This document shows positions 1 through 64,000 of a stretch of 64,000 nucleotides of DNA, one piece after another (the stretch's first letter is position 1; the number at the start of each line of letters is the position of its first letter). The notes under the pieces are model-generated. The model did no database searches and was not told where the DNA came from. It was given only the letters and a program-made list of their open reading frames with translations. Source of the stretch: Granulicella sp. (GTDB lineage Bacteria > Acidobacteriota > Terriglobia > Terriglobales > Acidobacteriaceae). Both the position numbers and the translations under genes were made by a program. Location of the stretch: positions 1,137,286 through 1,201,285 of the forward strand of contig OZ255702.1 of NCBI GenBank assembly GCA_965276885.1, given 5' to 3'.

Positions 1-125
1 TCAACAACGTCAACCTCAACAATCCCAACCTCACTCTCACCCAGATTCAGAACACAAGCATCCCGCAAATCACAGGGTCCGCCCCGGCCCGGACGCTGCA
101 GTTTGCAGCCAAGCTCACCTTCTAA
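1..125 (+). CDS. C-terminal end of a TonB-dependent receptor (partial, begins before window)
   Basis: Frame from base 3 reads NNVNLNNPNLTL...APARTLQFAAKLTF*. The ending resembles that of the receptor at 14039-17584 (APREIQAAAKLVF*), with a terminal Phe. Confidence 0.75.
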   Translation, partial: NNVNLNNPNLTLTQIQNTSIPQITGSAPARTLQFAAKLTF

Positions 126-406
126 CCTGTCGCAAAAGAGTCTTTTGCTCTTCGGCAATTACCGAGTCTGCCGGAGCGCTAGAGAATAGCCTTTACTGTT
201 GTTCTCGGAGTCCTTGCCATCGCCTGACTCCAGTCATGGACTCTAAGTGCGAAAGATTTCGGACGCTACCGGGTAAGATTTATAAGCAGATCGAAGCGTG
301 GCGCTACAGCCTCTGGGAAACTTTCCGTATGTCTCCCTTTTCCCGCGACCAAAGCCCCTGACAGCGGCGCGATTGCGCTCTATAGCAGGGGGAACAAGGA
401 GAAATC

Positions 407-1951
407 ATGAATCGGCGCAAATTCGTCTCGGCATTGTCTTCGGGAGTCGCGGCACTCGGTTTCAACTCGAGGGTTGCCTCCGCGGCGCCGGCGCCGGAGC
501 GTGAACCGGTCGCCCCCAAGGCGCGCCGGCTAGTCCGCAAGCCCAACGTCATCCTGATGATCTGCGACGATCTCGGCTATGGCGACCTGGGCTGTTACGG
601 GTCCAAGCTGCCCACCCCCAACCTCGACGCCATGGCCGCCGGCGGCATGCAGTTCACCCGTTGGAACTCCGCGCATCCCATCTGCTCGGCCTCCCGGGCC
701 GCGCTGCTGACCGGGCGCTACGGTTTGCGCATGCACACCAACGGGGCGTTCGGTTCGACGTCCCCAAACGGCACCTCGCTGGATGAGACCCTGATGTCCA
801 ATCTCTTCCACGACAAGGGCTACGCCACCAAGGCGATCGGCAAATGGCATCTGGGATTCCCGCCGCCCTACCTGCCCACCAGCCGCGGATTCGACTCCTA
901 TCTGGGGGTGCCCTGGAGCGTCGACATGGCGCCTCTTCCCCTGGTTCGCGATACGCAGACTCTTCAGGAAAACGCAGACCGCGATACGCTTACCCCGCTT
1001 TACACCGAAGAGGCGGTGCACTTTCTGGAGGATCCGCAAAGACACAAGCAGCCCTTCTTCCTGTATATGGCCTTTTCGTACCCTCACGATCCACCGCGGG
1101 CCTCGGCGCGCTTTGCCGATAAGACAGGCTTCGGACATCAGGGGGACTCGATCGCCGAGATCGACTGGAGCGTGGGCGAGGTCATGCGGGCGGTGCAGAA
1201 GCAGGGGCTTGCCGAGGACACCCTGATCCTGTTCACCGTCGATCACGGCCCCTGGTACCAAGGCTCGCCCGGCGCGCTGCGCGGCCGCAAAGCCTCTACC
1301 TTCGAAGGCGGCTTCCGTGTGCCGATGCTCGCGAAATGGCCCGGACAAATAGCGCGAGGGCGCAAGGTGGACGCCTGGTGCTCGCACCTGGACGTGCTGC
1401 CTACCTTGGCCACGATATGCGGCCTATCTCTCCCGGAAAAACCGCTGGACGGAGTGGAGATCTCGAAGGTATTTCTCGACGGTCAGGAAAAGATCGAACG
1501 CAAGCCCCTGCTCTACTTTTCTCCCTTGGGCAATGGCGGCCTGGATCTGCATTGCATCCGCCGCGACCAATGGAAGCTGCGCGTGGCGCAGGCCATCAAA
1601 GGCGAGATCTACATCAACGACCGCACCACGGGAGCAAAGGGCAGTTCCTGGCTGGCCCGGCCCGAGTTGTACAACCTGGAGCAGGATCCGCTGGAGAGCT
1701 ACGACATCGCGCATCTTCACCCCGATATCGTCGCTGAGTTGATGAAGAACCTGGAAGAGCAGATGCCGAGCTTTCCTTCGAACGTGACGACTGCGTACGC
1801 GGCCCTTAAGAACAACAAGGGAGATATTTCAACCCCGCCCGGCGCATCGCCGAGACCGTATGACCCCACATTGCCGGCCGACCGGCCCTATTCATGGGAG
1901 CCGCCGGACCGGAGATCCGGTTCGCTTGAGAAGAATGAATCGCAAACCTGA
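407..1951 (+). CDS. Tat-exported arylsulfatase-family sulfatase
   Basis: MNRRKF twin-arginine signal; DDLGYGDLG; CSASRAALLTGRY active-site motif; GKWHLG; DHGP. Confidence 0.92.
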   Translation: MNRRKFVSALSSGVAALGFNSRVASAAPAPEREPVAPKARRLVRKPNVILMICDDLGYGDLGCYGSKLPTPNLDAMAAGGMQFTRWNSAHPICSASRAALLTGRYGLRMHTNGAFGSTSPNGTSLDETLMSNLFHDKGYATKAIGKWHLGFPPPYLPTSRGFDSYLGVPWSVDMAPLPLVRDTQTLQENADRDTLTPLYTEEAVHFLEDPQRHKQPFFLYMAFSYPHDPPRASARFADKTGFGHQGDSIAEIDWSVGEVMRAVQKQGLAEDTLILFTVDHGPWYQGSPGALRGRKASTFEGGFRVPMLAKWPGQIARGRKVDAWCSHLDVLPTLATICGLSLPEKPLDGVEISKVFLDGQEKIERKPLLYFSPLGNGGLDLHCIRRDQWKLRVAQAIKGEIYINDRTTGAKGSSWLARPELYNLEQDPLESYDIAHLHPDIVAELMKNLEEQMPSFPSNVTTAYAALKNNKGDISTPPGASPRPYDPTLPADRPYSWEPPDRRSGSLEKNESQT

Positions 1952-2175
1952 AGGCAACTCATCGGGCACACGACGATGCCCGTCCTTACGATGGCGATTC
2001 AGAGCGTCTTGACCCCTCTCCTTCTTTGCCGGAGTAAGCGCATCCGGCGGCCTATCAGGCTCAAGCGCCAGGCAGCGCAACGCCTCACGCCGAGGCGCGC
2101 GAAGTAGTCCCGGATGAAGTAGTTCCAGCTATCGTTGCTCAGTCATCGTTGCTCAGGCTGAGATCAGGAGGTCCC

Positions 2176-3465
2176 ATGGTTCCCATACCGCGCGGCGCGG
2201 CACTGGCCGCCACGCTGGCTTTTTTCAGGTGTGCCGGGAGCGCGCATTCGCAGCAGCACTTACCGGAAACAGCGCGGCAGCACTTAGCAGAAGCATCCCG
2301 GCAACCCTGGGTAGGTACCTGGGCCGCCGCGCCCGTGGCCGCGCCCAACACCGCCGCCGACTTCGTCCAGGACCGCACCCTGCGCGAGATCGTCCACGTC
2401 TCCATAGGCGGCCCGGCGCTGCGCCTCGTTCTCAGCAATGAGTTCGGCACGGGCCCGCTCACCATCGGCGCTGTCCAGGCCGCGTCCAGCACTGGCAACG
2501 GCAGCGGCCAGCCCGGCAGCGGCATCCCCGTCAGCTTCAGCGGCCATCCCGGCATCGTCATCCCCGCCGGCGCGCTGGCCGTCAGCGACCCCGTCGTTCT
2601 CAAGCTGCCCGCGCTCTCCGATCTCGCCGTCAGTATTTTCGTGCCCGCGCAGAAGATAGAAATCCTCACCCACCACAAGTTTGCCGACGCTGCCAACTAC
2701 GAGGCCGACGGCAACCAGATCGCCGCGCCCAGGCTGACCCAGCCGCACGTAGTCTCAGATTGGCTCTTCCTCAAGGGCGTGGACGTCGAGGCCCCATCGG
2801 CCAAATCCGGCCGCCACGCCAAGAACCCGCCCGCCGCCATCGTCACTTTGGGCGCCAGCATCACCGACGGCGCGCACAGCTCGCGTGACGCCAACCATCG
2901 CTGGCCGGACGTGCTCGCCCAGCGTCTCCAGGCCAACAAGTCCACGGCCAATCTCGGCGTCCTCAATGAGGGCATCGGCGGCAACCGCCTCCTGCACGAC
3001 GGCGCCAGCCCCAACGCCCTCGCCCGCTTCGACCGCGACGTGCTCGCCCAGGCCGGCGTCAAGTACCTCATCGTGGCCGATGATGCCCTCAACGACATCG
3101 GCGCCGCGCAGAACCCAAGGCAGCCTCATGACGTCGTCACCGCGGACGACCTCATCGCCGCACTCGCGCAGATCGCCGTGCGCGCCCACATGCACGGCAT
3201 CAAGATCTACGGCGCTACGCTGACGCCCTACGTCGGGGCCGGATACGAGTCGCCTGCCGGCGAGCTGATGCGCCAGGCTGTCAACCAGTGGATTCGGTCT
3301 ACCCCCGGGTTCGACGGCGTCATCGACTTCGATAAAGCCACCCGCGACCCCGCCCATCCCGGAGCCTTTCTGGCCGCCTACGACAGCGGAGACCACCTGC
3401 ATCCCAACGACGCCGGCTACAAAGCCATGGGCGACGCCATCGACCTCAGTGTCTTCAGCGAATAA
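2176..3465 (+). CDS. Secreted SGNH/GDSL hydrolase
   Basis: AGGAG RBS before ATG 2176; blocks GASITDG, GIGGN, NDIG, DHLHPND. Confidence 0.88.
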   Translation: MVPIPRGAALAATLAFFRCAGSAHSQQHLPETARQHLAEASRQPWVGTWAAAPVAAPNTAADFVQDRTLREIVHVSIGGPALRLVLSNEFGTGPLTIGAVQAASSTGNGSGQPGSGIPVSFSGHPGIVIPAGALAVSDPVVLKLPALSDLAVSIFVPAQKIEILTHHKFADAANYEADGNQIAAPRLTQPHVVSDWLFLKGVDVEAPSAKSGRHAKNPPAAIVTLGASITDGAHSSRDANHRWPDVLAQRLQANKSTANLGVLNEGIGGNRLLHDGASPNALARFDRDVLAQAGVKYLIVADDALNDIGAAQNPRQPHDVVTADDLIAALAQIAVRAHMHGIKIYGATLTPYVGAGYESPAGELMRQAVNQWIRSTPGFDGVIDFDKATRDPAHPGAFLAAYDSGDHLHPNDAGYKAMGDAIDLSVFSE

Positions 3466-3502
3466 AAGCAGGGCCGTTCATAGGCTTTTCGTTCTTTGTT
3501 AG

Positions 3503-3578
3503 AAGCTGTTTCATAGCCCCGCTTTGAAAGGGCACGGCTTCAGCCGCGCCGCCAAAAAAGGTGCGTAAATCTTGGGTT
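3503..3578. repeat. Partial hairpin repeat (GGC-TTCA-GCC type)
   Basis: Follows TTAG; contains GAAAGGGCACGGCTTCAGCCGCGCCG, like the core of the family A elements. Confidence 0.45.
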
Positions 3579-3582
3579 TTAG

Positions 3583-3797
3583 AGCAAATTCCCCACAGGT
3601 GTACAGTGTCATCTCGACTGGAGCGGGACAGTTTTATCGTCCCGCGTAACGGAGAGACCCCTGTATTTCGCCCGGGGCGTCGAAACATCTGTGTAGCCAC
3701 AAATGAATACAGGGTCTTTCCACTCCGCCCATTCGACTCGCTTTGCTCGCTCAGGGCTCCGGTCGAGATGACACTGCATAGGGAGAGGTAAACCGTT
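3583..3797. repeat. Family E miniature element (about 215 bp) with internal inverted GTCATCTCGA-type repeats
   Basis: Bounded by TTAG and CTAA; internal inverted pair at 3608-3624 and 3756-3772; parts recur at 18585-18737 and 41700-41787. Confidence 0.75.
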
Positions 3798-3890
3798 CTA
3801 ATGCGGGCCGATGGAGACACTTTCCTCTACGTCAAGGCGAAAAAAAGTTCCTCCCCAACTGGCGGCCCAAAGACTCGCGGAGACGGGAAT

Positions 3891-4991
3891 CTACCCTCCG
3901 GTAAATTCAACGGATGAATCAGCCGGGAGAGCGTGAGAACCGCCTTCCCCTTCGGATTTCACCCGGATCACGCGCTCCGGCCCACTGCAGCCGCAGGAAT
4001 TGCGGATAATCAGATCCACAGGCAGGACGATATGCTGGTCGCCCGAACCTGCCGGATCCGGATTCGCAAGGCGCTCAAAAAGCAGCTCGGCTGCGCGTTT
4101 GCCCAATTGGCCAGAGGATTGGCGCACGGCGGTGACAGGGCAGGCAAACAGCTTCCAGTACTCCAGGTCATCGAACCCGATCACCGCGTAATCCTGGGGG
4201 ACGTTGACCGCGAGCTGCTTGAATGCGAGGTGAAGGTTCATCGTAGCCACGTTGTTCAGTGTGAAAATTGCCGTAGGCCCACCTTGCGTCAGACGCCATG
4301 AGCGGATCAGCTCGATGGTTCGCTCCAGTGAGTCAACAGAGGTAAAGACGTGCTCCGGAAGCTTTGCGCTACGCATCGCCATGCGATACCCGGTGATGCG
4401 GTCCTGCACGGCGCCGGTAGCTTCGTCGTAGCCGACGCAGGCGATGCGAGTGTGACCGTGCTCCAGCAGATGTAGCGTTGCCTGGTAGGCGCCTTCAATG
4501 TTGTCTACAAGCACATCGTCGCAAGGAAATTCGAGAAACTGACGGCCAAATGCGACGATGGGTAGGCCACGAGCGTAGAACTGAAGCAGTGGCGGCAGCC
4601 GCCGGCGTGTGGGCACAATCAGGAGGCCTGACATATTCCGCTCGCACAGCAGCTCAATCTCGTCGGCTTCGTGAGCCTCATCGCGCTCGGAGCTGGTGAT
4701 CAGCGAAAGATAGCCATGCGCTGCCGCGACCTTCTGCGCCTCGTTTGCGCACATTGCAAAGAAGTTATCGCCTAGGTCGGGAACAATGATCCCGATCGTG
4801 TTGGAGCGTCCGCCCTTAAGGGAGCGCGCGATTTCATTCGGACGGAATCCAAGTTTCGCGATGGCCCGGAGAACGCGCTGTTCCGTTTCTTTCCCCACGT
4901 AGCCGCTCTTATTGATGACCCGCGACACGGTCATTTTCCCTACGCCTGCAAGCTGCGCAACATCGGACATGGTAGCGGGTGCTACCCGCAT
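3891..4991 (-). CDS. LacI-family transcriptional regulator
   Basis: HTH TMSDVAQLAGVGKMTVSRVIN, hinge PNEIARSL, periplasmic-binding-like domain ending IIRNSCGC. Start is ATG 4991 or 4970 rather than the ORF-track start. Confidence 0.93.
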   Translation of the reverse strand: MRVAPATMSDVAQLAGVGKMTVSRVINKSGYVGKETEQRVLRAIAKLGFRPNEIARSLKGGRSNTIGIIVPDLGDNFFAMCANEAQKVAAAHGYLSLITSSERDEAHEADEIELLCERNMSGLLIVPTRRRLPPLLQFYARGLPIVAFGRQFLEFPCDDVLVDNIEGAYQATLHLLEHGHTRIACVGYDEATGAVQDRITGYRMAMRSAKLPEHVFTSVDSLERTIELIRSWRLTQGGPTAIFTLNNVATMNLHLAFKQLAVNVPQDYAVIGFDDLEYWKLFACPVTAVRQSSGQLGKRAAELLFERLANPDPAGSGDQHIVLPVDLIIRNSCGCSGPERVIRVKSEGEGGSHALPADSSVEFTGG

Positions 4992-5124
4992 CACCTGCTT
5001 CGCCAAGATCTGACTAACCTCGCCTGAGTCGTTCTCATAATAACGCACGCTTACGCGGGTGTTTTCGCGAAGTACAAACGCTGGCCCGCGAGACTTGGCG
5101 TAAACTCGCCGCATTCGAGAGGGG

Positions 5125-5138
5125 TGATAGCGATATCA
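5125..5138. promoter_or_regulatory. Candidate LacI-family operator
   Basis: TGATAGCGATATCA fits TGnnAnCGnTnnCA and lies between the divergent lacI and sulfatase genes. Confidence 0.6.
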
Positions 5139-5232
5139 TTCACACGCGATGTTTGGTAAAATCCGGTGTTGTTCTTGGATAGCGGCACAAGTGATTTCTA
5201 TGGAGACGATACCGATGAGCGGATTCGCAGGC

Positions 5233-6753
5233 ATGAAGATGGGCCGCAGGGAATTTGTGAAGGCTGGCGTTGCGGCCGGGCTGGGAGCTGCGGTGCGGCC
5301 GAAGTCGCAGGCGAAGAGACCCAACGTGCTGTATGTGTTCAGCGACCAGCACCGCGCTGCGTCGCTGCCGGGCATGCCTTGCAACGAAGCCGCAGCGCCG
5401 AACATTGCCGCGTTCCGCAGCGCAAATTTTTCCATGGACATGTGCGTGTCTAACTACCCGCTGTGCACGCCGTATCGCGGCATGCTGATGACGGGCAAGT
5501 ATCCACACCAGTCAGGACTGGTGGCGGGCGGCGTTAAGATGAACCCTGACGAGTTCACGCTGACCAAGGCGTTCAAGGCGGCCGGCTACCACACCAGCTA
5601 CATAGGCAAGTGGCACCTGGGCCGCGATTCGCAGTTCGTGCCGCCGGGGCCGCTGCGGTTCGGCATCGACGACTACCTTATCTGGTCGAAAACGGACAGG
5701 CACTACAGTTCCTATACCTTTGATCCTGTGACCGGGCAGAAGCTGACGCCGCCCGGTTGGAACGCTACGGCGATGACTGACCAGGCCATCGCGCTGCTCA
5801 AGGCCAAGCCTGCGGGGCCGGATTCGCAGCCGTGGTTCATGGAGGTCTCGTGGAATCCGCCGCATCCGCCATTCGACCCGCCGGCCGCCGACCAGGCGCC
5901 CTACGCTGGGACGCTGCAGAGGAGGCCGAATGTGAAGATCGGCCGGGGCCCGAAGCCGGTGCAGTCGGACGAGAACTTTCATGCGGCTGCACAGGGCTAC
6001 TTCGGCGGAATCACGGGCGTGGACCTGGAGTTCGCGCGGCTGCTCAAGACGCTCGATGAGATCGGCGCGGCCGGCGACACGATCGTCATCTACACCTCCG
6101 ATCACGGCGAGATGATGGGTTCGCAAGGGCTCATGGGCAAGCGGGTGCCGTTCGAGGAGTCGATCCATGTGCCGTTCCTGGTGCGCTACCCGGGCGTGAC
6201 GGGCAAAGGCGGCAGATCGAAGGCGCTCTTTGCGGCCATCGACATTTATCCCACGGTTTGCGGGCTGGCGGGGCTTCAGGTGCCGAAGCACTGCCAAGGC
6301 CGCGATCTCTCCGGCATCATGCGGGGCGAGGCGGCCGAGGCGGCGAAGATTGTTTTCCTGATGAATACCCACGACACAGCGAACAACCCCTACAACGGAG
6401 ACAAGAACACCACCTACGAGATTCCGAACACCCAGCATACAGAGAAGAACATCCACGCCACAGCCAATGAAACAGACGATGCCGGCGAAGAGGGGAACGC
6501 CGAAGGGAAGGCCGGGGGGAAGACCGGGCCGCCCCAGGGGCCGATTTTCCGCGGCGCACGTACAGATCAATACACCTATGCTGTAAACGAAAATGGCCGG
6601 TGGGTGCTGTATGACAATCTTGCCGATCCGTATCAGCTAAAAAATCTGGTGGAGGATGCCCGCCATAAAGAACGGATGGACGGCTTCGACGCGCAGATCA
6701 AGGCATGGATGCAACACACTGGCGACCCGTTCAGCTACCCGGCGATAGCTTGA
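5233..6753 (+). CDS. Tat-exported sulfatase
   Basis: GRREFVK twin-arginine signal; SDQHR; CTPYRGMLMTG; GKWHLG; SDHGEM. Confidence 0.92.
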   Translation: MKMGRREFVKAGVAAGLGAAVRPKSQAKRPNVLYVFSDQHRAASLPGMPCNEAAAPNIAAFRSANFSMDMCVSNYPLCTPYRGMLMTGKYPHQSGLVAGGVKMNPDEFTLTKAFKAAGYHTSYIGKWHLGRDSQFVPPGPLRFGIDDYLIWSKTDRHYSSYTFDPVTGQKLTPPGWNATAMTDQAIALLKAKPAGPDSQPWFMEVSWNPPHPPFDPPAADQAPYAGTLQRRPNVKIGRGPKPVQSDENFHAAAQGYFGGITGVDLEFARLLKTLDEIGAAGDTIVIYTSDHGEMMGSQGLMGKRVPFEESIHVPFLVRYPGVTGKGGRSKALFAAIDIYPTVCGLAGLQVPKHCQGRDLSGIMRGEAAEAAKIVFLMNTHDTANNPYNGDKNTTYEIPNTQHTEKNIHATANETDDAGEEGNAEGKAGGKTGPPQGPIFRGARTDQYTYAVNENGRWVLYDNLADPYQLKNLVEDARHKERMDGFDAQIKAWMQHTGDPFSYPAIA

Positions 6754-7030
6754 TTTTGCGAGGAGTGTCCAAGCGAATTTAGCGAAGTTGGTTCGTCCAG
6801 GCCACGGCTTCCCAAGCCGTGACCTGGTGAGTTCTGCACCGGAAAGCTGTCCGTGTAAAGTGCGGGGACGGAACTGCGATCGACCCGCGAACGTGATTCT
6901 GCTGCTTGGTTCCGCTGGCTTGAGATCGCGAAGCCCAGCTCGCTGGTGCGCTTCGCCACCCACCTGGCACGCGCTGGCAATGCAATACTCTCCGCCCTCA
7001 CGCTGCCTTCGAGCAGCGAACCGGATCTAA

Positions 7031-7889
7031 GAGCCTGTTCACGATCTAGTTACTAGCGGGCTGGGCATTTTGCCTTGACACTTTCCTTATGCGGGAGAAG
7101 GTGTACGGAAGCGATGTGAGCCGGGAGCGGTTTGAGTTGATTCGTCCGTTGTTGGAGGGGGTTCGCAAGCGGACCAAGCCGCGCACGGTGGATCTGTACG
7201 AGGTGTTCTGCGGGGTGTTGTACCTGCTCAAGACGGGTTGCCAGTGGCGCCTGCTGCCGGACGGATTTCCCAAATGGCGCACCGTGCATTCGTACTTCGC
7301 CAAGTGGAGTGAGCCTGGTCCGGACGGCAGCAGCGTTCTGGAGCAGGCCTTAAAAAAAATCGGTTGGCGAGGCCCGCGTCAGACAGGGGCGCAGCGCCAC
7401 GACCAGCTTTCTGATCGTGGACGCGCAGAGCGTGAAGAACACAGACACGGCCACCCAGAAGGGCTATGACGCGGGCAAAAAGGTCTCCGGCATCAAGCGC
7501 CATATCGCGGTCGATACGCAGGGCCTGCCGCACGCTGTGGCCATTACGACGGCCGAGGTGACCGACCGCCAGGGCGCTCTGGCGGCCTTGGATCGTTGCG
7601 CCGGAAACCTGCGGCAAGTCGCCAGCGTGCTGGTGGACGGCGGCTACTCCGGCAAACCGTTCGCCGATGCGGTTGAGCAAAAGCTCGGCGCCACCGTGCA
7701 GGTCGCCAAGCGCAGCGAGTTGCACACCTTCGCCGTCATGCCACGGCGCTGGGTCGTCGAGCGCTCCTTCGCCTGGCTCGAAAAGTGCCGGAGACTCTGG
7801 AAAAACTGCGAACGAAAACTCAACTCCAGCCTGCAAATGGTCCACCTCGCTTTCCTTGTCTTGTTACTCAGAAGATCGTGAACAGGCTC
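7031..7889 (+). mobile_element. IS5-family insertion sequence (two-ORF, IS427-like), 859 bp
   Basis: Perfect 17-bp terminal IRs GAGCCTGTTCACGATCT / AGATCGTGAACAGGCTC; TAA duplicated at 7028-7030 and 7890-7892. Confidence 0.93.
7089..7881 (+). CDS. IS5-family transposase split across two frames at an A8 run
   Basis: orfA has TGCQWRLLP; orfB has DAQSVK, GIKRH, VDGGY, RWVVERSFAW. Losing one A at 7352-7359 joins the frames. Confidence 0.88.
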
Positions 7890-8363
7890 TAACGACAGGT
7901 CCAACCGGATTAAATATCTTAGAGCGGCCTGAGCGGTTTATCCCAGCCACGCCTTCTTGTTCCTTATGGTATCGATCATCTTTCGAGCCGGTGTAATGAG
8001 CCGGGCGCGGTCTGACCGGCAGCAAACCGGCAAATTTGCCCTGTTCTTTTGAAAAAAGATGATCCCAGAACATGGGTACATTCCCGTGTATGCGTGTCGC
8101 CCGGACCCGAAAGGTATCGGAAACATATTTTGACATTGTGTGGTGCGGCGTACTATAAATGTCGCCGAACAAAAAAGACTGCTGGGCGTCGGTACGGAAG
8201 ACGCGTTCGCTCTCGACCCGGCTCCTGGTGTGTGGTATCGAGAACCACGTTCCCAAAACACGATGTAGCAGGAAAGTCATGGAAACACGCTCGTTTCTGA
8301 CGGTACGCAGTCATAGCCAATGGACCACAACAAGAGCAGCAGGAATTGCCAAAGGGAGGCAAA

Positions 8364-9938
8364 ATGACAAACAAAGTTGCTGACGAGATCTGTAATGCTA
8401 GGCGCGAATCACATCTTAGTAACCCAGCAGCGGCTTTTTTCCTGACGATCGTGGCGGCAGCAGGCTTAACCCTAAGTTCCTCGACGGCTCTTGCGCAGAG
8501 CGCTCTCATCCCGACGGTCCTGTCGACTCAAGCGATGGGTCCCATAACCCAGAATCCACTCATCGTTGGCCGGGACGGAACCTGGAGCGCGGTGATCGAT
8601 GGAGTATCCATGTGGACGTTCAGCGATACCAAGGTAGTCGCTAATAACGCCAAGGGAGATTCGCTGATCAGCAACAGCCGGTCCTGGACGACTAATTTCG
8701 ATGCTTCCAATGGCATCGATCTCACGGGTAATGTTTTGGACTCAAGCGGCGAGCCGACCGAATCTTTCCCTTTCACCTCGGACGAGACCGCTTTCAACGC
8801 TGCGCATGCCGCAATCAAAACCGGCTGCACGACAGCGACGGACCCGCTCTGCGGCCAGCAATACGCGATCTGGTCCGCGCCTATTGTTGCAGCTCCGAAT
8901 TCAAGTCCGTATGAGGGGTACTTTTTTTACAAGCTTCTTATGCGCGGCGGGACTATACCGACGCGGGATGTAGTTGGGGTCGGGATTGCCTATCTGCAAA
9001 ACGGCGTGATGACGCGTCCGATTCTTTCGCCGGGGACGGCACATCCGACGCTGATGTGGCAAGAGACCAGCCCGGGGGCGGGCGCCTCTTCCTATGTCGC
9101 CTATTACGCCGGCGGCATCGTGCTGGGGAATGTCCTCTATATGACCAGCTGCGACGTGATCGTCAGCGCTACTCATCAATGTTCTCTTGCACAAGTCCCG
9201 CTAGCGAACATCCTTACCCTGAGCGATTGGACGTATTACAACGCCACGAACGGTTGGCAATCGGACCCGAAGCAGGCAAGTATTCTGTATCCGGGAAGCG
9301 CCAACGGCAGCACGATCATTTACATCGCTCCCCTCAGCGAATATATGACCATGTATACGTCGAAGACCGGTAACAACGTCGTGTTCCGGGTCGCTTCGCA
9401 GCTCACGGGACCATGGTCTGCCGAGCAGGCTCTGTTTGTAGGCCAGCCGCCCATTAACGACGTCTCGACCGATTATGACTATGACACATTTCCGCACCCT
9501 GAGTTTCAGCAGCAAAACGGGCTCGTGCAATACGTGACCTATGTTCAGCATGACGGCGATTTAGGCCAAGGAGGCGAGCAAGTTCAGCTTGTAAAAGTTA
9601 CGTTCGCAGCGGATAACGCGGCGCCGGGCACCGTGGATCTCCAAACCTCGATCACCGGGCTGACCGCGACGAAAACAGGCTACTCGGAGACGCTGACCGT
9701 GACCAACGCGGGCTCCGGCGTGGCGCCAAGCGCCACCGTTCACTCGGCCACTCTCGGTTCGTCCGCGAGCGCTAGCCTTCCCGCCATCTTCGGAGATCTG
9801 CAGCCGGGCAAGTCCGCCTCCGTCACCCTCACCTTCCCCTCCTCCGCGGGCGCGCCCAACACCCCGGCTTTGGAGCGCGTCACCGGCACCTATAACGGCG
9901 GCACGTTCGGCGGTACAACACGCACCACCCTGCCATAA
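8364..9938 (+). CDS. Secreted protein: DUF4185-like N-terminal region plus Ig/CARDB-like C-terminal domain
   Basis: GGGAGG RBS before ATG 8364; signal peptide ending ALA-Q; GRDGTWS...WTFSDT motif; TLTVTNAGSG...GDLQPGKSASVTLTF. Domain names are from recall and not searched. Confidence 0.65.
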   Translation: MTNKVADEICNARRESHLSNPAAAFFLTIVAAAGLTLSSSTALAQSALIPTVLSTQAMGPITQNPLIVGRDGTWSAVIDGVSMWTFSDTKVVANNAKGDSLISNSRSWTTNFDASNGIDLTGNVLDSSGEPTESFPFTSDETAFNAAHAAIKTGCTTATDPLCGQQYAIWSAPIVAAPNSSPYEGYFFYKLLMRGGTIPTRDVVGVGIAYLQNGVMTRPILSPGTAHPTLMWQETSPGAGASSYVAYYAGGIVLGNVLYMTSCDVIVSATHQCSLAQVPLANILTLSDWTYYNATNGWQSDPKQASILYPGSANGSTIIYIAPLSEYMTMYTSKTGNNVVFRVASQLTGPWSAEQALFVGQPPINDVSTDYDYDTFPHPEFQQQNGLVQYVTYVQHDGDLGQGGEQVQLVKVTFAADNAAPGTVDLQTSITGLTATKTGYSETLTVTNAGSGVAPSATVHSATLGSSASASLPAIFGDLQPGKSASVTLTFPSSAGAPNTPALERVTGTYNGGTFGGTTRTTLP

Positions 9939-10038
9939 CGCACTCTCAACCCTCCGGCCCCGAAAGATGGGCTCGCCCAGGTTCCGGGGCCGGTCAACCT
10001 GTCCTGCTGCACCCACTAGCCCATGTCGAGGCAATCCC

Positions 10039-10578
10039 ATGAAGAAACTTTCTCTTGCCATTCTCGCCGCCGCCGCCGCTCTTGTTTCCGCTGCTCCCGC
10101 TCTGGCTGACACCGTGAACTATAGCCTCACCACCGTCGACCCCACCGTCGCTGCCGGCGGATCCTTCACCTTTTACGGCTCCATCGTGGCACCGTCCGGC
10201 AACACCGGCAGCATCTCGATCCTTTCGGACGCGTTCTCATGCGCAGCCGGCTGCACGATCGACGACACGGGTTTTAGCAACACACCATTCACACTCGCTC
10301 CGGACCAGAGCTACATGGGGCCGCTGTTCACGGTGTCGACCCAAAGCAGGGATGCCGCAGGCAATTACGGGGGCCTCTTCGACATCACCTTTGCCGATTC
10401 CCTGGGCAACACCTTTACCGACAGCGACCCGTTCTCCGTCACCGTGGGCTCGACCGCGTCCGTCACGCCGGAACCCGCCTCGTGGCTGCTGCTGGGTACC
10501 GGCCTGCCCGCGGCGTGGCTGCTGCGCCGCCGCCTTCTCACCCGCGCCGCGAGTGGCCTAGCAGTAAGAATGCCCTAA
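10039..10578 (+). CDS. PEP-CTERM sorting-domain protein
   Basis: Signal peptide MKKLSLA...ALA-D; C-terminal VTPEPASWLLLGTGL...RRR. Confidence 0.9.
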   Translation: MKKLSLAILAAAAALVSAAPALADTVNYSLTTVDPTVAAGGSFTFYGSIVAPSGNTGSISILSDAFSCAAGCTIDDTGFSNTPFTLAPDQSYMGPLFTVSTQSRDAAGNYGGLFDITFADSLGNTFTDSDPFSVTVGSTASVTPEPASWLLLGTGLPAAWLLRRRLLTRAASGLAVRMP

Positions 10579-10708
10579 GGAGGCTCTGATTAAATCCTGC
10601 TACCGGGAAGGGCATGGCTTCAGCCATGCCGTAAGTGCCCTGCTTGCAACGCGCCTTTAGGCGCTGAGGTCAGCTCGATGCTGCTCTGGGTATTTGATCA
10701 GACCTTCC
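10579..10708. repeat. Family A miniature element, copy A1
   Basis: Ends GGAGGCTCTGATTAA and TTGATCAGACCTTCC; two hairpins with TTCA/TTTA loops; flanked by CTAA on both sides. Confidence 0.8.
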
Positions 10709-10712
10709 CTAA

Positions 10713-10832
10713 GGAATCTCTGAATAAGTGTCTGTCTGGAAGGGCGGGAACTTTATAGCGGTTCGCCGTAAATCCAGTAACAGCAACGCGACTTTAGCCG
10801 CTGAGATACGTTCGCTGACGATCAGACCTTCC
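10713..10832. repeat. Family A miniature element, copy A2 (tandem with A1)
   Basis: GGAATCTCTGAATAAG...GATCAGACCTTCC followed by CTAG; close to copies at 43308 and 45584. Confidence 0.8.
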
Positions 10833-10898
10833 CTAGATTCTTCTCCCACCCGCGCTTGTCACGGGCCTGCGTGCCGGGAATCATGAAAGGAAAACAGT

Positions 10899-11924
10899 AT
10901 GGTTCCTAAATGCATCGGTTTCATGGCCCTGACGGCGGTGGCGGTCGGTTTGGCACTGGTTACCACCATGGTCGCCCCGGCTCAAACACCTACGTCGCAG
11001 CAGAGCCGGAGCGCCAGCGACAACCGGGCCGACGGCATGTCCCAGAACTTGATCTGGGTGCGTATCCTCCCGTTTGAAATGCGTGATCAGGGCTGGCAGG
11101 TGAGCAATGAAAATGGCCAAGATATTCTCAACATGATTGAAGAGCTCAAGCCTGACGTTCTGGATCGCTTCATCACCGGCAAACCCGGCCTGAGTATCGA
11201 AGTCCCGATGGGCCCCGGCGCCGCGCCGTTGAAGTTTGTGGACTATCTCGACGCCGCGATGAAAGCGGGGGCGCCAGGATGCTTTTTGACGCCTAAAGAT
11301 CATCTCAATGACATTTGGTCGGATGACTACCGGATGGAAGCGGCACAGGCGTTATATGACCTGCCGGTGACTCCGCGCCTCAAGGCAATGGATCTGGACG
11401 AATTCTTCACCCATGGCACCCCGGAAGAACATCAGCAAACGCTGGAAAAGTTCAAGGCCATGGGCTGGAAATACTTGGGATACAATTTCGCGGGCGGCCC
11501 CAAGCCAGCCTACGGACTTATCAGTTATGCCGAGGCGGGGGTCAACAAAACTACTTGGGAAGTAAACCTGAACGCCCTTGCGGCCATGAAGGATGAAGGG
11601 ATTAAAACCCGTTTGGCGCACATAGATTATCCCGGGGCAATCGTTGAATTCGGAAAGCTTTCACCTGACCGCCAGGCGGACATCATCCAGAAGATAAGCC
11701 GGGAGCAGCATCAGTATGGTTTTACCTTTATCTATCCAATTTTATATCAACGTAAGGGTTATGACGCCACCAAGGAAGTCACCCGGAGCGAGGGCCCCTA
11801 TCATGGGGCGACGGTGTTTCAGATCATCAAGGAAGATATTCGATGTGATCGCCAGTATCCCAAGCCATGCATCCCTCAATTTGCTCGACAAGCTGCTGCT
11901 GGCGGTGGAGGTGCGCCCAGGTAA
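10899..11924 (+). CDS. Secreted protein of unknown function
   Basis: 341-aa ORF; AGGA upstream; hydrophobic N-terminal signal; globular composition; no motif recognised. Confidence 0.7.
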   Translation: MVPKCIGFMALTAVAVGLALVTTMVAPAQTPTSQQSRSASDNRADGMSQNLIWVRILPFEMRDQGWQVSNENGQDILNMIEELKPDVLDRFITGKPGLSIEVPMGPGAAPLKFVDYLDAAMKAGAPGCFLTPKDHLNDIWSDDYRMEAAQALYDLPVTPRLKAMDLDEFFTHGTPEEHQQTLEKFKAMGWKYLGYNFAGGPKPAYGLISYAEAGVNKTTWEVNLNALAAMKDEGIKTRLAHIDYPGAIVEFGKLSPDRQADIIQKISREQHQYGFTFIYPILYQRKGYDATKEVTRSEGPYHGATVFQIIKEDIRCDRQYPKPCIPQFARQAAAGGGGAPR

Positions 11925-12146
11925 GCGCGGGAGGAGTCGAGGCGGCTCCGGCGCAAGCGCGATACTCACTGCGGCCAGATGGTAGAAATGCTAAAACTTC
12001 AAGAGATGAATCAGTACTCTGGCACTTATCATTTTGCAAGCTCTGATATGAATCCCATTTAGCTACGGAGTAAATGGGTACTGGCACGCAGTAAGTCCTC
12101 CGGGTGCCATCGTGTAAACCTATGTTTGGTTGAGGGAAAGGTCAAG

Positions 12147-13760
12147 ATGACACGCACGCTCCTCTTCGCTCTCGCGCTGTTCACGGCCGCTCCCGTCACC
12201 GCCGTTCCCTTCGCCGCTTACGCTTCCCATCCACTCGTTGTGAAAACCGGGAAAGGCAAGATCCGCGGCGCCCTCACAATGGACGGGCAGGTTCGTGCGT
12301 TTAAGGGGATTCCGTTTGCCGCGCCGCCGGTGGGCGACCTGCGCTGGCAGCCGCCGCAGCCGGCGTCGAGCTGGAAGGGCGTCCACGGCGCCACGCAGTT
12401 CGGCGATCACTGCCTGCAATCCGGCACGGCTCGGGACAGGGTGTTCGATGACCCTGGGGAGAGCGAAGACTGCCTGACACTCAACGTGTGGACTCCGGCG
12501 AACGCGAAAAAGGGAAGCCTGCCCGTGATGGTGTGGATTTACGGTGGAGGATTTCGCGGGGGCGGCAGCTCGGAGACGCGGCAGCATGGCGAATCCTTGG
12601 CGCACCGCAACGTCGTGATTGTCTCCATGAATTATCGGCTCGGAATCTTTGGGTTCTTTGTCCATCCGGAACTCGCGGCGGAGTCGCCGCACCACGCCGC
12701 CGGCAACTATGGATTGCTGGACCAGAACGCCGCGCTGGATTGGGTCCAAAAGAACATTGCGAACTTCGGCGGAGACCCGCACAACGTGACGATCTTCGGC
12801 CAGTCGGCGGGGTCCTTGTCCGTGAGCGCGCTGATGGCGTCGCCGCTTGCCCAGGGCAAGTTTGCGAAGGCCATAGGCGAGAGCGGCGCTGAGTTCGGCA
12901 CCTTTCAGACCAAGCCGCTCGAACCGCTGGAGCAGGAGGACGTGAAGTTCGCCCAGGGGGCATTCGGTACATCCAAACTGGCCGATTTGCGGAAGATTTC
13001 CGCGGACGAGCTGCTGAAGAAAACCCTGGCCCATAACCGCCAAACGCATGTTTCCATTTCCTTTTGGCCGGACGTAGATGGGTGGTTCCTGCCCGAGCCT
13101 GTGGCGCAAATTTATGCGGAGGGAAAGCATGCCCATGTTCCTCTGCTGGCCGGCTGGAACGCCGATGAAGCGCGGGGTTCCGTGATCCTGGCGAAGCCTC
13201 AGCCGACGGCGGAAAGCTTCAAGACGAAGGCCCAGGCGGAGTTCGGACCGGATACGGCGGAGTTTCTGAAACTCTATCCGGCCAACACGGACGCGGAAGC
13301 GGTGCGCTCCGCGGGCGACCTGGCCGGGGACCGCTTTATCGAATACTCCACCTGGCGCTGGCTGGAGACGCAGGTCGAGACCGGAGATGCGCCGGTGTAC
13401 CGCTATCGCTTCGAGCTCGGTTCGCCTGGAGACAACATTCACCCGGCGGTGCTCGGGGCTCCTCACTCCGACGAAATCGAGTATGTCTTCGGAACGCTCG
13501 ACTCGCGTCCGGGGGCGAAGTGGCGTCCCGAAGACCGCAAGCTTTCCGACGAGATGGGCCGGTACTGGACCAACTTCGCGCGCACGGGAAACCCGAACGG
13601 CGATAGCCTGCCCAACTGGCCCACCTACAATGCCGCCGGTAACTGGCAGGTTATGCACTTGAACGCGACCTCCGAGGCTAAACCGGACACCCAGCGGGCG
13701 CGCTATCTCTTTCTGGACAAGGAATGGGGGCGGGCCACGGCTCAGGAGCCGGAAAACTGA
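12147..13760 (+). CDS. Type B carboxylesterase (pNB-esterase-like), secreted
   Basis: EDCLTLNVWTP; WIYGGGF; FGGDPHNVTIFGQSAG nucleophile elbow; HSDEIEYVFG. Confidence 0.93.
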   Translation: MTRTLLFALALFTAAPVTAVPFAAYASHPLVVKTGKGKIRGALTMDGQVRAFKGIPFAAPPVGDLRWQPPQPASSWKGVHGATQFGDHCLQSGTARDRVFDDPGESEDCLTLNVWTPANAKKGSLPVMVWIYGGGFRGGGSSETRQHGESLAHRNVVIVSMNYRLGIFGFFVHPELAAESPHHAAGNYGLLDQNAALDWVQKNIANFGGDPHNVTIFGQSAGSLSVSALMASPLAQGKFAKAIGESGAEFGTFQTKPLEPLEQEDVKFAQGAFGTSKLADLRKISADELLKKTLAHNRQTHVSISFWPDVDGWFLPEPVAQIYAEGKHAHVPLLAGWNADEARGSVILAKPQPTAESFKTKAQAEFGPDTAEFLKLYPANTDAEAVRSAGDLAGDRFIEYSTWRWLETQVETGDAPVYRYRFELGSPGDNIHPAVLGAPHSDEIEYVFGTLDSRPGAKWRPEDRKLSDEMGRYWTNFARTGNPNGDSLPNWPTYNAAGNWQVMHLNATSEAKPDTQRARYLFLDKEWGRATAQEPEN

Positions 13761-14038
13761 CTTCCTTCCTTCGGGTATTTCATTAGTTCAAAGACATTCT
13801 GCCCGGATAATGGCCTAAACATTTGCAATCAAGAAGAGGCGGAGCGCTTCCTCAATCTTCTATGCTGTTCTGTTCCTCATTCCGAAGCACACACGCGTCG
13901 GAGGGATGAGCACCGCGGGCCCGATATCGACGCGCAACACAGAGTATCCTCCAGCATACGAGCGGCAACTAGCTTGAGGGCTTTCTTTAGTTGAGGCTCA
14001 CAACATAACTTTTCACAGCCACTCGTGGAGACAAGTTC

Positions 14039-17000
14039 ATGTGTATCCAACTCTGGAAGAGGGTATTCAACCAGTTGCAACAATGGCCCACTCGAGAGCG
14101 GGCTGCGATCTCCGTAATCCAAATTCTTCTGCTCGCGCTGTCGTGCGCGGGCGTGGGTCTTGCGCAGATCGTAACGGCCGCGGTGCAGGGCACGGCAACC
14201 GACCCCTCAGGCGCATCGGTTCCGAGCGCTGCGGTGACGGCTACCGATACATCGACAGGCGTGTCCACGAAGACGAAGGCCGATGCGACTGGACGCTTCG
14301 TCTTTCCACAGCTTGCCCCGGGTGGCCCATATACAGTGACCGTCTCGGCGCCGGGATTCAAAACCGAAGTTCATGCCGGCATCATGCTGGACGTGAACCA
14401 GAGCGTTACCTTGCCGGTTTCGCTGCAGCTTGGTGCGAGCGATGAGAAAGTCGAAGTCTACGCGGATGTTTCGCAGATCGACACGACCAGCGCCGCGATC
14501 GGCGAAGTCATCGAGAACCGAAGCATCGACGATCTTCCGCTCAATCAACGCAATGTGTATTCCTTGGTCTTCTTAGCGCCCGGCGTTACCGGATCGGTGA
14601 CGGCACAATACAACAGCCTGAACATCTCGATCGATGGCGGCCGCCCCGGCGCGACCGACGTGCTGCTCGATGCCATCCCGGCCTCTCCTCCGCTGATCAA
14701 TCCGATCGGCGGCCTCGCGGCGTTTCCGTCCGTGGACGCCGTGCAGGAGTTCAAGGTAATGAATAACCAGTACTCCGCGGAGTTCGGACGGAGCCAGAGC
14801 GGCATCATCAACATTATCCTCAAGTCCGGCAATAATAAGTTTCACGGAAGTGTGTATGACTTCGTGCGCAACTCCGGCATGGACGCGAACCTGTTCTTCA
14901 ACAGGCTAAATGATACCCCGCTGCCGCCGTTCAGCCGCAACCAATTTGGAGGCAGCCTTTCAGGTCCGATTTGGCTGCCTAAGATATACAACGGCCATGA
15001 CAAGACATTTTTCCTGTTCTCGTATGAAGGGCTGCGCCAGGGCACCGGCTCGTCCATGTACTTCAGCGTTCCGACCGCGCTCGAACGCGCAGGTGATTTC
15101 TCGCAGAGTTATACGACGGCCGGCACGAAGGTTCACATTTACGATCCGGCTACGACGGTCAACAGTGGCGGTACCTATACGCGCAAGGAATTTGTCAACA
15201 ACGGCGTTGTCGACCAGATTCCGGCCAACCGGCTCGATCCGGTTGCGGCGAAGGTGCTCTCCTATTACCCGCTGCCCAATGTCGCGACGCCCTCCAACGC
15301 CAGTGTCAACAACTACTTCGCAACCGCCACGCAGAGCGTCACGATCGACACAATCGACTCGCGTGTCGATGAAGTGATCAACGACCGCAACCGCTTCTTC
15401 GTTCGCTACTCGCGGCGCGGCCTCGATACTCTGCCCTACCGCTACTGGCCGAACCCGTTCCAGGTCGCCGAGGGCGGCCAGGATCAGCCGCAGGTTTCCA
15501 ACAGCGCGGCGGCGGACTACACGCGCACGCAGTCGCCGAAATTCCTCATCGATGTCCGCTTCGGCTTCTCACGTACGGCAATCAACTTCACGCCGATCAG
15601 CGCCGGCTTCAATCCTTCTACTCAGCTTGGATTTCCGGGCTACATCGCAGCCAATGCCGACCACCTGCTCTTTCCCGGCATCGCACCGGCAAGCTATCAG
15701 ACACTCGGCGACGGCGGTCCGGGGCAGGCGCGTCACGGTGGGTTCGATGTCTATCTCATCGGAATCGATACTACAAAGATCATCGGTCACCACGTCATTC
15801 ACTTCGGCTTCGACGGACGCCTGCTGCGCGCCGACGACCTCGAATCCGGTGCGTCGACCGGCACATTCAGCTTCAGCCCCGTGGCCACGCAGCAGAACAA
15901 TACCTCCTCCGCCACTTCGGGAAACTCCATCGCTTCGCTGGCGCTTGGCCTGGGCACAACGGGCACGATGACAATCAACTCCAAAAACGCGGCTACGGAG
16001 AGCAAGTATTACGGCCTGTTTGTTCAGGACGACTGGCAGTTGCTGACCAAGCTCGCGGTGAACCTTGGTCTGCGCTACGACCTGGACATCCCCCGCACGG
16101 AGCGTTTCAACCGCATGGAAGTTTTCAATCCCTCGGTTGCGTCTCCACTCGCGTCGGCAGTCCCAGGGCTCACCGGCGGTGTACAGTACGTCGATGCCGG
16201 TGGCACGAGCCGGAGGCAGTTCAGTCCGCGATATCTGGACTTCGGTCCACGCGTCGGCATGTCCTATGCGCTCGAAAACAACACGACGGTTCGCGCGGGC
16301 TACGGCGTTTACTTCGGACCTTCGATGCGCTCAGCCGCTGCAACGATTGGCCAGGAGGGCTTCAGCAGCACCACCAGCTACGCCGGCCTTGCCTCCAATC
16401 TGCCAAGCACGTATCTAAGCAATCCGTTCCCCACGGGGCTGAACTTCCCCGTGAGCTCGTCCCAGGGACTGTTGACGGGCATCGGTTCCACCTTTGAAAG
16501 TCCGCTGGTCAATGACAACAAGGTAGGCTACGTGCAGACGTGGGACCTGGACATCCAGCGTCAACTTCCTGGAAAGATCCTGCTGGACGTGGCTTATGTT
16601 GGAACGCACGGCGTGCACCTGAACAAAGGCGGCGAAACGGATTACAACGCAAACCAGCTCACGCCGGCGACTATCGCGAACGCGGGCTCGACTCTTACGG
16701 GTACATCGACAAATCCGTTCTACGGCTCCATCAAGACTGGTCCTGAAGCGGGTAAGACGATCCCCAACTACTATCTCGCACAGCCGTTCCCGGAGTTTCT
16801 GGCCATTGACTATACCCTTCCGGTTGGCGGCTGGGAGCATTACAACTCGTTTCAAGCCAAAGCGGTGGAGCATCTTTCGCATGGGCTGACGATGCTCGTG
16901 TCCTACACCGATCAGAAGCAGATCGACGACTACTCAGGTATCCAGAACGTAGGCAACATCACCGGCGGTATTCAGAATATTTACAACGACGCGGGGGAGC

Positions 17001-17584
17001 GCGCGGTTTCGTCGAACAACATCGGAAGAATGTTGACCGTCAGCGCTGTCTACGCGCTTCCTCTCGGACGCCGACAGCAGTTCGGAGCGCAATGGAATCG
17101 CGGTGTCGATGCGCTGTTCGGAGGCTGGCAGATCAATGGGATTGTGACCGAACAGAACGGTTTCCCACTCTCGCCCACTGCGACCAACTCACTGGTGAGT
17201 GGCAATGCGGGCAACAACGTTCTTCGTCCGAACGTTGTCGCCGGCGTCAGCCCGAAGGTTTCGGGACCGAACTACGTCAAGCGCACCAACTGGGTAAACG
17301 CGGCTGCGTTCTCCACTCCCGCGGCTTACACATTCGGCAACGCACCTCGTACGCTGCCGGAGGCGCGGCAGGATGGAACCCATAACATCGATGCCTCGAT
17401 CTTTAAGAGCTTTCGTTTCGGAGACCGCTACGATTTTGAAGTCCGCGGCGAGTTCTTCAATGTTCTGAACCAGACGGTCTTCGGAACTCCGACAATGAAT
17501 ATCAATTCGTCTGCATTCGGCACCGTGACCAGCCAGGCAAACGCGCCGCGCGAAATTCAGGCAGCGGCAAAATTGGTCTTTTAG
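14039..17584 (+). CDS. TonB-dependent receptor with N-terminal carboxypeptidase-regulatory-like domain (Oar-like)
   Basis: GTATDPSGASVP N-domain; DAVQEFKV...YSAEFG; NQFGGSLSGP; FVQDDWQ; C-terminal AKLVF. Exact start uncertain. Confidence 0.93.
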   Translation: MCIQLWKRVFNQLQQWPTRERAAISVIQILLLALSCAGVGLAQIVTAAVQGTATDPSGASVPSAAVTATDTSTGVSTKTKADATGRFVFPQLAPGGPYTVTVSAPGFKTEVHAGIMLDVNQSVTLPVSLQLGASDEKVEVYADVSQIDTTSAAIGEVIENRSIDDLPLNQRNVYSLVFLAPGVTGSVTAQYNSLNISIDGGRPGATDVLLDAIPASPPLINPIGGLAAFPSVDAVQEFKVMNNQYSAEFGRSQSGIINIILKSGNNKFHGSVYDFVRNSGMDANLFFNRLNDTPLPPFSRNQFGGSLSGPIWLPKIYNGHDKTFFLFSYEGLRQGTGSSMYFSVPTALERAGDFSQSYTTAGTKVHIYDPATTVNSGGTYTRKEFVNNGVVDQIPANRLDPVAAKVLSYYPLPNVATPSNASVNNYFATATQSVTIDTIDSRVDEVINDRNRFFVRYSRRGLDTLPYRYWPNPFQVAEGGQDQPQVSNSAAADYTRTQSPKFLIDVRFGFSRTAINFTPISAGFNPSTQLGFPGYIAANADHLLFPGIAPASYQTLGDGGPGQARHGGFDVYLIGIDTTKIIGHHVIHFGFDGRLLRADDLESGASTGTFSFSPVATQQNNTSSATSGNSIASLALGLGTTGTMTINSKNAATESKYYGLFVQDDWQLLTKLAVNLGLRYDLDIPRTERFNRMEVFNPSVASPLASAVPGLTGGVQYVDAGGTSRRQFSPRYLDFGPRVGMSYALENNTTVRAGYGVYFGPSMRSAAATIGQEGFSSTTSYAGLASNLPSTYLSNPFPTGLNFPVSSSQGLLTGIGSTFESPLVNDNKVGYVQTWDLDIQRQLPGKILLDVAYVGTHGVHLNKGGETDYNANQLTPATIANAGSTLTGTSTNPFYGSIKTGPEAGKTIPNYYLAQPFPEFLAIDYTLPVGGWEHYNSFQAKAVEHLSHGLTMLVSYTDQKQIDDYSGIQNVGNITGGIQNIYNDAGERAVSSNNIGRMLTVSAVYALPLGRRQQFGAQWNRGVDALFGGWQINGIVTEQNGFPLSPTATNSLVSGNAGNNVLRPNVVAGVSPKVSGPNYVKRTNWVNAAAFSTPAAYTFGNAPRTLPEARQDGTHNIDASIFKSFRFGDRYDFEVRGEFFNVLNQTVFGTPTMNINSSAFGTVTSQANAPREIQAAAKLVF

Positions 17585-18176
17585 GAGCTTGTTGAATAAC
17601 GTATAAGGCACGCGAGATTGCTGGGATGTTGTGGGGCAGCAGCGGTGATTGTTGTTTGAACCGAGCCGCAGGCCTGCATATACGAGTTTTGCTAGGCCGT
17701 TGAAAAGGCCGTTACCGGCCTTTCAGTGTCTTTCAGGCACACTGCTCCCCGAGCACTTCCGCGCTTTGTTGCGCGATCAGCCGGGTGCAGGATTGTGCGC
17801 GGCGCAGCTGAAGACGAGCATCCAGTCCACCTTGTGCCGCCCGCGCAGCTTCACCTGGCGCAGCGGCCGGTCTGCTTGAGCCACCCAAAGCTCTTTTCGA
17901 CCAGCCAGCGGCAGCTCAGGCTGATCGCGTAGCCGGGGTGCCGGGTGGTCCTGGCATTCATGTTGGAGCGCCGTCCGTTGTCGTTCTTGGTGATGTGCGG
18001 CGTGAAATTCAACTTGCGCGCGGCGGCGGCGAAGTCCTCGCTGTCTAGGCCTTATCGGCGCCCACGGTGATGCGCCGCGAGCGGCCCTTCCGCTTTTCTC
18101 CGGGCATCAGCAGCGCGGCTTCGCGCTCGGCAAAGCCGTCGACCTGGGTGGCCATCGCGGCCGCAATCAGGCCATT

Positions 18177-18211
18177 CACCCCAGCGCACAAGTGCGCCGG
18201 GGACCCCGGTT
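18177..18211. repeat. Family C short palindromic repeat inserted in the IS5 pseudogene
   Basis: CACCCCAGCGCACAAGTGCGCCGGGGACCCC is absent at the matching position of the intact paralog (about 44020). Confidence 0.75.
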
Positions 18212-18399
18212 GCGATTCTCCACCAGCACATGGCCCAGATACGCCAGGTATGACTCCTTGCCGTAGCTCTTCCTGTACAGCCGCGCGTCCGGATCGGTTC
18301 GATTCATGCGTCTCGTTGGAACGCTTGCCGCCATGGAAGTTGGTGCCGTCGTCATCCGAGCCGTCCTTGCGCCGGAAGCTCTTCTGCGACGCCCAGGCT

Positions 18400-18441
18400 T
18401 CTCACCCCACGGACGAAGACCTGTCCGTGGGGACCCCAATC
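18400..18441. repeat. Family C short palindromic repeat (42 nt) inserted in the IS5 pseudogene
   Basis: CACCCCACGGACGAAGACCTGTCCGTGGGGACCCC is absent at the matching position of the intact paralog (about 44208). Confidence 0.78.
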
Positions 18442-18584
18442 TGAATCAGTGTGCCGTCCACGGTGAAGTGCTCGTCCGACATCGATCACCACCCGGTCCG
18501 ACAACGTGAGATGACAATAACCTGCAGCCATAAGCAACAATCCCTTCTGCGGAAGTGTTGCACATGGACCCCTGAATCCGCCCA

Positions 18585-18737
18585 CCCCTGTATTTCGCTC
18601 GGGGCGTCAAAACATCTGTGTAGCCACAAACGAATACGGGGGTCTCTCCACTCCGGCTTCCACCCCAGCGAACAAGTTCGCTGGGGGCTCGGCTGCGCCT
18701 CCAGTCGAGAGGACACGGCATAGGAAGAGGTAAACCG
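18585..18737. repeat. Family E element, right-hand part, containing a family C palindrome at 18661-18688
   Basis: Shares CCCCTGTATTTCG, CATCTGTGTAGCCACAAA and GGTAAACCG with 3658-3795. Confidence 0.7.
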
Positions 18738-18758
18738 CATTCGCCCCGTTGTTCGTCA

Positions 18759-19091
18759 TCAGGCAATGGCGTCCAGAATGCGCCGCACCTGCTCGGGTTT
18801 CAGGTCTCCGACGCGGCAGCTGGCCAGGGCGCGTAGCTCCCGCAACTGCCGCTCGCGGCTTTTCAGCGTGTCCATCTCCGCATGCAGCAGCTGGCTGATG
18901 CTGGGCGCATACGACGGCTCCACGAAACTGGTGGGCGAAATCACGATATAGCCAGATTCTTCCGCAAGATCCCTGAGCATCTGCTGCGCTCCGGGGTTTG
19001 CGCGCAGAAAGGCGGTCGTATCCGGCGGCTCTGGTTCGACCATCGTACCGACGCATGTAGGGGTGCGCTCTGCGGTGAGCTGCTGGGGCAT
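18759..19091 (-). CDS. Hypothetical protein, 110 aa
   Basis: AAGGAG RBS before ATG; helical C-terminus; no motif recognised. Confidence 0.6.
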   Translation of the reverse strand: MPQQLTAERTPTCVGTMVEPEPPDTTAFLRANPGAQQMLRDLAEESGYIVISPTSFVEPSYAPSISQLLHAEMDTLKSRERQLRELRALASCRVGDLKPEQVRRILDAIA

Positions 19092-19276
19092 GTAGGTCTC
19101 CTTGTGTACCGTGCGGAAAGCCTACTACGACTCTAGTGTCATTTCGTGAAACTATTTGTGGAACTTTAGTAACCAAGCTACTTGGCTGAAACGATTGGCA
19201 CGACCTGCAGTCTCCAAATCGGACGCGAGAGTCGCAGGGTAGGCCGTGTCCCAGCATGTCCCTAGATAGCGGGTCG

Positions 19277-19324
19277 ACGGCGGAATGCACGGCGGAATGA
19301 ACGGCGGAGCGCATGGCGGAATGC
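19277..19324. repeat. Tandem repeat, 4 x 12 bp (ACGGCGGAATGC-like)
   Basis: ACGGCGGAATGC ACGGCGGAATGA ACGGCGGAGCGC ATGGCGGAATGC. Confidence 0.85.
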
Positions 19325-19364
19325 ATATTTGTCGATCTCGCCGGGCTCACTCTCACTCGGGGGT

Positions 19365-19661
19365 TCAGCGTTCTCCCGACTCGTACCCCAGCGCTCGTTT
19401 GAGCTCGTCGACGTCACTGCGCAGACGAATCGCCGACGTCTGGACGTTGGTCAGTGCGTCCTGCCAGTTCTCGGCGTTGAACTGCCCAACGCGCATCTCC
19501 AGGCCATTCACCGCTTGATCGAGTTCCGCCACGGCTTCACGGACGCCCTCGTTGTGCAGGAGCGTGGCCTCGCGTGAGGGCTTCGGCTCATGCTCAGAGT
19601 GGCAGCCGGACAAAAGTGTTGCAGAAGACAGGGCAGCAAGCGTGAATTGGCGTCGATCCAT
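19365..19661 (-). CDS. Small putative Tat-exported lipoprotein
   Basis: DRRQF twin-arginine motif; LSGC lipobox; heptad-like helical remainder. Confidence 0.7.
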   Translation of the reverse strand: MDRRQFTLAALSSATLLSGCHSEHEPKPSREATLLHNEGVREAVAELDQAVNGLEMRVGQFNAENWQDALTNVQTSAIRLRSDVDELKRALGYESGER

Positions 19662-19717
19662 GCGCCATACTCGCAGGTCAGAATGTCATTCCGCAACGGT
19701 TTCATAGCTCCGGGAAG

Positions 19718-22426
19718 CTATTTAGGCGCGGGCCCACGCACCACCTGCACCAGATTCCCCGTGCTCAGCTGTCGCGCAAACGCGGCCTTTACATCCGCCG
19801 CGTTCAGCTGGATGTACTTTTTCGCCGCGACCAGCGGTTCATCCAGCGGCAGACCGAGTTCGGCGCGCGCGAGCATGCCCCCGGCGACGGCCTCCTCGCT
19901 GGATTCGCCCAGCGGAATCTGCCGCAGCAGCAGCGCCTTGGCCTGGTGCAGTTCCGCGGGCGAGACCTCTTCGGTGCGCATCTGGTTCAGATCGCGCTCA
20001 ATGAGTGCCCGTGCCTTTGCAACATTTGCCGGATCGCAGCCGTAGTCGACCGAATAGGTGGCCCGTGTCTTCGAGGCGCTGAGGCCGACATCCACCGTGT
20101 ACACCAGGCCGGCGACCTGACGCAGATCGTGGTACAGCCGCGTGGCGTAGAAGCCCCCGCCAAGCACATGCGTGCCCAGCTGCAGCGGGTAGTAATCCGG
20201 GCTGAAGCGGTTGATGGGCAGCTCCTCGGCGAGCATCACGGTGTCCTGCACCTGCTCGGCATCCGCCACGGACTGCGCTGTCGCCTTGTTCACAGGAACA
20301 GCCGGCAGCGTGGTCTCAGGCTTCGGTCCTGTCGCCTTCCAGTCCCCGAACCACCTGCCGATCACGGCCTTTGCCTCCTCCGGCGTCACATCGCCGATCA
20401 CGACGATGGTGGTCAGGTCGGGCCGGATCGTCATATTGTGATAACGCATCACATCCGCGAGCGTGACCTTGCTTACAGTCGCGGGCGTGGCTTCGCGCAG
20501 CACGGGATCGTTTGCCGGCAGCAGCCCCAGATCCAAAGCGCGCGTGGTGCGATATCCAGGGCTCTGCAGGTTGCCAGCGGTGAACTGCGCGGTCTGTTGT
20601 TGCGTGATCTCGAAGGCCTGCGGCGGCAGCGCTGGATGCAGCTCGTTGTCGGCCAGCAGCTGGACGCCGCGCGAAAAGTTCTCCTTGAGCACGGTCAGGC
20701 TGAAGCGATCCCCGGCACTCTCATTCGCGGCGATGTCGTCGAGCGCCTTTTGAAACTGCAGCCGGTCCATGGATTGGGTGCCATAGGAGTAAAGCCCGTC
20801 CAGCAGATCGGAGACGCCCTCCATGCCCGGCGGCGTCTGCAGATCCGCATTGTGCTTCACCGCGCCGGCCACCGTGATCGTCGGGCTCGTTTTATCGGTG
20901 CGCACGATCAGGCGAATGCCGTTCGGCAGCGTCGTATCGCTGGGCGTGATGTACTCGGTCGGCGGTTTTAGCTGCTCAAGTTGTGCCGCTGCCCAGGTCG
21001 GCAGCACAACGGGCTTGGTCGGCGCCGAAGTCACCTTCTCCGCGCCGCCAAAGCCGCTTTGGGCTACGGGTTTGTCGCTCGGCACGGCCTTCAGCGTGGC
21101 CGTGATGCTGCTCGCGTCAAGCAGGTACTGCTTGGCCACGCGATTCACATCCGCCGTGGTGACCTTGCGGATCGCCTCAATATCCTCTTCGGGAGAGTTG
21201 CGCCCCTCCGCCGCCAGCGCACTCGACCACTCCGAAGCGAGCCCTGGAATGGAGTTGCGCTGGAACTCGGCTTGTGCGATCTCGGCGCGCTTCGACGCAT
21301 CCACAAGCTCCTGCGGAACACCGGTCTGCGCGTAGTTCGCCAGGATTCCACGCATCGTGGCGATCGCGCCGGTCACATCCTGACCGGCCGGCTGCGCTAC
21401 GAGACCGAAGCCGACGCTGGCCTTGGGATAGCTCTCCGCAAACTGAAACTGCGCGGCCAAGGCCTTGCCGGCCGGCACCATTGCATACAGATCGCCGCGC
21501 TGTGACCCCAGCACATCCGCCAGGATCTGCGCGGCCGCATAGTCAGGCGAATCCGTGCCCGGCAGACGGTAGGCGATAAAGCCGAGGACATACGGCAGGT
21601 TGCTGTCGAGGGTGAAGGTCTCCGACTTCACCGGCTGCAGCTGCACCGCCGGATGCTGCGGCAGTGGATGGCTCGGGATCGACTCAAACAGCTGTTTGAT
21701 CTGCGCCAGCGTGGCGTTTGGCTGAACATCGCCGGCGATCACCAGAATCGCATTCGCCGGGGTGTACCACTGCTTGTAGAAGTCGCTCAGCATCCCCGCC
21801 GTCGTGGTATCGAACGAGGCTTTGGTCCCGAGCGGATCATGCGCATACGGTGTACCGGCAAACATGTCCTGATTCAGGCGGTCGAGAAACTTGTAGGTTG
21901 GGTTGGAAAGATCGCGCGCCACCTCCTGCTCAATGGCTCCGCGCTCCTGATCCCACTCCGCCTGCGTGTTATCGGCGCCGCGCAGGCAGGCCGCCTGCGC
22001 CTGTAGGGCAACGCTCATATCGGCCGCCGGAACGGTGGCATAAAACTGCGTGATGTTCTGCTGCGTATCGGCGTTGTTGTCGCCGCCCAGCTGCGCGTAG
22101 ATCGCGGCGGTCTGGTCGGCGGTCATGCCGGTGCAGCCGCGAAAGGCCATGTGCTCTTCCGCGTGGGCCATGCCCGGGTAGCCCTGCGGGGTCTCGTCCC
22201 CACCCACCATGAAGTTGGTTTCCACCGTGACCACCGGCGCCAAGGCATCGCGAATGATGACCACGCGCATGCCGTTGCCCAGCGTGGCGCGCGTGACGTT
22301 GGCGTCGGTGACGGCGGAAGTGACTGGAGCCTGCGCGGAAGCCGCGGTGAGGCACAAAAGCGACAGGGGCAAAAGCGACCGGAGATAACGACGGGGAAAA
22401 CTCACGAGCAAGCAACCTCCGCGCAA
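19718..22426 (-). CDS. M16-family (insulinase/pitrilysin) zinc metallopeptidase, secreted
   Basis: HAEEH fits the inverted zinc motif HxxEH; EQEVARD; duplicated M16 halves. Start uncertain by a few codons. Confidence 0.92.
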   Translation of the reverse strand: MRGGCLLVSFPRRYLRSLLPLSLLCLTAASAQAPVTSAVTDANVTRATLGNGMRVVIIRDALAPVVTVETNFMVGGDETPQGYPGMAHAEEHMAFRGCTGMTADQTAAIYAQLGGDNNADTQQNITQFYATVPAADMSVALQAQAACLRGADNTQAEWDQERGAIEQEVARDLSNPTYKFLDRLNQDMFAGTPYAHDPLGTKASFDTTTAGMLSDFYKQWYTPANAILVIAGDVQPNATLAQIKQLFESIPSHPLPQHPAVQLQPVKSETFTLDSNLPYVLGFIAYRLPGTDSPDYAAAQILADVLGSQRGDLYAMVPAGKALAAQFQFAESYPKASVGFGLVAQPAGQDVTGAIATMRGILANYAQTGVPQELVDASKRAEIAQAEFQRNSIPGLASEWSSALAAEGRNSPEEDIEAIRKVTTADVNRVAKQYLLDASSITATLKAVPSDKPVAQSGFGGAEKVTSAPTKPVVLPTWAAAQLEQLKPPTEYITPSDTTLPNGIRLIVRTDKTSPTITVAGAVKHNADLQTPPGMEGVSDLLDGLYSYGTQSMDRLQFQKALDDIAANESAGDRFSLTVLKENFSRGVQLLADNELHPALPPQAFEITQQQTAQFTAGNLQSPGYRTTRALDLGLLPANDPVLREATPATVSKVTLADVMRYHNMTIRPDLTTIVVIGDVTPEEAKAVIGRWFGDWKATGPKPETTLPAVPVNKATAQSVADAEQVQDTVMLAEELPINRFSPDYYPLQLGTHVLGGGFYATRLYHDLRQVAGLVYTVDVGLSASKTRATYSVDYGCDPANVAKARALIERDLNQMRTEEVSPAELHQAKALLLRQIPLGESSEEAVAGGMLARAELGLPLDEPLVAAKKYIQLNAADVKAAFARQLSTGNLVQVVRGPAPK

Positions 22427-22431
22427 ATGCG

Positions 22432-22821
22432 CTACAGGGCAAGGATATTCACATTGTAAAGACGAAGCTTCGGGTCTTCCGTGACTAGCCGGAGGTCTTC
22501 GGCAATGGCTTGCGCTGCGATCAGGCGATCGAACGGGTCGCCGTGGTGGAAGGGCAAGACAGCGGAAGCACGGAGATGATCTAAGTCAATGGGCAACAAG
22601 GAGATTCGCGTTTGCCGTAACAGAGTTAAAAGCGAATCAATATTCTCTCCGGGCAGGATAAGCCGGCCTTGAGCCAGCTTAATACTGATCTCCCATAGGG
22701 AGGCGTAGCTGAAATAAATTTCGTTTGCCGGGTCAACGATGATGGCGCCCAGGACAGGCTTTAGCCGTGCATCATGATTCACGGACCATAGGACCACGTG
22801 AGTATCCAGCAGCAATCTCAC
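22432..22821 (-). CDS. vapC: VapC-type PIN-domain toxin
   Basis: LLLDTHV; SLWEISIK; HHGDPFDRLIAAQA; LVTED. Confidence 0.9.
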   Translation of the reverse strand: MRLLLDTHVVLWSVNHDARLKPVLGAIIVDPANEIYFSYASLWEISIKLAQGRLILPGENIDSLLTLLRQTRISLLPIDLDHLRASAVLPFHHGDPFDRLIAAQAIAEDLRLVTEDPKLRLYNVNILAL

Positions 22822-23084
22822 GATTCAGGAGGAAAGAGTTCGCTTTCGTTGAAGAGCTTTGCGATCTCTGCATTCGTCTCTGGCGAATCCCAATCATCGG
22901 CCATCCACATCTTGCCCTTCATCGCTCCAAACAGGCCACTACGATCCGTCGCGATAGCCTCGGGTTTGGAAACGAGCGTTACCGCGAAACCATCTTCGCG
23001 GGTGATCTCGACCTGTTCTCCATGTTCGGTCGCGGCCAGGAGTTCCTGAAGGTGAGTCTGCGCGTAGTCGGCGGTAACGGTCAT
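22818..23084 (-). CDS. Phd/YefM-like antitoxin of the PIN toxin
   Basis: AQTHLQELL...GEQVEITR; G.MKGKMWMADDWD tail; 4-bp overlap with the toxin start. Confidence 0.85.
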   Translation of the reverse strand: MTVTADYAQTHLQELLAATEHGEQVEITREDGFAVTLVSKPEAIATDRSGLFGAMKGKMWMADDWDSPETNAEIAKLFNESELFPPES

Positions 23085-23329
23085 GGATGTAGGGTATGTT
23101 GCGGCTTAGCCAGGGTCAAGCCGGGTTTTCGCTTCGCGCAGGATGATGGCATCTGGCTGGCACTCTCACATCTGCCCCTTCATCGCAAAAGCCCCGATGA
23201 ATGGAACGCCTACGGCCATGAAGGCCCAATCGGTATCACACGTTCTGTCCAGAGACATCGCGAGGACCGGGCCATAGACTGCAGAAGCGCTTTCACCGGG
23301 GCTTCATAGATGCGCGATTGGTCATGCAG

Positions 23330-23390
23330 GGGAGAACACCGGAGTTGCCAAAAGCAACACGGCCCTGCGGGAACAGGGCCGTCATCTCCC
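23330..23390 (+). ncRNA. Structured leader (three-way junction) upstream of a small ORF
   Basis: GGGAGA/TCTCCC closing stem; hairpins GTTGC/GCAAC and ACGGCCCTG/CAGGGCCGT. Function inferred only. Confidence 0.45.
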
Positions 23391-23410
23391 AATGAAAGGA
23401 GGATGGAGCT

Positions 23411-23494
23411 ATGTTGCGTTTGCAATTGCGCTTCAGCCTTGCAATCCGTATACCCTTGCGGTGGATTGCAGCTCTGGTCTACCTACTGAAATAG
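23411..23494 (+). CDS. 27-aa hydrophobic, cationic peptide, type I toxin-like (not in ORF track)
   Basis: AAAGGAGG 8 nt before ATG; MLRLQLRFSLAIRIPLRWIAALVYLLK*. Confidence 0.6.
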   Translation: MLRLQLRFSLAIRIPLRWIAALVYLLK

Positions 23495-23502
23495 ACCAGA
23501 AC

Positions 23503-23536
23503 GGGCTTCCGGTGTATGAAAGCCACCGGAAGTCCC
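23503..23536. terminator. Strong hairpin between the small ORF and the convergent uvrC
   Basis: GGGCTTCCGGTG / CACCGGAAGTCCC: 12-bp stem with one bulge; no clear U tail. Confidence 0.45.
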
Positions 23537-23591
23537 ACCCAGAATAAGCCTTCTCCCTGCGATGTTCAACCAAACTTTCGTAACTCTTCAT

Positions 23592-25682
23592 TCAACTCTG
23601 GAACACCCGCAACACCGGCTGAGATTCGATGGTTGCCGTATCGGGCTGCCGAAAATGCTCCTGAATCTGTCGGGCGACCGAAGCGCTTACCACCGCCGTA
23701 AGCGCGTCGGGGTTGCTCTCCGCCGCCGCCTTCAGAGCGCGCACACTGCCGAAGTGCTCCAGCAGGCGCTGCCGGGTGCGCGGGCCCACGCCGGGTATCT
23801 CGTCAATCTCACTCACGCGATCGCGCATCTCGCGGCGCTTGCGGTGATAGCCGACGGCGAAGCGATGGCTCTCATCGCGAATCTTCTGGATGACATGCAG
23901 CACGGGCGAGCGGCGATCCAGCACCACGGGATCGTCCTCCTGCCCGTAAATGTAGATCACCTCCTCGCGTTTCGCGATCGAGGCCAGGGGTTGCGTGGTG
24001 ATCCCCAGCCCCTCCAGCGCCGCCGCCGCCGCGTGCAGCTGCCCAAGGCCGCCGTCGATCAGCACCAGCGACGGCATCGGCTTTTCATGCTCCTGAAGGC
24101 TCTTGTAGCGCCGGGTGACGATCTCCGCCATCGAGGCAAAATCATCCACGCCGGTAACGGTCTTTACCTGAAACTTGCGGTAATCCGCCTTCTTCATCGC
24201 GCCCTTTTCCCATACCACCATGGACGCCACCGTCTCCGCGCCCTGAATGTGCGAGATATCGAAGCACTCGATGCGCTCCGGCGGCTCGGGCAGGTTCAGG
24301 GCATCGCCGAGCGCCTCGGCCATGGCCTTTGCGCTCGGCTGCAGCACACGAAACCGCTGGTCGTAGCTCTGCTTGGCGTTGGTGCAGACTAAGTCGACAA
24401 GCGACCGCTTATCCCCCCGCTGCGGTGCGGCGATCTCGATCCTGTGACCGCTGCGCTCACGCAGCAGATCGGCAAGAATCGCACGATCCGGAAAATCCAC
24501 CGGCACATAGATGTGCTTGGGCACATAGTTCTGGTCGAGATAAAGCTGCTTCAGCAACGCCGAAAAAAAGGCTGCCGGCGAGAAGCAGGGTTTCACTTCA
24601 GCCGTCGCGGATGCGTCTCCTGCGCAATCCGCCTCAACCCCCAGCTCCGGATCGCCCACTTCAAACGGTGAGGTCAATACGGAGTGCTGTTCGGTTTGCT
24701 CTGTATCCGCGATAATGCCCGGTGCCGAGACGACCGGATTCGGCTCCAGCCGTGGCTCGGCCTCCAAATCCGACGCATCGTCGTCGGCCTCAATCGCAGC
24801 CGTCAATGCATCTGCAAAGTCCGGCAGATCCTCCCAGAAAAGATCGCGCCGGTCGACAATTTTTCCGCCGCGCATATGAAAAAGGTTCACGGCCAGCATG
24901 TCGTTTTCGAAGTGGAAGCCGAACACATCCGCGTCATCGGTTTCGGTTGTGTCGATGCGCTGCCGTTCTCCGGCCTGGTGCACAGTGCTGAGCTGATCGC
25001 GCAGCCGCGCGGCGAGCTCGAACTGCATGTTTTCCGCTGCCGCTCCCATGCGCTCGGTCAGCCGGCCTTCCAACTCTGCGGTCTTGCCGTCGAGGAATAA
25101 CTGCACATCGCGGATCACGGCGCGGTAGTCGTCAACCGCGACCAGACCCTCTACACACGGCCCCAGGCAGCGCTTGATGTAGTACTGCAGGCAGGGACGC
25201 GGATGGTAGCGGCTTAAATCCACTTTGCAACTGGGAATCAGAAAGCTCTTGCGCACTACATCGGCCAGACGGTGGGCCAGATTGCCCGGAAAATAAGGGC
25301 CAAAGTACGCTCCACCATCCTTGCGCAGCCGCCGTGTGACGAAGACTTTGGGATGCTTGTCGCCCAGCGTCAGCTTGACGTACGGGTAAGTCTTGTCATC
25401 GCGCAGAAGGATGTTGAAGCGCGGCTTGCGCTGCTTGATCAGGTTGTTCTCAAGCGCCAGAGCCTCATGCTCATTGGCGACGGTGATGTACTCCAGGTCC
25501 ACAGCCTCGCGCATCAGCGAGCCGGTCTTTGCATTTGCCTGCGAGGCCGCCAGGAAGTACGAACGCACCCGCGAGCGCAGGTTCTTCGCCTTGCCGACGT
25601 AGATGACCTCGCCCTCGGCGTTCTTGTACAGATAGCAGCCGGGGCCCGTGGGCAGCGTGCGGATTTTTTGAAGCAGGTCCAT
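23592..25682 (-). CDS. uvrC: Excinuclease ABC subunit C
   Basis: GIY-YIG start PGCYLYK...YVGKAKNLRSRV; RIECFDISH; DGGLGQ; RDESHRFA; HhH IPGVGP. Start ATG 25682. Confidence 0.96.
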   Translation of the reverse strand: MDLLQKIRTLPTGPGCYLYKNAEGEVIYVGKAKNLRSRVRSYFLAASQANAKTGSLMREAVDLEYITVANEHEALALENNLIKQRKPRFNILLRDDKTYPYVKLTLGDKHPKVFVTRRLRKDGGAYFGPYFPGNLAHRLADVVRKSFLIPSCKVDLSRYHPRPCLQYYIKRCLGPCVEGLVAVDDYRAVIRDVQLFLDGKTAELEGRLTERMGAAAENMQFELAARLRDQLSTVHQAGERQRIDTTETDDADVFGFHFENDMLAVNLFHMRGGKIVDRRDLFWEDLPDFADALTAAIEADDDASDLEAEPRLEPNPVVSAPGIIADTEQTEQHSVLTSPFEVGDPELGVEADCAGDASATAEVKPCFSPAAFFSALLKQLYLDQNYVPKHIYVPVDFPDRAILADLLRERSGHRIEIAAPQRGDKRSLVDLVCTNAKQSYDQRFRVLQPSAKAMAEALGDALNLPEPPERIECFDISHIQGAETVASMVVWEKGAMKKADYRKFQVKTVTGVDDFASMAEIVTRRYKSLQEHEKPMPSLVLIDGGLGQLHAAAAALEGLGITTQPLASIAKREEVIYIYGQEDDPVVLDRRSPVLHVIQKIRDESHRFAVGYHRKRREMRDRVSEIDEIPGVGPRTRQRLLEHFGSVRALKAAAESNPDALTAVVSASVARQIQEHFRQPDTATIESQPVLRVFQS

Positions 25683-25751
25683 GCGGGAAGACGTGTCGCA
25701 AGGGATTAGACGTTTGAGCGCGGGCCGCGATGCATGGGTCTGGTGGGTGGA

Positions 25752-25920
25752 AAAGCGAACGCAAAGGGCGCAAAGGGAAAACGCAGAGGTGCGCAAAGGG
25801 AAACTCCGTGCGCTTTGCATACTCCTCCGTGCGCTTTGCATACTCCTCTGCGTTCTTCGCGTTCATCTTCTGCGCCCTTTGCGTTCGCCTTTGCTGCCCT
25901 TTGCGTTCGCCTTTGCTGCT
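25752..25920. repeat. Palindromic CGCAAAGG/CCTTTGCG repeat tract with internal tandem duplications
   Basis: AACGCAAAGGGCGCAAAGG versus CCCTTTGCGTT; CTCCGTGCGCTTTGCATACTC x2; CCCTTTGCGTTCGCCTTTGCTG x2. Confidence 0.8.
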
Positions 25921-25948
25921 CCTTAAGAACGCGCGATAGCATCGAGCC

Positions 25949-26785
25949 ATGGCCGAACAATACGCAGGAATTGTCCATCAAAAGCAGAGTAGGGCCGCTG
26001 AGGCCGTTGCGGAGGCCGCGGCCATCATGGCGCGGCTGCGCGGTCCCGGTGGCTGTCCGTGGGATCGCGAGCAGACCTTCGACACCATCAAGCGGCACAC
26101 GCTGGAGGAAACCTACGAGGTCTTCGACGCGATCGAACGCCGCGCCTGGCCCGACCTCCGCGACGAACTCGGCGATCTGCTGCTGCAGATCCTCTTCTAC
26201 GCGCAGATGGCCGAAGAGGCCGGACACTTCAGCCTGCGCGACGTCGCTGAGGCGCTCAGCGCCAAGCTGATTCGCCGTCACCCCCACATCTTCGCGGATG
26301 CCGTCGCTCACGACGCCGGCGCGGTGCTGCGCCACTGGGAGCAGATCAAGCGTGAAGAAAAACGTGCGGCAGCCTCGGTGATCGAAGATCAGTCTGCGCT
26401 CGACAGCATCCCGCGCTCGATGCCCGCGATGCTGGAAGCCGCGAAGCTGGGCTCCAAAGCCGCGAAGGCCGGTTTTGATTGGCCGGATGCCGGCGGTCTC
26501 TTCGCAAAACTCGAAGAGGAGACGCAGGAGTTGAAAGCTGAACTCAACGCGGGCGCTCATGACGCCGCGGAAGCCGAGTTCGGCGATCTGCTGTTTACCG
26601 CAATGAATCTTGCCCGTCATCTCGGCATCGACCCGGAATCCGCTTTACGCCGCACAAACGCGAAATTCCGCAGCCGCTACACGATGATGGAGCAGCTGGC
26701 CGGCGGGACAGACGCTTTCGAAGCCGTCCCTTTGGCCGAAAAAGAAGAATTCTGGACGCAAGCGAAGGCTCGGGTGATCCCGTAA
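25949..26785 (+). CDS. mazG: Nucleoside triphosphate pyrophosphohydrolase MazG
   Basis: LRGPGGCPWDREQT; EETYEV; ELGDLLLQ; KLIRRHPHIF; EFGDLLF. Confidence 0.95.
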   Translation: MAEQYAGIVHQKQSRAAEAVAEAAAIMARLRGPGGCPWDREQTFDTIKRHTLEETYEVFDAIERRAWPDLRDELGDLLLQILFYAQMAEEAGHFSLRDVAEALSAKLIRRHPHIFADAVAHDAGAVLRHWEQIKREEKRAAASVIEDQSALDSIPRSMPAMLEAAKLGSKAAKAGFDWPDAGGLFAKLEEETQELKAELNAGAHDAAEAEFGDLLFTAMNLARHLGIDPESALRRTNAKFRSRYTMMEQLAGGTDAFEAVPLAEKEEFWTQAKARVIP

Positions 26786-26834
26786 GGACGATCCCATGCC
26801 CGTTAGAAATTTTCTGCATTGATTATGTTCTTTC

Positions 26835-26874
26835 TGTCATTCGCCCTGAGCATGGCCGAACGAGAGGGAATCTG
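26835..26874. repeat. Family B REP-like unit (GTCATTCGCCCTGAGC...GAGGGAAT)
   Basis: Near-identical inverted copy at 49926-49966. Confidence 0.65.
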
Positions 26875-26942
26875 TTGTTGCGCACCAGGGGAATCTCTGC
26901 ACAAGTCCTGTCATCGTCTTTGGGAGGGAGCGTAGGGCTTCA

Positions 26943-27100
26943 CAGGCTGCGGAAAAACTCTTCAGGAATCCAAAATTCGTAAAATTTGGAGGTCTGGCGA
27001 CATGGCAAAGTATCACCAAATTCGCATCGGTTATTTGTAGGGCATCCTCGCACGATGAGATTTTCGGGTCGTTCCTACAAAAGAGTTTTTCCGCAGCCTG
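26943..27100. mobile_element. 158-bp MITE with 18-bp terminal IRs, inserted in a TTCA hairpin loop
   Basis: CAGGCTGCGGAAAAACTC / GAGTTTTTCCGCAGCCTG; TTCA duplicated at 26939-26942 and 27101-27104. Confidence 0.85.
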
Positions 27101-27149
27101 TTCAGCCCTTGTATCTTGCATTGTGAGGCGTGACGATAGGTTACGTTTT

Positions 27150-27282
27150 GGCGGTGAGGCCGTTCAGCCCTGAGGCCGGTGAGAGCCGAGCCTGCCTGTA
27201 GATCGGCCCCCGTCCCTCTCTTTTTGACGCCGTGGAGAATCGGAGGCCTTGTGAGCCTGCATGTTCAAGGTTGGCGGAAAGA
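27150..27282 (+). ncRNA. Predicted bridge RNA with target-binding and donor-binding loops
   Basis: Two stem / internal loop / hairpin modules carrying TTCAGCCCT plus GTAG (target) and GGAGAATC plus CAAG (donor). Boundaries approximate. Confidence 0.75.
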
Positions 27283-27345
27283 GCAAGTCCGTGCGGAGCG
27301 GACGCGGGACGGTGCCGAAGCTCAGGGTAAATCCGGAGGAGAGCG

Positions 27346-28356
27346 ATGGGCAAGGCAGCAGTTTCCAGTCAGGCGTTTTGCGGAATCGATGTCAGTGCGG
27401 CGACGCTTGCCGCGGCGGTTCAGCGTGGGGACCGGGAGGGGTTCGAGCAGCGCGAGTTCGCCAACTCTGCGGCCGGTCACCGCCAGCGGGTCGAGTGGCT
27501 GGGCAAGCGCGGTGCAATGGTCCGGGTGTCGCTTGAAGCCACCGGCATCTACTCGCTGGACGTGGCCCTGGCGCTCGATCGGGCCGGCGGCCTCGAGGTC
27601 GCGGTGCTCAACCCCAAGACGGTCAACCGGTTCGCCCAGACGCTACGGCGGTCCAAGACGGACGCGGTGGCGCTGGCCGAGTACAGCCTGCGGATGCCGT
27701 TCGTTCCTTGGCAGCGGCCCAGTCCGGTGGCGCTGGCGCCGCGGGCGATCAGCCGGCATAGCGCCGCGCTCACCCGGGATCCTACCCGGGCGAGCAACCG
27801 GTTGCACGCCGCCGAGGGCTCGGCCACGACCCCCCGCTGTGTGCGGGAGGATCTCAAACGTTCGATGGCTGGGTTCGGCAAGCGCATCGCGCGGCTGCGC
27901 AAGCAAGCGCTGGCGATGGTTCGCCAGGACGCCGTGTTGCAGCGGAAGTTCGAGCAGCTGGTGGCCATGCCGGGCATCGCCGAGACCAGCGCGGTGCAGC
28001 TGCTCAAGCGAACTGGCGGGACTGGACCCGAAGATGACGGTGCGTCAGTGGGTGGCCCACAGTGGGCTCGACCCGGCGCACCGGCAATCCGGCACGTCGA
28101 TCCATCTTCCGTCGCGCATCAGCCGCCACGGCAACAGCCATCTCCGGCGCGCGCTCTACATGCCGGCGCTCGTGGCCTCGCGGCGCGACTCCCATCCGAG
28201 GGCTTTTTCTCAGGCCCTGCTGGGCAGGCAAAAAACCAAGCTCCAGGCCATCATGGCCGTAGCCCGGAAACTGCTTCACGCCATCTTCGGTCTCTTCAAA
28301 ACAGGAACAGCCTACGATGGAGCAAACTCTTTCCCCAACTCGTACCCACTTCCTAG
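27346..28356 (+). pseudogene. IS110 recombinase with two compensating frameshifts
   Basis: GIDVS, LEATG, QSGTS, ISRHGN, ARKLLH; extra A near 28006 and missing A near 28325; KTDxxDA shortened to KTDA. Confidence 0.85.
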
Positions 28357-28440
28357 AAAATCTTTTGCTCTTACCCCAGCAAATCCCTTGCAATCCAAAG
28401 AGAGAATCTACGGCAAAACGGCCAAATACAAGGGGCTTCA

Positions 28441-28573
28441 GTGTGTGCGTGAGAACTCAATGACGATTGCCCAAAACCGTGTAAAACAGACTAAATTTGT
28501 ATAGAAAACGAGCGCCACGGGTCGTAGCAAATCATATAAATGCGCACGTCCGGATGAGTTCTCACGCAGACAC
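28441..28573. mobile_element. 133-bp MITE with 19-bp terminal IRs, inserted in a TTCA hairpin loop
   Basis: GTGTGTGCGTGAGAACTCA / TGAGTTCTCACGCAGACAC (1 mismatch); TTCA duplicated at 28437-28440 and 28574-28577. Confidence 0.85.
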
Positions 28574-28634
28574 TTCAGCCCGGGCATTTTGCCCGGGCCC
28601 ACTCCATCGACTTGATCAGACCTTCCCAAGAAGC

Positions 28635-29591
28635 TCAGCGGGTAGGCACAGGCATGGCCAGCAGCTCACGAATCGCCTCCTGATACGAGACCGGCGCCGG
28701 CAGCACCTGCGGATTCCAGGCGCTGCTGTGCGATTGCTCATTGACCGTGTGCACCAGCATCTCGCGCAGCGTGACCTGCTCGCTCAGCCGCGAATAAAAC
28801 CAGCGGCGCTCCGCGGCCTGCCGCTGCTCCAGCTCCACCGTGCCACCCTCGCTTACGCGCGCCAGCACCCCGCCCCAGCCGAAGTCCACCGGGTGCAGAA
28901 TGCGGGCCTGGATGCGCGTAACGCAGCGAGTCTGCCCATCGATCCACACGCGTCCCGCGATGGCCGTAAGCCCCCCGGTGATCAGGCTCGGCGGCTTGAA
29001 GTTTGGGTCCGGCGTGAAGTCAAGCACGATCTGCGCTCCCGAAAGATCCGGCAGCTGCGGCTGTCCGGGCGCATAGCTCCAGAGCATCGCCCGGGGCAGC
29101 GCATGCACCAGCTCCAGGGCATAGTCGCGGCCTGCGTGATCATGCCGGTGCCGCCGCACAAAGGCGTCCGGCGAACGCAGCAGATCGTTCAGCCGGTCCC
29201 GTTCCGCATTGTTCTCCTCCGCGGTGAGCGGTTTGCCGTCTCGCTGCACGATGCGAGCGACCGTCCCGTCGCGGCTTTCGATGAGGATGCGGGTTGTGTC
29301 GCCCCTCGCGTTCACCTTGCGCTCGGTGAAGCGCAGCGGAATGTCGGTGCCGGCGTTGAGAATGCGCTCCTGGCTCGCTGCCCCCGCCTCGGCCCAGGCA
29401 AGGGGCGGCCGCTTGAGGAGATCCGCTGCCGTTGCGGCGGCCTGCGGCGCAGCTCCTGCTGCCGTCGCCTGACCTCCAAGCTGCGCTGGCAGACCGCTTG
29501 CAAACGCCGGAAGCAGCGCTGCCGCACGGAGGCCGCGAGCTAGGCTCTTCCTCGTCGCTCGGCTTAAAAAGACAGGGCTGGCTCTCCGCAT
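28635..29591 (-). CDS. Exported protein of unknown function
   Basis: Long ORF with signal-like N-terminus from ATG 29591; beta-strand-rich body (IVLDFTPDPNF, GRVWID). Confidence 0.75.
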   Translation of the reverse strand: MRRASPVFLSRATRKSLARGLRAAALLPAFASGLPAQLGGQATAAGAAPQAAATAADLLKRPPLAWAEAGAASQERILNAGTDIPLRFTERKVNARGDTTRILIESRDGTVARIVQRDGKPLTAEENNAERDRLNDLLRSPDAFVRRHRHDHAGRDYALELVHALPRAMLWSYAPGQPQLPDLSGAQIVLDFTPDPNFKPPSLITGGLTAIAGRVWIDGQTRCVTRIQARILHPVDFGWGGVLARVSEGGTVELEQRQAAERRWFYSRLSEQVTLREMLVHTVNEQSHSSAWNPQVLPAPVSYQEAIRELLAMPVPTR

Positions 29592-29784
29592 GGACAATCT
29601 ATAGACGTCGGAAAGCCGGCAAAGGCCCCCTTTGTTCCCTGCCCCGGTCGCCTCCCGGGGTGACAACACCCCCCGCCGATGCACAGCATTCATGCGTGTC
29701 GTCTAAGGTAACCTCAGACGATCGTTGCAGGGGCGGCTGTCCGTAAAGGGGCGGGAGTTGCTAGGCTACTTTGGAGACCATCCC

Positions 29785-30435
29785 ATGATGAATTTCTTCA
29801 AACGCCGCGGCGGTGCGGGTGAGGGCAATGTACCGGAGCGCACGCGACAGTCGCGCGGCTGGGCCGAGGTGCTGAAATTCATGCGGAGCGAGCCGGCGCG
29901 ATCGTTGCGCGTGCTGGACTTCGGAACCACCTCGCCCACCAACATCAATCTGCTTACCTCGCTTGGCCACAGCGTGTACATGGCCAATATTGTGGGCGAG
30001 GCAACCAAGCCGGAGTGGCTGAAGGCCCCCGCGGCAGGAGCCCGTCCCAACGCGGCGCCGGAGTACGACGCGGAGCGGTTCGCGGCAGCCAACCTGGACT
30101 TCTCCGGCCGCGACTTCGACGTCATCCTGCTATGGGATACGGTGGATTACCTGCCGCCTGCGCTGGTGCCGGCGCTCTTTGACAGGCTGCGAACGGTCAC
30201 TCGCCCGGAGGGCCGCCTGCTGGGCTTCTTTCACGGCAAGGCGGATGGGCCAAATACAGGCTATGCGCGCTATCAGGTTACCGATTCCGATCAGTTGCGG
30301 CTTTTGGGAAGCGATCCTTTGCCCATCCGGCAGATTATCCAGAACCGCCAGGTTGAGCGCTATCTTGAAGGCTTCACCACGATCCGGTTCTTTCAGGGTG
30401 TCGATAACGTCCGCGAGGTCATCGCGGTTCGCTAG
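29785..30435 (+). CDS. Class I SAM-dependent methyltransferase-like protein
   Basis: RVLDFG motif I; FDVILLWD motif; GGAG before ATG 29785. Confidence 0.7.
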   Translation: MMNFFKRRGGAGEGNVPERTRQSRGWAEVLKFMRSEPARSLRVLDFGTTSPTNINLLTSLGHSVYMANIVGEATKPEWLKAPAAGARPNAAPEYDAERFAAANLDFSGRDFDVILLWDTVDYLPPALVPALFDRLRTVTRPEGRLLGFFHGKADGPNTGYARYQVTDSDQLRLLGSDPLPIRQIIQNRQVERYLEGFTTIRFFQGVDNVREVIAVR

Positions 30436-30499
30436 TGTGATGTCCCGCAAGTTCGCTGCACAATTTGAGTTGTCATCCTTCTATGAAAAAGGCGCACCT

Positions 30500-30640
30500 G
30501 TCCAGGGGGTGATTGCGAATAGATTGCGTACAGTCTTCTATTCGTGCTCTGGGCACACAAGGGGGTTCGATTCCCGGCCGCTCCATCTGAGGATGACCTC
30601 AAGGGTCAAAGGATGAGCGAGCTGACCGGGCTACCTTGCA
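30500..30640 (-). ncRNA. Predicted guide (seek/bridge) RNA in the IS right end
   Basis: In element orientation: CGCTCA then GTCATCCT (target matches), then ATAGAAGA then ATCT (donor matches); closing stem CCCGGTCAGCTC / GAGCGGCCGGG. Boundaries approximate. Confidence 0.6.
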
Positions 30641-30703
30641 ACCGTCGCAAACACCGTTGAACTTCTTTTTCTTTTCCAGGCAGCTTTTGTTGTTGCCTAT
30701 TCT

Positions 30704-31723
30704 TCAACCCTGCCGCGCGAAGCTCTCTTCGTCGAAGCAGATTCCGTGGCGCAAAAGCGCCCAAACGGCGGTAAGCAGCTTGCGCGCCAGGGCGATCAGG
30801 GCCACCTGTGCGGGTTTTCGCTGCCTCAGCTTCCGGTACCAGGCTCCCGCCGCGGGCGAGTGCCTGGCTGCGACTTGCGCCACCTGCAGCAGGATCCAGC
30901 GCAGTGTGCCTGATCCATGATGGCCGATGCCGCCGCGTTTGCGCTTGCCCGCCGACTCGCGCACCGACGGCGTCAGCCCGGCATAGCTGGCCAGCGCCCT
31001 TTTGCTCGGGAAGCGCTCGATCTCGCCGACCTCGGCCAGGATCACCATCGCTGAATAGGCCCCGATCCCGGGCACGGTCCGCAGCCAGCGGGCGCGCGCA
31101 TCGTCCTTGGCCATCCGCTCCAGCTCGCGGGTCTGGGTGGCGATGGCCTCGTCCATCTGGTCGATCACCTTTAGCCACACCTCGACCACCACGCGGGCCG
31201 CCGGACTCAACGCCAACCCCGCCAGCCACGCCCGGCCCTTCTTGCCGAACACATCGGCAACCGGCTTCAGAAAGCCTTCCTGATGCAGCACCGCCTGCAG
31301 CTGGTTCTTCGCCTTGGCCCGTTGCTGGCCCAGCGTAATCCGCAAGCGCGTCAGCAGGCGCGTCTGCTGCGTCCGTTGGTTCGCCATCCACGCCTCGGGC
31401 AGCAGGTCCGCCCGCGACAGCTGCGCCAGCGTCTCGGAATCCACCTTGTCATTCTTCAGCCGCGCCGACGCGATCGCCTTCATCCGTTGCGGATGCACCA
31501 TCACCAGACGCTCCGCCTCCGGCTGCACCGCCCGCGCGAACGCCGGCCAAAAGCCACTCGCCTCCATCACCACCTGGCGCGGTCCCGGAACCTGCCCCAG
31601 CCACTGCCGCAATGCCGCTCCTTGGTTGACCACCTGGCCCTGCTTCAACTTTTTGCCGCTTGCATCGACGGCGGTTAAATAGCAGAATCGCTGGTGTAGA
31701 TCTACTCCTACGTGGGTCTGCAT
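30704..31723 (-). CDS. IS110-family recombinase, apparently intact (339 aa)
   Basis: GVDLH, MEASG, KNDKVDS (DEDD); VPGIG; ESAGKR serine motif; ALARKLL. Confidence 0.93.
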   Translation of the reverse strand: MQTHVGVDLHQRFCYLTAVDASGKKLKQGQVVNQGAALRQWLGQVPGPRQVVMEASGFWPAFARAVQPEAERLVMVHPQRMKAIASARLKNDKVDSETLAQLSRADLLPEAWMANQRTQQTRLLTRLRITLGQQRAKAKNQLQAVLHQEGFLKPVADVFGKKGRAWLAGLALSPAARVVVEVWLKVIDQMDEAIATQTRELERMAKDDARARWLRTVPGIGAYSAMVILAEVGEIERFPSKRALASYAGLTPSVRESAGKRKRGGIGHHGSGTLRWILLQVAQVAARHSPAAGAWYRKLRQRKPAQVALIALARKLLTAVWALLRHGICFDEESFARQG

Positions 31724-31911
31724 GGCGTACCTCTCTCTGGATGAAATGTGTGCTTCGAGCACGTACCAGGAAGGTACGCCTCTCTTCATCCCATCTGAGC
31801 GGAGTTTGGCGCGTTTCTGCGCCAAACGGAGTCGAAGGATCTGCTTTCGTTCCGGTCGCTACACCGTTCCGATACCGGCCAATGTGCCGAAGTTCCGGGA
31901 CACCAGACTAG

Positions 31912-32077
31912 TGTGGTGAATCGGTAGTTCACTTCAAAAACTTGTCATCCTGAGCGCTGCCGGGGTCCCCAGCGAGCGTTGTTTGCTCGTTGGGGTGCAA
32001 GCGAAGGACCTGCTTTTCCATAGCTTACAAGCAGTACAAACGTCCGAATACCGCAACGAACTTTAGAACTCACCACA
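31912..32077. repeat. Family D-related element D2 containing a GTCATCCTGAGCG unit and a family C palindrome (31962-31997)
   Basis: Ends TGTGGTGA / TCACCACA, between CTAG and CTAA. Confidence 0.7.
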
Positions 32078-32081
32078 CTAA

Positions 32082-32239
32082 TGTGGTGTCCCAGAACTTC
32101 GATCCATATGTCGCGCCCTGAACCGTGTAGCCGACCGAAGCGAAAAGCAGGTCCTTCGACTGCGTTTTGCGCAAAAAGCGCGCCAAACTCCGCTCAGGAT
32201 GACAATTCAATTTATGCGACAAACTTGCGGGACACCACA
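32082..32239. repeat. Family D element D3 (158 bp), inverted near-identical copy of 43128-43285
   Basis: TGTGGTGTCCC / GGGACACCACA ends, flanked by CTAA and CTAG. Confidence 0.88.
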
Positions 32240-32306
32240 CTAGCGGGATTACAAAAAGAAAAAGGAGAGCATCGCCCTCCCTTTTTTCTATCCCCAAAAA
32301 ACCGTC

Positions 32307-32579
32307 CTATTTTTCGGAGTCCTTGGAGGTCTTGCGGCGGTCTGCCCACCGGCGCTGCATCGCTTCCTGAATCCGCTTGCGTCCTTCAGGGCTAAGATTG
32401 CGCTTCCGCTTGCGTGGCACAGCCTCAGCCGGGGCAGCATTTTTCACACCCTTGGGCCGGCCGCGGCGAGGCTGCGTCGGAACCGGGCTCGCGCCATCCA
32501 GCACCGCGACTGCCTCCCGTGCCTTTTGCAAACGTGCGATCTCCGCATCAATGGCGGAGAGAATCTGAGTTACGTCCAT
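32307..32579 (-). CDS. Small basic protein with coiled-coil N-terminus and RGRP motif (possible nucleoid-associated protein)
   Basis: ILSAIDAEIARLQKAR; PRRGRPK; LSPEGRKRIQEAMQRRWA; purine-rich RBS before ATG 32579. Confidence 0.75.
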   Translation of the reverse strand: MDVTQILSAIDAEIARLQKAREAVAVLDGASPVPTQPRRGRPKGVKNAAPAEAVPRKRKRNLSPEGRKRIQEAMQRRWADRRKTSKDSEK

Positions 32580-32763
32580 GTAACTTCCTCTCTTCTCGTG
32601 CTCCAACGGCTATTCACGAGTTCATGCTTATAGTTAGCAAGATTACTGTTGAACCGAAATGGTTGCAAGGCGAGCCATCCATTTCTATGTTTCGCGGCTG
32701 CTTCGATGTTTCGCAGCTGCTGCCGCACAAGAGCATCGCCATGCGAATGCTAGACTCGTCCCG

Positions 32764-34410
32764 ATGCGATCGGTCCCACTCCGGCTTTATGGTCTTGCCC
32801 TGTTATCCGCGGTTTTGCAGCTGCTGCCATTTCCCCTGGCTGGTCCGGTGCCTTCCCTGCGCCGCCTCATCTGCTGGTTCTGCCTGGCGCCGCTGCTGGC
32901 CGCCCTCAGCGGGGACAACAGCAAGGGGGAGCCGGTAACTCGCCTCCAGTCAACGCTGCTCGCCTATCTTTGCGGCGTGGTTTGGTTCTGCGGCAACTGT
33001 TACTGGATCTATCAGACCATGTTCCTCTACGGCGGTCTGCCCGCCCCGGTCGCGCTTGGCATACTTATCCTGTTTTCACTTTATCTGGGGCTGTACTTCG
33101 CTCTGTTCGGCCTGCTGTTTGCGCTTCTGCGCGCCTGGCAGGGGCGGGGCGTGGCTGTTTTTCTTTCTCCGTTCCTTTGGGTTGCCGTGGAACTGGCCCG
33201 CGCGCGCATCACCGGCTTTCCCTGGGATCTGCTCGGCTACACACAGATTGATAACGTCTTCTTGACAGCGCTTGCGCCCTGGACCGGCGTCATGGGCCTG
33301 TCTCTGGTGGTCGCGGCGGGGAACGCCCTGTGGCTTTGGCAGCCTTCGTTTTCAGCCAAGCGGTTCCCGTGGGCTGGTGCTGTGCTCGCTGCCGCGCTGG
33401 CCATGCTGAGTTACATCGGTTCGGGCCTGCGGCCGCCCCCGCAGCCGGCCAATCGCGCGGCCATTCTGGTGCAGGACAACCTGACCGTAGGCGCGGCGGC
33501 ACACGGCCCCCATGAGAGTCAGCCCGAGTTACTGGAAAGTTTGTTTGCACGCACGCTGCATCCGGCCATTTCTCCGGCGGCCGCCAACTTACCTCTGCGG
33601 ACGCTCGGTGCCCGTGGCCCCCTGCAGCCGGAGATCGTTCTTTGGCCGGAGGCGCCCACCGCGTTCAACGATGCCGACCCGCAGTTTCGCGCGGTGATGG
33701 GACGAGTGGCCATCGCCACCGACGCCCCCGTGGTGGTGGACGCGCTAGGACTCGGCGACCGGCCCAATCGCTCCGGACGCTACGACGAGTTCGTCTCGGC
33801 GAGCTTCTTTCTCCCCGATGGAACCTATGCCGGCCGCTACGACAAGATGCACCTCGTGCCCTTCGGTGAGTACACGCCGTACAAGCAGCTCTTTTTCTTT
33901 GCCGGCCATCTGCTCGACGGATTGAACTTCGTTCCAGGCAACCAGCGGCGTGTCTTCAGCACGGGCGGCCATCGCTTCGGCATCTTTATCTGCTACGAAT
34001 CCATCTTCGGAGACGAGATTCGCGAGTTTGCATTAAAGGGCGCGCAGGTGCTCGTCAATCTCTCCGATGATGGCTGGTACGGCGACACCAGCGCTCCCTG
34101 GGAGCACCTGGATATGGCTCGGATGCGCGCCATTGAAAACAATCGCTGGCTGCTGCGGGACACCAACACGGGCCTGACCTCGTCGATCGATCCCAACGGC
34201 CGCATCGTGGCGCGGATGCCGCGTCACATCCGCGGCGCGGTGGAGGTGCCCTTCGCCTTCCGCAACGGACTCACGTTTTACACGCGCCATGGAGACTGGA
34301 TCGGCTGGCTTTGCGCTATCCTCGTCACCTCGGTGCTGGTCGGCAGTTATCTGCAGCGACGTTATCCCCGCACATCGCCGGCGCAGCTGCATCCGCGGCA
34401 AACCTTGTAA
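32764..34410 (+). CDS. lnt: Apolipoprotein N-acyltransferase
   Basis: GFPWDLLGY; WPEA; YDKMHLVPFGEY; ICYESIF; NLSDDGWYG; RAIEN. Confidence 0.96.
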   Translation: MRSVPLRLYGLALLSAVLQLLPFPLAGPVPSLRRLICWFCLAPLLAALSGDNSKGEPVTRLQSTLLAYLCGVVWFCGNCYWIYQTMFLYGGLPAPVALGILILFSLYLGLYFALFGLLFALLRAWQGRGVAVFLSPFLWVAVELARARITGFPWDLLGYTQIDNVFLTALAPWTGVMGLSLVVAAGNALWLWQPSFSAKRFPWAGAVLAAALAMLSYIGSGLRPPPQPANRAAILVQDNLTVGAAAHGPHESQPELLESLFARTLHPAISPAAANLPLRTLGARGPLQPEIVLWPEAPTAFNDADPQFRAVMGRVAIATDAPVVVDALGLGDRPNRSGRYDEFVSASFFLPDGTYAGRYDKMHLVPFGEYTPYKQLFFFAGHLLDGLNFVPGNQRRVFSTGGHRFGIFICYESIFGDEIREFALKGAQVLVNLSDDGWYGDTSAPWEHLDMARMRAIENNRWLLRDTNTGLTSSIDPNGRIVARMPRHIRGAVEVPFAFRNGLTFYTRHGDWIGWLCAILVTSVLVGSYLQRRYPRTSPAQLHPRQTL

Positions 34411-34419
34411 ACTAAAGCC

Positions 34420-35551
34420 ATGTTGGATGATATGGAGTTTGCTTACTCCCCGGTTCGCACGAAGGTTGGCGAGCTGCGGGAGTATCTTTGACGCGGCCCG
34501 CCTGAAAACCGAACTCGCAGGCATAGAGGCCAAGATCGCCGATCCCGCCGTCTGGGCCGATGCCGCAAGATCACAACCCCTGATGCGCGAACGCAAACGG
34601 ATCGAGGAACAGCTGGGCTACGATGCCGAGTTGGCCCATCGCATGGGCGATATTGACTCCTATTTCGAACTCATGCGCGAGGGGGAGACGTCCATCGAAG
34701 ACGATCTTCGCCGCGAGATCGAGAAGCTGAGCACCTACACCGAGCAACTCGAGTCGCGCACCATGCTCTCCGAAGAGCACGATGCGCTGAACGCCATTGT
34801 TACGGTGCATCCGGGCGCGGGCGGTACCGAATCGCAGGACTGGGCCGAGATGCTGATGCGCATGTATCTGCGCTGGGCGGAGCGCGAAGGCTTCAAGACC
34901 GAGATCAACGAGATCCAGGACGGCGACGAGGCCGGTATTAAATCCGCCACCTTCACCATTACCGGCGAATCCGCCTTCGGCCTGCTGCAGGGCGAGACCG
35001 GCGTGCATCGCCTGGTGCGCATCTCGCCCTTCGATCAGGCGAAGCGCCGCCACACCAGCTTTGCCTCGGCCTATGTTTCGCCGGAGATCGATGACTCGAT
35101 CGTCATCGACATCAAGCCCGATGAGCTGCGCATCGACACCTACCGTTCCGGCGGCAAGGGCGGCCAGCACGTCAATACCACCGACTCCGCCGTGCGCATC
35201 ACGCATCTGCCCACCGGCATCGTCGCCGGCTGCCAGAACGAGCGCTCGCAGCATAAGAATAAGGAGCGGGCGATGAAGATGCTGCGCTCGCGCCTGTACG
35301 AGCATGAGCTCGAAAAGAAGCGCGCCGTCAGCAGAAAGCTCGAAGACTCCAAGCTGGAGATCAACTTCGGCTCGCAGATCCGCAGCTATGTGCTGCAGCC
35401 GTATCGCATGGCCAAGGACCTGCGCACGCGCGTGGAGGTCGGCGATGTGGACCGCGTGCTCGACGGCGATCTGGAGCCGTTCATTCGCGGATATCTGAAG
35501 ATGCGTCGCGAAGGCGGCGTGCCGGTGGCCGCGGGCGATGTGGAGGAGTAA
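34420..35551 (+). CDS. prfB: Peptide chain release factor 2, with programmed +1 frameshift
   Basis: ATG 34420 opens 23 codons ending CTT TGA C, joining the long frame that carries SPF and GGQ. Confidence 0.96.
34478..34492 (+). promoter_or_regulatory. RF2 autoregulatory frameshift site
   Basis: GGGAG-TAT-CTT-TGA-C: internal SD-like sequence plus slippery CTT TGA. Confidence 0.93.
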
Positions 35552-35652
35552 ATCCAATCGCATAAGCAGGAATCGTCGAAGAAACGCGCGAACTGACGGA
35601 GCGCACGAATTTCAGAGAAACACATGAATTGAGGATAGAAAACGGGAGGGAG

Positions 35653-35706
35653 CAGCGGCCTTCAGGCCGCTGAATTCCGTGGCCGGAGAGAAGGGGCTTT
35701 AGCCTC
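35653..35706. repeat. Free-standing hairpin doublet with TTCA/TTTA loops
   Basis: CAGCGGCC-TTCA-GGCCGCTG and GGGGC-TTTA-GCCTC. Confidence 0.65.
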
Positions 35707-35800
35707 GGGCCGTTTGGCGGCCTCAAAACCCGGCCCTGAAGAGCTTTGAAGGGGACTTCCGTTTACGCAGGCTAAAGCAAATAACATACCCCTAGACAGC

Positions 35801-35936
35801 GTCATCTCGACCGGAGCGCAGCGTAGTGGAGAGACCTGCAGTTTGTTGCGGTTGCAGGAGACTTGTAGCCGCGCGGAAGAACTACAGGTCTCTCCACTCC
35901 GCAAACGATGAAGCTGTTCGCTCCGGTCGAGATGAC
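35801..35936. repeat. Inverted pair of family B REP-like units
   Basis: GTCATCTCGACCGGAGC...GGAGAGACCTG versus CAGGTCTCTCC...GCTCCGGTCGAGATGAC. Confidence 0.8.
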
Positions 35937-35998
35937 ACTTTTTTATCTGTGCATATTTCGCTAAAGCCTGCGCCTCCCTCCATGTCCTTGGGCAAGCC

Positions 35999-36688
35999 TC
36001 AATCGTTCTTGCCTTCCAGCCAGCGGTGCAGCGCGCTGATGTGCAGGTTCAAGGCAAGCGAAGTGTAGCTCAGCATCTCGTGGCCGATGCGCTGCACTTT
36101 GTCGAGGTCATCGATGTGCCCCAGCAGCGCTCGCGGCGACGTGTACACCGTCAACCCGGCACGGCGGCACAGCAGCTGAATGCGAAACAGATGGGTGCCA
36201 TCGCTGACCACATCCAGGGTGCGGAGGTTGTGCTCGTCGGCGATCTCGGCCAGCCGCTCTACCTGCTGTTCTGTATCCACGGAGGTCGTCTCCGCGATGA
36301 TGCGATCCAGCGGAACGCCATTGGCCAGCAGATAATCGCGCCCGGCCGCGCCTTCCGTATTTCCCTCATCCTTGGCTGACCCGCCGCCCAGCGTAATGAT
36401 CGTCGGCGCCAGGTCGCGTTGGTACAGCAGCAGCGCCTTATCCAGGCGCGCGTGCAGCACGGGGGAGGGATGACCACCGTACTCCGCGGCTCCAAACACC
36501 GCGATGGCGTCGGCGGTCTGGGCGTTATCCACGCCGGCGGTGTAGCTGATCTCGTGATAAAGCCACGCGAACCAGGCGACTGCCCCCAGCAGCACGATCG
36601 CCAGCACGGTCGCGAACATATGCCTGGAGAAGCGTTCCAGCGTGCCTTCCACTCCGGCCGTCTCAGTCGTCTCAGGGGTCTGGCTCAT
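35999..36688 (-). CDS. YdcF/DUF218-family membrane-anchored protein
   Basis: N-terminal TM; DAIAVFGAA; RLDKAL; ITLGG; VVSDGTHLFR. Confidence 0.85.
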   Translation of the reverse strand: MSQTPETTETAGVEGTLERFSRHMFATVLAIVLLGAVAWFAWLYHEISYTAGVDNAQTADAIAVFGAAEYGGHPSPVLHARLDKALLLYQRDLAPTIITLGGGSAKDEGNTEGAAGRDYLLANGVPLDRIIAETTSVDTEQQVERLAEIADEHNLRTLDVVSDGTHLFRIQLLCRRAGLTVYTSPRALLGHIDDLDKVQRIGHEMLSYTSLALNLHISALHRWLEGKND

Positions 36689-36787
36689 CGGCGGTGTGTA
36701 TCAGTATGCCGTGGGGCGAGGCACTTGCGCGACCTCGCCTCCACACAACCCTGGACAGGGGTGCTCTGATGATTCGCGCCGGTGTAG

Positions 36788-36842
36788 GTGCGGGCTTCAG
36801 CCCGCACACTAAAACGCCGAACCATCAGGGCTTTTAGCCCTG
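36788..36842. repeat. Free-standing hairpin doublet with TTCA-type loops
   Basis: GTGCGGGC-TTCA-GCCCGCAC and CAGGGC-TTTTA-GCCCTG. Confidence 0.65.
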
Positions 36843-36876
36843 GTACTCACAGGAGGGCGAATCAATCAGGTCCACT

Positions 36877-37521
36877 TCAGCGCTGCAAGGCGAGCGCGAT
36901 CTCATGCGTGGGGATCGCGCCTTCGCGCAGAATCATCCACGAGTTTTCTCCGCCGCTCAAATCGATGATCGTGGTAGCCACGGTCCGCGCGGTTGGTCCG
37001 CCATCGACGATCAAGGGAATCTTATCGCCGAACTGCTCGCGCACGCAGCCTGCCCAGGTACACTCCGGCAGATTGCGCAGGTTGGCGCTGGTCGCGGTGA
37101 TCGGCAGCCCAAGCCTGCTCACCACGGCGCGGCAGATTGGGGCCTCCGGCACACGCAGCGCGACGTTGCCGGTGTTGGCCGTCACGCGCAGCGGCAGCTT
37201 GCTGCCGGCGCGCACGATGATGGTCAGCGGCCCCGGCCAGAAGCGTTCCGCCAGCCGGTCGAAGCCGGCGTCGATGCCGCGGGCAAGATCGTACGCCTGG
37301 GCCACATCGGCGATCAGCAGCGACAACGGTTTATGCCGCGCCCGCGTCTTCAGGTCGTAGATCCGGTCCACCGCGCGCAGGTTCACGGGATCGACCGCCA
37401 GGCCGTAGAAGGTATCGGTGGGCAGGGCGACTACATCGCCCGCATCGAGCGCCTGCGCCACCCGGGCAATGTGTTCCGGCTCCGGCTCATCCGGATGTAT
37501 GCGTAGAACCTCAGCGTCCAA
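36877..37521 (-). CDS. tsaC: L-threonylcarbamoyladenylate synthase (TsaC/Sua5 domain)
   Basis: ALPTDTFYGL; KPLSLLI; FWPGPLT; ATSAN. Probable TTG start at 37521. Confidence 0.92.
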   Translation of the reverse strand: MDAEVLRIHPDEPEPEHIARVAQALDAGDVVALPTDTFYGLAVDPVNLRAVDRIYDLKTRARHKPLSLLIADVAQAYDLARGIDAGFDRLAERFWPGPLTIIVRAGSKLPLRVTANTGNVALRVPEAPICRAVVSRLGLPITATSANLRNLPECTWAGCVREQFGDKIPLIVDGGPTARTVATTIIDLSGGENSWMILREGAIPTHEIALALQR

Positions 37522-37618
37522 CGTGTCCCCTTGCGCTTCTCCAAGAACTTTATCGCATAGCGGGCTGCGCGGCGCGAGCCACCTGTCGTGGCGTGATCCC
37601 AACGCGTAAACTGGGCCC

Positions 37619-38578
37619 ATGCCGCCGCTGCCGCCTCCCATCACAAGCCGCTCCAACGCGCGGGTGAAGGCGCTGCGGGCTGCGTTGAGCGGTGAAGCTT
37701 CCAAGCCCGGCGATCTGCTCGGCATCGAAGGCCTGCAGCTCATCGGCGAACTGCACAACTCAGGGCACAACTTTGACACGGTCTATCTGCGCGAGGGCAG
37801 TGAATACGTCCTGGAGCAGGGTTGGCCCGCAAAGCTGCGAACCGAACATCGGGCGGTGCTCAGCCGCGAGGTCTTCGACACTGCTGTAAGCACCCAGACG
37901 CCGCAGGGAATCGCCGCTACCTGGATCATCCGCAACCCGGCGCCCCGCCATACTGGTGTCGGAAACGCTCTGATTCTGGAAAACATCCAAGACCCCGGCA
38001 ATCTCGGAACGCTGATTCGCTCGGCCGCGGCGTTTGGCACGGAACGCGTGATGATCACCCCGGAGTCGGCCAATCACTGGAGCCCGAAGGTGGTGCGGGC
38101 CGCGGCCGGCGCTGTCTTTCATACCTCGGTCACTCGTCTCTCGATCGAGGGGGCCGTGGCGCAGCTGCGCTCGGAAAAGGTGCGCATCTTCGCCGCGGTG
38201 AGCGGCTTTCACAACGGGCCCGAGTACGGCGGCGTCGCCCGGCTCGCGGCCCGGCACGGCGTGCTCACCGGACGGGTCGAGGACCGGGATGCCCCCCCGG
38301 AGCTCCGCTACAACGATCTATCGCCGGCAGAGGGCGAAGCAAGCTACGCCGCGTCTTTGTCGTATGACACCGACTTCCTGGAACCCTGCGCCATTCTCAT
38401 CGGCAACGAGGGGGCCGGGCTCACCCAACGCGCGCGCGGGCTGGCGGACGAGCAGGTACAGATCCCCGTCACGGTAGAGTCGCTGAACGCGGCGGTTGCC
38501 GGCGCGGTGCTGATGTATGAGGCGATGCGGCAAAGAACGCTGCGCGCCTGGGCCCGCCGGCAGGGACTACGCCCATGA
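37619..38578 (+). CDS. TrmH/SpoU-family RNA 2'-O-methyltransferase
   Basis: ITSRSN; IQDPGNLGTLIRSA; GNEGAGL; ESLNAAVA. Confidence 0.92.
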   Translation: MPPLPPPITSRSNARVKALRAALSGEASKPGDLLGIEGLQLIGELHNSGHNFDTVYLREGSEYVLEQGWPAKLRTEHRAVLSREVFDTAVSTQTPQGIAATWIIRNPAPRHTGVGNALILENIQDPGNLGTLIRSAAAFGTERVMITPESANHWSPKVVRAAAGAVFHTSVTRLSIEGAVAQLRSEKVRIFAAVSGFHNGPEYGGVARLAARHGVLTGRVEDRDAPPELRYNDLSPAEGEASYAASLSYDTDFLEPCAILIGNEGAGLTQRARGLADEQVQIPVTVESLNAAVAGAVLMYEAMRQRTLRAWARRQGLRP

Positions 38579-39984
38579 GCCTGTTTGATGCCTCCCCGCT
38601 GCGTGGGGAAGAGCCGCGCGACGCGTCCACGGCAGCGCCTCTGGCCGAGCGCATGAGGCCGCGCTCCCTTGATGAGTTCTTCGGCCAGGAGCATCTGCTC
38701 GGCCCGGGCAAGCCGCTGCGTCTGCAGATCGAGCGCGACGCACAACCGGATGGCGGTGCACCCCGCGGCCGCAACGAGCAACCCGGCCGCGGCGCCTCCG
38801 CTTCGCTCATCTTCTGGGGACCCCCGGGCGTCGGCAAAACCACGCTGGCCAAGATCATCGCGCGTTCCACGGAGGCCAGCTTCATCGAGTTCTCCGCTGT
38901 ACTCTCCGGCATCAAGGAGATCAAGGCCGTCATGGTCGAGGCCGAAAAGGCCGTCCGCTTCGGCTCGCGTACCGTGCTGTTCGTCGATGAGATCCACCGC
39001 TTCAACAAGGCGCAGCAGGATGCCTTTCTGCCCTACGTCGAGCTCGGTTCGATCCGCCTCATCGGCGCCACCACTGAAAACCCCTCCTTCGAGATCAACG
39101 CCGCGCTGCTCAGCCGCTGCCGCGTGTACACCCTGCGCGCCTTAGAGCAGGCGGACATTCTCCAGCTGCTCGAGCGGGCTTTGGGGGAGGAGGAGCGCGG
39201 CCTCGGCGCGCTGCACCTGAACGCCGACGAAGCTGCACTCGAGGCCATCGCCAGTTATGCCAGCGGGGACGCACGCTCTTCCTTGAATGCACTCGAAGTC
39301 GCCGCGCAACTCGCCGGCAATCGCGGTGAACAGACCATCACCCGTGAAATCGCCGCCGAAGCGCTGCAAGGGCGCGTCCTGCTCTACGATAAAAAGGGAG
39401 AGCAGCACTACGATCTCATCTCCGCGCTGCACAAAAGCGTGCGCAACTCCGACGCCGACGCCTCGCTGTACTGGCTGGGCCGCATGCTGCGCGCCGGCGA
39501 AGACCCGATGTATGTCGCCCGCCGTGTGGTGCGGATGGCGGTCGAAGACATCGGCCTGGCCGCGCCCGAGGCGCTGAACCTGTGCCTCTCCGCGCGCGAT
39601 GCCCTGCACTTCCTCGGCTCCCCAGAAGGCGACCTCGCGCTTGCGCAGGCGGTGGTTTACCTAGCCCTCGCGCCCAAATCCAACGCCGTCTACACCGCCT
39701 ACGCCGAGGTGCTCGCCGATATCGAGCAGCGTCCCGCGGAGCCGGTCCCGTTGCACCTGCGCAACGCGCCCACCAAGCTGATGAAAGAGCTCGACTACGG
39801 CAGAGACTACCAGTACGCGCACGACGTCGAGGGCAAGGTCGCTGCCATGGACTGCCTTCCGCCCTCGCTCGCCGGTCGGCGCTACTATCACCCTACTGGC
39901 GAAGGCCGGGAGCGGCTTCTGGCCCAGCGCATGGACGAAATTGTTTCGGTGAAACGAAACGCGCGCGAGAAGCTGGAAAACTGA
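38575..39984 (+). CDS. rarA: Replication-associated recombination protein A (AAA+)
   Basis: PLAERMRP; GPPGVGKTT; DEIHRFNKAQQD; HKSVRNSD; EDIGLA; ATGA overlap with the upstream gene. Confidence 0.95.
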   Translation: MSLFDASPLRGEEPRDASTAAPLAERMRPRSLDEFFGQEHLLGPGKPLRLQIERDAQPDGGAPRGRNEQPGRGASASLIFWGPPGVGKTTLAKIIARSTEASFIEFSAVLSGIKEIKAVMVEAEKAVRFGSRTVLFVDEIHRFNKAQQDAFLPYVELGSIRLIGATTENPSFEINAALLSRCRVYTLRALEQADILQLLERALGEEERGLGALHLNADEAALEAIASYASGDARSSLNALEVAAQLAGNRGEQTITREIAAEALQGRVLLYDKKGEQHYDLISALHKSVRNSDADASLYWLGRMLRAGEDPMYVARRVVRMAVEDIGLAAPEALNLCLSARDALHFLGSPEGDLALAQAVVYLALAPKSNAVYTAYAEVLADIEQRPAEPVPLHLRNAPTKLMKELDYGRDYQYAHDVEGKVAAMDCLPPSLAGRRYYHPTGEGRERLLAQRMDEIVSVKRNAREKLEN

Positions 39985-40039
39985 TCCTCCGGAATTCGGC
40001 GAAAGCATTTTTCGCATAGCTATTTCGCATAGCTATACA

Positions 40040-40096
40040 GTCATCTCGACCGGAGCAGACAGTTTCATCGTCTGTCGAGTTGAGAGACCCGCAGTT
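40040..40096. repeat. Family B REP-like unit
   Basis: GTCATCTCGACCGGAGC...GAGAGACCCGCAGTT. Confidence 0.7.
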
Positions 40097-40400
40097 CTGC
40101 TCGGACCACCTGCACACCTTCCGGAATTCGACTAAGTAGATCAATTGCAAGTAGATGCGGACCGGCCGATCCGGCATTGAGAGGCAAGTGAACGGCCGTA
40201 AGCCCTCCCGCTCCCCCTCTCTTTCCCATAAAAAGCTTGTGACCCTGTAGCGTAAAACCGATTTCACGGAAGTTGCATCGTCGAACGACCTTTCGGGGCC
40301 CTCAGGCAACCTTTTTTTCCCTATACTCGATTCATAGCCCCACAGCTTTCCCCTGTGTGCTGGATGTGTCGCTCTCCGCCAGCCTCTCTCACAGGTTGTT

Positions 40401-40451
40401 TCAATGTCGCTTAGCTGACCAGCATTCGTCAGAGATGTAGTTCAGCGGCAT
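40401..40451 (-). CDS. Possible 16-aa small ORF
   Basis: TAAGGAGGT 4 nt before ATG; MPLNYISDECWSAKRH*. Supported only by the SD match. Confidence 0.3.
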   Translation of the reverse strand: MPLNYISDECWSAKRH

Positions 40452-40483
40452 ACCTACCTCCTTAGAAAAGGTTGAAAAACCGA

Positions 40484-41560
40484 ATGCGAATCGCCTCTGT
40501 AGCTACCGCCTATCCACCCTATCGCTATCCCCAAGCCGTTCTTTCCGAGGCCCTTAAGCGGGTCTACAAGGACAAAATGGATGGAACCCGCATCATTGAC
40601 CGTCTTCACGGCAACTGCGGTGTTGAGTTCCGCCACGTCATGTTCCCAATCGACAGTTTGGGAACCTATTCCGGCTTCGGCCAAAGTAATGATGCGTGGA
40701 TCGAGGGAGCCCTCAAGATCGGCCAGCAGGCCATCGAGACAGCTCTCGACCGCGCCGGGCTGGAACCTTCTGAAATTTCGGCCATTTTTGTCGCCTCCAC
40801 CACCGGTCTGGCGACCCCCAGCCTCGATGCGCGCCTGATCAACCGCATGGGCTTCAAGAACAACACCAAACGTACGCCCATCTTCGGGCTCGGCTGCGCG
40901 GCGGGCGCTGTCGGCATCTCCCGCGCGGCGGATTATGTCCGCGCCTACCCCAAGCAATACGCCGTCTTCCTTTCTGTCGAACTGTGCTCTCTGAACTGGC
41001 AGGAAGCCGATCAATCCATCGGCAATATCGTCGCCTGCGGCCTGTTCGGCGATGGCGCCGGGGCCGTCGTGGTGGCGGGTGAAGAAACCTACCATGCCCA
41101 AAGGCCAACCAGCCTGGGCCAGCCCTGCCCCCGCGTCATGGACACCCGCTCGACGATGTACCCCAACACGGAGCACATCGTCGGCCTGCAGTTCAAGGAC
41201 AGCGGGTTCAACGTGGTTCTTTCCCCTGAGATCCCCGGCCTGATCGCAAAGCACATGCGCGGCGATGTCGATAGCTTTCTGGCCGACAACAACCTCGATC
41301 TGAAGGACATCTACAGCTTCATCGTCCATAACGGCGGCCCCAAAGTGCTGAAGGCAATGGAAAAGGCCTGGGATCTGCCGTTGGGCGCGCTGGACTCCTC
41401 CTGGGAGCGTCTGCGCGAGGTGGGCAATGTCTCCTCCGTCTCCGTGCTCTCCGTCATGGAAGAGGACTTCCTCAACCGTCCCGGAGATCCCGGGGCCCAC
41501 ACCGTCATGGCCTCCATGGGGCCGGCCTTCTGCTCGGAGCTCATCCTGCTGGAGTGGTAA
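40484..41560 (+). CDS. Type III polyketide synthase (chalcone-synthase-like)
   Basis: Cys-His-Asn triad in LGCAAG, VHNGGPK and GNVSS; SVELCS; LFGDGA; MGPAF. Confidence 0.93.
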   Translation: MRIASVATAYPPYRYPQAVLSEALKRVYKDKMDGTRIIDRLHGNCGVEFRHVMFPIDSLGTYSGFGQSNDAWIEGALKIGQQAIETALDRAGLEPSEISAIFVASTTGLATPSLDARLINRMGFKNNTKRTPIFGLGCAAGAVGISRAADYVRAYPKQYAVFLSVELCSLNWQEADQSIGNIVACGLFGDGAGAVVVAGEETYHAQRPTSLGQPCPRVMDTRSTMYPNTEHIVGLQFKDSGFNVVLSPEIPGLIAKHMRGDVDSFLADNNLDLKDIYSFIVHNGGPKVLKAMEKAWDLPLGALDSSWERLREVGNVSSVSVLSVMEEDFLNRPGDPGAHTVMASMGPAFCSELILLEW

Positions 41561-41586
41561 GCGTGATTGCTTGAAGCGAAATAAGA

Positions 41587-41617
41587 AACGGAGGCCGCGC
41601 AGGCCTCCGTTCTTTTT
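41587..41617 (+). terminator. Rho-independent terminator
   Basis: ACGGAGGCC / GGCCTCCGT stem followed by TCTTTTT. Confidence 0.75.
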
Positions 41618-41699
41618 GGTTCGTCATCCCGCGGCGCAGCCGGGGTCTCCAGCCAGGCCCAACGCGCAGCGCGCAGCTGAAAGCAGCTGAACCAATTAG

Positions 41700-41787
41700 A
41701 GCAAATTCCCATAGCTATGCAGTGTCATCTCGACTGGAGCGGGACGGTTTATCGTCCCGCGTAATGGAGCGACCCCTGTATTTCATT
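41700..41787. repeat. Family E element, left part
   Basis: After TTAG: AGCAAATTCCC...GTCATCTCGACTGGAGCGGGAC...CCCCTGTATTTC, matching 3583-3670. Confidence 0.75.
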
Positions 41788-41870
41788 TGGAAACCGACCA
41801 CAGGCGCGTTTCCGGGGAATTATTGCGTGAGAGTCGACCCAGGATGCCGTAAGCTGGAGCAAGACCCCCA

Positions 41871-43022
41871 ATGTCTGCGCTCACTGATTTTTCAGCACTC
41901 GTGGAAACCCTCTATGAAGCAGCTTCTGATCCTGAACAATGGGAACGCTTTCTTGGTGACTTCTATCGAGCCATGGACGGCACGCGTGGAGCTCTGACCG
42001 CGGTTGCCGCGAAGCCCGAGTTCACAAAAATCGTGCTGCAAGGCTACACCGACTCCGAAGTACGCGCCTATTCCGACTACTACTCGCAGCACGATGTAGT
42101 CGTCGGCGCGGGGCTTCAAAGAGTGGAGCAGCAGAGCCAGTGGATTGGTCCTCTCGAAGAGATTCTTCCCTATCGCGAACTGGAGGCCAGCGAGATCTAC
42201 AACGACCATTACCGGGTAATGGACATGTACTACGCGTCCTGTGTGATGGTGGGCGCGACAGGACCGTACTCCGCGCTCGGTTTAGCTGCGTGGCGTCCTA
42301 AATCGGGCGGCCCATTCCGCCCAGACCAGCTTCACCTCGTCGAAATCCTCGCGCCTCACCTGAAACAGGCCTTTCGGCTTCATGCCAGCCTGACTGCGCT
42401 GCGTGGGGAGAGCGAGGCCTTCCAATACGCGCTTGAGACGACCGCCGTCGCCGTCGTCGCGCTCCGGGCCGACGGGCGCATCCTTGCCGCCTCCTCGCCT
42501 GCCGAAGCGATGCTCAATCGCAAGCAGGTTCTGCTCCGTCGCGAGGGTAAGCTGCGCGCCGCAAATCCCGAGCGCGATCGCACCCTGCAGCACCTCATCG
42601 CTTGTGCTGCTCGCACCGGTGGTATGGACCTTGGCGACTCCTGCGGCACGCTCGTGCGCCCTGGCGGCTCGCTTCTATTGCCGGTGGCCGGCAAACCGCT
42701 CGCGCTGCAGGTGCAGGTTTTGCCTGCTCGTTCCAGCGGTGAATTGACGGGCGAGAATCCCGCCGTGCTGGTGTTTATCGCAGATCCTGCGGCCGCTCCT
42801 CCCAACCGCGCCTGCATCGCGCGGGAGTTGTACAACCTCACGCCCGTGGAAACAAGGCTTGCACATCTCTTCCTGCAGGGTAAAGAACTGAAGGAGGCGG
42901 CTGAAGAACTTAAGCTGAGCTACGCGGGCACCCGGTTTCACCTCAAGCAGATCTTCCGCAAGACCAACACAAGCCGCCAAACCGAGCTGCTTCGCCTGCT
43001 GCTTGCCATTCCGGCACCCTAA
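41871..43022 (+). CDS. LuxR-type HTH regulator with N-terminal sensor (GAF/PAS-like) domains
   Basis: LTPVETRLA...GKELKEAA...TRFHLKQIFRKT.TSRQTEL; LAPHLKQA linker. Confidence 0.88.
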   Translation: MSALTDFSALVETLYEAASDPEQWERFLGDFYRAMDGTRGALTAVAAKPEFTKIVLQGYTDSEVRAYSDYYSQHDVVVGAGLQRVEQQSQWIGPLEEILPYRELEASEIYNDHYRVMDMYYASCVMVGATGPYSALGLAAWRPKSGGPFRPDQLHLVEILAPHLKQAFRLHASLTALRGESEAFQYALETTAVAVVALRADGRILAASSPAEAMLNRKQVLLRREGKLRAANPERDRTLQHLIACAARTGGMDLGDSCGTLVRPGGSLLLPVAGKPLALQVQVLPARSSGELTGENPAVLVFIADPAAAPPNRACIARELYNLTPVETRLAHLFLQGKELKEAAEELKLSYAGTRFHLKQIFRKTNTSRQTELLRLLLAIPAP

Positions 43023-43058
43023 AGCACGACGACGCGGACAGGGCGGGGTCCAGCCAGT

Positions 43059-43094
43059 TCCATACAGCCCCGGCCAAGGCCGGGGCTGTATGGA
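43059..43094. terminator. Perfect 17-bp inverted repeat after the regulator
   Basis: TCCATACAGCCCCGGCC-AA-GGCCGGGGCTGTATGGA; no U tail. Confidence 0.5.
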
Positions 43095-43127
43095 GTCCTA
43101 TGGATCTAGAATTCGATCAGAACCTAA

Positions 43128-43285
43128 TGTGGTGTCCCGCAAGTTTGTCGCATAAATTGAATTGTCATCCTGAGCGGAGTTTGGCGCGCTTTTTGCGCCA
43201 AACGCAGTCGAAGGACCTGCTTTTCGCTTCGGTCGGCTACACGGTTCAGGGTGCGACATATGTATCGAAGTTCTGGGACACCACA
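43128..43285. repeat. Family D element D4 (158 bp, intact)
   Basis: TGTGGTGTCCC / GGGACACCACA ends, flanked by CTAA and CTAG. Confidence 0.88.
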
Positions 43286-43307
43286 CTAGAGTTTGACCAG
43301 AATCCAA

Positions 43308-43436
43308 GGAATCTCTGAATAAGTGTCCGTCTTGAAGGGGCGGGACTTTAGTCCCGCCGTAAATCCAGTAACAGCAACGCGGCTTTTAGCCGCTGAGGTA
43401 CGCTTTCGCTCGTTCCCGGACTTGATCAGACCTTTC
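43308..43436. repeat. Family A element, copy A4
   Basis: GGAATCTCTGAATAAG...TTGATCAGACCTTTC followed by CTAG. Confidence 0.82.
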
Positions 43437-43440
43437 CTAG

Positions 43441-44716
43441 GAGCTTGTTGAAATAACTGCTGATCGATGCGGTTCTGCTGAAGATTTGCTCCTGGGGAGC
43501 TTTTGTTGATGGATAGCTTGGTTTGTATTGGAGGCTGGCGAGTGTTTTTGAACACTCAACCTGTTTTCAGGCGCACTGCTGCTCGGGGCCCTGCGCGGCT
43601 TGTTGCGCGATGAGCCTGGGGAGGCGCAGGAGGTTGTGCGCGGCGCAGCTAAAGACGAAGGTCCAATCCACCTTGGCCAGACCGCGCACCTTCACCTGGC
43701 GCACCGGCCCGGTCTGCTTCAGCCAGCCGAAGCTCTTTTCGACCAGCCAGCGGCAGCTCAGGCTGATCGCATAGCCGGGGTGCCGGGTGGTCCTCCCGTC
43801 CATGTTGGAGCGGCGGCCCTTGTTGTTCTTCGTGATGTGCGGCGTGACATGCAGGCTCCGCGCGGCGACGACGAAATCCTCCGCGTCGTAGGCCTTGTCC
43901 GCGCCCACGGTGATGCGTCGCGTGCGGCCCTGCTGCTTGTCGGCCAGCATCAGCAGCGCGGCGTCGCGCTCGGCAAAGCCATCGGCCTGGGTGGCCATCG
44001 CGGCGGCGATCAGACCGTTCCGGTTCTCCACCAGCACATGGCCCAGGTAGGCCAGCTTCGACTCCGTGCCGTAGCTCTTCTTGTACAGCCGGGCCTCCGG
44101 ATCGGTGGTCGATTCATGGGTCTTGTTCGACCGCTTCTCCCCGTGGAAGTTGGTGCCGTCGTCGTCCGAGCCGTCCTTTATGCGAAAGCTCTTGTGCGAC
44201 GCCCACGCTTGAATCAAGGTGCCGTCGACAGTGAAGTGCTCATCGCTCATAAAACCCTTCGCCTGCTGAACCACCGCGGCGAAAAACTGTTGCGCCACGT
44301 CCGAGGTCAGCAAACGGTCGCGGTTTTTCGAAAACACCGCGTGGTTCCAAACCGCATCGTCCATGCCCAGGCCCACAAACCAGCGGAACAGCAGGTTGTA
44401 GTCCAGCTGCTCGACCAGCTGCCGTTCCGAACGCACTGAATAGAACGCCTGCAAGAGCAGCGCCCGCAGCACATACTCGGGCGCGATCGAAGGCCGCCCC
44501 GAAGCCGAATACAGGCTGTCAAACTCTTCGCTCAACGAGCGCAAAACAACGTCCGTCAGCCGACGAATCTCCCGCAGCGGATGATCCTGAGGCACACGCT
44601 GCTCCAACGTCACATAGCTGAACATCCCACCCTGCAACCGCTCGTCTCCACGCATACTCCATAGACGAAATAACCCTCAAATCCGCCGAAATACTGGAAC
44701 CTTTTTCAACAAGCTC
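43441..44716 (-). mobile_element. IS5-family insertion sequence, 1276 bp
   Basis: IRs GAGCTTGTTGAAA / TTTCAACAAGCTC, flanked by CTAG and CTAA. Confidence 0.92.
43567..44655 (-). CDS. IS5-family DDE transposase
   Basis: RVPQDHPLR; SERQLVEQL; VDGTLI; TTDPEARL; GADKAYD; RWLVEKSFGW. Confidence 0.93.
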   Translation of the reverse strand: MRGDERLQGGMFSYVTLEQRVPQDHPLREIRRLTDVVLRSLSEEFDSLYSASGRPSIAPEYVLRALLLQAFYSVRSERQLVEQLDYNLLFRWFVGLGMDDAVWNHAVFSKNRDRLLTSDVAQQFFAAVVQQAKGFMSDEHFTVDGTLIQAWASHKSFRIKDGSDDDGTNFHGEKRSNKTHESTTDPEARLYKKSYGTESKLAYLGHVLVENRNGLIAAAMATQADGFAERDAALLMLADKQQGRTRRITVGADKAYDAEDFVVAARSLHVTPHITKNNKGRRSNMDGRTTRHPGYAISLSCRWLVEKSFGWLKQTGPVRQVKVRGLAKVDWTFVFSCAAHNLLRLPRLIAQQAAQGPEQQCA

Positions 44717-45280
44717 CTAAGCGTAATGCCTCCGCATCACGCCCGCAATGCCCAGAAGGCCTGTGCCGAGCAGAAGGATGCTGGAGGGCTCAGGTGTGAC
44801 GGAGGAGGTTGTCGCGGCTGGGGTGTAGTTATAGGTCAGTGTTCCCACGACCGGAAGTACTGTGACTTTCCCGTCGACAGCGTCGAAATTAAGAAGCAGC
44901 TGTTGGGTTCCCGTTCCCTCGAAGTCGGAATTGTAGTAGGGGTCCGTTCCGTTCGCCGCGATCGAAAAGAGGAAGTTATCCTCATAGTAACCGGACCCAA
45001 AGAGCAGCACGGCACTGAGATCATTGACCGGCGTGATGTCCAAAAAGTTAGCAGCCAGAAAACCACTGTATTCCGCAAATCCAGAGAGAGAGATGGAGAT
45101 ACTGTTCAGCGTTCCGAGCGACGGATTGAACTCTGAGAAGGAAGTGGAAGCGACGCCGACACCGTCGGCATTTCCGGTAGCTATACCGTTCACCGAAAAA
45201 ATCTGCTTTATGGTTGAGCCATGGGCGGCAAGGCTGACCGACAGCACTGCTGCGAAAGCCACGAAAAGACGTATACGCAT
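44717..45280 (-). CDS. PEP-CTERM sorting-domain protein
   Basis: Signal MRIRLFVAFAAVLSVSLAAHG; VTPEPSSILLLGTGLLG...RR; AGGAG RBS. Confidence 0.9.
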   Translation of the reverse strand: MRIRLFVAFAAVLSVSLAAHGSTIKQIFSVNGIATGNADGVGVASTSFSEFNPSLGTLNSISISLSGFAEYSGFLAANFLDITPVNDLSAVLLFGSGYYEDNFLFSIAANGTDPYYNSDFEGTGTQQLLLNFDAVDGKVTVLPVVGTLTYNYTPAATTSSVTPEPSSILLLGTGLLGIAGVMRRHYA

Positions 45281-45363
45281 GTAGGGCTCCTTTGGATACG
45301 AATCGAGCCTACTCGTCTACCCGTCGCGCAATAGCTCCCAACTGGGAGTCTTGTGCCGCCTAA

Positions 45364-45496
45364 GAAATCTCTGAGTAAGTCTTGTCGTCGTCTTTGGGAG
45401 AGCGTGGGGCTTCACCCCACGGTAAAACGGCCAAATATTGGGGCTTCAGCCCCGGGCAGATGTTGGGCCCCATCCATTGACTTGATCAGAGTTTCC
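45364..45496. repeat. Family A element, copy A5 (intact reference for A3)
   Basis: GAAATCTCTGAGTAAG...TTGATCAGAGTTTCC, between CTAA and CTAA. Confidence 0.82.
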
Positions 45497-45500
45497 CTAA

Positions 45501-45554
45501 AAGCCTATGAAGGTGGGGTTGCAGCCGTTCCACCCCAAAAGTTGTCATAGGCTT
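45501..45554. repeat. 54-bp palindromic mini-element
   Basis: AAGCCTATGA / TCATAGGCTT ends with an internal GGGGT.G...CCACCCC stem. Confidence 0.55.
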
Positions 45555-45583
45555 CTCCAAGAGAGCTTCCGCGGAATACCTAA

Positions 45584-45743
45584 GGAATCTCTGAATAAGT
45601 GTCTGTCTGGAAGGGGCGGGACTTTAGTCTGAAATGGCAGGACTTTAGTCTGAAGGGGCGGGACTTTAGTCCCGCCGTAAATCCAGTAACAGCAACGCGG
45701 CTTTAGCCGCTGAGGCACGTTCGCTGACTTGATCAGACCTTCC
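45584..45743. repeat. Family A element, copy A6, with an internal 3 x 21 bp expansion
   Basis: Flanked by CTAA; GAAGGGGCGGGACTTTAGTCT-like unit repeated three times at 45610-45672. Confidence 0.82.
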
Positions 45744-46112
45744 CTAAGGAAAGCCCGGGCGCCGAACCCTTCAGAAGGTAAATCGCATGAACGGTTGCAA
45801 GTGATAGCCATCTACATGGCCTCCGAACCCGTCGCAACAGTCCGGGAGAGGGCCCTTGCACAGGATGACCCAGGAATCCGCTATCCTGAAATCACCCGAA
45901 TTCCGACCGCGCGGACCCAGCTCCGGGCGGTTCCCGCGACCTCGCGCTAAGTTGTTTAAAACAGATACTTTGCACGCAAATCTTTTGTTTTGAATACTTT
46001 GCCGGTTCTACCTCCTTGCATCTTTAACAAAACAAAGACTTTGCGTCCGCGGTACCCCCGGGGAGGGGCGGGGGACCGGGCAGGGAGTCTGCTGCAGGCA
46101 GTCCACCGGCCT

Positions 46113-46838
46113 TCAGACCAGCAGGCCGCCGCCATCGACGGGCAGAATCTGTCCCGTCGCATAGCTGTTGAGCATGAGGTAAACATAGGCTTGCGCGGCT
46201 TCCGCCGGCGTCGCGGCGCGGGCAATGGGCAAGGGCGCTACCACTGACTGCAGCATCGCCTCCGGCATTCGCTTCAATTGTTCGGTAAGGACGTAGCCCG
46301 GATTCACGGCATTGACCCGCACCGGGGCGAGATCCATGGCCAAGCCTGCGGTCAGGTGTTCTACCGCTCCCCCCACTGCGGCCATCATGGGAGTGCCCTT
46401 TCTCGGCCGATGCCCGATCATGCCACTTGTCAGTGTGATCGAGCCATCCTTGGTGATCGTGTGGCAGCAGTGCTTCACCGCCGCAAGTGCGCCCCAGAAA
46501 CGTACCGCTAAGAGCTCTTGCGCTTCGGTGAGGTTGATGTCCTGAATGGAAACAAACATCGGTCCGCCCCAGTCGCCTGCCGTGATTGCCAGATGATCAA
46601 ACGCGCCAACCTGTTTGAAGAAATCTTTGACGCTGCCTTCGTCGCGTAGATCGACGGGGTAGCCCGTCGCACCGTCGAGGCGCTTCGCGGCCGCATCGAC
46701 GTTCGCCTTTTTACTCGATCCAAGAACCACGGAGGCACCCTGCTCGTGAGCCAGTTCGGCTATGGCGAAGCCAATGCCGGTCGCACCCCCAATGACCACA
46801 ACCCGTTTTCCTTTCAGCGACATCGCTGTTCCACTCAT
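46113..46838 (-). CDS. Short-chain dehydrogenase/reductase
   Basis: VIGGATGIG; ITLTSG; VRVNAVNPG; GQILPVDGG. Confidence 0.9.
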   Translation of the reverse strand: MSGTAMSLKGKRVVVIGGATGIGFAIAELAHEQGASVVLGSSKKANVDAAAKRLDGATGYPVDLRDEGSVKDFFKQVGAFDHLAITAGDWGGPMFVSIQDINLTEAQELLAVRFWGALAAVKHCCHTITKDGSITLTSGMIGHRPRKGTPMMAAVGGAVEHLTAGLAMDLAPVRVNAVNPGYVLTEQLKRMPEAMLQSVVAPLPIARAATPAEAAQAYVYLMLNSYATGQILPVDGGGLLV

Positions 46839-46858
46839 TTCGCTTCTCCTTCTGGAAG

Positions 46859-47677
46859 TTAGGCCCGAGCTCCCGCAGTGGAGGGCTTGGCTGCTGTAGT
46901 CGAGGACTTGGGTCCAAACGCCGGCGTCATCTTCGCAAACTGTTTGAGCGCAAAGCCCGGAGCGACGCGGCTCAGGATGTTCAACATAGTTGCAAGGCCT
47001 GGGCGCACCTCTGACTTGCCTGCTTCAATACCCGCAATAGCTTTCTTTGCGAATACCTTCACGTCCATGCCTTTCGGCACTTTCATCTCTCGTTCGAACG
47101 CCTCGTTTCTGAACAGCGGCGTTTCGACGCCCGGGGGAATCACCTCGACGACCGTCACACCGGCATGTTGCATTTGCACGCGCAAGGATGCAGTGAAGGA
47201 GTGAAGAGCGGCCTTTGCCGCGCTGTACACCGGTGATATAGGGAAAGGAATGAGCGCGGCTCCCGACGACACATTGACAAGAAGGGCGTCCTTGCGAGTC
47301 TTGAGATGCGGCAAAAATTGCTTCGTCATCCGAATCGGTCCGCTCAAGCAGACCTCAATCTCACGCGTGATGTCGTCCAGGCCCTGGTCTACGTTGAACT
47401 TTTGAATACGCATGATCCCGGCATTGTTGATCAAGGTATCGAGTTCCGGGAATCTTGAGATGACATTCTCGTAGAGCGCAGCGATCGCGGCGGGATCGCC
47501 AACATCGCTCTTAACAGTCTGGACGCCGCCAAGCTCGCGTTTCGCTTCGTCCAGCTTCTCCTGGCTTCTGCCCGTGACGATCACAACGTTCCCACGCTCT
47601 AAAAGCTGCCTTGCCAATGCGAGACCCATTCCGCTGGTCCCTCCGGTGATCAAGATCGTCCTATTCTGAAGTTTCAT
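46859..47677 (-). CDS. Short-chain dehydrogenase/reductase (DltE-like)
   Basis: ITGGTSGMG; LINNAG; NVSSG; YSAAK; GAGGAG RBS before ATG 47677. Confidence 0.92.
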   Translation of the reverse strand: MKLQNRTILITGGTSGMGLALARQLLERGNVVIVTGRSQEKLDEAKRELGGVQTVKSDVGDPAAIAALYENVISRFPELDTLINNAGIMRIQKFNVDQGLDDITREIEVCLSGPIRMTKQFLPHLKTRKDALLVNVSSGAALIPFPISPVYSAAKAALHSFTASLRVQMQHAGVTVVEVIPPGVETPLFRNEAFEREMKVPKGMDVKVFAKKAIAGIEAGKSEVRPGLATMLNILSRVAPGFALKQFAKMTPAFGPKSSTTAAKPSTAGARA

Positions 47678-47826
47678 GTGTGACTCCTCTCGTTTCCCTG
47701 AATCAAGCCTGAGTTCATGAGGTGGTATAGCAGTTCGCGACCCCATGACTTCCAAGATATGCGGTCAGCGCGATACAATCTATACGTTGGAGTCCACATT
47801 ACCTTTGCAATCGTCCAGGAGATGCC

Positions 47827-48801
47827 ATGGACCCGCTCTCAGATGTGCTGTCATTGTTGAAACCGCGTAGCTATAGTTCGGGAGGCTTTGACGCTGGCGG
47901 AGATTGGTCCATCCAGTATCCCCAGCATGAAGGCTTGAAGTGTTTTGCCGTCGTTTCAGGCGAGTGCTGGCTAGCGGTCGATGGTGTTCCCGAGGCGATA
48001 CACATACAGGCAGGAGATTGTTTCCTGCTGCCGAGCGGTCGATCGTTCCGTGCTGCCAGCAACCTCAACCTGCCGCCGACGGACGTAAGCGAACTTTATT
48101 CGGGGGGACATTCCAGTGAGGTGGTCTCGTGGAACGGCGGAGGGGACTTTTTTCTGATCGGCGGGCACTTCACCGTGGCAAGCAGCCACCTCAGCATCTT
48201 GTTGGAGGTGTTGCCGCCCATTGTGCATCTGCAAAAAGAGGGTGACAAAGCTGCCCTACGCTGGTGTCTGGAGCGAATGGCGCAGGAACTGCGAGACCCG
48301 CAGCCCGGCGGATACCTCGTCGCACAAGACCTTGCCCACATGATGCTGGTTCAAGCTCTGCGGCTGCACCTTGCGCAGGGGACTAACGGCAATGTTGGAT
48401 GGCTCTTCGCCTTGGCAGATAAACAAATTAGCGCAGCCATTTATGGCATCCATGACCATCCAGCGCACCACTGGACGATTCAGAAACTGGCGGAGCGCGC
48501 CGGCATGTCGAGATCAGCCTTCGCAATGAAATTCAGAGAGAAAGTCGGCGCGTCACCGATGGAGTACCTGACGCGCTGGCGAATGTTGCTGGCTGGAGCC
48601 CGACTAAGGGATTCCAGCGATCCTGTATCCGTCATTTCACATTCGCTCGGCTATATCTCTGAAGCCGCTTTCAGCACAGCATTCAAGAGGGTCATGGGCT
48701 GTTCGCCACGGCAATATGGCCGGCGTCCTCCTTCCGCTATGTTGTCAGAGGAGCAGATGAGAGAGGCTCATGCGAACCAGTTAGAACTCGTACATGGTTA
48801 A
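47827..48801 (+). CDS. AraC-family regulator with cupin domain
   Basis: MDPLSDVL; WTIQKLAERAGMSRSAF; LGYISEAAFSTAFKRVMGCSP. Confidence 0.93.
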   Translation: MDPLSDVLSLLKPRSYSSGGFDAGGDWSIQYPQHEGLKCFAVVSGECWLAVDGVPEAIHIQAGDCFLLPSGRSFRAASNLNLPPTDVSELYSGGHSSEVVSWNGGGDFFLIGGHFTVASSHLSILLEVLPPIVHLQKEGDKAALRWCLERMAQELRDPQPGGYLVAQDLAHMMLVQALRLHLAQGTNGNVGWLFALADKQISAAIYGIHDHPAHHWTIQKLAERAGMSRSAFAMKFREKVGASPMEYLTRWRMLLAGARLRDSSDPVSVISHSLGYISEAAFSTAFKRVMGCSPRQYGRRPPSAMLSEEQMREAHANQLELVHG

Positions 48802-48887
48802 AGTTTTGCTAATGAGCAGTGAGAACACATTGAGTGAGCATGAAGGCGCGACCGAAGCCCGAAACGGCACAAGACCTTATTGGCCAT

Positions 48888-48980
48888 GAGCTTTTGAGGC
48901 ACGCCAACAGTCGGATCACGCTGGACGTTTACACCCAGGCAGTGATTTCGAACAAGCGCGCCGCACAGAGTAAGGTTGTT
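48888..48980 (+). pseudogene. Tyrosine integrase C-terminal remnant
   Basis: ELLRHANSRITLDVYTQA contains the His...Tyr catalytic segment and ends about 110 bp from the tRNA 3' end. Confidence 0.75.
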
Positions 48981-49092
48981 GACTCTGGAGTTGTCGCGGT
49001 TAACACACGACAGGCGCTTATTGTGCCCATATCGTGCCCAGATTTGATTGTCACTTGGTCTCCAAACATCCCATAAGTTCCTTTGGAATGTA

Positions 49093-49170
<78 letters not shown>

Positions 49171-49303
49171 GAGTGGAACTAATCGAACTCTGGTGCGCTT
49201 GCAGGGAAGTAAACATCACGGCTGCAAGCAACTCTCCGAGTCTATCGGCTACGGCGGCCGGGGTCAATCCGTGCAAAGCTATCGATCTCAGTTTGCGGCA
49301 AAC

Positions 49304-49879
49304 TTACCAGGCGCGCGACCAGTTTGGGCCGTCCTTCGTCTCGTCGCGCAGGCGAGCGTCGATACCGGCGCGGTGCTCTATAAGCCGGCCGAAGAGCCAG
49401 AGCAGATCGGAGAGCCGATTGAGATAGGAGAGGGCGGAGGGTGGCACCGTCTCGCCGGATTCGTGGAGCCGTACGGCACAGCGCTCGGCGCGGCGGCAGA
49501 CGGTGCGGGCGACCTCAAACGCCGCGGACTCGCGATGCGCTCCGGGCAGGGACCAGTCGGACAGAATGCCCTCAATGGACTCGATGGCGTGCACCTGAGT
49601 CGTAAGCCATTCGACATCATCTTCAGCGAGATCGGTGGTCGTTCTGGGGTCTCCTGGGGGACGAGAGAGCGCGGCCCCCACACGAAATAAGGTGCGCTGG
49701 ATCTCTTCCGTTGCGTTGCGGATCCCGGCATCGCTGCACAGGCTGCGCGCTACACCCATTGTGGCGTTGAGCTCGTCGACGGTGCCGTAGGCTTCTACGC
49801 GCAGATCGGCTTTCGAGATGCGCGTGCCTCCGGTAAGTGCGGTGCTTCCATCGTCGCCTGTTTGGGTTGCGATGCTCAT
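49304..49879 (-). CDS. ATP:cob(I)alamin adenosyltransferase, PduO type
   Basis: TQTGDDGST; EAYGTVDELN; RTVCRRAER; YLNRLSDLLW. Confidence 0.93.
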   Translation of the reverse strand: MSIATQTGDDGSTALTGGTRISKADLRVEAYGTVDELNATMGVARSLCSDAGIRNATEEIQRTLFRVGAALSRPPGDPRTTTDLAEDDVEWLTTQVHAIESIEGILSDWSLPGAHRESAAFEVARTVCRRAERCAVRLHESGETVPPSALSYLNRLSDLLWLFGRLIEHRAGIDARLRDETKDGPNWSRAW

Positions 49880-49925
49880 GGTGCGGGTATTCCTCCCGCT
49901 CCAGCTTACTTCGCAGAGCAGAAAA

Positions 49926-49966
49926 GCAAATTCCCTCCCGTTCGCCTGCGCTCAGGGCGAATGACA
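49926..49966. repeat. Family B REP-like unit, inverted relative to 26835-26874
   Basis: Reverse complement reads TGTCATTCGCCCTGAGCGCAGGCGAACGGGAGGGAATTTGC. Confidence 0.65.
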
Positions 49967-50060
49967 GAAAAGGTAAAGCTGCGCGAGGGCGCCAGATTCC
50001 CTTCGGGAATGCCACAAAGAGAGAAAGCCCTCTACCATCAACAATCAACAGCTACGTGTT

Positions 50061-52802
50061 TTAATGCGGCAGCTGCTGCGTTCCCGTAATCGTGAAGCCC
50101 GCAGTCTGAGCCGGCTCAGGAGCACGTGGATCCCTGGGCTGTGCGCCGCCGACGGAGATCGTATAGCTGCCCGGCTGTACGGCGCGGACACCCTGCGCAT
50201 CCACCTCGGAGAGCTGCCGGGCATCCAGCGTGAAGGTGAGGTGCTTGGTCTCACCCGGTGTGAGCTTTACGCGTTGAAAGCCTTCCAGCTGTACCTGCGG
50301 GGAGAGCCCTCCGTTGCTGCCCGTCGGGGGCGTCAGGTAAAGCTGTGCGACCTCGCCGCCGGTCTTGGCGCCCGTGTTTTTCACGTCGGCCTCGACGGTG
50401 AGGGTGTCGCCCGCATTGACCTGATGCTTGGAGAGCTTGATGCCGGAGTAGGCGAACTTCGTGTAGCTGAGACCGTAGCCGAAGCTGTACAGCGGCTTAC
50501 CTTTGAAATGACGGTAGGTGCGGTTTTTCATCGAGTAATCGGTGAAGGCCGGCAGATCGCTTTCGGAGGAGTAGAAGGTGAGCGGCAGCCGGCCGCTGGG
50601 ATTGTTGCCACCCATCAGCGTGTCGGAGAGCTCTTTTCCACCCGCCTCACCGGGATACCAGGCTTCGAGGATCGCGTTGGCATGCCCATCGGCGAAGTTG
50701 ACCGCCAGCGCGGAGCCGTTCAGCAGCACAACCACCACGGGCTTGCCGGTGGCGGCGAGCTGCTCGAGCAGCTGTTCCTGCGAGGCGGGCAGGTTGATGT
50801 CGGTACGATCGCCGCCGATGAAGCCCGGCAGCTTCACGGGCATCTCTTCACCCTCAAGATTTGGAGAAAGCCCGAGCATGGCGACGACCAGATCGGAGCG
50901 CTTCGCCGCTTCGAGCGCAGCGGGCATCAGCGCTCCGGCGGGCGGCGTCCACTCGAGCGTCAGGCCTGAACCCTGCGTCGCGGAGTCGCGCATGAAGTCG
51001 ATCTCAATCTTATGCTGCTGCTTTTCCGCGAAGTTCACGCTGAACTGCACGGGACCCTTGTGATGCATCTCCACAGGCAGACCGGTGGTTCCGTCGATCT
51101 GCATCGCGGGCTTCTGACCGGCTGCTGCAGGCACCGCGGAGGCGGCGACCTGCTGACCGTCGATTAAGACCTTGTAGTGCTGGCTGGTAGCGCATCCGCG
51201 GCAGCGTTCCACGCGCAAGGTGAACTCATAGCTGCCGGCCCTGGGAGCGGAGAGGGAGCCTGTCCAACGCACGCTGAACGGGGTGGCGGGTGCGTTGCGC
51301 AGCGGGCTGACCCCGCTCCAGTCGAAGTTGATCTCGTGGTCTACGCGCGTCTGCGCCGGCGCTCCGGTGAGGTCGGCGGAGGAGAAATACTCCGCCTTCA
51401 AGCCTTCGTCTCTCGAGTATTCCGCAGGGTGCAGCATGGTGCGGGAGACCGGCATGGCGAAGCCGTCAACATATGGTGCGCCGGGCTGGTACACCACCTG
51501 CGAGCCGGGCAGCGCCGCCCGTAAAGCATCGACCGGCATCAGCGGATCATGCGCCACGCCGTTGTAGTTGCCCTCCAGCGAGGCCAGCGAAGCGGCGTTC
51601 GGTCCAATCACCGCGACGGTCTTGTATTTGCCGCGCTGCAGAGGAAGGATGCCGTCGTTCTTCAGCAGCACCATGGACTCTTCCGCGGCATGCCGGGCGA
51701 CCGTGGCGTGTGCGGGCGAGTTCACCTCACTGAAGGGAATCTGCGCATAGGGCACGTCGGACGTGGGATCGAAGAGGCCCAGCTTGATGCGCGCCAGAAA
51801 GAGCCGTTCGAGGCTGGTGTCGATCTCTGATTCCTTGATCAGTCCCTGTTTCACGGCCGAATCCAGTTTGTTGTAGGTGGAGCCGCAGTTGGTGTCGGTG
51901 CCTGCGAGCAGCGCGGCTTTGTCCGCGTGCTCCGCGTCCGGCTCGGTCATGTGGGTGTTGGGCTTGAAGAAGTCGTCGATCGCGCCGCAGTCGGAGGTGA
52001 CAAAGCCCTTGAACTTCCAGTCGTCACACAGAATGTCGACGAGCAGCAGTTTGCTGCCGCAGGCTGGCTGGCCATCGATGGCGTTATAGGCGCACATGAT
52101 GGAACCGGCCCTGGCATCCACGATCGCCGCGCGGAACTGCGGAAGATAGGTGTCCCAGAGGTCATGCCGGCTGGGGTCGACGTTGAACTTGTGGCGCATA
52201 TTCTCCGGGCCGGAGTGCACGGCGAAGTGCTTGGGCGTGGCGATGACCTTGTAGTACTTCGGATCCGTACCCTGGAGACCTTCAATAAAATTCACGCCGA
52301 GTTGCGCGGTGAGAAACGGATCTTCGCCGTAGGTCTCCTGGCCGCGGCCCCAGCGGGGATCGCGGAAGATGTTGATGTTCGGCGACCAGAAGGTGAGGCC
52401 GTAGTAGATGGCGTGGTTGTCGTGCCGCAGCGCCTCGTTGTTCTTGGCGCGTGCCTCGGTGGAGATCACATCGCCGACCGAGTGCAGCAGCGGCGCATCC
52501 CAGGTTGCGGCCATGCCGATAGCCTGCGGAAACATGGTCGCGTAGCCGGAGCGCGCGACGCCGTGGAGCCCCTCGTTCCAATAGTCGTACGCGGGTACGC
52601 CGAGCCTTGGAATCGCGGCCGCGCTGTTCACCATCTGCCCAACCTTTTCTTCGAGCGTCAACCGGGAGACAAGATCGTGGGCGCGCTGTTCGGCGGCGAG
52701 CGACGGGTTCTGGAAAGGGAAGTTCGTGCTCTCACTGCCGCTCTGGGCGAAGGCGAGCGGCGAGAGACCGCTGAGAAGAATGGCAGTGGCAACTAACCGC
52801 AT
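50061..52802 (-). CDS. GH3 beta-glucosidase/beta-xylosidase with PA14 insertion and Fn3-like domain
   Basis: WNEGLHGV; WSPNINIFRDPRWGRGQETYGEDP; KHFAVH; VTSDCGAI; FGYGLSYT. Confidence 0.95.
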   Translation of the reverse strand: MRLVATAILLSGLSPLAFAQSGSESTNFPFQNPSLAAEQRAHDLVSRLTLEEKVGQMVNSAAAIPRLGVPAYDYWNEGLHGVARSGYATMFPQAIGMAATWDAPLLHSVGDVISTEARAKNNEALRHDNHAIYYGLTFWSPNINIFRDPRWGRGQETYGEDPFLTAQLGVNFIEGLQGTDPKYYKVIATPKHFAVHSGPENMRHKFNVDPSRHDLWDTYLPQFRAAIVDARAGSIMCAYNAIDGQPACGSKLLLVDILCDDWKFKGFVTSDCGAIDDFFKPNTHMTEPDAEHADKAALLAGTDTNCGSTYNKLDSAVKQGLIKESEIDTSLERLFLARIKLGLFDPTSDVPYAQIPFSEVNSPAHATVARHAAEESMVLLKNDGILPLQRGKYKTVAVIGPNAASLASLEGNYNGVAHDPLMPVDALRAALPGSQVVYQPGAPYVDGFAMPVSRTMLHPAEYSRDEGLKAEYFSSADLTGAPAQTRVDHEINFDWSGVSPLRNAPATPFSVRWTGSLSAPRAGSYEFTLRVERCRGCATSQHYKVLIDGQQVAASAVPAAAGQKPAMQIDGTTGLPVEMHHKGPVQFSVNFAEKQQHKIEIDFMRDSATQGSGLTLEWTPPAGALMPAALEAAKRSDLVVAMLGLSPNLEGEEMPVKLPGFIGGDRTDINLPASQEQLLEQLAATGKPVVVVLLNGSALAVNFADGHANAILEAWYPGEAGGKELSDTLMGGNNPSGRLPLTFYSSESDLPAFTDYSMKNRTYRHFKGKPLYSFGYGLSYTKFAYSGIKLSKHQVNAGDTLTVEADVKNTGAKTGGEVAQLYLTPPTGSNGGLSPQVQLEGFQRVKLTPGETKHLTFTLDARQLSEVDAQGVRAVQPGSYTISVGGAQPRDPRAPEPAQTAGFTITGTQQLPH

Positions 52803-52957
52803 GCGAAAACTCCGAAAAATTCGAGAAGCGGGGAGCGTACGGGACGCTCGCCGCCGGGCGAGCCAATCTTACAGACCGCTGGCTGTTATTTACTTTGGGA
52901 ACTGTAATGATTCGACGCAAGCGATGTTAAGGACAGTGAAGGGGGCCGAAATGTCCG

Positions 52958-53101
52958 CTACTGATTGACCGCGCTCGCCAGAAATCCTCCGTCGACGGCG
53001 ATGATCTGGCCGGTAGTGAAGGAGGTTGCGTCCGAAGCGAAATAGAGTGCCGTCGATACGAGTTCCTCGGCGCGGCCGAAGCGGCGCATCGGGGTGCGCA
53101 G
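52958..53101 (-). pseudogene. C-terminal remnant of an SDR oxidoreductase
   Basis: RTPMRRFGRAEELV...FASDATSFTTGQIIAVDGGFLASAVNQ* with no matching N-terminus. Confidence 0.75.
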
Positions 53102-53182
53102 GTTCAGCTCCGCCGGGCCGCATAGTATTACCACATCCGCGCGGCTCGACCCCCAGGCCCACGCCGGAGAGGAGCTCGCCCC

Positions 53183-53701
53183 ATGGAACTGCGATCCTAC
53201 CAGCCAGGCGATCTCGCCGCGATGCATGCCCTGGATATCGTCTGCTTCCCGCCGCCGTTTCGCTTTTCGCGAGGGGCGATGCGACGCTTTGCCGAGGCCG
53301 AAAACGCGCTCGTTCGGCTCGCGTTTCACCCAGTCGACGAAGCTGCACTGCAAGGATTGGTGGCCTTCGGCATCGTGCATGTCGAACAAGTGCGGGGTGA
53401 GCTGTTCGGCTATGTAGTCACCCTCGATGTCGCCCCCGCGGCGCATGGAAAGGGCATCGCCGGGGCTCTGATGGGCAGTCTGGAGTATGCGGCAGCGCAG
53501 GCCGGGGCGCAAACGATGTCGCTGCACGTGTTCAAGGCGAATGGGGCCGCCATCCGCTTGTATGAACGGCTCGGATACGCGTTTGTGCGCACCGAAAGGA
53601 GCTTCTACGGCCCCGGTCTCCATGCCCGGATTTATTCAAAGCCGCTCCGTTCGCCAATGGGGTCGCCGGTCGCTGACCCAGCTGTGCACAAGAACGGCTG
53701 A
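53183..53701 (+). CDS. GNAT (RimI-like) N-acetyltransferase
   Basis: VTLDVAPAAHGKGIA motif A; LHVFKANGAAIRLYERLGY. Confidence 0.9.
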   Translation: MELRSYQPGDLAAMHALDIVCFPPPFRFSRGAMRRFAEAENALVRLAFHPVDEAALQGLVAFGIVHVEQVRGELFGYVVTLDVAPAAHGKGIAGALMGSLEYAAAQAGAQTMSLHVFKANGAAIRLYERLGYAFVRTERSFYGPGLHARIYSKPLRSPMGSPVADPAVHKNG

Positions 53702-55356
53702 GCGGCGTTGGAGGGCGGAACGAGCAGTGCGTCCAGTCGCGCGTCGTAGCTGCGATTGAAGCGCAGAACCGCGGCCCACTCGCCATTGCGGTTGTCCTCC
53801 CAGGCAACGCGGCCGCCGAGCATCGCCGCGATCTCCCCGGGAGAAAGATCATGCTGCTCGGCATACTTTCGGCCGCGCCTGGACTCCGGGTGGTTGCGGA
53901 GATACTGCGCCAAAGCGGGCGCTGTGTAATGCGTGGTGAAGACCAGCGCCACGTCATATCGGCCCGGCTGTTCAGCGGCTTTCTCGATCTCCGGCAGGGT
54001 GAAGTTCTCGATAGAGAAGACAGCGAAGTGGTGATCGGTGTAGCCCAGTTCCGGTCGCAGGAGCTCCGCGGCGGCGGGCCAGGCGGTGAGTACGGTGGCA
54101 TGGGGATCGTGCTTCTCCAGGTAGGCGATCGCCTCCTGATGCACAACAATCATGTCGCGATAGGTGAGGTTGTCTTCGGGAGCGAAGTAGGTGGGCGGAT
54201 TCAGCCAGAGCGCGCTGAGGAAGGCTGCGCCTGTGAGCACGGCGAGCCATGGCCAGTGCGCCGTACGGCTCTGCCAGACCGAGACGCAGACGAGCAGCGT
54301 CAGTGGATATATAGGCAGCAGGTAGCGCGTGAGCAGAGCCCCGCCGAGTACCGAAAATGCCAGCCAGTTGGCAAGGATCAGCAAGGCGATTGCATACAGG
54401 ACGCGGCGTGGCAGGATAGTTGCGGAAGGCTCGCTTCGGCGCGGCAGAAGAAAACAGGCCCCCGCCATCAGAACGGGCAGCCAGATGTTTCGCTGCCAGA
54501 ACAGGTGCAGGCAGCGATACCAGAGCGAGAGGGCGATGTGCGCCGCGGTGAGGTTTCCCGTCGCGTTGTAGCGCAGAAATGCCGGGTTTCCGAAGGTGAA
54601 GCCGGTCTTCCAACGGTGGTAGCCGAACCACAGCGCAAGCACCGGAACCGGGATGGAAAGGGCCCCGAGCCAGCGCAGATGTGCGCGGCGGCTGGCCCCA
54701 TCCTTTGCCTTGAAAGCCGCGCAGAGCTCAAGCCCGGCCAGCGCGGCCGGTTGCAGCACAGCGGTCTCCTTCGACAGGACGGCAAGGCAGAAGAGCACTG
54801 CGGCGGCGCGCAGCCGGCGAGTCCCGGAGACGTCCGCGCCGCCTGCGCCCGGCGCAACCTGTTCAGGCGCCGTGAGGTAAGCCGCGAGGCCCCCCAGCGT
54901 AAACGCGGCGGCGAAGATGTCAGCGTGGGCCAGACTGCTTTGAGCAAACCAGATGGGGTACGCCCCGGTGAGCGCCGTTACCGTGAGCGCCACGCGCGCA
55001 TTCAACAGTCGCCGCGAGAACTCAAACGCAGCCACCAGCCCGCATGCCGCAAAGGCGCAGGCGGTAAGCCGCGTAACGAGAATGCCGAAGCCGAAGACGT
55101 GCCAAAGCAGCCCGAGGACGACGTTCGGCAGCGGCGGATGCGCGTTCGTGAACTGCGGGATCAGCGTCCAGTGGTGGTAAAAATCCAGCGCCGCCGGGAC
55201 GTAGTAGCCGCCTTCATCCCAGAAGTACGGCAGCCGCAGCAACGTGAGGTGCGCTACAGCCACTGCCGCAAAGATGAGGAGAAAACGAGCCAGAATCGGC
55301 CACGCGGCAAAGCGATCGGGCCAACTGCCAGAGGACTCCACCCCATCGTGCGACAC
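53632..55356 (-). CDS. Multi-pass membrane glycosyltransferase (GT-C, ArnT/PMT-like)
   Basis: PYFWDEGGYY; HPPL; LSKET; RYLLP; many TM segments. Overlaps the GNAT gene tail to tail. Confidence 0.82.
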   Translation of the reverse strand: MSHDGVESSGSWPDRFAAWPILARFLLIFAAVAVAHLTLLRLPYFWDEGGYYVPAALDFYHHWTLIPQFTNAHPPLPNVVLGLLWHVFGFGILVTRLTACAFAACGLVAAFEFSRRLLNARVALTVTALTGAYPIWFAQSSLAHADIFAAAFTLGGLAAYLTAPEQVAPGAGGADVSGTRRLRAAAVLFCLAVLSKETAVLQPAALAGLELCAAFKAKDGASRRAHLRWLGALSIPVPVLALWFGYHRWKTGFTFGNPAFLRYNATGNLTAAHIALSLWYRCLHLFWQRNIWLPVLMAGACFLLPRRSEPSATILPRRVLYAIALLILANWLAFSVLGGALLTRYLLPIYPLTLLVCVSVWQSRTAHWPWLAVLTGAAFLSALWLNPPTYFAPEDNLTYRDMIVVHQEAIAYLEKHDPHATVLTAWPAAAELLRPELGYTDHHFAVFSIENFTLPEIEKAAEQPGRYDVALVFTTHYTAPALAQYLRNHPESRRGRKYAEQHDLSPGEIAAMLGGRVAWEDNRNGEWAAVLRFNRSYDARLDALLVPPSNAAQPFLCTAGSATGDPIGERSGFE

Positions 55357-55359
55357 GGG

Positions 55360-55701
55360 CTAGTTCGCGGGGCCCTGGCCACCGGCAAAGCGGGGCTGAC
55401 CTGCCGCCTGGGGCGGGTCCAGGGAGATGGTACCGAAGGCGGCCTCATACTGGGCCAGATTCTGCGACAGGATCGAGTGGAGGGCCTTGGCCTGTTGCGG
55501 GCTGATGTAAATGCCCTGAAAGTTGCTGACATCCACTGCATCCGGGGCGGTCTGCTGCAGCGTCCCAAAGACTAGCAGGAAGTCCCACACCGAAAGCCGT
55601 ACCTGCACGCTGTTGGCGTAGGAGTCGCGGTAGTCGGGGGTTTTGGTAAGGGTGACGCGGGTGTTGTCGGGCTGCGTAAAGGTCTGGCTGTTATCGCTCA
55701 T
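55360..55701 (-). CDS. DUF3467-like small protein
   Basis: YANSVQV...DFLLVFG...ISPQQAKAL...NLAQYEAAFG. Confidence 0.8.
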   Translation of the reverse strand: MSDNSQTFTQPDNTRVTLTKTPDYRDSYANSVQVRLSVWDFLLVFGTLQQTAPDAVDVSNFQGIYISPQQAKALHSILSQNLAQYEAAFGTISLDPPQAAGQPRFAGGQGPAN

Positions 55702-55762
55702 GTTGTGCTGGGGCTCATTTCTGGTGTGGAAAAAGGTCGATGAGGTGTGCGGTTCGGCAATC

Positions 55763-55846
55763 TGGTGCGGAAGAAGGGACTCGAACCCTCACGCCGTAAG
55801 GCACAGGCTTCTAAGACCTGCGTGTCTGCCATTTCACCACTTCCGC
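55763..55846 (-). tRNA. tRNA-Leu (UAG)
   Basis: GCGGAAG/CTTCCGC acceptor stem; CAGGT-CTTAGAA-GCCTG anticodon arm; long variable arm; encoded CCA. Confidence 0.96.
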
Positions 55847-56107
55847 GCCCTGTTCAGCGTAGCCCGAATGGGCGGGTGAGGCAATGCGCTGAGACCGGAT
55901 GACCGAGCCCGTTTCCCAAAACGGTCCAGCTTTGCCGACCGGCGGCAAATTACTTCGGCGTCATGCAAGAAGAGACTGTGGAGAACGTGAACTCTGCCGA
56001 TAACGTCTCAAGGAGATGAGAGACACGGGCCCGGAACAGCCTCCGGCTGCGACCAGCGGAGACTTCACTGCATCAGATGCATGTAAGTTGATAGAAAGGC
56101 GCTCAAC

Positions 56108-58561
56108 ATGCCGAACGAGTTTGTAAGTGTCATCCGCCCGTCGCAGGGCAAAATTCTCGCTGGAGACGGTCGCGGTCACTCGTATCCCGTTCTGCCAGTG
56201 CGAGATACCGTGTTGTTCCCGCATCAGGTCCTGCCGCTAACCGTGGGTCGTGAGAGTTCCATTCAGCTGATCCAGGCGCTGGGTGAGGACAAGACCATTC
56301 TGGTTGTTGCGCAGAAGGATGCGCGTCAGGATTCGCCGGAGGGTGGGGACCTTCATGAGGTGGGTACCCGCGCGACGGTGCATAAAGTCGTCAAGATGCC
56401 GAACCAGAGCCTCTTTGTGTTCACCGAGGGCACGGAGCGCGTGCGCCTGGGCAGCTTCACGCAGACGCAGCCGTACCTTACCGCTGAGGCCGAGCCGATG
56501 GAGGAGATCTCGTCCGAGCCTTCGCCGGAGCTGGAGGCGCTGCAGCGCAACGTGCTGGCCCAGTTTCAGGAGGTTGTGAGCTCCTCGTCCACGCTATCCG
56601 ATGATCTGCAAACCATTGCGATCAACATCGACGAGCCGTCGCGGCTGACAGACTTTATTGCGTCCAATTTGCCGTTTTTGACCACGGTCGAGAAGCAGGA
56701 ACTGCTCGAAATGACCGATCTTAAGGCGCGGCTGGATCGGTTGAACTCTCAGCTTGCAAAGGAGCTCGAGGTCCAGCAGCTGCGCAACAAGATTCAGAGC
56801 GAAGTGCAGGATTCGGTACAGCAATCGCAGCGGGATTACTACCTCCGCGAGCAGATGAAGGCCATTCAAAAAGAGTTGGGCGACCAGGACGACACCCAGA
56901 AGGATATCGCCGAGCTGAAGGAAAAGATCGAGAACGCGGGCATGTCCGAGGCGGTCAAAAAGGATGCGCTGAAGGAGCTCGGGCGCCTGAGCCGCATGAA
57001 TCCGGCGGCGGCGGACTATTCGTTGACGCGCAATTACGTCGAGTGGCTGGCCGTGCTGCCATGGGCGAAGAGCTCCGCCGGCGCCGTGGACATCGCCAAG
57101 GCCAAGGACGTGCTGGATGCGGACCATTATGGGCTAAGGAAGGTCAAGGATCGCATTCTCGACTACCTGAGCGTGCGGCGTTTGAAGCCGGACATGAAGG
57201 GTCCGATCCTGTGCTTTGTTGGGCCTCCGGGCGTGGGCAAAACCTCGCTGGGCCGGTCGATTGCCAAGGCCCTGGACCGCAAGTTCTCGCGCATCTCGCT
57301 GGGCGGTATGCACGACGAGGCGGAGATCCGCGGGCATCGCCGGACGTACATTGGGGCGCTTCCGGGACAGATCATTCAGCACCTGAAGCGTGTCGAGGTA
57401 AACGACCCGGTCTTCATGCTGGACGAGATCGACAAGCTGGGCCGCGACTTTCGTGGCGACCCCGCGTCGGCGCTGCTCGAAACGCTGGACCCCGAGCAGA
57501 ACAACACCTTCCGCGACAACTATCTTGATCAACCGTTCGATTTGAGCAAGGTGCTTTTTATCTGCACAGCCAACCAGCTGGACACGATTCCCGCACCCTT
57601 GCTTGATCGCATGGAGATCATTGAACTCACCGGGTATACCGAAGAGGAGAAGGTTGCCATTGCGGAAAAATATCTGATTCCTCGGCAGATCAAGGAGAAC
57701 GGGCTCGATCCGAACGTGATTGAGTTCCCCACCGAGACCGTGGGCTTGATTGCGCGGCACTACACGCGGGAGGCCGGTGTGCGCAAGCTCGAACAGCTGA
57801 TCGGCACGGCCGCGCGCAAAACAGCGCGGCGCGTGGCTGAAGGCAGCCTGCATCCGGAGAACGGCGAGAAGCTCGTCGTTACGCCGGAGGTGGTGCACGA
57901 GTTCCTCGGCGGCATCAAGGTGCGCGTGGATACGGAGATCGCCGAGCGCACCAAGCGTGCCGGCGTGGCCGTGGGGCTTGCGTGGACGCCGGTGGGCGGC
58001 GATGTGCTGTTCATCGAAGCCAACCGGATGAAGGGCAAGGGCGGCTTCTCCATCACCGGGCAAATCGGCGATGTGATGAAGGAGTCCATGCAGGCGGCGC
58101 TGACGTGGGTGCGTTCCAACGCGCTCGACCTTGGGCTGGATGAGGATGTGCTGAAGGATATCGATCTGCACATCCATGTGCCGGCGGGAGGAATTCCAAA
58201 GGATGGGCCCAGTGCCGGCGTGACCATGGCTACGGCCATCGTCAGCCTGCTGACCGACACGCCCGTCCATCCGCTGCTGGCGATGACCGGGGAGATCACG
58301 CTGAGCGGCAATGTGCTGCCGGTCGGCGGCATCAAGGAAAAGTTCCTCGCGGCCAAGCGGGCGGGCGTCCGTGATGTGATTCTGCCGATCGATGTGAAGG
58401 CGAACGTGGAAGAGGACCTTACGCCGGACCAGGTTGCCGGCGTGACGATCCACTACGCCTCGCGCATCGAGGATGTACTGAATGTAGCGCTGCCCAAGAC
58501 GCCGCGCGAGGCCGTGCAGGACGAGGAGGTACGTGAAGAGGTGCTGGCCGAGGTGGCGTAA
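56108..58561 (+). CDS. lon: ATP-dependent Lon protease
   Basis: GPPGVGKTS; DEIDK; HIHVP; KDGPSAG; GGIKEK. Confidence 0.97.
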   Translation: MPNEFVSVIRPSQGKILAGDGRGHSYPVLPVRDTVLFPHQVLPLTVGRESSIQLIQALGEDKTILVVAQKDARQDSPEGGDLHEVGTRATVHKVVKMPNQSLFVFTEGTERVRLGSFTQTQPYLTAEAEPMEEISSEPSPELEALQRNVLAQFQEVVSSSSTLSDDLQTIAINIDEPSRLTDFIASNLPFLTTVEKQELLEMTDLKARLDRLNSQLAKELEVQQLRNKIQSEVQDSVQQSQRDYYLREQMKAIQKELGDQDDTQKDIAELKEKIENAGMSEAVKKDALKELGRLSRMNPAAADYSLTRNYVEWLAVLPWAKSSAGAVDIAKAKDVLDADHYGLRKVKDRILDYLSVRRLKPDMKGPILCFVGPPGVGKTSLGRSIAKALDRKFSRISLGGMHDEAEIRGHRRTYIGALPGQIIQHLKRVEVNDPVFMLDEIDKLGRDFRGDPASALLETLDPEQNNTFRDNYLDQPFDLSKVLFICTANQLDTIPAPLLDRMEIIELTGYTEEEKVAIAEKYLIPRQIKENGLDPNVIEFPTETVGLIARHYTREAGVRKLEQLIGTAARKTARRVAEGSLHPENGEKLVVTPEVVHEFLGGIKVRVDTEIAERTKRAGVAVGLAWTPVGGDVLFIEANRMKGKGGFSITGQIGDVMKESMQAALTWVRSNALDLGLDEDVLKDIDLHIHVPAGGIPKDGPSAGVTMATAIVSLLTDTPVHPLLAMTGEITLSGNVLPVGGIKEKFLAAKRAGVRDVILPIDVKANVEEDLTPDQVAGVTIHYASRIEDVLNVALPKTPREAVQDEEVREEVLAEVA

Positions 58562-58657
58562 AGCGGCGCGCGTGAGTTGAATCTACGACATGAACAAACC
58601 GGGGCGAGATGCAGGTGCCCTTTGTTCTGACGCGTCAGTAAACACAAGCCGACTTAG

Positions 58658-58746
58658 GGAAGGTCTGATCAAGTCAACGGATAGTAGCCAATAAAATGCC
58701 CGGGGCTGAAGCCCCATGTATTTCGGCGTTTTATCGTAGGGCTGAA
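58658..58746. repeat. Family A element, copy A7 (reverse orientation, truncated)
   Basis: After TTAG: GGAAGGTCTGATCAAG...GGGGCTGAAGCCCC...GTAGGGCTGAA, broken at the hairpin loop. Confidence 0.78.
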
Positions 58747-58754
58747 CAGGCTGC

Positions 58755-59294
58755 AAGGCCAGGCTGTTCGGCATCAGTAAGCGCGGCAACGTCTACCTGC
58801 GCAAGATGCTGATCCATGGCGCACGGGGCGCCGTGCTCCGCACCAAACGGGACAGTTCGCCTTTCGGTGCCTGTCTGGATCGACTGGACGCCAGGGCTCA
58901 CACGAACGTCGTCGTGGTGGCCATGGCCAACAAGCTCGCCCGCATCGCCTGGGCGGTTCTGTCGAGCGGCAACAACTATCGATCGGCAGCCGCGCCAGCC
59001 TAACCAGCGCGGAAAAGAACGCCTGCGGCGCTCCCACTTTCCCGCACTTCGACAACGAATAAGCTCTCCACCGAGGTCTGCACAGGGCAACAAGGACGAA
59101 AGAACAGTCACAACGGCGTGTCTGCAGCCTGGTACCGACAATGGTCTTAAACGACCGTGCGACTTATAAGGACCGATACGCGCGCATCTCATCCTGGCCA
59201 GGAGAACTAGTCTCCACTCAAAGGCCGAATACATTTGCGCAGACTTGTCTTCTCGACCAAACTTCCCCCTTGCAGTCGCGCGGCGGACCATACA
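58755..59294 (+). mobile_element. IS1111-type IS110 fragment: transposase C-terminus (58755-59003) plus long right end
   Basis: GISKRGNVYLRKMLIHGAR...AMANKLARIAWAVL; right end finishes TTGCAG...GGCGGACCATAC. Confidence 0.82.
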
Positions 59295-59398
59295 CTCTTA
59301 GGACTTGCCATGCCACTCACCAAGCGCCGGATTGGGCTTGAAGTTAAGGCCGTGACTACATTTTGAGTCGAAGGCGTGGAAGGGACGCTCGAATATCT

Positions 59399-60301
59399 GT
59401 GAGCAAGCAGACCTCCTCATCTTTGCAGATCGCTGTTATCGGAGTTGGAGGCATTGGAAGCACCTTCGCCTTCCAACTGGCCAACACCGGTCAAAATCGT
59501 GTAACCGTTGTTGCGCGTTCCGGATCACTCCGGTTGGAACAGTTGCAACGCGATCAGGGCATCGTCAACCTTAAAGGTGAACGTGCAGATGTACTTGTCA
59601 CCGATCGCCTTGATGAGCAGACGCCCTACGATCTCGTGCTCGTCACACTGCAGGCGCAACAGGTCGAGGCCGTGCTGCCCGCCCTTCAGCGCAGCGTGGC
59701 CCACCGGATCCTGTTTATGTTCAATAACTTTGAACCAGAGCGTTTGAGGGACGCTGCCGGCGCAGAGCGCTCCTCGTTTGGAATGCCCTTCGTGCAGGCG
59801 ACTGTCAACTCTGACGGAAAGTTGAACGCAAGGATCGGTGCTCAAGGCCAAAAGAGCAAAATTGACCAACAGGATTGTGTGGATCTCTTCAATGCTGCCG
59901 GCCTTCCCGCTGTTCTTGAGCACGAGATGCTGCTCTGGCTCCGATGCCACGTTCCCTTGTGTGTCGCTTTTGAAAGCATATGCGTGGCCGGGGTTCGTCG
60001 TGGTGGTGGTGCGTCGTGGGGCGAGTCGATGACGATCGCACGGGGTATGCAGGAAAGCTACACGCTTATCCAGCGGCTCGGCTATCGTTTGTATCCATCA
60101 GGCAAGGCGAGACTTCACGCAAGTCCGGCATGGATGGTCGCAGGCATGCTCTGGGGTATGTCCCGCGTGATTTCGTTTCGCAATCTGCTTGCCACCGGCG
60201 TTAACGAGTGCCGGGCGCTGGGAGAGGTTTTGGTCACAGCGGCGCATCGAGCGGATCCCCCTGTTTCGGTGGAGTTGATCGCGGCGATGAAACCATCCTG
60301 A
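59399..60301 (+). CDS. Ketopantoate-reductase-family oxidoreductase
   Basis: IAVIGVGGIG; YDLVLVT; ILFMFN; WLRCH. Lower GC than flanks; probable GTG start. Confidence 0.8.
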   Translation: MSKQTSSSLQIAVIGVGGIGSTFAFQLANTGQNRVTVVARSGSLRLEQLQRDQGIVNLKGERADVLVTDRLDEQTPYDLVLVTLQAQQVEAVLPALQRSVAHRILFMFNNFEPERLRDAAGAERSSFGMPFVQATVNSDGKLNARIGAQGQKSKIDQQDCVDLFNAAGLPAVLEHEMLLWLRCHVPLCVAFESICVAGVRRGGGASWGESMTIARGMQESYTLIQRLGYRLYPSGKARLHASPAWMVAGMLWGMSRVISFRNLLATGVNECRALGEVLVTAAHRADPPVSVELIAAMKPS

Positions 60302-60363
60302 CCATCCCAAGGCTTGGCAGGAGCCGACACAAAATTTAAGAAGACGGAAATCCTGCATTATTT

Positions 60364-60820
60364 GTGAAGCAGCTATTGGCCTACACGGCCAACCTGCAGA
60401 CCTCGCTGATTGGGCTTGAAGCTTGTGCCGGAGCTCACTTCCTGGGCCGGGCTTTGCGCAAGCAGGGCCACGATGTTCGGCTGATTCCAGGACAGTTCGT
60501 AAAGCCGTTCGTGAAGTCCAACAAGAACGACTTCGTAGACGCTGAGGCCATTGCCGAGGCCGTCGAGCGCAAGAACATGCGCTTTGTCCCGATCAAGACC
60601 GACGACCAGCTGGACCTGCAAGCGATCCACCGAGTGCGGGACAGGCTGGTCTCACGACGCACCGCCGTGATCACCAGATCCGTGCCTTTCTGCTGGAACG
60701 CGGCCTGGTGTTCGCAAAGAGGCCGGCCCAACTCAAGGCTGCCATGGCAGACATCCTGGAGAACGCAGAGGCTGACTTCACCCCGATGATGCGCAACCTG
60801 ATCAACACGCTATGGAGCGG
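60364..60820 (+). pseudogene. Internal fragment of an IS110 (IS1111-type) transposase
   Basis: GLEACAGAH; KNDFVDAEAIAEA; frameshift near 60672; both ends missing. Confidence 0.82.
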
Positions 60821-61028
60821 CAGACGGTCTGCCTCTCCGCATTCTGCACGCGAATCTCCTGATTCACTCTCCACCCAAAGCGAGGAACTGCAGCGCAATC
60901 ACCGGCGGGGCAAGTCTGTAAAGCGTTTCTGGTGTCATGGGTGTGCCGTGTACGACCGCTGAAAGTGATGAAGCGTCTGAGGAGCCGCGCCTGGTATACC
61001 CGCTGCGTGGCTCCGTTTGTGATGAAGA

Positions 61029-62072
61029 TCAGGCCGCGGACGCTTTGAATCCGGTCACTGCCTCTATCGCGCGGTGTAGTATGACCGGATCAGAGATACC
61101 CTGATTATCCGGACGGGGCGTGTAAGGCGACTCGAGTCTTGTAACTTCTTCGTCCGTCAAGGTGACAGCGAGTGCCGCAATCGCATCGTCGATGTGCCTG
61201 GTCTTGAGAGCGCCCACGATGGGCGCGGCAACAACGGGTTTGCCCCGGAGCCAGGCTAGTGCGATGTTTGCCTGGCTGACGCCACGTTCCTTAGCCACTG
61301 CCGCCACCGCCTCAACGATCTTTTGATTACTCTCCGCGTTTGCCTCGTCTTTGTAGCCCGCAGCCGCCTCTGTTTCTGATCGCGCCGTAGTTTCTCCCCA
61401 TGGACGCGCAAGCACTCCACGCGCAAGCGGGCTATAGACAACCGTTTGAACGCCTTCATCAGCGCAGAGCGGCAGCACCTCGCGCTCCTCCTCGCGCGTG
61501 AGCAGATTGTAGGTGTCCTGCAAGGACACGAAGCGTGCCCAGCCATTCGCTTTTTGCAGGTGAAGCGCTTTGCTGAACTCCCATGCCTTCATGGAGGACG
61601 CGCCGAGATAGCGCACCTTGCCCATTTTCACCAGGTCGTGAAGCGCCTCCAGTGTCTCTTCCCATGGAGTCAGCTGGTCGCGACGATGGATCTGGTACAG
61701 ATCGACATAATCGGTGCCAAGCCGCCTCAGGCTATGATCGATCTCCGTCATGATCGCCTTGCGGGACAACCCGATGGCGTTGGGTCCGTTATGTGTGGCG
61801 GAGGCGACCTTCGTCGCGATGACGACACTGTCGCGGTGGGTGAAGTCCTTCAGCGCCCGGCCTACAATCTCTTCGCTTCCCCCGTTTGAATACATGTTGG
61901 CTGTGTCAAAGAAGTTGATCCCCGCCTCGACCGCGTGGCGGATCAGTGAGCGGCTGGCCTCCTCATCAAGCGACCAACTGGGATAGGCGCGCGAAGGTTC
62001 ACCAAAGCCCATACACCCAATACAAATGGGAGAGATGTCAAGACCTGTGCGCCCGAGCTTTTTGTATTGCAT
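61029..62072 (-). CDS. Aldo/keto reductase
   Basis: GINFFDTANMYS; IATK; DYVDLYQIH; GKVRYLGAS; YSPLARG. Confidence 0.95.
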   Translation of the reverse strand: MQYKKLGRTGLDISPICIGCMGFGEPSRAYPSWSLDEEASRSLIRHAVEAGINFFDTANMYSNGGSEEIVGRALKDFTHRDSVVIATKVASATHNGPNAIGLSRKAIMTEIDHSLRRLGTDYVDLYQIHRRDQLTPWEETLEALHDLVKMGKVRYLGASSMKAWEFSKALHLQKANGWARFVSLQDTYNLLTREEEREVLPLCADEGVQTVVYSPLARGVLARPWGETTARSETEAAAGYKDEANAESNQKIVEAVAAVAKERGVSQANIALAWLRGKPVVAAPIVGALKTRHIDDAIAALAVTLTDEEVTRLESPYTPRPDNQGISDPVILHRAIEAVTGFKASAA

Positions 62073-62159
62073 AGACCCTCCGAACCGGGGTACAAATGGA
62101 TAACTCTCCGGTTACAGGGAGAGCCTAGCGGAGAGTTCTCCGCTTTGTCAAGGGAGGTT

Positions 62160-62717
62160 ATGGTTAACGACGCGAGATTGCGTGCGGATGCGCGAGCCAA
62201 CCGGGACCGCATTCTGGATGTGGCGCGCGATGCCCTATCTGCTGATTCCGCGGCATCCCTGAACTCGATCGCGAAGGCGGCTAACGTCGGCGCCGGCACG
62301 CTGTATCGTCATTTTCCGAGCCGTGAATCTTTGGTGCTTGGGGTGTATCGCAAGGAGATCGACACCTTAGTAGCGCTTGCGCCCATACTGCTGGCCAAGC
62401 ACCCGCCGCTCCAGGCCTTGCGTGCCTGGTGCGACCGGCTGGCGAAATTCGGGAGAATGAAGTACGGGGTTGCTGATATCGTCCATGCGGCTACGTCGGA
62501 TCAGGATGTTGAAGAGATCTACACGCCGATGCTGGGTGCGGTTCGCCAGCTCATTTCTGCCTGCGAGAGGTCCGGCGATATCCGTCCCAAAGCCGATCCC
62601 GAGGATTTCCTGGTGTTTGTGGGCCTGTTATGGCGCATCCCCCCAGACTCAACCGGAGAAGCGCGTGTGAAAAGACTTCTCGCGCTTGCTTTCCGTGGCC
62701 TGGGCGCAAAGGATTAG
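62160..62717 (+). CDS. TetR-family regulator
   Basis: LRADARANRDRIL; IAKAANVGAGTLYRHFP; GGGAGG RBS before ATG 62160; divergent from the AKR gene. Confidence 0.93.
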   Translation: MVNDARLRADARANRDRILDVARDALSADSAASLNSIAKAANVGAGTLYRHFPSRESLVLGVYRKEIDTLVALAPILLAKHPPLQALRAWCDRLAKFGRMKYGVADIVHAATSDQDVEEIYTPMLGAVRQLISACERSGDIRPKADPEDFLVFVGLLWRIPPDSTGEARVKRLLALAFRGLGAKD

Positions 62718-62899
62718 TCCCCGGAAACGCGCATCTCGTCAGTCAACCCGCTCAGCCCGCGTTCCTCCATCCTATGCGACTTCGCGTTACCTATGATCCG
62801 GCATGGCTTTGGAAGAGGCTGAACGAACCGGTTTTCATCGGCACAACGGCATTGTTGCAGATGCAACAATTGACATCTGTACTCAGCGTTCCTAGTCTG

Positions 62900-63187
62900 A
62901 TGACTATGGATGTTCAGCTTACCGCCGACCAGAAAGCCTTTGCGCGCCATGCCATTGAGACGGGCAGAATCCACCATGAGAATGATGTGGTGCAGGAGGC
63001 GCTTGCGCTTTGGGAAGATCGTGAGCGCGCCCGATTGCAAATTCTTGCCACGCTCGATATTGCGGAAGCTTCGCTTGCACGAGGCAAGGGCCGCGTGATT
63101 ACCGAGCAATCCATGATGGACCTTGCCATTGAAGTAAAACAACGCGGACGGGCGCGGTTTGTCGCAAAACAAACTTCACGTAGCTGA
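62900..63187 (+). CDS. ParD-like antitoxin
   Basis: VQLTADQKAFAR.AIETGR...DVVQEAL.LWE; TGATG coupling to the next gene. Confidence 0.8.
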   Translation: MTMDVQLTADQKAFARHAIETGRIHHENDVVQEALALWEDRERARLQILATLDIAEASLARGKGRVITEQSMMDLAIEVKQRGRARFVAKQTSRS

Positions 63188-63485
63188 TGTCCCACCGCGT
63201 TTCACCTGAAGCCGAGGCAGAGCTGGATGGCATCTGGTACTACATCGCCAAGGAAAGCGGCAGCATGGACGTAGCGGCCGTTTTGTGGACTCCCTGACCG
63301 ATAGGTTTTACCTGCTTGCCATGAACCCGCATATCGGCCGCCGCCGCGACGGAGATTTGCGTCCCGGCATGCGTAGCTTTCCCGTCGGTGAATATCTCAT
63401 CCTGTACCGCGTAGACGAGTCAGACGTGCTGATTTTGCATGTAGTCAGAGGCAGCAGGAACATAGAAGCACTTTTTGGGCTTTAG
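63187..63485 (+). pseudogene. ParE/RelE-family toxin with a 1-nt frameshift near 63277
   Basis: SPEAEAELDGIWYYIA in one frame; PHIGRRR..LRPGMRSFPVGEYLILYR...LHVVRGSRN in the next. Confidence 0.8.
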
Positions 63486-63616
63486 ACTACTGCGCGGCGT
63501 ACAGCTTCATTGCCAAGACGGTTCGGCTAGACGCTCCTTCATTTAGCCGGAGGGCACAGAAGACATGTGCTCGTCCTGGAGTCGAACTGAACAGGGGCAA
63601 GACAGTTCCGACATGT

Positions 63617-64000
63617 CTAATCGTAGGCGGTGTGCTGGGGAAAGCCGTCGTACACGACCCTGTGCTGGCCGGCCTGTGGTTGCTTCGTCATAATGTCGAT
63701 CGCTTCAAGACCGCACGCATTGCAGAGGACGTGAAGCGGACCACCCTCCGGCCAACTGAGCTTCACCTTGGAAGCCAGGGTAGCCACCAGTACCGCTGAC
63801 TTCCTGATGTCCTCCTCGTTGATGACGTGCTGGATGTTCCTGCCAGTCGGGATGACTACCACGTAGAACACGTCATTACTCAAAGCAGCGCTTCGGGATC
63901 GACGGACCAGAACAGCCGATGAGGAGCTATCCGGAGCACGCACTTGATCAATGATTGTGTTCGTCATCGGAGCAGGGCGCGAGCAACTGGCCACGACGCA
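63617..64000 (-). CDS. Probable exported protein or lipoprotein (partial, start beyond window)
   Basis: Frame is open from 64000 (CVVASCSRP...); beta-rich AVLVRR...FYVVVIP. Confidence 0.5.
   Translation of the reverse strand, partial: CVVASCSRPAPMTNTIIDQVRAPDSSSSAVLVRRSRSAALSNDVFYVVVIPTGRNIQHVINEEDIRKSAVLVATLASKVKLSWPEGGPLHVLCNACGLEAIDIMTKQPQAGQHRVVYDGFPQHTAYD

Follow-up and report, generated by a model that had tools for sequence, protein, structure and literature searches.

The gap between vapBC and uvrC in the window (the whole stretch of 64,000 nucleotides from Granulicella sp. that was analysed) contains an unannotated gene for a positively charged peptide of 27 amino acids. On balance, its sequence features favour a new type I toxin-antitoxin-like family. 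The module is self-contained, covers about 300 bp (23275-23569) and comprises two convergent genes. A sequence-only reading of the region had already suggested a new type I toxin-antitoxin locus; this suggestion is supported by the coding gene, its copies, their patchy distribution, a covarying mRNA and an antisense promoter, but the 5'-3' pairing and the VapBC context on which it had also drawn fail. The features of the module are the following.

23275-23280, plus strand: -10-like box TAGACT of the peptide mRNA promoter, TAnnCT in 47 of 54 copies
23290-23301, plus strand: 5' strand of helix P1, CUUUCACCGGGG, at the extreme 5' end of the mRNA, pairing with 23387-23398
23297-23309, plus strand: leader arm CGGGGCUUCAUAG, whose partner is the apex of the 3' hairpin (23512-23525)
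23310-23343, plus strand: leader junction AUGCGCGAUUGG ... GCAGGGG ... ACCGGA, near-invariant columns in 49 copies
23344-23358, plus strand: hairpin Ha, GUUGC-CAAAA-GCAAC, 93% paired, with compensatory GUCGC/GCGAC variants
23359-23382, either strand: hairpin H2, ACGGCCCUG/CAGGGCCGU, followed on the minus strand by GUUGCUUUUGG
23387-23398, plus strand: 3' strand of helix P1, UCCCAAUGAAAG, adjoining the Shine-Dalgarno sequence and overlapping its first G
23395-23402, plus strand: Shine-Dalgarno sequence AAAGGAGG, 8 nt upstream of the ATG at 23411
23411-23494, plus strand: 27-codon ORF MLRLQLRFSLAIRIPLRWIAALVYLLK, with a coding signature and conserved Shine-Dalgarno sequence, start and stop
23440-23447/23463-23470, plus strand: hairpin within the ORF, TGCAATCC/GGATTGCA, 97% paired
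23473-23481/23492-23500, plus strand: stop-codon hairpin TCTGGTCTA/TAGACCAGA, with TAG (23492-23494) in the 3' arm and 6 of 10 pairs changed on both sides
23503-23514/23524-23535, plus strand: 12-bp stem of the 3' hairpin, with apex GUAUGAAAGCCAC at 23512-23525
23551-23557, plus strand: TTCTCCC, within the antisense promoter's spacer, which is not conserved; no co-variation with the leader
23546-23541, minus strand: antisense -10 box TATTCT (T 54, A 53, T 46, n, C 45, T 53 in 54 copies)
23569-23564, minus strand: antisense -35 box TTGAAC, 17 nt from the -10 box
23345-23534, minus strand: predicted antisense RNA of about 190 nt, its start taken from the -10 box and its end from the terminator-like site at H2

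Distribution and genomic context

The source genome carries two copies of the module, the second with 76% nucleotide identity to the first and with codon changes that are conservative or synonymous. About 60 further copies were identified in the Acidobacteriaceae, in Granulicella, Terriglobus, Edaphobacter, Bryocella and Terracidiphilus. Finding these relatives required peptide-profile and pattern searches; a DNA-level search of 201 Acidobacteriaceae genomes returned only the two copies of the source genome. Full-length peptide matches came from three further genera of the Acidobacteriaceae, with several in a genome and a maximum of 8 (genome G347). A pattern scan that left the ORF out of the pattern retrieved 62 elements in the Acidobacteriaceae, each followed by the same peptide. 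Cultured strains with the module include Granulicella rosea DSM 18704 and G. aggregans M8UP14. The peptide profile found no convincing match beyond the Acidobacteriaceae in two phylum-wide samples (401 genomes).

The number of copies per genome ranges from 1 to 8 and their distribution is patchy. At one site the module is present in at least 11 genomes, and two congeneric species lack it there. Two other features complete this picture: two loci show synteny and vertical inheritance across genera, with flanking proteins 60-97% identical, and 8 of the 62 copies (13%) are broken inside the ORF while the RNA scaffold is retained.

The gap is bordered by genes for a PIN-domain VapC and a Phd/YefM-like antitoxin, as the sequence-only reading had pointed out. 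This adjacency is real but incidental to the module, the VapBC context being common to only the two closest orthologous loci. The genes flanking the copies face either way, as in an autonomous module. The idea of a leader peptide or attenuator was dropped because the downstream genes lie in either orientation.

The peptide and its conservation

The Shine-Dalgarno sequence and the short ORF behind it are as they had been described from the sequence. GAAAGGAGG is present in every copy and the start codon lies 7-10 nt past GGAGG, a conservation to be read with the fact that the search pattern demanded RRAGGAGG. Toxin genes of this class are small, usually under 60 codons with their own ribosome-binding site, as is this ORF of 27 codons. 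Length is nearly fixed, 46 of 50 intact ORFs having 27 codons and the other four 25, 26 or 28.

The ORF is protein-coding and under purifying selection, as judged from the aligned sequences. Differences among 43 distinct ORFs are distributed over the three codon positions as 0.25/0.12/0.43, third positions being the most variable, and pN/pS is 0.39 in the ORF frame versus 0.9 and 1.6 in the other plus-strand frames. Codons 2-10, which lie outside the hairpins, also show the codon-position pattern and a pN/pS specific to this frame. The 43 distinct 27-mers share the fixed core LAIhLPLRWIAALLYL, where L10, P15 and L22 are invariant and R17, W18, A20 and A21 nearly so. Y24 was also counted among the strongly conserved residues.

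The peptide has a net charge of +4 or +5 and a GRAVY of about 1.0, and AlphaFold returned one plain helix (mean pLDDT 73). The Kyte-Doolittle mean of its best 18 residues is about 1.5, versus 2.0-2.6 for TisB, Ibs, ShoB, Ldr, DinQ and Fst, values calculated on yardstick sequences that may be inexact. Type I toxins are typically hydrophobic membrane-spanning peptides, although not universally. Searches of Pfam and NCBIfam gave no match at E <= 10, and no sequence or profile similarity was identified to the known type I families (Hok, Ldr, TisB, Ibs, ShoB, Fst, TxpA, BsrG, SymE and others). A profile search of 1.84 billion proteins gave 34 matches, of which 19 were inspected: 18 were the same small ORF, extended or frameshifted, and the remaining one was an unrelated repeat protein. 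Ten variants, including both copies of the source genome, were absent from a collection of 15 billion proteins.

The strong conservation of P15, R17 and W18, along with the cross-genus synteny, counts against the toxin class and also suits a useful small protein with a specific partner. The peptide could be a non-toxic small protein, for example a regulator that associates with the membrane or binds a partner. A cis-antisense RNA and the structure of the mRNA would then tune its synthesis, in the same architecture but with no poison-antidote logic. This alternative is possible but rather doubtful. It accounts for the specific conservation of L10, P15, R17, W18, A20, A21, L22 and Y24 at a pN/pS of 0.39, for the only moderate hydrophobicity, for the single plain helix and for the two vertically inherited loci. 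However, multiple paralogues, patchiness within one genus and ORF-specific lesions in 13% of the copies are traits typical of toxin modules, and a layered silencing by P1, by the long-distance pairing and by an antisense promoter seemingly stronger than the sense one would be costly for a harmless peptide.

Structure of the mRNA

The module folds better than its shuffled versions on both strands (z = -5.9 on the plus strand and z = -7.6 on the minus strand; 0 of 200 shuffles as good). Six helices covary among the copies, with 94.7% of cells paired and 22 pairs showing double changes. None of 500 shuffles equalled this, a figure that overstates independence because many of the aligned copies are orthologues; slid controls were 30-57% paired. 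G-U pairs exceed A-C combinations in several helices, which points to the plus strand as the folded RNA. The stem-loops within the ORF and the strong 3' stem drawn in the sequence-only reading were all recovered in place and covary across copies.

The sense promoter is represented by the TAnnCT hexamer, found 8-12 nt ahead of a conserved CUUUC in 47 of the 54 copies. The sequence farther upstream is unrelated among non-syntenic copies and a clear -35 box was not found. The predicted start of the mRNA is at about 23286-23288. A canonical terminator of the mRNA was not found.

Helix P1 shows both-side changes in 5 of its 7 upper pairs, 91-93% of cells paired and 79 G-U versus 23 A-C. The leader does have a closing helix, as had been proposed, but the local stem assigned to that role (23330-35/23385-90) is not the family-wide one, which is the covarying P1. 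In the source copy the local stem may compete with P1, since P1 has two C.A mismatches there. Distant subfamilies show covariation in the stem of H2 (GGCCCCG/CGGGGCC); that this stem is invariant within alignment A4 is a product of the search pattern and not of selection. GCAGGG of the junction could also pair, by eye, with CCCUGC of H2.

Within the ORF, hairpin 23440-23470 pairs the Ala-Ile-His/Arg codons with the Arg-Trp-Ile-Ala codons, and covariation links the third positions of the Ala and Ile codons (A-U 22, G-C 9, G-U 9, C-G 3). Over the whole hairpin G-U was counted 97 times versus 3 for A-C. The 3' hairpin has 7 of 9 pairs changed on both sides, 97.7% of cells paired and 35 G-U versus 3 A-C.

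The alignment gave no support for sequestration of the Shine-Dalgarno sequence: P1 reaches no farther than the first G of that sequence, and no covariation was seen for the CUUC(C) motifs that are candidate anti-SD elements. RNAalifold paired GGAG with the CUUC of codons 7-8, a candidate that was rejected for the same lack of covariation. According to the T1TAdb paper (PMC8594479), type I toxin mRNAs are marked chiefly by pairing of SD with anti-SD, by stem-loops at the 5' and the 3' end and by long-distance pairing between the two ends. The mRNA described here has the marks of a self-silencing message in its covarying helices and co-varying long-distance pairing, while covariation for sequestration of the Shine-Dalgarno sequence was not found.

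Long-distance pairing

Pairing between the two ends of the mRNA was judged by duplex energies calculated copy by copy. Cognate duplexes of leader and 3' apex had a mean of -14.0 versus -12.0 kcal/mol in non-cognate ones (p < 1e-4), and the best downstream partner of the leader was the 3' hairpin in 37 of 49 copies. The pairing was stronger on the plus than on the minus strand in 33 copies versus 16 (p = 0.009). In distant subfamilies scored with wide windows, p was 0.07. A count at fixed columns (42 G-U, 35 A-C and 86 other) is uninformative because the loop aligns poorly. The leader segment 23297-23309 is also nearly identical in sequence to the apical loop of the first hairpin of the predicted antisense RNA.

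The pairing put forward earlier was a different one, between GGGAGAA (23330-23336) and TTCTCCC (23551-23557). This duplex is possible in the source copy (-15.8 kcal/mol) but does not hold for the family, where cognate and non-cognate means over 49 copies are -10.35 and -10.44 kcal/mol (permutation p = 0.61).

The leader could also be read as a riboswitch-like element, in which P1, Ha, H2 and the invariant junction would sense a ligand or protein and gate translation of the peptide, the antisense promoter being secondary. Such a reading, which had also been raised from the sequence, draws on the multi-helix junction with its near-invariant unpaired stretches (GAUGCGCGAUUGG and GCAGGGG), on the position of the closing helix next to the Shine-Dalgarno sequence and on the alternative pairing of GCAGGG with H2. 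It is improbable: beyond the conserved leader nothing was found for it, the leader always precedes this one peptide, with no second gene context and no consistently co-directional or regulated downstream gene, and the long-distance pairing already accounts for some of the leader, as the antisense terminator does for H2 and Ha. The Rfam comparison proposed for the region gave no family at gathering score or at E <= 10 beyond chance-level fragments; the matches to BsrG (E = 4.7) and SymR (E = 3.2) are such chance hits, far under their gathering scores. A riboswitch-like leader would be compatible with the type I toxin-antitoxin reading.

The antisense promoter and the predicted antisense RNA

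In type I systems the antitoxin is an RNA complementary to the toxin mRNA, and its gene lies opposite that of the toxin or next to it. The sequence-only reading could not locate an antitoxin RNA. A strong candidate for its origin, judged by motif conservation, is the minus-strand promoter at 23569-23541. In 51 of 53 scored copies the -10 box is preceded, at a distance of 16-18 nt, by a TTGnnn or TGGAAA hexamer. T1, A2 and T6 of that box are unchanged in 53-54 of 54 copies, and the spacer sequence is free to vary. Both promoters were defined by alignment; a consensus promoter scan made no call because sense and antisense promoters score 8/12 each, below its threshold.

The existence of the antisense RNA and its end point are inferred from these motifs. 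The putative transcript folds as a row of stem-loops (z = -7.6). Hairpin H2 is the candidate terminator because of the GUUGCUUUUGG that comes after it on the minus strand; the site was flagged as terminator-like on this strand, with U at 4-6 of the 10 nt past the stem in all 54 copies. It is U-rich but imperfect, the U run being interrupted.

A reading in which the functional product is a structured minus-strand RNA that does not code, made from its own promoter to its own terminator, with the plus-strand ORF as a by-product, would fit the better folding of that strand, its better promoter and its sole terminator-like site. This is very unlikely, given that codon-position pattern and pN/pS single out the plus frame (codons 2-10 included), that Shine-Dalgarno sequence, start, stop and length are all conserved, that G-U counts favour the plus strand by 97 to 3 and 35 to 3, and that P1 and the long-distance pairing fall outside the predicted antisense RNA. 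Least probable is a mobile, non-autonomous MITE- or REP-type repeat, whose inverted repeats would mimic long-distance pairing around a chance ORF and chance promoters: presence or absence at the same site within one genus and inverted repeats near both ends agree with it, but there are only 1-8 copies per genome rather than many non-coding ones, a coding signature, conservation past the inverted repeats to the promoter boxes on both sides and cross-genus synteny with flanking proteins 60-97% identical, and neither target-site duplications nor terminal repeats were seen at the element edges.

Proposed working and significance

For a type I toxin-antitoxin-like module, we infer the toxicity of the peptide and the following order of events. 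A weak-looking sense promoter, with a -10 box only, would give an mRNA of about 250 nt with a strong Shine-Dalgarno sequence and a 27-codon ORF for a helical peptide. The 5' end of this mRNA would pair with the stretch adjoining the Shine-Dalgarno sequence (P1), ORF and stop codon would be held in hairpins and a leader segment would pair with the apex of the 3' hairpin. Past that hairpin, a near-consensus sigma-70-type promoter on the minus strand would drive a fully complementary antisense RNA, starting at the foot of the 3' hairpin and probably crossing ORF and Shine-Dalgarno sequence to the terminator-like hairpin H2. Present in excess, this RNA would pair with the mRNA loop to loop, beginning at the 3' hairpin, and the duplex would block translation, trigger its own cleavage or both. 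The folds of the mRNA itself would keep it untranslated and hide the loop first recognised by the antisense RNA. When the antisense supply falls or the mRNA is processed, the peptide would be made and would harm or arrest the cell, most likely at the membrane.

The leader resembles the loop of the predicted antisense RNA and co-evolves with the 3' loop of the mRNA, and therefore the full-length mRNA would hide its own antisense-recognition loop. If so, it would become translatable and targetable only after refolding or processing. A more tentative proposal goes further: that this is the first type I family of the Acidobacteriota, that its leader is a built-in antitoxin mimic giving a hok-like delayed activation that arose independently, and that the peptide is possibly directed at a partner. 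The invariant Pro15 and the near-invariant Arg17 and Trp18 might reflect action on a specific partner rather than simple membrane poration.

Type I toxin-antitoxin modules have not yet been published for Acidobacteria, and such narrowness has been put down to search bias (PMC12390103, PMC5367252). The present group, an orphan family with many members, belongs to a major soil phylum, and its roughly 60 natural variants suffice to read the selected base pairs, promoter bases and residues. It offers a test case for the co-evolution of antisense control and mRNA folding, for the role of such modules in slow-growing soil bacteria and for the annotation of genes under 30 codons, the latter because the ten variants looked up were missing from the protein collection. 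Even if not toxic, the peptide would represent a new conserved small protein under unusually elaborate RNA control.

Comparison with known systems

The ibs/Sib system of Escherichia coli has a tiny ORF as well (19 codons in ibs, 27 here), several chromosomal copies, each self-contained in an intergenic gap, and a directly opposite antisense RNA that spans ORF and ribosome-binding site, as the predicted RNA does here. There is no sequence similarity and the phylum differs; Ibs is extremely hydrophobic whereas the Acidobacteriaceae peptide is cationic and moderately hydrophobic, and only the mRNA of the latter has a long conserved structured leader and 5'-3' pairing.

In hok/Sok, from plasmid R1 and enterobacterial chromosomes, the toxin mRNA is also compact and its 5' region pairs with the 3' end. 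This fold-back inhibition leaves the full-length mRNA inert to ribosomes and to antisense RNA until it is processed, and by analogy the pairing of leader and 3' apex could act in the same way. However, Sok is short and lies opposite the 5' leader while the antisense promoter here is convergent at the 3' end, Hok has about 50 residues and a clear transmembrane helix, and neither an overlapping mok-like frame nor homology was identified in the present module.

The aapA1/IsoA1 system of Helicobacter pylori shares a peptide about 30 residues long with many basic ones, many chromosomal copies and 5'-3' long-distance pairing, successive structures hiding the Shine-Dalgarno sequence in aapA1. It differs in that IsoA1 overlaps the 5' untranslated region and is divergently transcribed, in the lack of homology and in the candidate anti-SD motifs, which in the Acidobacteriaceae mRNA are without covariation.

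The txpA/RatA and bsrG/SR4 systems of Bacillus subtilis are formed, as is predicted here, by convergent toxin and antisense genes with a 3' overlap. In the Bacillus systems the overlap of the antisense RNA is confined to the 3' part and its main mode of action is RNase III decay, and the toxins are hydrophobic, with 38-59 residues, in both respects unlike the present family. In both Bacillus systems, as proposed here, pairing probably begins at the loops of the 3' hairpins.

The module and its locus

The gap between the start of the Phd/YefM-like antitoxin gene and the stop of uvrC spans 507 bp and contains a module of about 300 bp (23275-23569), with a peptide mRNA on the plus strand and a predicted antisense RNA on the minus strand. 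The features of the locus are the following.

22432-22821: PIN-domain VapC gene, partner of the Phd/YefM-like antitoxin
22818-23084, minus strand: Phd/YefM-like antitoxin gene
23290-23301 with 23387-23398: helix P1, at the mRNA 5' end and abutting the Shine-Dalgarno (SD) sequence
23344-58: helix Ha
23359-82: helix H2
23395-23402: SD sequence AAAGGAGG, 8 nt 5' of the ATG
23411-23494, plus strand: peptide ORF, product MLRLQLRFSLAIRIPLRWIAALVYLLK
23440-70: ORF hairpin
23473-500: stop-codon hairpin
23503-35: 3' hairpin
23569-23564 and 23546-23541, minus strand: candidate antisense promoter, TTGAAC, 17 nt, TATTCT
23592-25841, minus strand: uvrC

The peptide ORF proposed in the sequence-only reading was recovered together with its SD at 8 nt from the ATG, the two hairpins within the ORF and the 3' stem of 12 bp. 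Its description of a heavily structured transcript also holds, the gap region folding far more stably than dinucleotide shuffles (z = -5.9 on the plus strand and -7.6 on the minus strand). An Rfam search of the locus gave zero family matches, even at E = 10. The neighboring uvrC ORF as listed begins 53 codons 5' of MDLLQKIRTLPTGPGCYLY, apparently the genuine N-terminus (window 25680-25950); this extra 5' stretch and the DNA upstream of it contain short direct repeats, AEEYAKRTEEYAKRTE in one frame, which may represent a repeat family of this genome.

Family and distribution

A second copy of the module, with 76% identity, is located in the same genome, where it is flanked by genes for a ketopantoate-reductase-like protein and an ABC-F ATPase. 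The encoded peptide, MLRINIRFNLAIHLPLRWIAALLYLVR, shares 18 of 27 residues with that of the window, the other substitutions being conservative, and five codons differ synonymously only. The profile of these two peptides identified full-length matches in three other genera of Acidobacteriaceae, several per genome, with a maximum of 8 in one searched genome (G347). On contig 3 of this related genome two module copies in the same orientation are separated by just 3.6 kb (L108:2767-2809, 6395-6437). In two phylum-wide samples of 401 genomes the profile gave no convincing match beyond Acidobacteriaceae.

A pattern formed by the H2 hairpin (CGGCCCTGC...CAGGGCCG) and the SD, leaving the ORF out, was scanned in 185,579 species and yielded 81 stretches: 62 elements in Acidobacteriaceae (Granulicella, Terriglobus, Edaphobacter, Bryocella and Terracidiphilus) and 19 matches in other phyla, which are without the peptide ORF and were discarded as chance. 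In all 62 Acidobacteriaceae elements the peptide ORF follows 7-10 nt downstream, intact or visibly broken. It is broken in 8 of them by lost start, frameshifts, premature stop or insertions, the RNA scaffold being still recognisable. At L118:127-440, the PanE/ABC-F site of an uncultured Acidobacteriaceae MAG, the ORF is interrupted by about 38 nt of inserted sequence (CCGGGGTCCCCGGCGAACTTGTTCGCTGGGGTGATCTG), which in reverse complement reads CACCCC-hairpin-GGGGACCCC.

Two observations concern other taxa. The contig L127, titled Verrucomicrobia bacterium Tous-C9LFEB, contains an intact module, flanked by PanE-like and ABC-F genes with 65% and 78% identity to those of the window's genome. Wrong binning or labelling of this contig is the probable explanation, in preference to transfer. 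In the Oscillospiraceae MAGs L089, L092, L110 and L122 the search pattern matched directly 5' of the uvrC start codon; these sites are without the peptide ORF and unrelated to the module, and the match may be a conserved hairpin of that group's uvrC leader.

The site PanE-like gene/module/ABC-F gene is common to at least 11 genomes, with flanking proteins 60-97% identical, and the vapBC/module/uvrC site of the window to two close relatives. Two species of the same genus have no module at the former site, the distance from PanE-like to ABC-F gene being about 20-45 nt. In G341, also of this genus, the site of the second copy holds an unrelated stretch of about 580 bp with the look of another small gene (L136:922-1500). 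Flanking genes were identified in both orientations (15 minus vs 12 plus on the left, 16 minus vs 12 plus on the right), so the module is autonomous, and its role as leader of, or promoter for, a downstream gene is ruled out by the same distribution.

Coding evidence

Pairwise differences among 43 distinct intact ORFs were 0.25/0.12/0.43 at codon positions 1/2/3, and 0.34/0.18/0.45 in codons 2-10, outside any hairpin. The pN/pS ratio was 0.39 in the ORF frame vs 0.9 and 1.6 in the other plus-strand frames. The length is 27 codons in 46 of 50 intact ORFs; L10, P15 and L22 are invariant and F8, R17, W18, A20, A21 and Y24 nearly so. The peptide has no family match in Pfam or NCBIfam, and none of ten variants, including both of the window's genome, was present in a collection of 15 billion proteins. 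A profile search of 1.84 billion representative proteins gave 34 matches only; 18 of the 19 examined correspond to this ORF, either bare or with an N-terminal over-extension or a frameshift, and the other is an unrelated repeat protein. AlphaFold predicted a single helix (mean pLDDT 73).

Structure of the mRNA

The six helices were tested on an alignment of 49 module copies. Paired bases occupy 94.7% of cells, with changes on both sides in 22 pairs and 122 cells. Slid controls were 30-57% paired and none of 500 shuffles matched the observed values, although shuffles overstate independence because numerous copies are orthologues. The invariance of H2 and SD in this alignment is by construction, since both belonged to the search pattern; H2 covaries in subfamilies found via the peptide. 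Within the ORF hairpin, covariation links the third positions of an Ala and an Ile codon, the same bases being therefore selected for protein and RNA fold. G-U pairs far exceed A-C pairs (ORF hairpin, 97 vs 3; 3' hairpin, 35 vs 3; P1, 79 vs 23), which points to the sense RNA as the folded molecule.

Candidate antisense gene and promoters

Beyond the 3' hairpin the plus-strand bases A23541, T23545 and A23546 are invariant or nearly so while their surroundings drift. On the minus strand they correspond to positions T6, A2 and T1 in a -10 box, conserved among 54 copies as T 54, A 53, T 46, n, C 45, T 53. Upstream of it, at a distance of 16-18 nt, is a -35 box of the form TTGnnn or TGGAAA; the spacer sequence shows no conservation. 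Transcription would start at the foot of the 3' hairpin, around position 23534, and the predicted RNA would be complementary to the 3' hairpin, the entire ORF and the SD. The sole terminator-like site on this strand is H2 followed by GUUGCUUUUGG; U accounts for 4-6 of the 10 nt that follow the stem in each of the 54 copies. Ending there, the antisense RNA would be about 190 nt long and is predicted to form consecutive stem-loops (z = -7.6). The promoter of the sense RNA seems the weaker of the two, with a -10 box TAnnCT in 47 of 54 copies, 8-12 nt 5' of P1, and no clear -35 box.

Long-distance pairing

The 5'-3' pairing proposed earlier stands as an idea but not with the bases named, GGGAGAA and TTCTCCC. 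This duplex is present in the window and in the closest orthologue; family-wide, cognate and non-cognate energies are alike (-10.35 vs -10.44 kcal/mol, p = 0.61), and TTCTCCC falls in the spacer of the antisense promoter. The conserved pairing is another one, between the leader segment CGGGGCUUCAUAG (23297-23309) and the apex of the 3' hairpin, GUAUGAAAGCCAC (23512-23525). Both sides change in coordination in other copies (GGGGUGUCACAG with GGUGACACUC; GAGGCGCCAAAG with GGUUGGCGCC), and the mean energy is -14.0 kcal/mol for cognate vs -12.0 for non-cognate duplexes (p < 1e-4). The 3' hairpin is the best downstream partner of the leader in 37 of 49 copies, and the pairing is more stable as plus strand in 33 copies vs 16 (p = 0.009). 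In distant subfamilies, with wide windows, the duplex test gave p = 0.07. The first hairpin of the predicted antisense RNA is the exact complement of the mRNA 3' hairpin, so the leader segment has about the same sequence as the antisense apical loop. Both would compete for the loop of the mRNA 3' hairpin.

Interpretation and comparison with known systems

We are confident that the peptide gene is real, that the antisense promoter opposite it is conserved and that the fold of its mRNA covaries. As to the nature of the module, we lean towards a type I toxin-antitoxin locus. Its marks of this class are a tiny ORF with strong SD; a predicted cis-antisense RNA gene with the better promoter; 5' and 3' stem-loops with 5'-3' long-distance pairing in the mRNA, which are T1TAdb descriptors (PMC8594479); and paralogy, occasional inactivation and a narrow, patchy distribution (PMC5367252). 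Counting against a toxin are the net charge of +4 or +5 with hydrophobicity moderate relative to approximate sequences of classic type I toxins, the residue by residue conservation of the peptide, and the old, syntenic position of some loci. These points would be explained equally well by a small, harmless protein controlled by antisense RNA, which we consider possible, if rather unlikely. The probability left over is divided among a leader acting as sensor, a purely non-coding RNA and a mobile repeat.

Type I systems in the literature come from Proteobacteria, Firmicutes and Tenericutes only, plus one 2025 candidate in Cyanobacteria (PMC12390103), and our literature search gave no publication describing a module of this kind in Acidobacteria. 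By similarity the module belongs to none of the systems that it resembles. The type I reading finds its closest layout in ibs/Sib, where the antisense RNA spans the entire ORF, as predicted here. In mRNA logic the closest are hok/Sok and aapA1/IsoA1, which use a 5'-3' fold-back, and the convergent arrangement is common to txpA/RatA and bsrG/SR4.

Follow-up and report, generated by a model that had tools for sequence, protein, structure and literature searches.

Three mobile elements nested in the hairpins of one MITE-borne palindromic repeat of a soil acidobacterium

How did three mobile elements come to lie within a single short intergenic repeat, and what does each of them recognise there? 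The locus is located between convergent genes (mazG and a 352-aa ORF) in a 64-kb window, i.e., the whole stretch of DNA analysed here, and the features of the stack are given on its plus strand. In-silico excision of MITE1 (26943-27100), an IS110-family element (27110-28407) and MITE2 (28441-28573), together with one TTCA, one CT and one TTCA, rebuilds a repeat of 140 nt, positions 4-140 of which align with window 45366-45497, in an intact copy (45364-45497), at 80.7 % identity (E 2e-28); the right 90 nt align also with 58657-58746 on the minus strand. The coordinates, the junctions and the collinearity with an intact copy that had been claimed in the original prediction hold in full on this excision and alignment, while the repeat, reported there as 130 bp, is 140 nt long and constitutes a MITE in its own right.

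The left part of the host repeat (26889-26942), which aligns with 45364-45417 of the intact copy, contains GGAATCTCTG as left inverted repeat and GCGTAGGGC as 5' arm of hairpin 1; its TTCA (26939-26942) is the loop of this hairpin and, at the same time, the first copy of the MITE1 duplication. MITE1, a 158-bp non-autonomous IS5-family element, is followed by the second TTCA (the duplicated loop, 27101-27104) and by GCCCT, with which the 3' arm of hairpin 1 starts; this segment (27101-27109) also holds the target of the IS110-family element, with TTCAGCC as left target and CT (27108-27109) as core. The IS110-family element itself (1298 bp, single copy, decayed) is flanked by this CT and by CT at 28408-28409. 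In the middle part of the host repeat (28408-28440), the CT core copy is followed by ACGG (the remainder of the hairpin 1 3' arm) and the spacer CAAAACGGCCAAATACAA; of hairpin 2, GGGGC then forms the 5' arm and TTCA (28437-28440) the loop. MITE2 (133 bp; TTCA flanks 28437-28440 and 28574-28577) precedes the right part (28574-28627), in which the second TTCA and the 3' arm of hairpin 2 are followed by a third hairpin (GCCCGGGC-ATTTT-GCCCGGGC), with GACTTGATCAGACCTTCC as right inverted repeat. When judged from the boundaries, the duplications of the MITEs are ambiguous by 3-6 bp (TTCA at MITE1, with TCA or TTC possible; up to CTTCAG at MITE2). A composite transposon, in which the three inserts moved as one unit, was rejected, as ends and duplication are separate for each insert. 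We postulate, with a probability of roughly 0.85, that one copy of this repeat family (hereafter family A) was hit by three independent site-specific insertions, one by an RNA-guided IS110-family element and two by IS5-type elements, MITE1 and MITE2, in the tetraloops.

The host repeat possesses IS5-type ends (GGAAnnTCTGA) and CTAA/CTAG flanks, the latter being seen at the copies starting at 10578, 10711, 45364 and 45582; the flanks of the stack-bearing copy are degenerate (CAGG / CAAG). The same type of ends bounds 1.17-1.2-kb IS5-family elements in other genomes, with CTAG/CTAT duplications (loci L034 and L069; NF033581, 333 bits), and no autonomous partner for family A was found in the window and unitigs of the source organism. 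A scan of a genome collection with the family A terminus GACTTGATCAGASNTTYCC revealed no family A, MITE1 or MITE2 copy among the 120 matches listed; the matches are IS5-type ends from many phyla (at least 120 loci), and the terminus is an IS5-group inverted repeat. The body of the repeat contains two GC-rich, REP-like hairpins with TTCA loops, hairpin 1 being GTAGGGC-TTCA-GCCCTAC, and the rebuilt sequence folds into these hairpins with z = -3.97. Hairpin 1, which is extragenic and has a GTAG head, agrees with the definition of REP/BIME sequences as short, GC-rich, imperfect palindromes outside genes with a GTAG or CGTC head, whereas the depth-based copy number of family A is about 6-17 per genome versus the 100 or more of that definition. 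A similar two-hairpin module is present in unrelated metagenome contigs, and the landing pad is a general REP-like hairpin module that ranges far past the 140-nt family.

The IS110-family element has no terminal inverted repeats and is covered at 1x depth. In 13 related metagenomic elements (22 loci were checked in all), the similarity begins exactly at the first base of the window copy, and in the relatives that are strongly similar throughout it ends exactly at base 1298; CT is found on both sides of the window copy and of 13/13 relatives, which occupy different sites. As a separate observation, the targets of several of ten relatives lie in or beside palindromes. The read-through protein contains the domains PF01548 (DEDD_Tnp_IS110; 2e-18) and PF02371 (Transposase_20; 6.6e-18), and the element matches NF033542 ('IS110 family RNA-guided transposase') with 174.5 bits (cut-off 140). 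Three-frame translation and alignment with nine intact homologues (68-82 % identity) revealed that the transposase gene (27346-28356) is a pseudogene: a 9-nt deletion at ~27663 takes 'KAD' out of the conserved SKTDKADA motif, and there are a +1 frameshift at ~28006 and a -1 frameshift at ~28326. The Asp lost from the KTDxxDA motif is probably catalytic, and the combination of intact catalytic residues and an open reading frame is not found in the window copy, which by these marks is a dead, decayed member of the family. No joint of the right to the left end, as expected of a circular intermediate, was seen among the assembled contigs of the runs.

Using the geometry of the IS621 architecture (PMC11208160), we predicted that the left end of the element (27128-27330) encodes a bridge RNA with a 5' stem-loop, a target-binding loop and a donor-binding loop. 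In the target-binding loop, the left guide TTCAGCCCT (27163-27171) matches the flank at 9/9 positions and the right guide GTAG (27198-27201, extended from 27193), the reverse complement of CTAC, at 4/4; together they spell the flanking target TTCAGCC-CT-AC. The putative donor guides match at 7/9 (left, GGAGAATCG, ~27234-27242) and 5/6 positions (right, TTCAAG, ~27264-27269). For the latter, AGCAAG (27284-27289) had been considered and was dropped, because the consensus fold shows which strand is in the internal loop. This fold, derived from ten relatives, has both guide pairs in internal loops, and the stems that close these loops are conserved and covary in part; in the inner stem of the target loop the pair 70/79 is altered on both sides in four sequences. 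Moreover, guides and flanks covary: across ten pairs, guides agree with their own flanks at 13.3/15 positions versus 8.1/15 for mismatched combinations, and the observed total was reached in 0/20000 permutations. The left guide of the window copy recurs in intact relatives. Rfam contained no matching family, the sole match being a terminator-like hairpin at chance level. Since the guides match the flank and covary with the flanks in ten relatives, we conclude that the IS110 element reads the sequence of the repeat via RNA and does not recognise the hairpin loop.

MITE1 has perfect 20-bp terminal inverted repeats starting with CAGGCTGCGGAAAAACTCTT (the lineage ends being CAGGCTGCGGAAAAACTC), and is, as MITEs are defined, short, non-coding, flanked by a duplication (TTCA) and multi-copy, with about six copies in the source metagenome by depth. 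A 1325-bp element from another metagenome, hence not from the source organism, has the same 18-nt ends and encodes an IS5-family transposase (NF033581, 233 bits, cut-off 140; Pfam DUF772 and DDE_Tnp_1); it is inserted in the context GGGCATGGC-TCAA|IS|TAAA-GCCATGCC. An IS200/IS605-type reading of TTCA, i.e., an insertion that lies 3' of a tetranucleotide and duplicates nothing, was also considered and rejected, given the long inverted repeats of both MITEs and the DDE transposase of the MITE1 relative. MITE2 possesses 19-bp inverted repeats with one mismatch, GTGT(G/C)TGCGTGAGAACTCA, which agree with those of MITE1 at 12/18 end-anchored positions, and it has the same TTCA duplication. To judge by their ends, the two MITEs are probably not unrelated and look like members of one transposon superfamily. 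MITE2 is present in about two copies by depth, the only other copy (...GGGGC-TTCA|MITE2|TTCA-GCCCACGCTCCCTCCCC) occupying the hairpin 1 loop of an inverted family A copy. Its autonomous partner was not found in the window, the fetched loci or the viral contigs, and no MITE2 ends were present in the viral contigs or in any fetched locus.

These results refine the picture of three different elements of two unrelated chemistries converging on the same hairpins. There are indeed three separate insertions, but in view of the related MITE ends they come closer to two kinds of element; the chemistries are unrelated, as expected, with an IS5-family DDE transposase (in the full-length relative of MITE1) on one side and an IS110-family DEDD recombinase on the other; and the convergence on hairpins holds for MITE1 and MITE2, which lie in loops, but not for the IS110 element, which lies in the 3' arm of hairpin 1 and finds its site by the predicted bridge RNA.

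What, then, do the IS5-type elements recognise? The MITE1 lineage is very widespread, and the 4-mers flanking 137 of its metagenomic termini are mostly TTTA (34), TTCA (21), CTAG (12), TAAA (11) and TGAA (9), preceded by GGC in 70/137 (51 %) and by GAC in 15/137 (11 %). Identical 4-bp duplications flank 31 of 53 complete elements, and in 23 of the 53 they are directly flanked by a stem of at least 4 bp. In most cases the duplicated 4-mer forms the tetraloop of a hairpin rich in GC, GGC-TTYA-GCC. At 29 of the 137 termini (about a fifth), the element lies at a plain YTAR site (CTAG/CTAA/TTAG/TTAA) with no hairpin, so the hairpin is a preference of the lineage and not a requirement.

It would be possible, though we consider it rather unlikely, that the transposase of MITE1 and MITE2 recognises an extruded cruciform or a single-stranded tetraloop hairpin (e.g., on the lagging strand) and not duplex GRC-TNNA-GYC. 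The flanking stems are very different in sequence yet complementary over up to 8 bp (CGGCGGC/GCCGCCG, GGCACGAC/GTCGTGCC, ATGGGCC/GGCCCAT), the loops are used in both orientations (TTCA and TGAA, TTTA and TAAA), and the IS110 element ISPpu10 is reported to require structure (preprint 10.64898/2026.03.19.712850). However, the three base pairs adjoining the loop show the strong sequence bias given above, the stemless YTAR sites correspond to the classical IS5 duplex target, and long stems may simply arise because those GGC-TNNA-GCC sites that are available happen to be REP-like hairpins. We infer that what the IS5-type transposase reads is the duplex sequence of the palindrome and not a hairpin extruded from it. 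As a tentative extension of the structural alternative, we speculate that the MITE1 lineage may be a branch of the IS5 family, widespread in Acidobacteria-rich peat and soil, that is dedicated to hairpin tetraloops (the loop becoming the 4-bp duplication) under gating by DNA structure; REP-like two-hairpin targets would ride on MITEs, including those of the same lineage, so that lander and pad might promote each other's spread, giving rise to nested stacks and tandem arrays. For an IS5-family DDE transposase, targeting gated by DNA structure has not been described.

A second alternative dispenses with targeting: insertion would be possible at any position, but only elements in neutral intergenic repeats would survive, and selection alone would have produced the stack. 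The position of the locus between convergent genes, where insertions are likely harmless, and the argument that REP sites are 'secure' (PMC1525189) fit this explanation. Neutrality alone would, however, scatter insertions over the repeat and the remaining spacer, whereas three insertions or scars in loops occupy two loop positions of a body of ~140 nt with nucleotide precision, and none was found at other positions among the seven family A / A' copies in the window. The same positions are used elsewhere: the copy at 58657-58746 is interrupted at the same loop, adjoining CAGGCTGC; a paralogue carries MITE1 at hairpin 1 but not the IS110 element (joint 27107->28408, at 1x depth); and the second copy of MITE2 occupies a loop as well, that of GGGGC-TTCA-GCCC. 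Non-random placement was thus rightly anticipated. This census is based on the 64-kb window and on unitig depth and junctions; contig layouts on MITE1, MITE2 and the intact copy yielded copy numbers and a few flanks, as unitigs break inside repeats. Together with the 9/9 match of the IS110 flank to the guide, the GGC before 51 % of 137 termini and the highly non-random guide-flank covariation, these observations contradict insertion with no targeting, which we regard as very improbable.

Every junction of the stack is spanned by contigs or unitigs from four public runs at single-copy (~1x) depth (unique flank-family A-MITE1, 26400-26952; MITE1-IS110, 27073-27248; IS110-spacer-MITE2, 27263-28493; MITE2-family A-unique flank, 28545-28844), which makes it hardly conceivable that the stack is an assembly artefact joining repeats of different loci, even though every component except the IS110 element is multi-copy and none of the read-derived contigs agrees with the window at 27033, 28530 and 28532.

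Returning to three independent site-specific insertions, we propose the following course of events. One family A copy, a 140-nt IS5-type MITE with its REP-like two-hairpin module, would have been entered by the IS110 element through RNA-guided recombination, the bridge RNA's target-binding loop pairing with TTCAGCC-CT-AC in the loop and 3' arm of hairpin 1 and the exchange taking place at the CT core; the copy would have decayed afterwards. MITE1 may have been inserted by a DDE transposase acting in trans, which would cut the short palindrome GRC-TNNA-GYC at its tetraloop with a 4-bp stagger, whereby the loop TTCA would have become its duplication, and MITE2, with its related ends, by the same event in the loop of hairpin 2. 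The order was probably family A, then IS110, then the MITEs: the IS110 element is placed early because it is old and decayed, and the MITEs last because their near-identical copies indicate that they are young. Presumably, an insertion between convergent genes does no harm, which would explain why such sites persist.

Within one small palindrome, two unrelated targeting solutions are thus found a few bases apart, an RNA guide that spells 11 nt and a DDE cut at a 4-nt loop. The locus extends to Acidobacteria both the rule that REP sequences are hot spots for insertion sequences and the bridge-RNA mechanism; the ten natural guide/target pairs from one clade could inform the rules of bridge-RNA reprogramming, while the abundant, uncharacterised IS5 lineage that prefers hairpin loops is a candidate site-specific insertion tool. 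As regards annotation, many of the short "repeats" of soil MAGs are in fact MITEs nested in one another, and assemblies break at them.

Compared with known systems, the IS110-family element resembles IS621 and the REP-inserted IS110 elements ISPpu9, ISPpu10, ISPa11 and ISRm19 in its DEDD and Transposase_20 recombinase, CT core and lack of inverted repeats, in the predicted left-end bridge RNA with target- and donor-binding internal loops, and in having its target within the 3' part of a palindrome of the GTAG...CTAC type. For IS621, the natural target ATCAGGCCTAC equals TTCAGCCCTAC of this locus at 9/11 positions (PMC11208160), and a hairpin 5' of the core is shared with ISPpu10 (preprint 10.64898/2026.03.19.712850). 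Unlike in that group, the host is an acidobacterium (Terriglobia-like), the copy is dead and single, its nearest protein relatives, with identities of up to 82 %, are metagenomic and uncharacterised, and the palindrome is part of a MITE instead of standing free as a REP.

IS1397 and ISKpn1 insert at the loop and generate a duplication of 3-4 bp. Both elements, of the IS3 family, transpose specifically into REP sequences (palindromic units) of E. coli and Klebsiella (PMC3184786, PMC1525189). MITE1 and MITE2 are likewise DDE transposons that enter an intergenic palindrome site-specifically with a short duplication, but their transposase would be of the IS5 type (NF033581), the elements seen here are MITEs, what is duplicated is the 4-nt tetraloop itself, and the lineage also uses plain YTAR sites. 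As for the IS5 (InsH) group, the family A ends GGAAnnTCTGAtnAAG ... CTTGATCAGAnnTTCC with CTAA/CTAG flanks match the 1.17-1.2-kb IS5-family elements of other genomes, and MITE1-type ends flank an IS5-family transposase gene, with 4-bp duplications; the target of the MITE1 lineage differs in being widened from YTAR to TTYA/TRAA tetraloops closed by GGC/GCC.

Tobes and Pareja (2006) reported that palindromic extragenic REPs attract elements of the IS3, IS110, IS4, IS256 and IS5 families and called them secure sites (PMC1525189). The suggestion that the repeat offers a community of elements a safe landing pad is borne out as regards site-specific insertion, but the concept is identical to one established for REP sequences since 2006. 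The present locus is a clear example of this known rule, by which insertion sequences prefer palindromic intergenic repeats, in a new phylum; it differs from the REP/BIME hot spots in its low copy number (~6-17 per genome by depth) and in a hairpin module that rides on a MITE with IS5-type inverted repeats, and with three insertions in one copy it is an unusually dense case.

Three insertions split one copy of family A, a repeat with REP-like hairpins, at 26889-28627: MITE1 (26943-27100; perfect 20-bp inverted repeats, TTCA on each side), an IS110-family element (27110-28407; CT on each side) and MITE2 (28441-28573; 19-bp inverted repeats with one mismatch, TTCA on each side), with coordinates, ends and short duplications as described in the original prediction. 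When all three elements were taken out in silico, each together with one of its flanking short repeats, the rebuilt repeat measured 140 nt, not the 130 bp originally given, and it was collinear with an intact copy, as had been proposed: over 137 nt it aligned with the copy at 45366-45497, which is uninterrupted (80.7 % identity, E 2e-28), and its right 90 nt aligned also with 58657-58746 on the minus strand. It folds into hairpin 1 (GCGTAGGGC-TTCA-GCCCTACG) and, further 3', another hairpin around GCCCGGGC, a fold that beat 200 of 200 shuffles (z = -3.97). An assembly artefact was ruled out, since contigs of four public runs from one sample, which contain 96-97 % of the region's words, span every junction at single-copy depth. 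At 27033, 28530 and 28532, inside the two MITEs, the window differs from all read-derived contigs of these runs (A vs G, A vs G and T vs A, respectively), possibly because polishing mixed the copies or because the consensus is wrong in repeats.

Family A has the ends GGAATCTCTG... and ...CAGACCTTCC, and four of its window copies are flanked by CTAA or CTAG. Ends of this type are widespread in many phyla, bounding 90-290-bp MITEs as well as 1.17-1.2-kb elements with CTAG/CTAT duplications that encode an IS5-family transposase (NCBIfam model NF033581, 333 bits); hence, family A, too, is a MITE of the IS5 type. As cargo it carries two hairpins about 20 nt apart, which form one module; hairpin 1 reads GTAGGGC-TTCA-GCCCTAC. 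A sister subfamily with TTTA loops is found at 10578-10832, 43306-43440 and 45582-45745; two copies stand in tandem with one CTAA common to both, and in the copy at 45582-45745, GGACTTTAGTCTGAA is triplicated internally, at the hairpin loop (about 45615-45665). A comparable module (a hairpin, then GCAAA..GCCGCAAAAT.., then GGGC-TTYA-GCCC-CTGAGGGA) is present in unrelated peat and soil contigs, and thus the landing pad is broader than the 140-nt family. The window also holds a ~166-bp MITE-like family whose inverted repeats are CTARTGTGGTGTCCCGCAAG (30432-30479, 31814-31911, 32078-32243 and 43124-43289; two full copies and further ends), a repeat family of ~210 bp whose inverted ends read GTCATCTCGACTGGAG / CTCCGGTCGAGATGAC (3587-3795, 18584-18737, 35780-35827 and 41703-41784), and a ~700-bp duplicated segment (17731-18476 and 43565-44244; 78-88 % identity, mostly 84-88 %), probably a paralogous gene pair.

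In the source organism, MITE1 occurs in about six copies of near-identical sequence. On the left, the unitigs common to them stop after one flanking base (A) and, on the right, after two (TT); therefore, the flanking tetranucleotide varies at its third base. Scanning metagenome contigs with the 18-nt MITE1 terminus yielded at least 120 loci, mostly from peat and soil. Among the matches listed, the tetranucleotide next to 137 MITE1-type termini was TTTA (34), TTCA (21), CTAG (12), TAAA (11) or, more rarely, TGAA (9), CTAA (7), TTAA (5) or TTAG (5), the preceding triplet was GGC in 70 and GAC in 15 of the 137, and classical IS5 YTAR sites were a minority of targets. Identical 4-bp duplications flank 31 of the 53 complete short elements among these matches, and in 23 of the 53 the flanks pair directly over at least 4 bp (8 bp in ten of the 23). 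These counts point to the tetraloop of a GC-rich hairpin, in either orientation, as the preferred target of the lineage. A 1325-bp element with MITE1 ends (metagenome locus L172), located in GGGCATGGC-TCAA/.../TAAA-GCCATGCC, encodes a transposase matching NF033581 (IS5 family, 233 bits) and Pfam DUF772 and DDE_Tnp_1. The ends of MITE2 match those of MITE1 at 12 of 18 end-anchored positions, and both elements have the TTCA duplication. The only other MITE2 copy in the source sample has the flanks GGGGC-TTCA and TTCA-GCCCACGCTCCCTCCCC, its site being the hairpin 1 loop of an inverted family A copy; no autonomous partner of MITE2 was found in the window, the fetched loci or viral contigs. Three metagenome contigs carry tandem arrays (L235:1-200, L228:6630-6760 and L167:8550-8860; periods 54, 53 and 102 nt) in which every unit combines a MITE1-type terminus, half of a REP-like hairpin (the left) and either TTCA or TTTA, possibly the outcome of slippage or repeated one-ended events.

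The three TTCA-subfamily and four TTTA-subfamily copies in the window offer ~14 hairpin loops and two perfect IS110 targets. As anticipated, placement is non-random: all window events occupy predicted positions (MITE1 loop 1, MITE2 loop 2, the IS110 element TTCAGCC/CT/AC), and no insertion was found elsewhere in any window copy of either subfamily. In the family A copy at 58657-58746 (minus strand), the break falls exactly at loop 1, next to CAGGCTGC, the 8 nt with which the MITE1 terminus starts. The same 8 nt are in addition codons within a C-terminal fragment of the IS110 family (58657-59012 region; Transposase_20, E 6e-4), with an N-terminal fragment 1.3 kb downstream (60364-60786; DEDD_Tnp_IS110, E 6e-13) and an ApbA/PanE-like ORF between the two, in scrambled order; this arrangement could reflect a MITE1 scar followed by deletion, or capture via a cryptic end. 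In the source sample, one paralogue lacks the IS110 element and has MITE1 at hairpin 1 (joint 27107 to 28408, 1x depth), and another MITE1 copy has TTCAGCCCT after it, beyond which the DNA is different. At least nine contigs of this sample are intact copies reading TTCA-GCCCTACG; thus, most pads are empty, and the IS110 target, present many times, was used once.

The read-through protein of the IS110 element possesses DEDD_Tnp_IS110 and Transposase_20 domains, matches the NCBIfam entry 'IS110 family RNA-guided transposase' and has more than 2600 homologues, the best (79-82 % identity) from soil metagenomes. Compared with nine intact homologues, nine bases are missing, which removes KAD of the conserved SKTDKADA motif, and frameshifts occur near 28006 (+1) and 28326 (-1); this copy, single by depth, is a fossil. 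Similarity starts exactly at base 1 in thirteen relatives at different sites, all flanked as CT/TGTATC...GAGAAT/CT, and in those with strong similarity throughout it ends exactly at base 1298. Most relatives' targets lie within or adjoin small palindromes, such as CCGGGAT-A-ATCCCGGAC/CT or GGCACGAC-TGAA-GTCGTGCC/CT, and for ISPpu10 a hairpin 5' of the core was reported as required (preprint 10.64898/2026.03.19.712850). The target GGCACGAC-TGAA-GTCGTGCC/CT belongs to a same-clade relative (L131:659-1723) that immediately follows a DDE_Tnp_1 (IS4/IS5-type) transposase gene, possibly another nested arrangement. A low-complexity stretch between uvrC and mazG (25700-25950) resembles the A/G-rich 'AAAGGCAAGAGC' tracts flanking other relatives (L134-L142); in several frames it reads as repetitive peptides rich in K/A/E/R or in F/A.

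Within its left end (236 nt), the element carries TTCAGCCCT at 27163-27171, identical to left flank plus core, and, 27 nt downstream, GTAG (27198-27201), the reverse complement of CTAC (core plus right flank). The core thus lies within both guides, the same arrangement as in the published IS110-family bridge RNA (PMC11208160). In a consensus fold of ten relatives, both target guides face each other across one internal loop, closed by an invariant GGCCG/CGGCC stem and with a covarying inner stem-loop; GGAGAATCG and TTCAAG lie in a second internal loop and match the invariant element ends AGAGAAT-CT-TGTA, i.e., the donor. Guides and flanks vary together: over ten pairs, own pairs match at 13.3/15 and mismatched pairs at 8.1/15, the observed total of own pairs being reached in 0 of 20000 permutations, and two relatives (L264 and L265) have both the left guide and the left target of the window element. 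From this guide-flank match, the loop placement and the covariation, the insertion is best accounted for by an RNA guide that recognises 11 nt of the repeat. Two chemistries, an IS5-type DDE transposase (as in L172) and an IS110 recombinase, do act at the same hairpins, as had been claimed, but such a guide would account for the IS110 site.

The proposal that the repeat is a safe landing pad is right in substance but was already known for REP sequences, which were described in 2006 as hot spots for IS of five families (IS3, IS110, IS4, IS256 and IS5) and as sites permitting 'secure' transposition (PMC1525189). Since, in addition, IS1397 and ISKpn1 are specific for REP/palindromic units, with IS621 inserting on the 3' side of REPs (PMC3184786 for all three), and the bridge-RNA mechanism was published in 2024 (PMC11208160), the proposal is not new. 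What is new here is the host phylum, the carriage of the hairpins by an IS5-type MITE, an abundant IS5 lineage with tetraloop preference, and the unusual density, one copy having taken three insertions over 90 nt. We speculate, with a probability of roughly 0.3, that this IS5 lineage is structure-gated and hairpin-loop-specific, and co-propagates with its own landing pads. Hairpin 1 recalls the GTAG-tagged REP class (PMC3733652), and the target of the window IS110 element, TTCAGCCCTAC, agrees at 9 of 11 positions with the natural target of IS621, ATCAGGCCTAC.

What the first reader, a model, noticed from the sequence alone, without database searches (positions are those of the whole stretch)
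27101..28413. IS621-like IS110 whose predicted bridge RNA is programmed against the family A hairpin
Seen: target TTCAGCC-CT-ACGG and circle junction AGAGAAT-CT-TGTATC. The left end has a module (outer stem GGCCG/CGGCC, inner GAGA-capped hairpin) with TTCAGCCCT at 27163-27171 (9/9 left target plus core) and GTAG at 27198-27201 (complement of CTAC). A second module has GGAGAATC at 27234-27241 (7/8 left donor) and CAAG at 27266-27269 (complement of CTTG). Circularisation would create TTGCAA-N18-TATCTT, a promoter-like junction. An empty target TTCAGCCCTAC exists at 58736-58746 (minus). A given 9-mer is expected about 0.001 times in 235 nt under uniform composition. Established: IS621 uses a CT core, a left-end bridge RNA with this guide order, and targets REP repeats. 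Inference: a natural RNA-guided recombinase retargeted to an acidobacterial repeat. This copy's recombinase is frameshifted, so it would need an intact copy in trans.
Basis: partly seen in the sequence, partly recalled or inferred. Interest (0 to 1): 0.87.

Follow-up and report, generated by a model that had tools for sequence, protein, structure and literature searches.

The report
Dead IS110 element with bridge RNA
This is a decayed, single-copy IS110-family insertion sequence whose left end still encodes a well-preserved bridge RNA with guides matching the repeat hairpin it sits in; it is a clear natural example of an already known RNA-guided mechanism, not a new one.

Summary
The element is 1300 bp (27110-28409), with a CT core at both junctions.

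It encodes an IS110-family DEDD/Tnp_20 recombinase, 33% identical to IS621. NCBIfam names the family 'IS110 family RNA-guided transposase'.

Its left end is homologous to the left ends of 76 of 80 related acidobacterial loci. They share a 5' stem-loop and two internal-loop modules, supported by compensatory changes. Scaffold columns are 89-96% conserved. The two predicted target-guide segments are hypervariable and track each element's own flanks:
- Left target: 5.0 of 7 matches against 3.1 when permuted.
- Right-target positions 3-6: 88-96% against 25-34%.

An intact metagenomic relative with the same left guide sits at TTCAGCC-CT, and its different right guide matches its different right flank 6/6.

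The bridge-RNA reading is therefore supported, with limits:
- This copy is dead. It has a 9-nt deletion in the catalytic DxxD motif and two frameshifts.
- It is single-copy in its genome, and no near-identical intact copy was found.
- IS110 insertion next to repeat hairpins is already described for IS621 and ISPpu10.

Verdict: a new member of a known kind, of modest interest.

The parts
26934..27109 (+). Target repeat ('family A'). A hairpin or MITE-like element with 29-nt arms at 26934-26962 and 27081-27109. The right arm ends in the left target half.
   Evidence: The arms are 93% complementary with 118 nt between them. Contig word depth is 5-10 times the flanking depth in runs X1-X4.
27101..27109 (+). 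Left target TTCAGCC plus the CT core (27108-27109).
   Evidence: Sequence. It is identical to the left target guide at 27163-27171.
27110..28409 (+). IS110-family insertion sequence, 1300 bp, counted with the right-hand CT core.
   Evidence: The left-end boundary aligns from position 1 with many relatives. The right end ...AGAGAGAATCT is shared by relatives. Contigs of four runs join 27107 to 28408, skipping exactly 1300 bp with a 2-nt ambiguity.
27112..27117 (+). -10 box TATCTT of the promoter that forms only when the right end is joined to the left end.
   Evidence: TATCTT or TATGTT is present in 43 of 43 distinct relatives. No sigma-70-like site scores in the integrated state.
27122..27282 (+). 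Predicted bridge RNA (covariance-model match). It comprises a 5' stem-loop, a target-binding module and a donor-binding module.
   Evidence: Model R1 scores 170.5 bits here. This is the only hit in the window and the second highest of 60 relatives. The consensus structure is and the pair counts.
27128..27146 (+). 5' stem-loop: GCGTGAC, loop GATAG, GTTACGT.
   Evidence: In helix 1, three of six pairs show changes on both sides.
27163..27171 (+). Left target guide TTCAGCCCT. It has the same sequence as the top strand of the left target, so it would pair with the bottom strand.
   Evidence: It matches the flank 9/9. Its columns are hypervariable among relatives (majority frequency 0.60 against 0.96 for the adjacent stem) and covary with the flanks.
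27173..27193 (+). Inner hairpin of the target-binding module: AGGCC..GAGCCT with a GAGA-type cap.
   Evidence: Helix 6 is 95.9% paired, and two pairs show changes on both sides.
27196..27201 (+). Right target guide CTGTAG. GTAG is complementary to CTAC. In this clade four positions beyond the core covary.
   Evidence: Its reverse complement CTACAG matches the flank CTACGG at 5 of 6 positions. Clade-wide, right-target positions 3-6 match 88-96% against 25-34% when permuted.
27234..27242 (+). Left donor guide GGAGAATCG.
   Evidence: It matches the right end AGAGAATCT at 7 of 9 positions. The last position is mismatched, as in IS621 (ACAGTATCA against ACAGTATCT).
27266..27269 (+). Right donor guide CAAG, complementary to CTTG (core plus the first two bases of the left end).
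   Evidence: The same CAAGGTTGG context is present in IS621.
27346..28356 (+). Recombinase pseudogene. Lesions: a 9-nt deletion at 27663/27664, one extra A near 28007, and one A missing from the run at 28324-28326. The stop codon is at 28354-28356.
   Evidence: Pfam domains fall in two reading frames. Alignment with 25 homologues and with IS621. Contigs of four runs carry the same sequence with no indel differences.
28388..28393 (+). -35 box TTGCAA of the junction promoter.
   Evidence: A TTG-initial hexamer lies 16-18 nt from the -10 box across the joined ends in 42 of 43 distinct relatives.
28401..28409 (+). Left donor AGAGAAT plus the CT core (28408-28409).
   Evidence: AGAGAATCT is invariant in every relative where the right end was located.
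28410..28413 (+). Right target ACGG.
   Evidence: Sequence. It continues as ACGGCAAAACGGCCAAATAC, which is homologous to the empty copy at 58706-58732.
58706..58754 (-). Paralogous unoccupied target: GCAGCCTGTTCAGCC-CT-ACGATAAAACGCCGAAATACATGGGG.

Best explanation
The region is a relic of an IS110-family insertion sequence of the IS110 group, the type exemplified by IS621.

**How the active ancestor most likely worked (inferred from the family).** It excised as a circle, and joining the right end to the left end created a promoter (TTGCAA, 18 nt, TATCTT). That promoter drove a non-coding bridge RNA of about 160 nt from the left end. One internal loop of the RNA held the donor guides GGAGAATCG and CAAG, which match the joined ends AGAGAAT-CT-TGTATC. 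The other loop held the target guides TTCAGCCCT and (CT)GTAG. The recombinase, guided by this RNA, exchanged strands at the CT core. That placed the element at TTCAGCC-CT-ACGG, the 3' foot of a multi-copy hairpin repeat lying between two convergent genes.

**What happened since.** The recombinase gene lost one aspartate of its DxxD catalytic motif through a 9-nt deletion and acquired two frameshifts. The element is now immobile and present once in the genome. The RNA gene still scores as well as those of intact relatives.

**Shown here:** the boundaries, the protein family, the lesions, the RNA architecture with compensatory changes, guide-flank covariation in relatives, and single-copy status.

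**Inferred from published work on IS621:** that the RNA is made and that it guides recombination.
For: **Boundaries**
- CT lies at both junctions.
- A paralogous empty site is in the window.
- Contigs of four runs join 27107 to 28408, an exact 1300-bp skip with a 2-nt overlap.

**Protein**
- PF01548 has E 7.7e-19 and PF02371 has E 5.8e-13.
- NF033542 scores 174.5 bits against a cut-off of 140.
- Identity to the IS621 transposase is 33%, E 2e-43.
- 2742 homologues were found, the best at 80-81% identity.

**RNA**
- The left end shows 70-90% DNA identity to the left ends of 76 of 80 acidobacterial loci.
- RNAalifold returns two stem / internal-loop / hairpin modules.
- 95.4% of cells are paired, against 25-50% when the partners are slid. 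Ten pairs change on both sides, against 4.9 +/- 1.1 in shuffles, with 0 of 500 shuffles reaching the observed value.
- Scaffold columns have majority frequency 0.89-0.96; guide columns have 0.46-0.60.

**Guides**
- The window's left guide matches 9/9. Its right guide matches 4/4, or 5/6 in the extended form.
- Across 47 unique guide/flank pairs, 5.02 of 7 non-core positions match. Permutation gives 3.12 +/- 0.17, with a maximum of 3.74 in 2000 trials.
- Right-target positions 3-6 match 88-96%, against 25-34% when permuted.
- L086 is an intact element (77% protein identity) with the same left guide. It sits at TTCAGCC-CT, and its different right guide predicts CTTGGT, which matches its flank 6/6.

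**Donor**
- The right end AGAGAATCT and the left end TGTATC/G are constant, and so are the donor guides.

**Promoter**
- A -35 TTG hexamer lies 16-18 nt from TATCTT/TATGTT across the junction in 42 of 43 relatives.
- No sigma-70-like promoter scores in the integrated state.

**IS621 layout**
- I read it from a real E. coli copy and from PMC11208160.

**Decay**
- Lesions.
- Interior depth is 139 against a flank depth of 145.
Against: - Nothing shows that this locus is transcribed. No RNA run of the organism was found.
- Metatranscriptome contigs of relatives cover the donor-binding region at only 2-7x, and they may contain DNA.
- Rfam 15 returns no bridge-RNA match.
- My covariance model detects the IS621 RNA only weakly: 8.1 bits, E 0.36. 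The hit is in register and is the best hit outside the window's own RNA.
- A single-sequence fold of the whole left end is no more stable than shuffles (z = -1.29) and does not give the consensus architecture.
- The first base of the left guide is T in 39 of 47 relatives whatever the target. The informative match is therefore 8 nt, not 9.
- The junction promoter of this copy matches consensus poorly, at 4/6 plus 4/6 with an 18-nt spacer. Most relatives have 17 nt.
Confidence: 0.88

Rival explanations
1. The element is still mobile, or at least its bridge RNA is still used. An intact cognate recombinase elsewhere in the same cell would act in trans on this copy.
For: - The RNA gene is not degraded. 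It scores 170.5 bits, second of 60, and it keeps all 59 invariant columns of alignment A2.
- IS621 bridge RNA works in trans (PMC11208160).
- Contigs of related left ends with other guides are present in the same sample.
Against: - The element interior has the same depth as single-copy flanks, 139 against 145.
- The related left-end contigs have 3-47x depth against about 140x for this genome, so they belong to other community members.
- No protein above 81% identity exists among 5.8 billion sequences.
- No second copy is in the window.
- The only other IS110 gene in the window is a 78-residue fragment.
Confidence: 0.06
2. The frameshifts are homopolymer errors of the assembly and the recombinase is in fact intact.
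For: Both frameshifts are one-base changes in short A runs, AA near 28007 and AAA at 28324-28326. That is the kind of error long-read assemblies make. The window comes from a 4.6-Mb contig.
Against: - Contigs of four separate runs cover 27263-28493 with no differing letters and no gaps (sections 4 and 8).
- The 9-nt in-frame deletion removes three residues of the motif KTDxADA, which is KTDTVDA in IS621. It is not a homopolymer error.
- I could not establish the sequencing platform of the runs, or whether they are independent of the assembly.
Confidence: 0.04
3. The copies of flank sequence inside the left end are DNA-level features, either chance matches or subterminal repeats bound by the protein, and no guide RNA is involved.
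For: - The repeat finder reports the match simply as a 15-nt direct repeat, 27095-27109 against 27157-27171 at 87%.
- No transcript has been shown for this locus.
Against: - A given 9-mer is expected about 0.001 times in 236 nt.
- The variable segments sit in the internal loops of a structure that keeps its pairs through compensatory changes.
- One segment matches the top strand of the left flank. The other matches the bottom strand of the right flank. This is exactly the IS621 RNA-DNA pairing scheme.
- For IS621, changing the RNA reprograms the target (PMC11208160).
Confidence: 0.02

Closest known systems
IS621 of Escherichia coli (IS110 family, IS110 group; bridge RNA, Durrant et al. 2024, PMC11208160)
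   Same: - The two protein domains are the same, and identity is 33% over 321 residues.
- Both use a CT core.
- Both have the RNA gene in the left end, upstream of the recombinase gene.
- The order of parts is the same: 5' stem-loop, target loop (left guide, then right guide), donor loop (left guide, then right guide).
- The left guide equals the top strand and the right guide is its complement.
- The last base of the left donor guide is mismatched in both.
- Both share the CAAGGTTGG context, and both have a promoter split across the joined ends.
- The donor and target words are even similar. Donor: AGAGAAT-CT-TGTAT here, ACAGTAT-CT-TGTAT in IS621. Target: TTCAGCC-CT-AC here, ATCAGGC-CT-AC in IS621.
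- Both sit next to repeat hairpins.
   Different: - The host phylum is Acidobacteriota.
- RNA sequence similarity is marginal (8.1 bits, E 0.36).
- Loop spacings differ: 26 nt against 18 nt between the target guides.
- In this clade four bases beyond the core covary with the right guide, giving 6 nt. IS621 has 4 in the wild type, although extended right guides are described for it.
- The first base of the left guide is a nearly constant T.
- This copy is a pseudogene.
ISPpu10 and ISPpu9 of Pseudomonas putida (IS110 family; preprint 10.64898/2026.03.19.712850; PMC12288879)
   Same: - They insert into repetitive extragenic palindromes.
- For ISPpu10, the left target forms the 3' arm of a hairpin just upstream of the core. 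That geometry matches the one here, where TTCAGCC ends the right arm of a 29-nt-arm hairpin.
- The ISPpu10 preprint reports such left-flank hairpins in many branches of the family.
   Different: - According to the preprint, the ISPpu10 RNA lacks the 5' stem-loop. This clade has one, with compensatory changes.
- Whether the hairpin is required here was not tested.
- ISPpu9 carries a small-RNA gene downstream of the transposase gene. This window copy has none, although some relatives carry a structured module of about 150 nt in that position.
IS1111 group (IS1111, IS4321/IS5075; seekRNA, reviewed in PMC13604230)
   Same: It belongs to the same protein family and uses RNA-guided target choice. 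It also tends to target repeated sequences, including the ends of other mobile elements.
   Different: In that group the guide RNA lies downstream of the recombinase gene. Here it lies upstream, so this element does not belong to that group.

Membership tests
IS110 family, IS110 group (bridge-RNA-guided insertion sequences, IS621 type) | A recombinase with an N-terminal DEDD RuvC-like domain and a C-terminal Tnp_20 domain. | tested here: met
   PF01548 (E 7.7e-19) and PF02371 (E 5.8e-13) are found in two reading frames. The frame-corrected protein scores 174.5 bits on NF033542 against a cut-off of 140.
IS110 family, IS110 group (bridge-RNA-guided insertion sequences, IS621 type) | An intact catalytic set (D, E, DxxD, Ser) and a continuous reading frame, as required for an active member. 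| tested here: not met
   The motif reads KTDA where homologues have KTDxADA and IS621 has KTDTVDA. There is also a +1 frameshift near 28007 and a -1 frameshift at 28324-28326. The element is a member by descent but not a working copy.
IS110 family, IS110 group (bridge-RNA-guided insertion sequences, IS621 type) | No terminal inverted repeats; a 2-nt core (CT) at both junctions and present once in the empty site. | tested here: met
   CT lies at 27108-27109 and 28408-28409. The window's empty paralogue carries a single CT. The contig joint skips exactly 1300 bp with a 2-nt overlap. The only inverted repeat at the ends pairs flank with flank plus the first 10 nt of the left end (I5), so it is not a terminal inverted repeat of the element.
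IS110 family, IS110 group (bridge-RNA-guided insertion sequences, IS621 type) | A structured non-coding RNA gene in the left end with two internal loops. | tested here: met
   The RNAalifold consensus of 49 sequences gives this architecture. 95.4% of cells are paired and 10 pairs show compensatory change, with 0 of 500 shuffles reaching that.
IS110 family, IS110 group (bridge-RNA-guided insertion sequences, IS621 type) | The first loop carries a left guide equal to the top strand of the left target plus core, and a right guide complementary to the core plus right target. Both covary with the flanks. | tested here: met
   The window matches 9/9 and 4/4 (5/6 extended). In the clade, 5.02 of 7 positions match against 3.12 when permuted, and right-target positions 3-6 match 88-96% against 25-34%. 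The independent element L086 agrees.
IS110 family, IS110 group (bridge-RNA-guided insertion sequences, IS621 type) | The second loop carries guides for the element's own joined ends. | tested here: met
   GGAGAATCG matches AGAGAATCT at 7/9, and CAAG matches CTTG at 4/4. Guides and ends are constant together across the clade.
IS110 family, IS110 group (bridge-RNA-guided insertion sequences, IS621 type) | A promoter for the RNA that is reconstituted only across the right-end/left-end junction of the circle. | tested here: inconclusive
   The hexamers are in the right places, and they are conserved in 42 of 43 relatives. No promoter-like site scores in the integrated state. Promoter activity was not measured, and this copy's hexamers are weak.
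IS110 family, IS110 group (bridge-RNA-guided insertion sequences, IS621 type) | The RNA is expressed and directs recombination. | not testable with these tools
   No RNA run of the organism was found. Only low-depth metatranscriptome contigs of relatives were found.
IS110 family, IS110 group (bridge-RNA-guided insertion sequences, IS621 type) | The RNA is detectably homologous to the IS621 bridge RNA. | tested here: inconclusive
   Model R1 finds the IS621 donor-binding module in register at L001 1949-2063, but only at 8.1 bits and E 0.36. Rfam 15 gives no hit.
IS1111 group (guide RNA downstream of the recombinase gene) | The guide RNA gene lies in the right end, and the element has subterminal inverted repeats. 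| tested here: not met
   The structured RNA with guides lies upstream of the gene, at 27122-27282. The 53 nt after the stop codon hold only the -35 box and the donor end.
REP/MITE-like intergenic hairpin repeat (the target) | An imperfect palindrome that is multi-copy and lies between genes. | tested here: met
   The arms are 29 nt and 93% complementary. Depth is 5-10 times the flanks, with several alternative continuations in X1-X4. The element lies between convergent ORFs that end at 26785 and 28635.

The most novel reading that the evidence does not exclude
The acidobacterial clade may represent a distinct natural operating mode of bridge recombinases. Its features would be a right target guide of six rather than four bases, an informative left guide of eight bases, and near-obligate placement at the foot of repeat hairpins. 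Guide turnover is fast enough that elements 77-80% identical already differ in one half-site. The orphaned but undegraded RNA of this dead copy might still be transcribed by read-through and used by related recombinases. My evidence does not exclude any of this, and none of it has been shown to be functional.
Probability: 0.1. Interest if true: 0.45.

Novelty: new member of a known kind. Interest (0 to 1): 0.27.

Why it matters
The locus changes nothing about how IS110 elements are understood. The mechanism, the guide layout and the preference for repeat hairpins are all published, and NCBI already names the protein family 'RNA-guided transposase'.

Its value is as a worked natural example in a little-studied phylum. 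The 80 related loci form a compact series with 27 left guides and 17 right guides on a nearly constant scaffold, each with its own insertion site. That series could serve as a benchmark for programs that predict guides, and as a source of new recombinase/RNA pairs.

For genome annotation, it shows that the 336-residue 'transposase' called at this locus is a chimera of two reading frames. It also shows that the 236 nt upstream of the gene hold an RNA gene.

Tried and rejected
- **Rfam.** A permissive search of 26500-29000 gave only chance hits, so no curated bridge-RNA model matched.
- **Single-sequence fold of the left end.** It was no better than shuffles (z = -1.29) and gave a misleading long-range fold. 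Only the comparative fold was informative.
- **First automatic guide extraction.** A lazy regular expression put several relatives one base out of register. I re-anchored on the core. Ten loci whose left guide ends CCC rather than CCT were left out of the statistic.
- **Apparent double depth over 27209-27309.** I first read it as a second copy in the genome. It is unitig overlap plus low-depth relatives from other community members.
- **Exact-skip contig.** I considered that the 1300-bp skip could be an excised allele. I rejected this because the flank depth is not the sum of the occupied and empty forms, so it is a paralogous empty site.
- **Perfect-arm inverted-repeat test of target sites.** It is too strict and scores the window's own hairpin as zero. 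It still shows enrichment: 13% of sites have arms of at least 10 nt, against 1% of control windows.
- **IS110 gene fragment beside the empty target at 58755.** I asked whether it marks an RNA-guided rearrangement. The junction is not at the CT core, so there is no support.
- **RNA data.** No RNA run of the organism was found.
Full report
**1. The observation**

I read 26800-28800.
- The left flank ends TTCAGCC-CT at 27101-27109.
- The element starts TGTATC at 27110 and ends AGAGAAT-CT at 28401-28409.
- The right flank starts ACGG at 28410.

The element is therefore 1300 bp, counted with one copy of the CT.

Inside the left end are TTCAGCCCT (27163-27171), GTAG (27198-27201), GGAGAATC (27234-27241) and CAAG (27266-27269).

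TTCAGCCCT occurs three times in the 64 kb window on both strands, where shuffles give 0.45. The 11-mer TTCAGCCCTAC has one exact copy, at 58736-58746 on the minus strand.

That copy is a true paralogue of the insertion site. It matches the left flank 17/17 and 27 nt of the right flank at 89%.

**2. The protein**

Two reading frames carry the two halves of an IS110-family recombinase: PF01548 at 27346-28005 and PF02371 at 28010-28411.

After frame correction the protein passes NCBIfam NF033542, 'IS110 family RNA-guided transposase', at 174.5 bits against a cut-off of 140. It is 33% identical to the IS621 transposase.

A search of 5.8 billion proteins found 2742 homologues. The best are only 80-81% identical, and those that carry an organism name are Acidobacteriaceae or Acidobacteriota.

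Alignment with 25 homologues shows three lesions.
- A 9-nt in-frame deletion at 27663/27664 turns the invariant KTDxADA into KTDA. IS621 has KTDTVDA, so one aspartate of the DxxD motif is lost.
- One extra A lies near 28007.
- One A is missing from the run at 28324-28326. This returns the reading to the first frame for the last 11 codons (KLFPQLVPTS, stop at 28354-28356).

The 336-residue ORF that gene callers report here is therefore a chimera of frames.

Contigs of four sequencing runs from the source sample carry the same sequence with no indel differences. The lesions are thus not a glitch of the window. I could not establish the platform of the runs.

**3. Boundaries and copy number**

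The left-end alignment with relatives starts at position 1 of the element. The right end ...AGAGAGAATCT is shared by relatives.

In runs X1-X4, a contig joins 27107 to 28408, skipping exactly 1300 bp with a 2-nt overlap. Its depth equals that of single-copy sequence.

The flank depth (145) is not the sum of the occupied and empty forms. The contig is therefore a second, unoccupied copy of the same composite repeat elsewhere in the genome, not an excised allele.

The element interior has depth 139 against 145 for the flanks, so it is single-copy.

An apparent doubling over 27209-27309 turned out to be unitig overlap plus contigs at 3-47x. Those contigs come from related elements with other guides in other members of the sample.

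The hairpin that carries the target has 29-nt arms at 26934-26962 and 27081-27109. Its depth is 5-10 times that of the flanks, so it is a repeat family. It lies between convergent ORFs.

**4. The reference**

So as not to rely on memory, I used my recollection of the IS621 bridge RNA as a query against complete E. coli genomes. It matched at 100% in many of them. I then read a real annotated IS621 copy.

That copy shows:
- a left end starting TGTATTATCC;
- guides ATCGGGCCT, GTAG, ACAGTATCA and CAAG, in that order;
- a right end ...TTGCAGGCCATAACAGTATCT followed by ACGCAG.

PMC11208160 gives the pairing rules. The left guides pair with the bottom strand and the right guides with the top strand. 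The core is included in all four pairings. The left target guide is nine bases and the right target guide four. The wild-type target is ATCAGGCCTAC.

The window element has the same order, the same polarity and the same mismatch at the last base of the left donor guide. Even the words are similar.

**5. Comparative test**

A profile of the homologues retrieved 80 loci from Acidobacteriaceae and related genomes. The left end is 70-90% identical at DNA level in 76 of them.

*Structure.* Forty-nine distinct RNA regions were aligned. RNAalifold returns two modules, each made of an outer stem, an internal loop and an inner hairpin. With the 5' stem-loop added by hand:
- 95.4% of cells pair, against 25-50% when the partners are slid;
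- ten pairs change on both sides, against 4.9 +/- 1.1 in shuffles, with 0 of 500 shuffles reaching that.

*Conservation.* Scaffold columns have majority frequency 0.89-0.96. The seven non-core left-guide columns have 0.60 and the four right-guide columns 0.46.

*Covariation.* The variable columns track each element's own flanks.
- In 47 unique pairs with 27 distinct left guides, 5.02 of 7 positions match. Permutation gives 3.12 +/- 0.17, with a maximum of 3.74 in 2000 trials.
- In 26 pairs with 17 distinct right guides, positions 3-6 of the right target match at 88-96%, against 25-34% when permuted. Positions 7-8 do not match.

The right guide is therefore effectively six bases in this clade. 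The window site fits it 5/6 (CTACAG predicted, CTACGG found).

The first left-guide base is T in 39 of 47 elements regardless of target, so the informative left match is eight bases.

*Multi-copy families.* Families within one genome all sit at matching sites. Examples are seven copies in one Acidobacteriaceae genome, all at ..CCCACC-CT-TTGC, and four copies in another that match 9/9 and 8/8.

**6. An independent sibling**

I scanned metagenome contigs for the window's own left-guide context (GGCCGTTCAGCCCTNAGGCC). The scan found three copies of related elements.

L086 encodes an intact 340-residue recombinase, 77% identical to the window's. It has the same left guide and sits at ..GGCAGTTCAGCC-CT. 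Its right guide differs (reverse complement CTTGGT), and its right flank is CT-TGGTAA, a 6/6 match.

L082 is a truncated left end at ..GGGCTTTCAGCC-CT.

**7. Donor side and promoter**

The right end AGAGAATCT and the left end TGTATC/G are constant in the clade, and so are the donor guides.

Across the joined ends, 42 of 43 distinct relatives have a TTG-initial hexamer, mostly TTGACT or TTGACA. It lies 16-18 nt (mostly 17) from TATCTT or TATGTT.

The window copy has TTGCAA and 18 nt. The closest right ends have one A fewer in that spacer.

No sigma-70-like site scores in the integrated state.

**8. State of the RNA gene**

The covariance model built from the alignment scores the window RNA at 170.5 bits. 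That is second of 60, within a range of 133-175 for the main clades, and it is the only hit in the window. The RNA gene shows no sign of decay, although the protein gene is dead.

The model's best hit outside the window's own RNA, in the search of the window plus the IS621 locus, is the donor-binding module of IS621. It is in register, but only at 8.1 bits and E 0.36.

**9. Expression**

No RNA run of the organism was found.

Moss, plant and soil metatranscriptomes hold low-depth contigs of relatives over the donor-binding region. One of these contigs runs on into a different target loop. This is weak evidence, and DNA carry-over cannot be excluded.

**10. Comparison with what is known**

The mechanism, the guide layout, the split promoter and the insertion next to repeat palindromes are all published for IS621 (PMC11208160).

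A 2026 preprint on ISPpu10 reports that the left target is often the 3' arm of a hairpin, and that such hairpins are widespread in the family.

IS110 elements in Acidobacteria have been noted since 2012 (PMC3469429).

I therefore file this as a new member of a known kind. It is a member by descent of the IS110 group but not a working copy. It is not a member of the IS1111 group, because the RNA lies upstream of the gene.

**11. Verdict**

Three corrections apply:
- the copy is a fossil;
- no partner able to act in trans was found;
- retargeting to local repeats is the normal behaviour of this family.

Interest is modest.

Noticed in passing
L010 2535-2700; also L012, L015, L016, L020, L028, L029, L031, L037-L040, L048, L049, L078 (not in the window): A subset of the acidobacterial relatives carries a conserved module of about 150 nt between the recombinase stop codon and the -35 box of the right end (..GTGAAACGGAAGCGGGCTCTGCTGGGAAGCAACC..GAGGGATAAC..CTGACGATGAACC..CATCGGAGGGATAGACCC..). 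RNAalifold on seven sequences gives 43 pairs, 12 of them with compensatory changes. Rfam 15 has no match. It may be a second non-coding RNA carried by these elements, comparable in position to the Ssr9 small RNA of ISPpu9.
   Followed up: partly
L056-L076, for example L064 (left end at locus position 1224): In one clade (48% protein identity to the window's recombinase) the bridge-RNA guides read TCACATCCT and CTATAATC. In each copy where an ORF could be read across the reconstructed empty site (L063, L064, L066, L069), the insertion lies within the first few codons of a different IS110-family transposase gene (M-[LMI]-I-I-G-[CVA]-D-[YF]-H-P...), on the opposite strand. No uninterrupted ORF was found for two others (L056, L075). 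This looks like an insertion sequence programmed against the conserved catalytic N-terminus of another insertion sequence.
   Followed up: partly
window 58755-59003 (+): A C-terminal 78-residue fragment of a different IS110-family transposase (NF033542 positions 274-341) abuts the truncated hairpin arm that holds the empty target. The junction shares the 7-mer CAGCCTG on both sides and is not at the CT core. It looks like an ordinary deletion rather than an RNA-guided event.
   Followed up: partly
window 28433-28598 and 45366-45504: The DNA to the right of the element is part of a larger composite intergenic repeat. The parts are ACGGCAAAACGGCCAAATA, then a second hairpin at 28433-28459 / 28555-28581 with GGGCTTCA...TTCAGCCC ends, then a GC-rich terminator-like hairpin at 28578-28598. 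A compact version with short hairpins lies at 45366-45504. The window holds many other MITE-like inverted repeats as well.
   Followed up: partly
L001 1776-1900 (E. coli NZ_CP151045, an IS621 copy): This IS621 copy carries the first 85 nt of its left end twice in tandem. The duplication is joined at ..GGGTTCTAACCT|TGTATTATCC.., at a CT inside the target-binding loop region. It looks like an aberrant recombination between the element's own left end and a pseudo-target within its RNA gene.
   Followed up: no
runs X1-X4 laid on window 26300-29300: The runs that hold the window each have about 5 million contigs, and they include related IS110 left ends at 3-47x depth with other guides. The source is therefore a community sample dominated by the window organism at about 140x, not a pure culture. 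Copy-number estimates for the hairpin repeat are upper bounds.
   Followed up: partly
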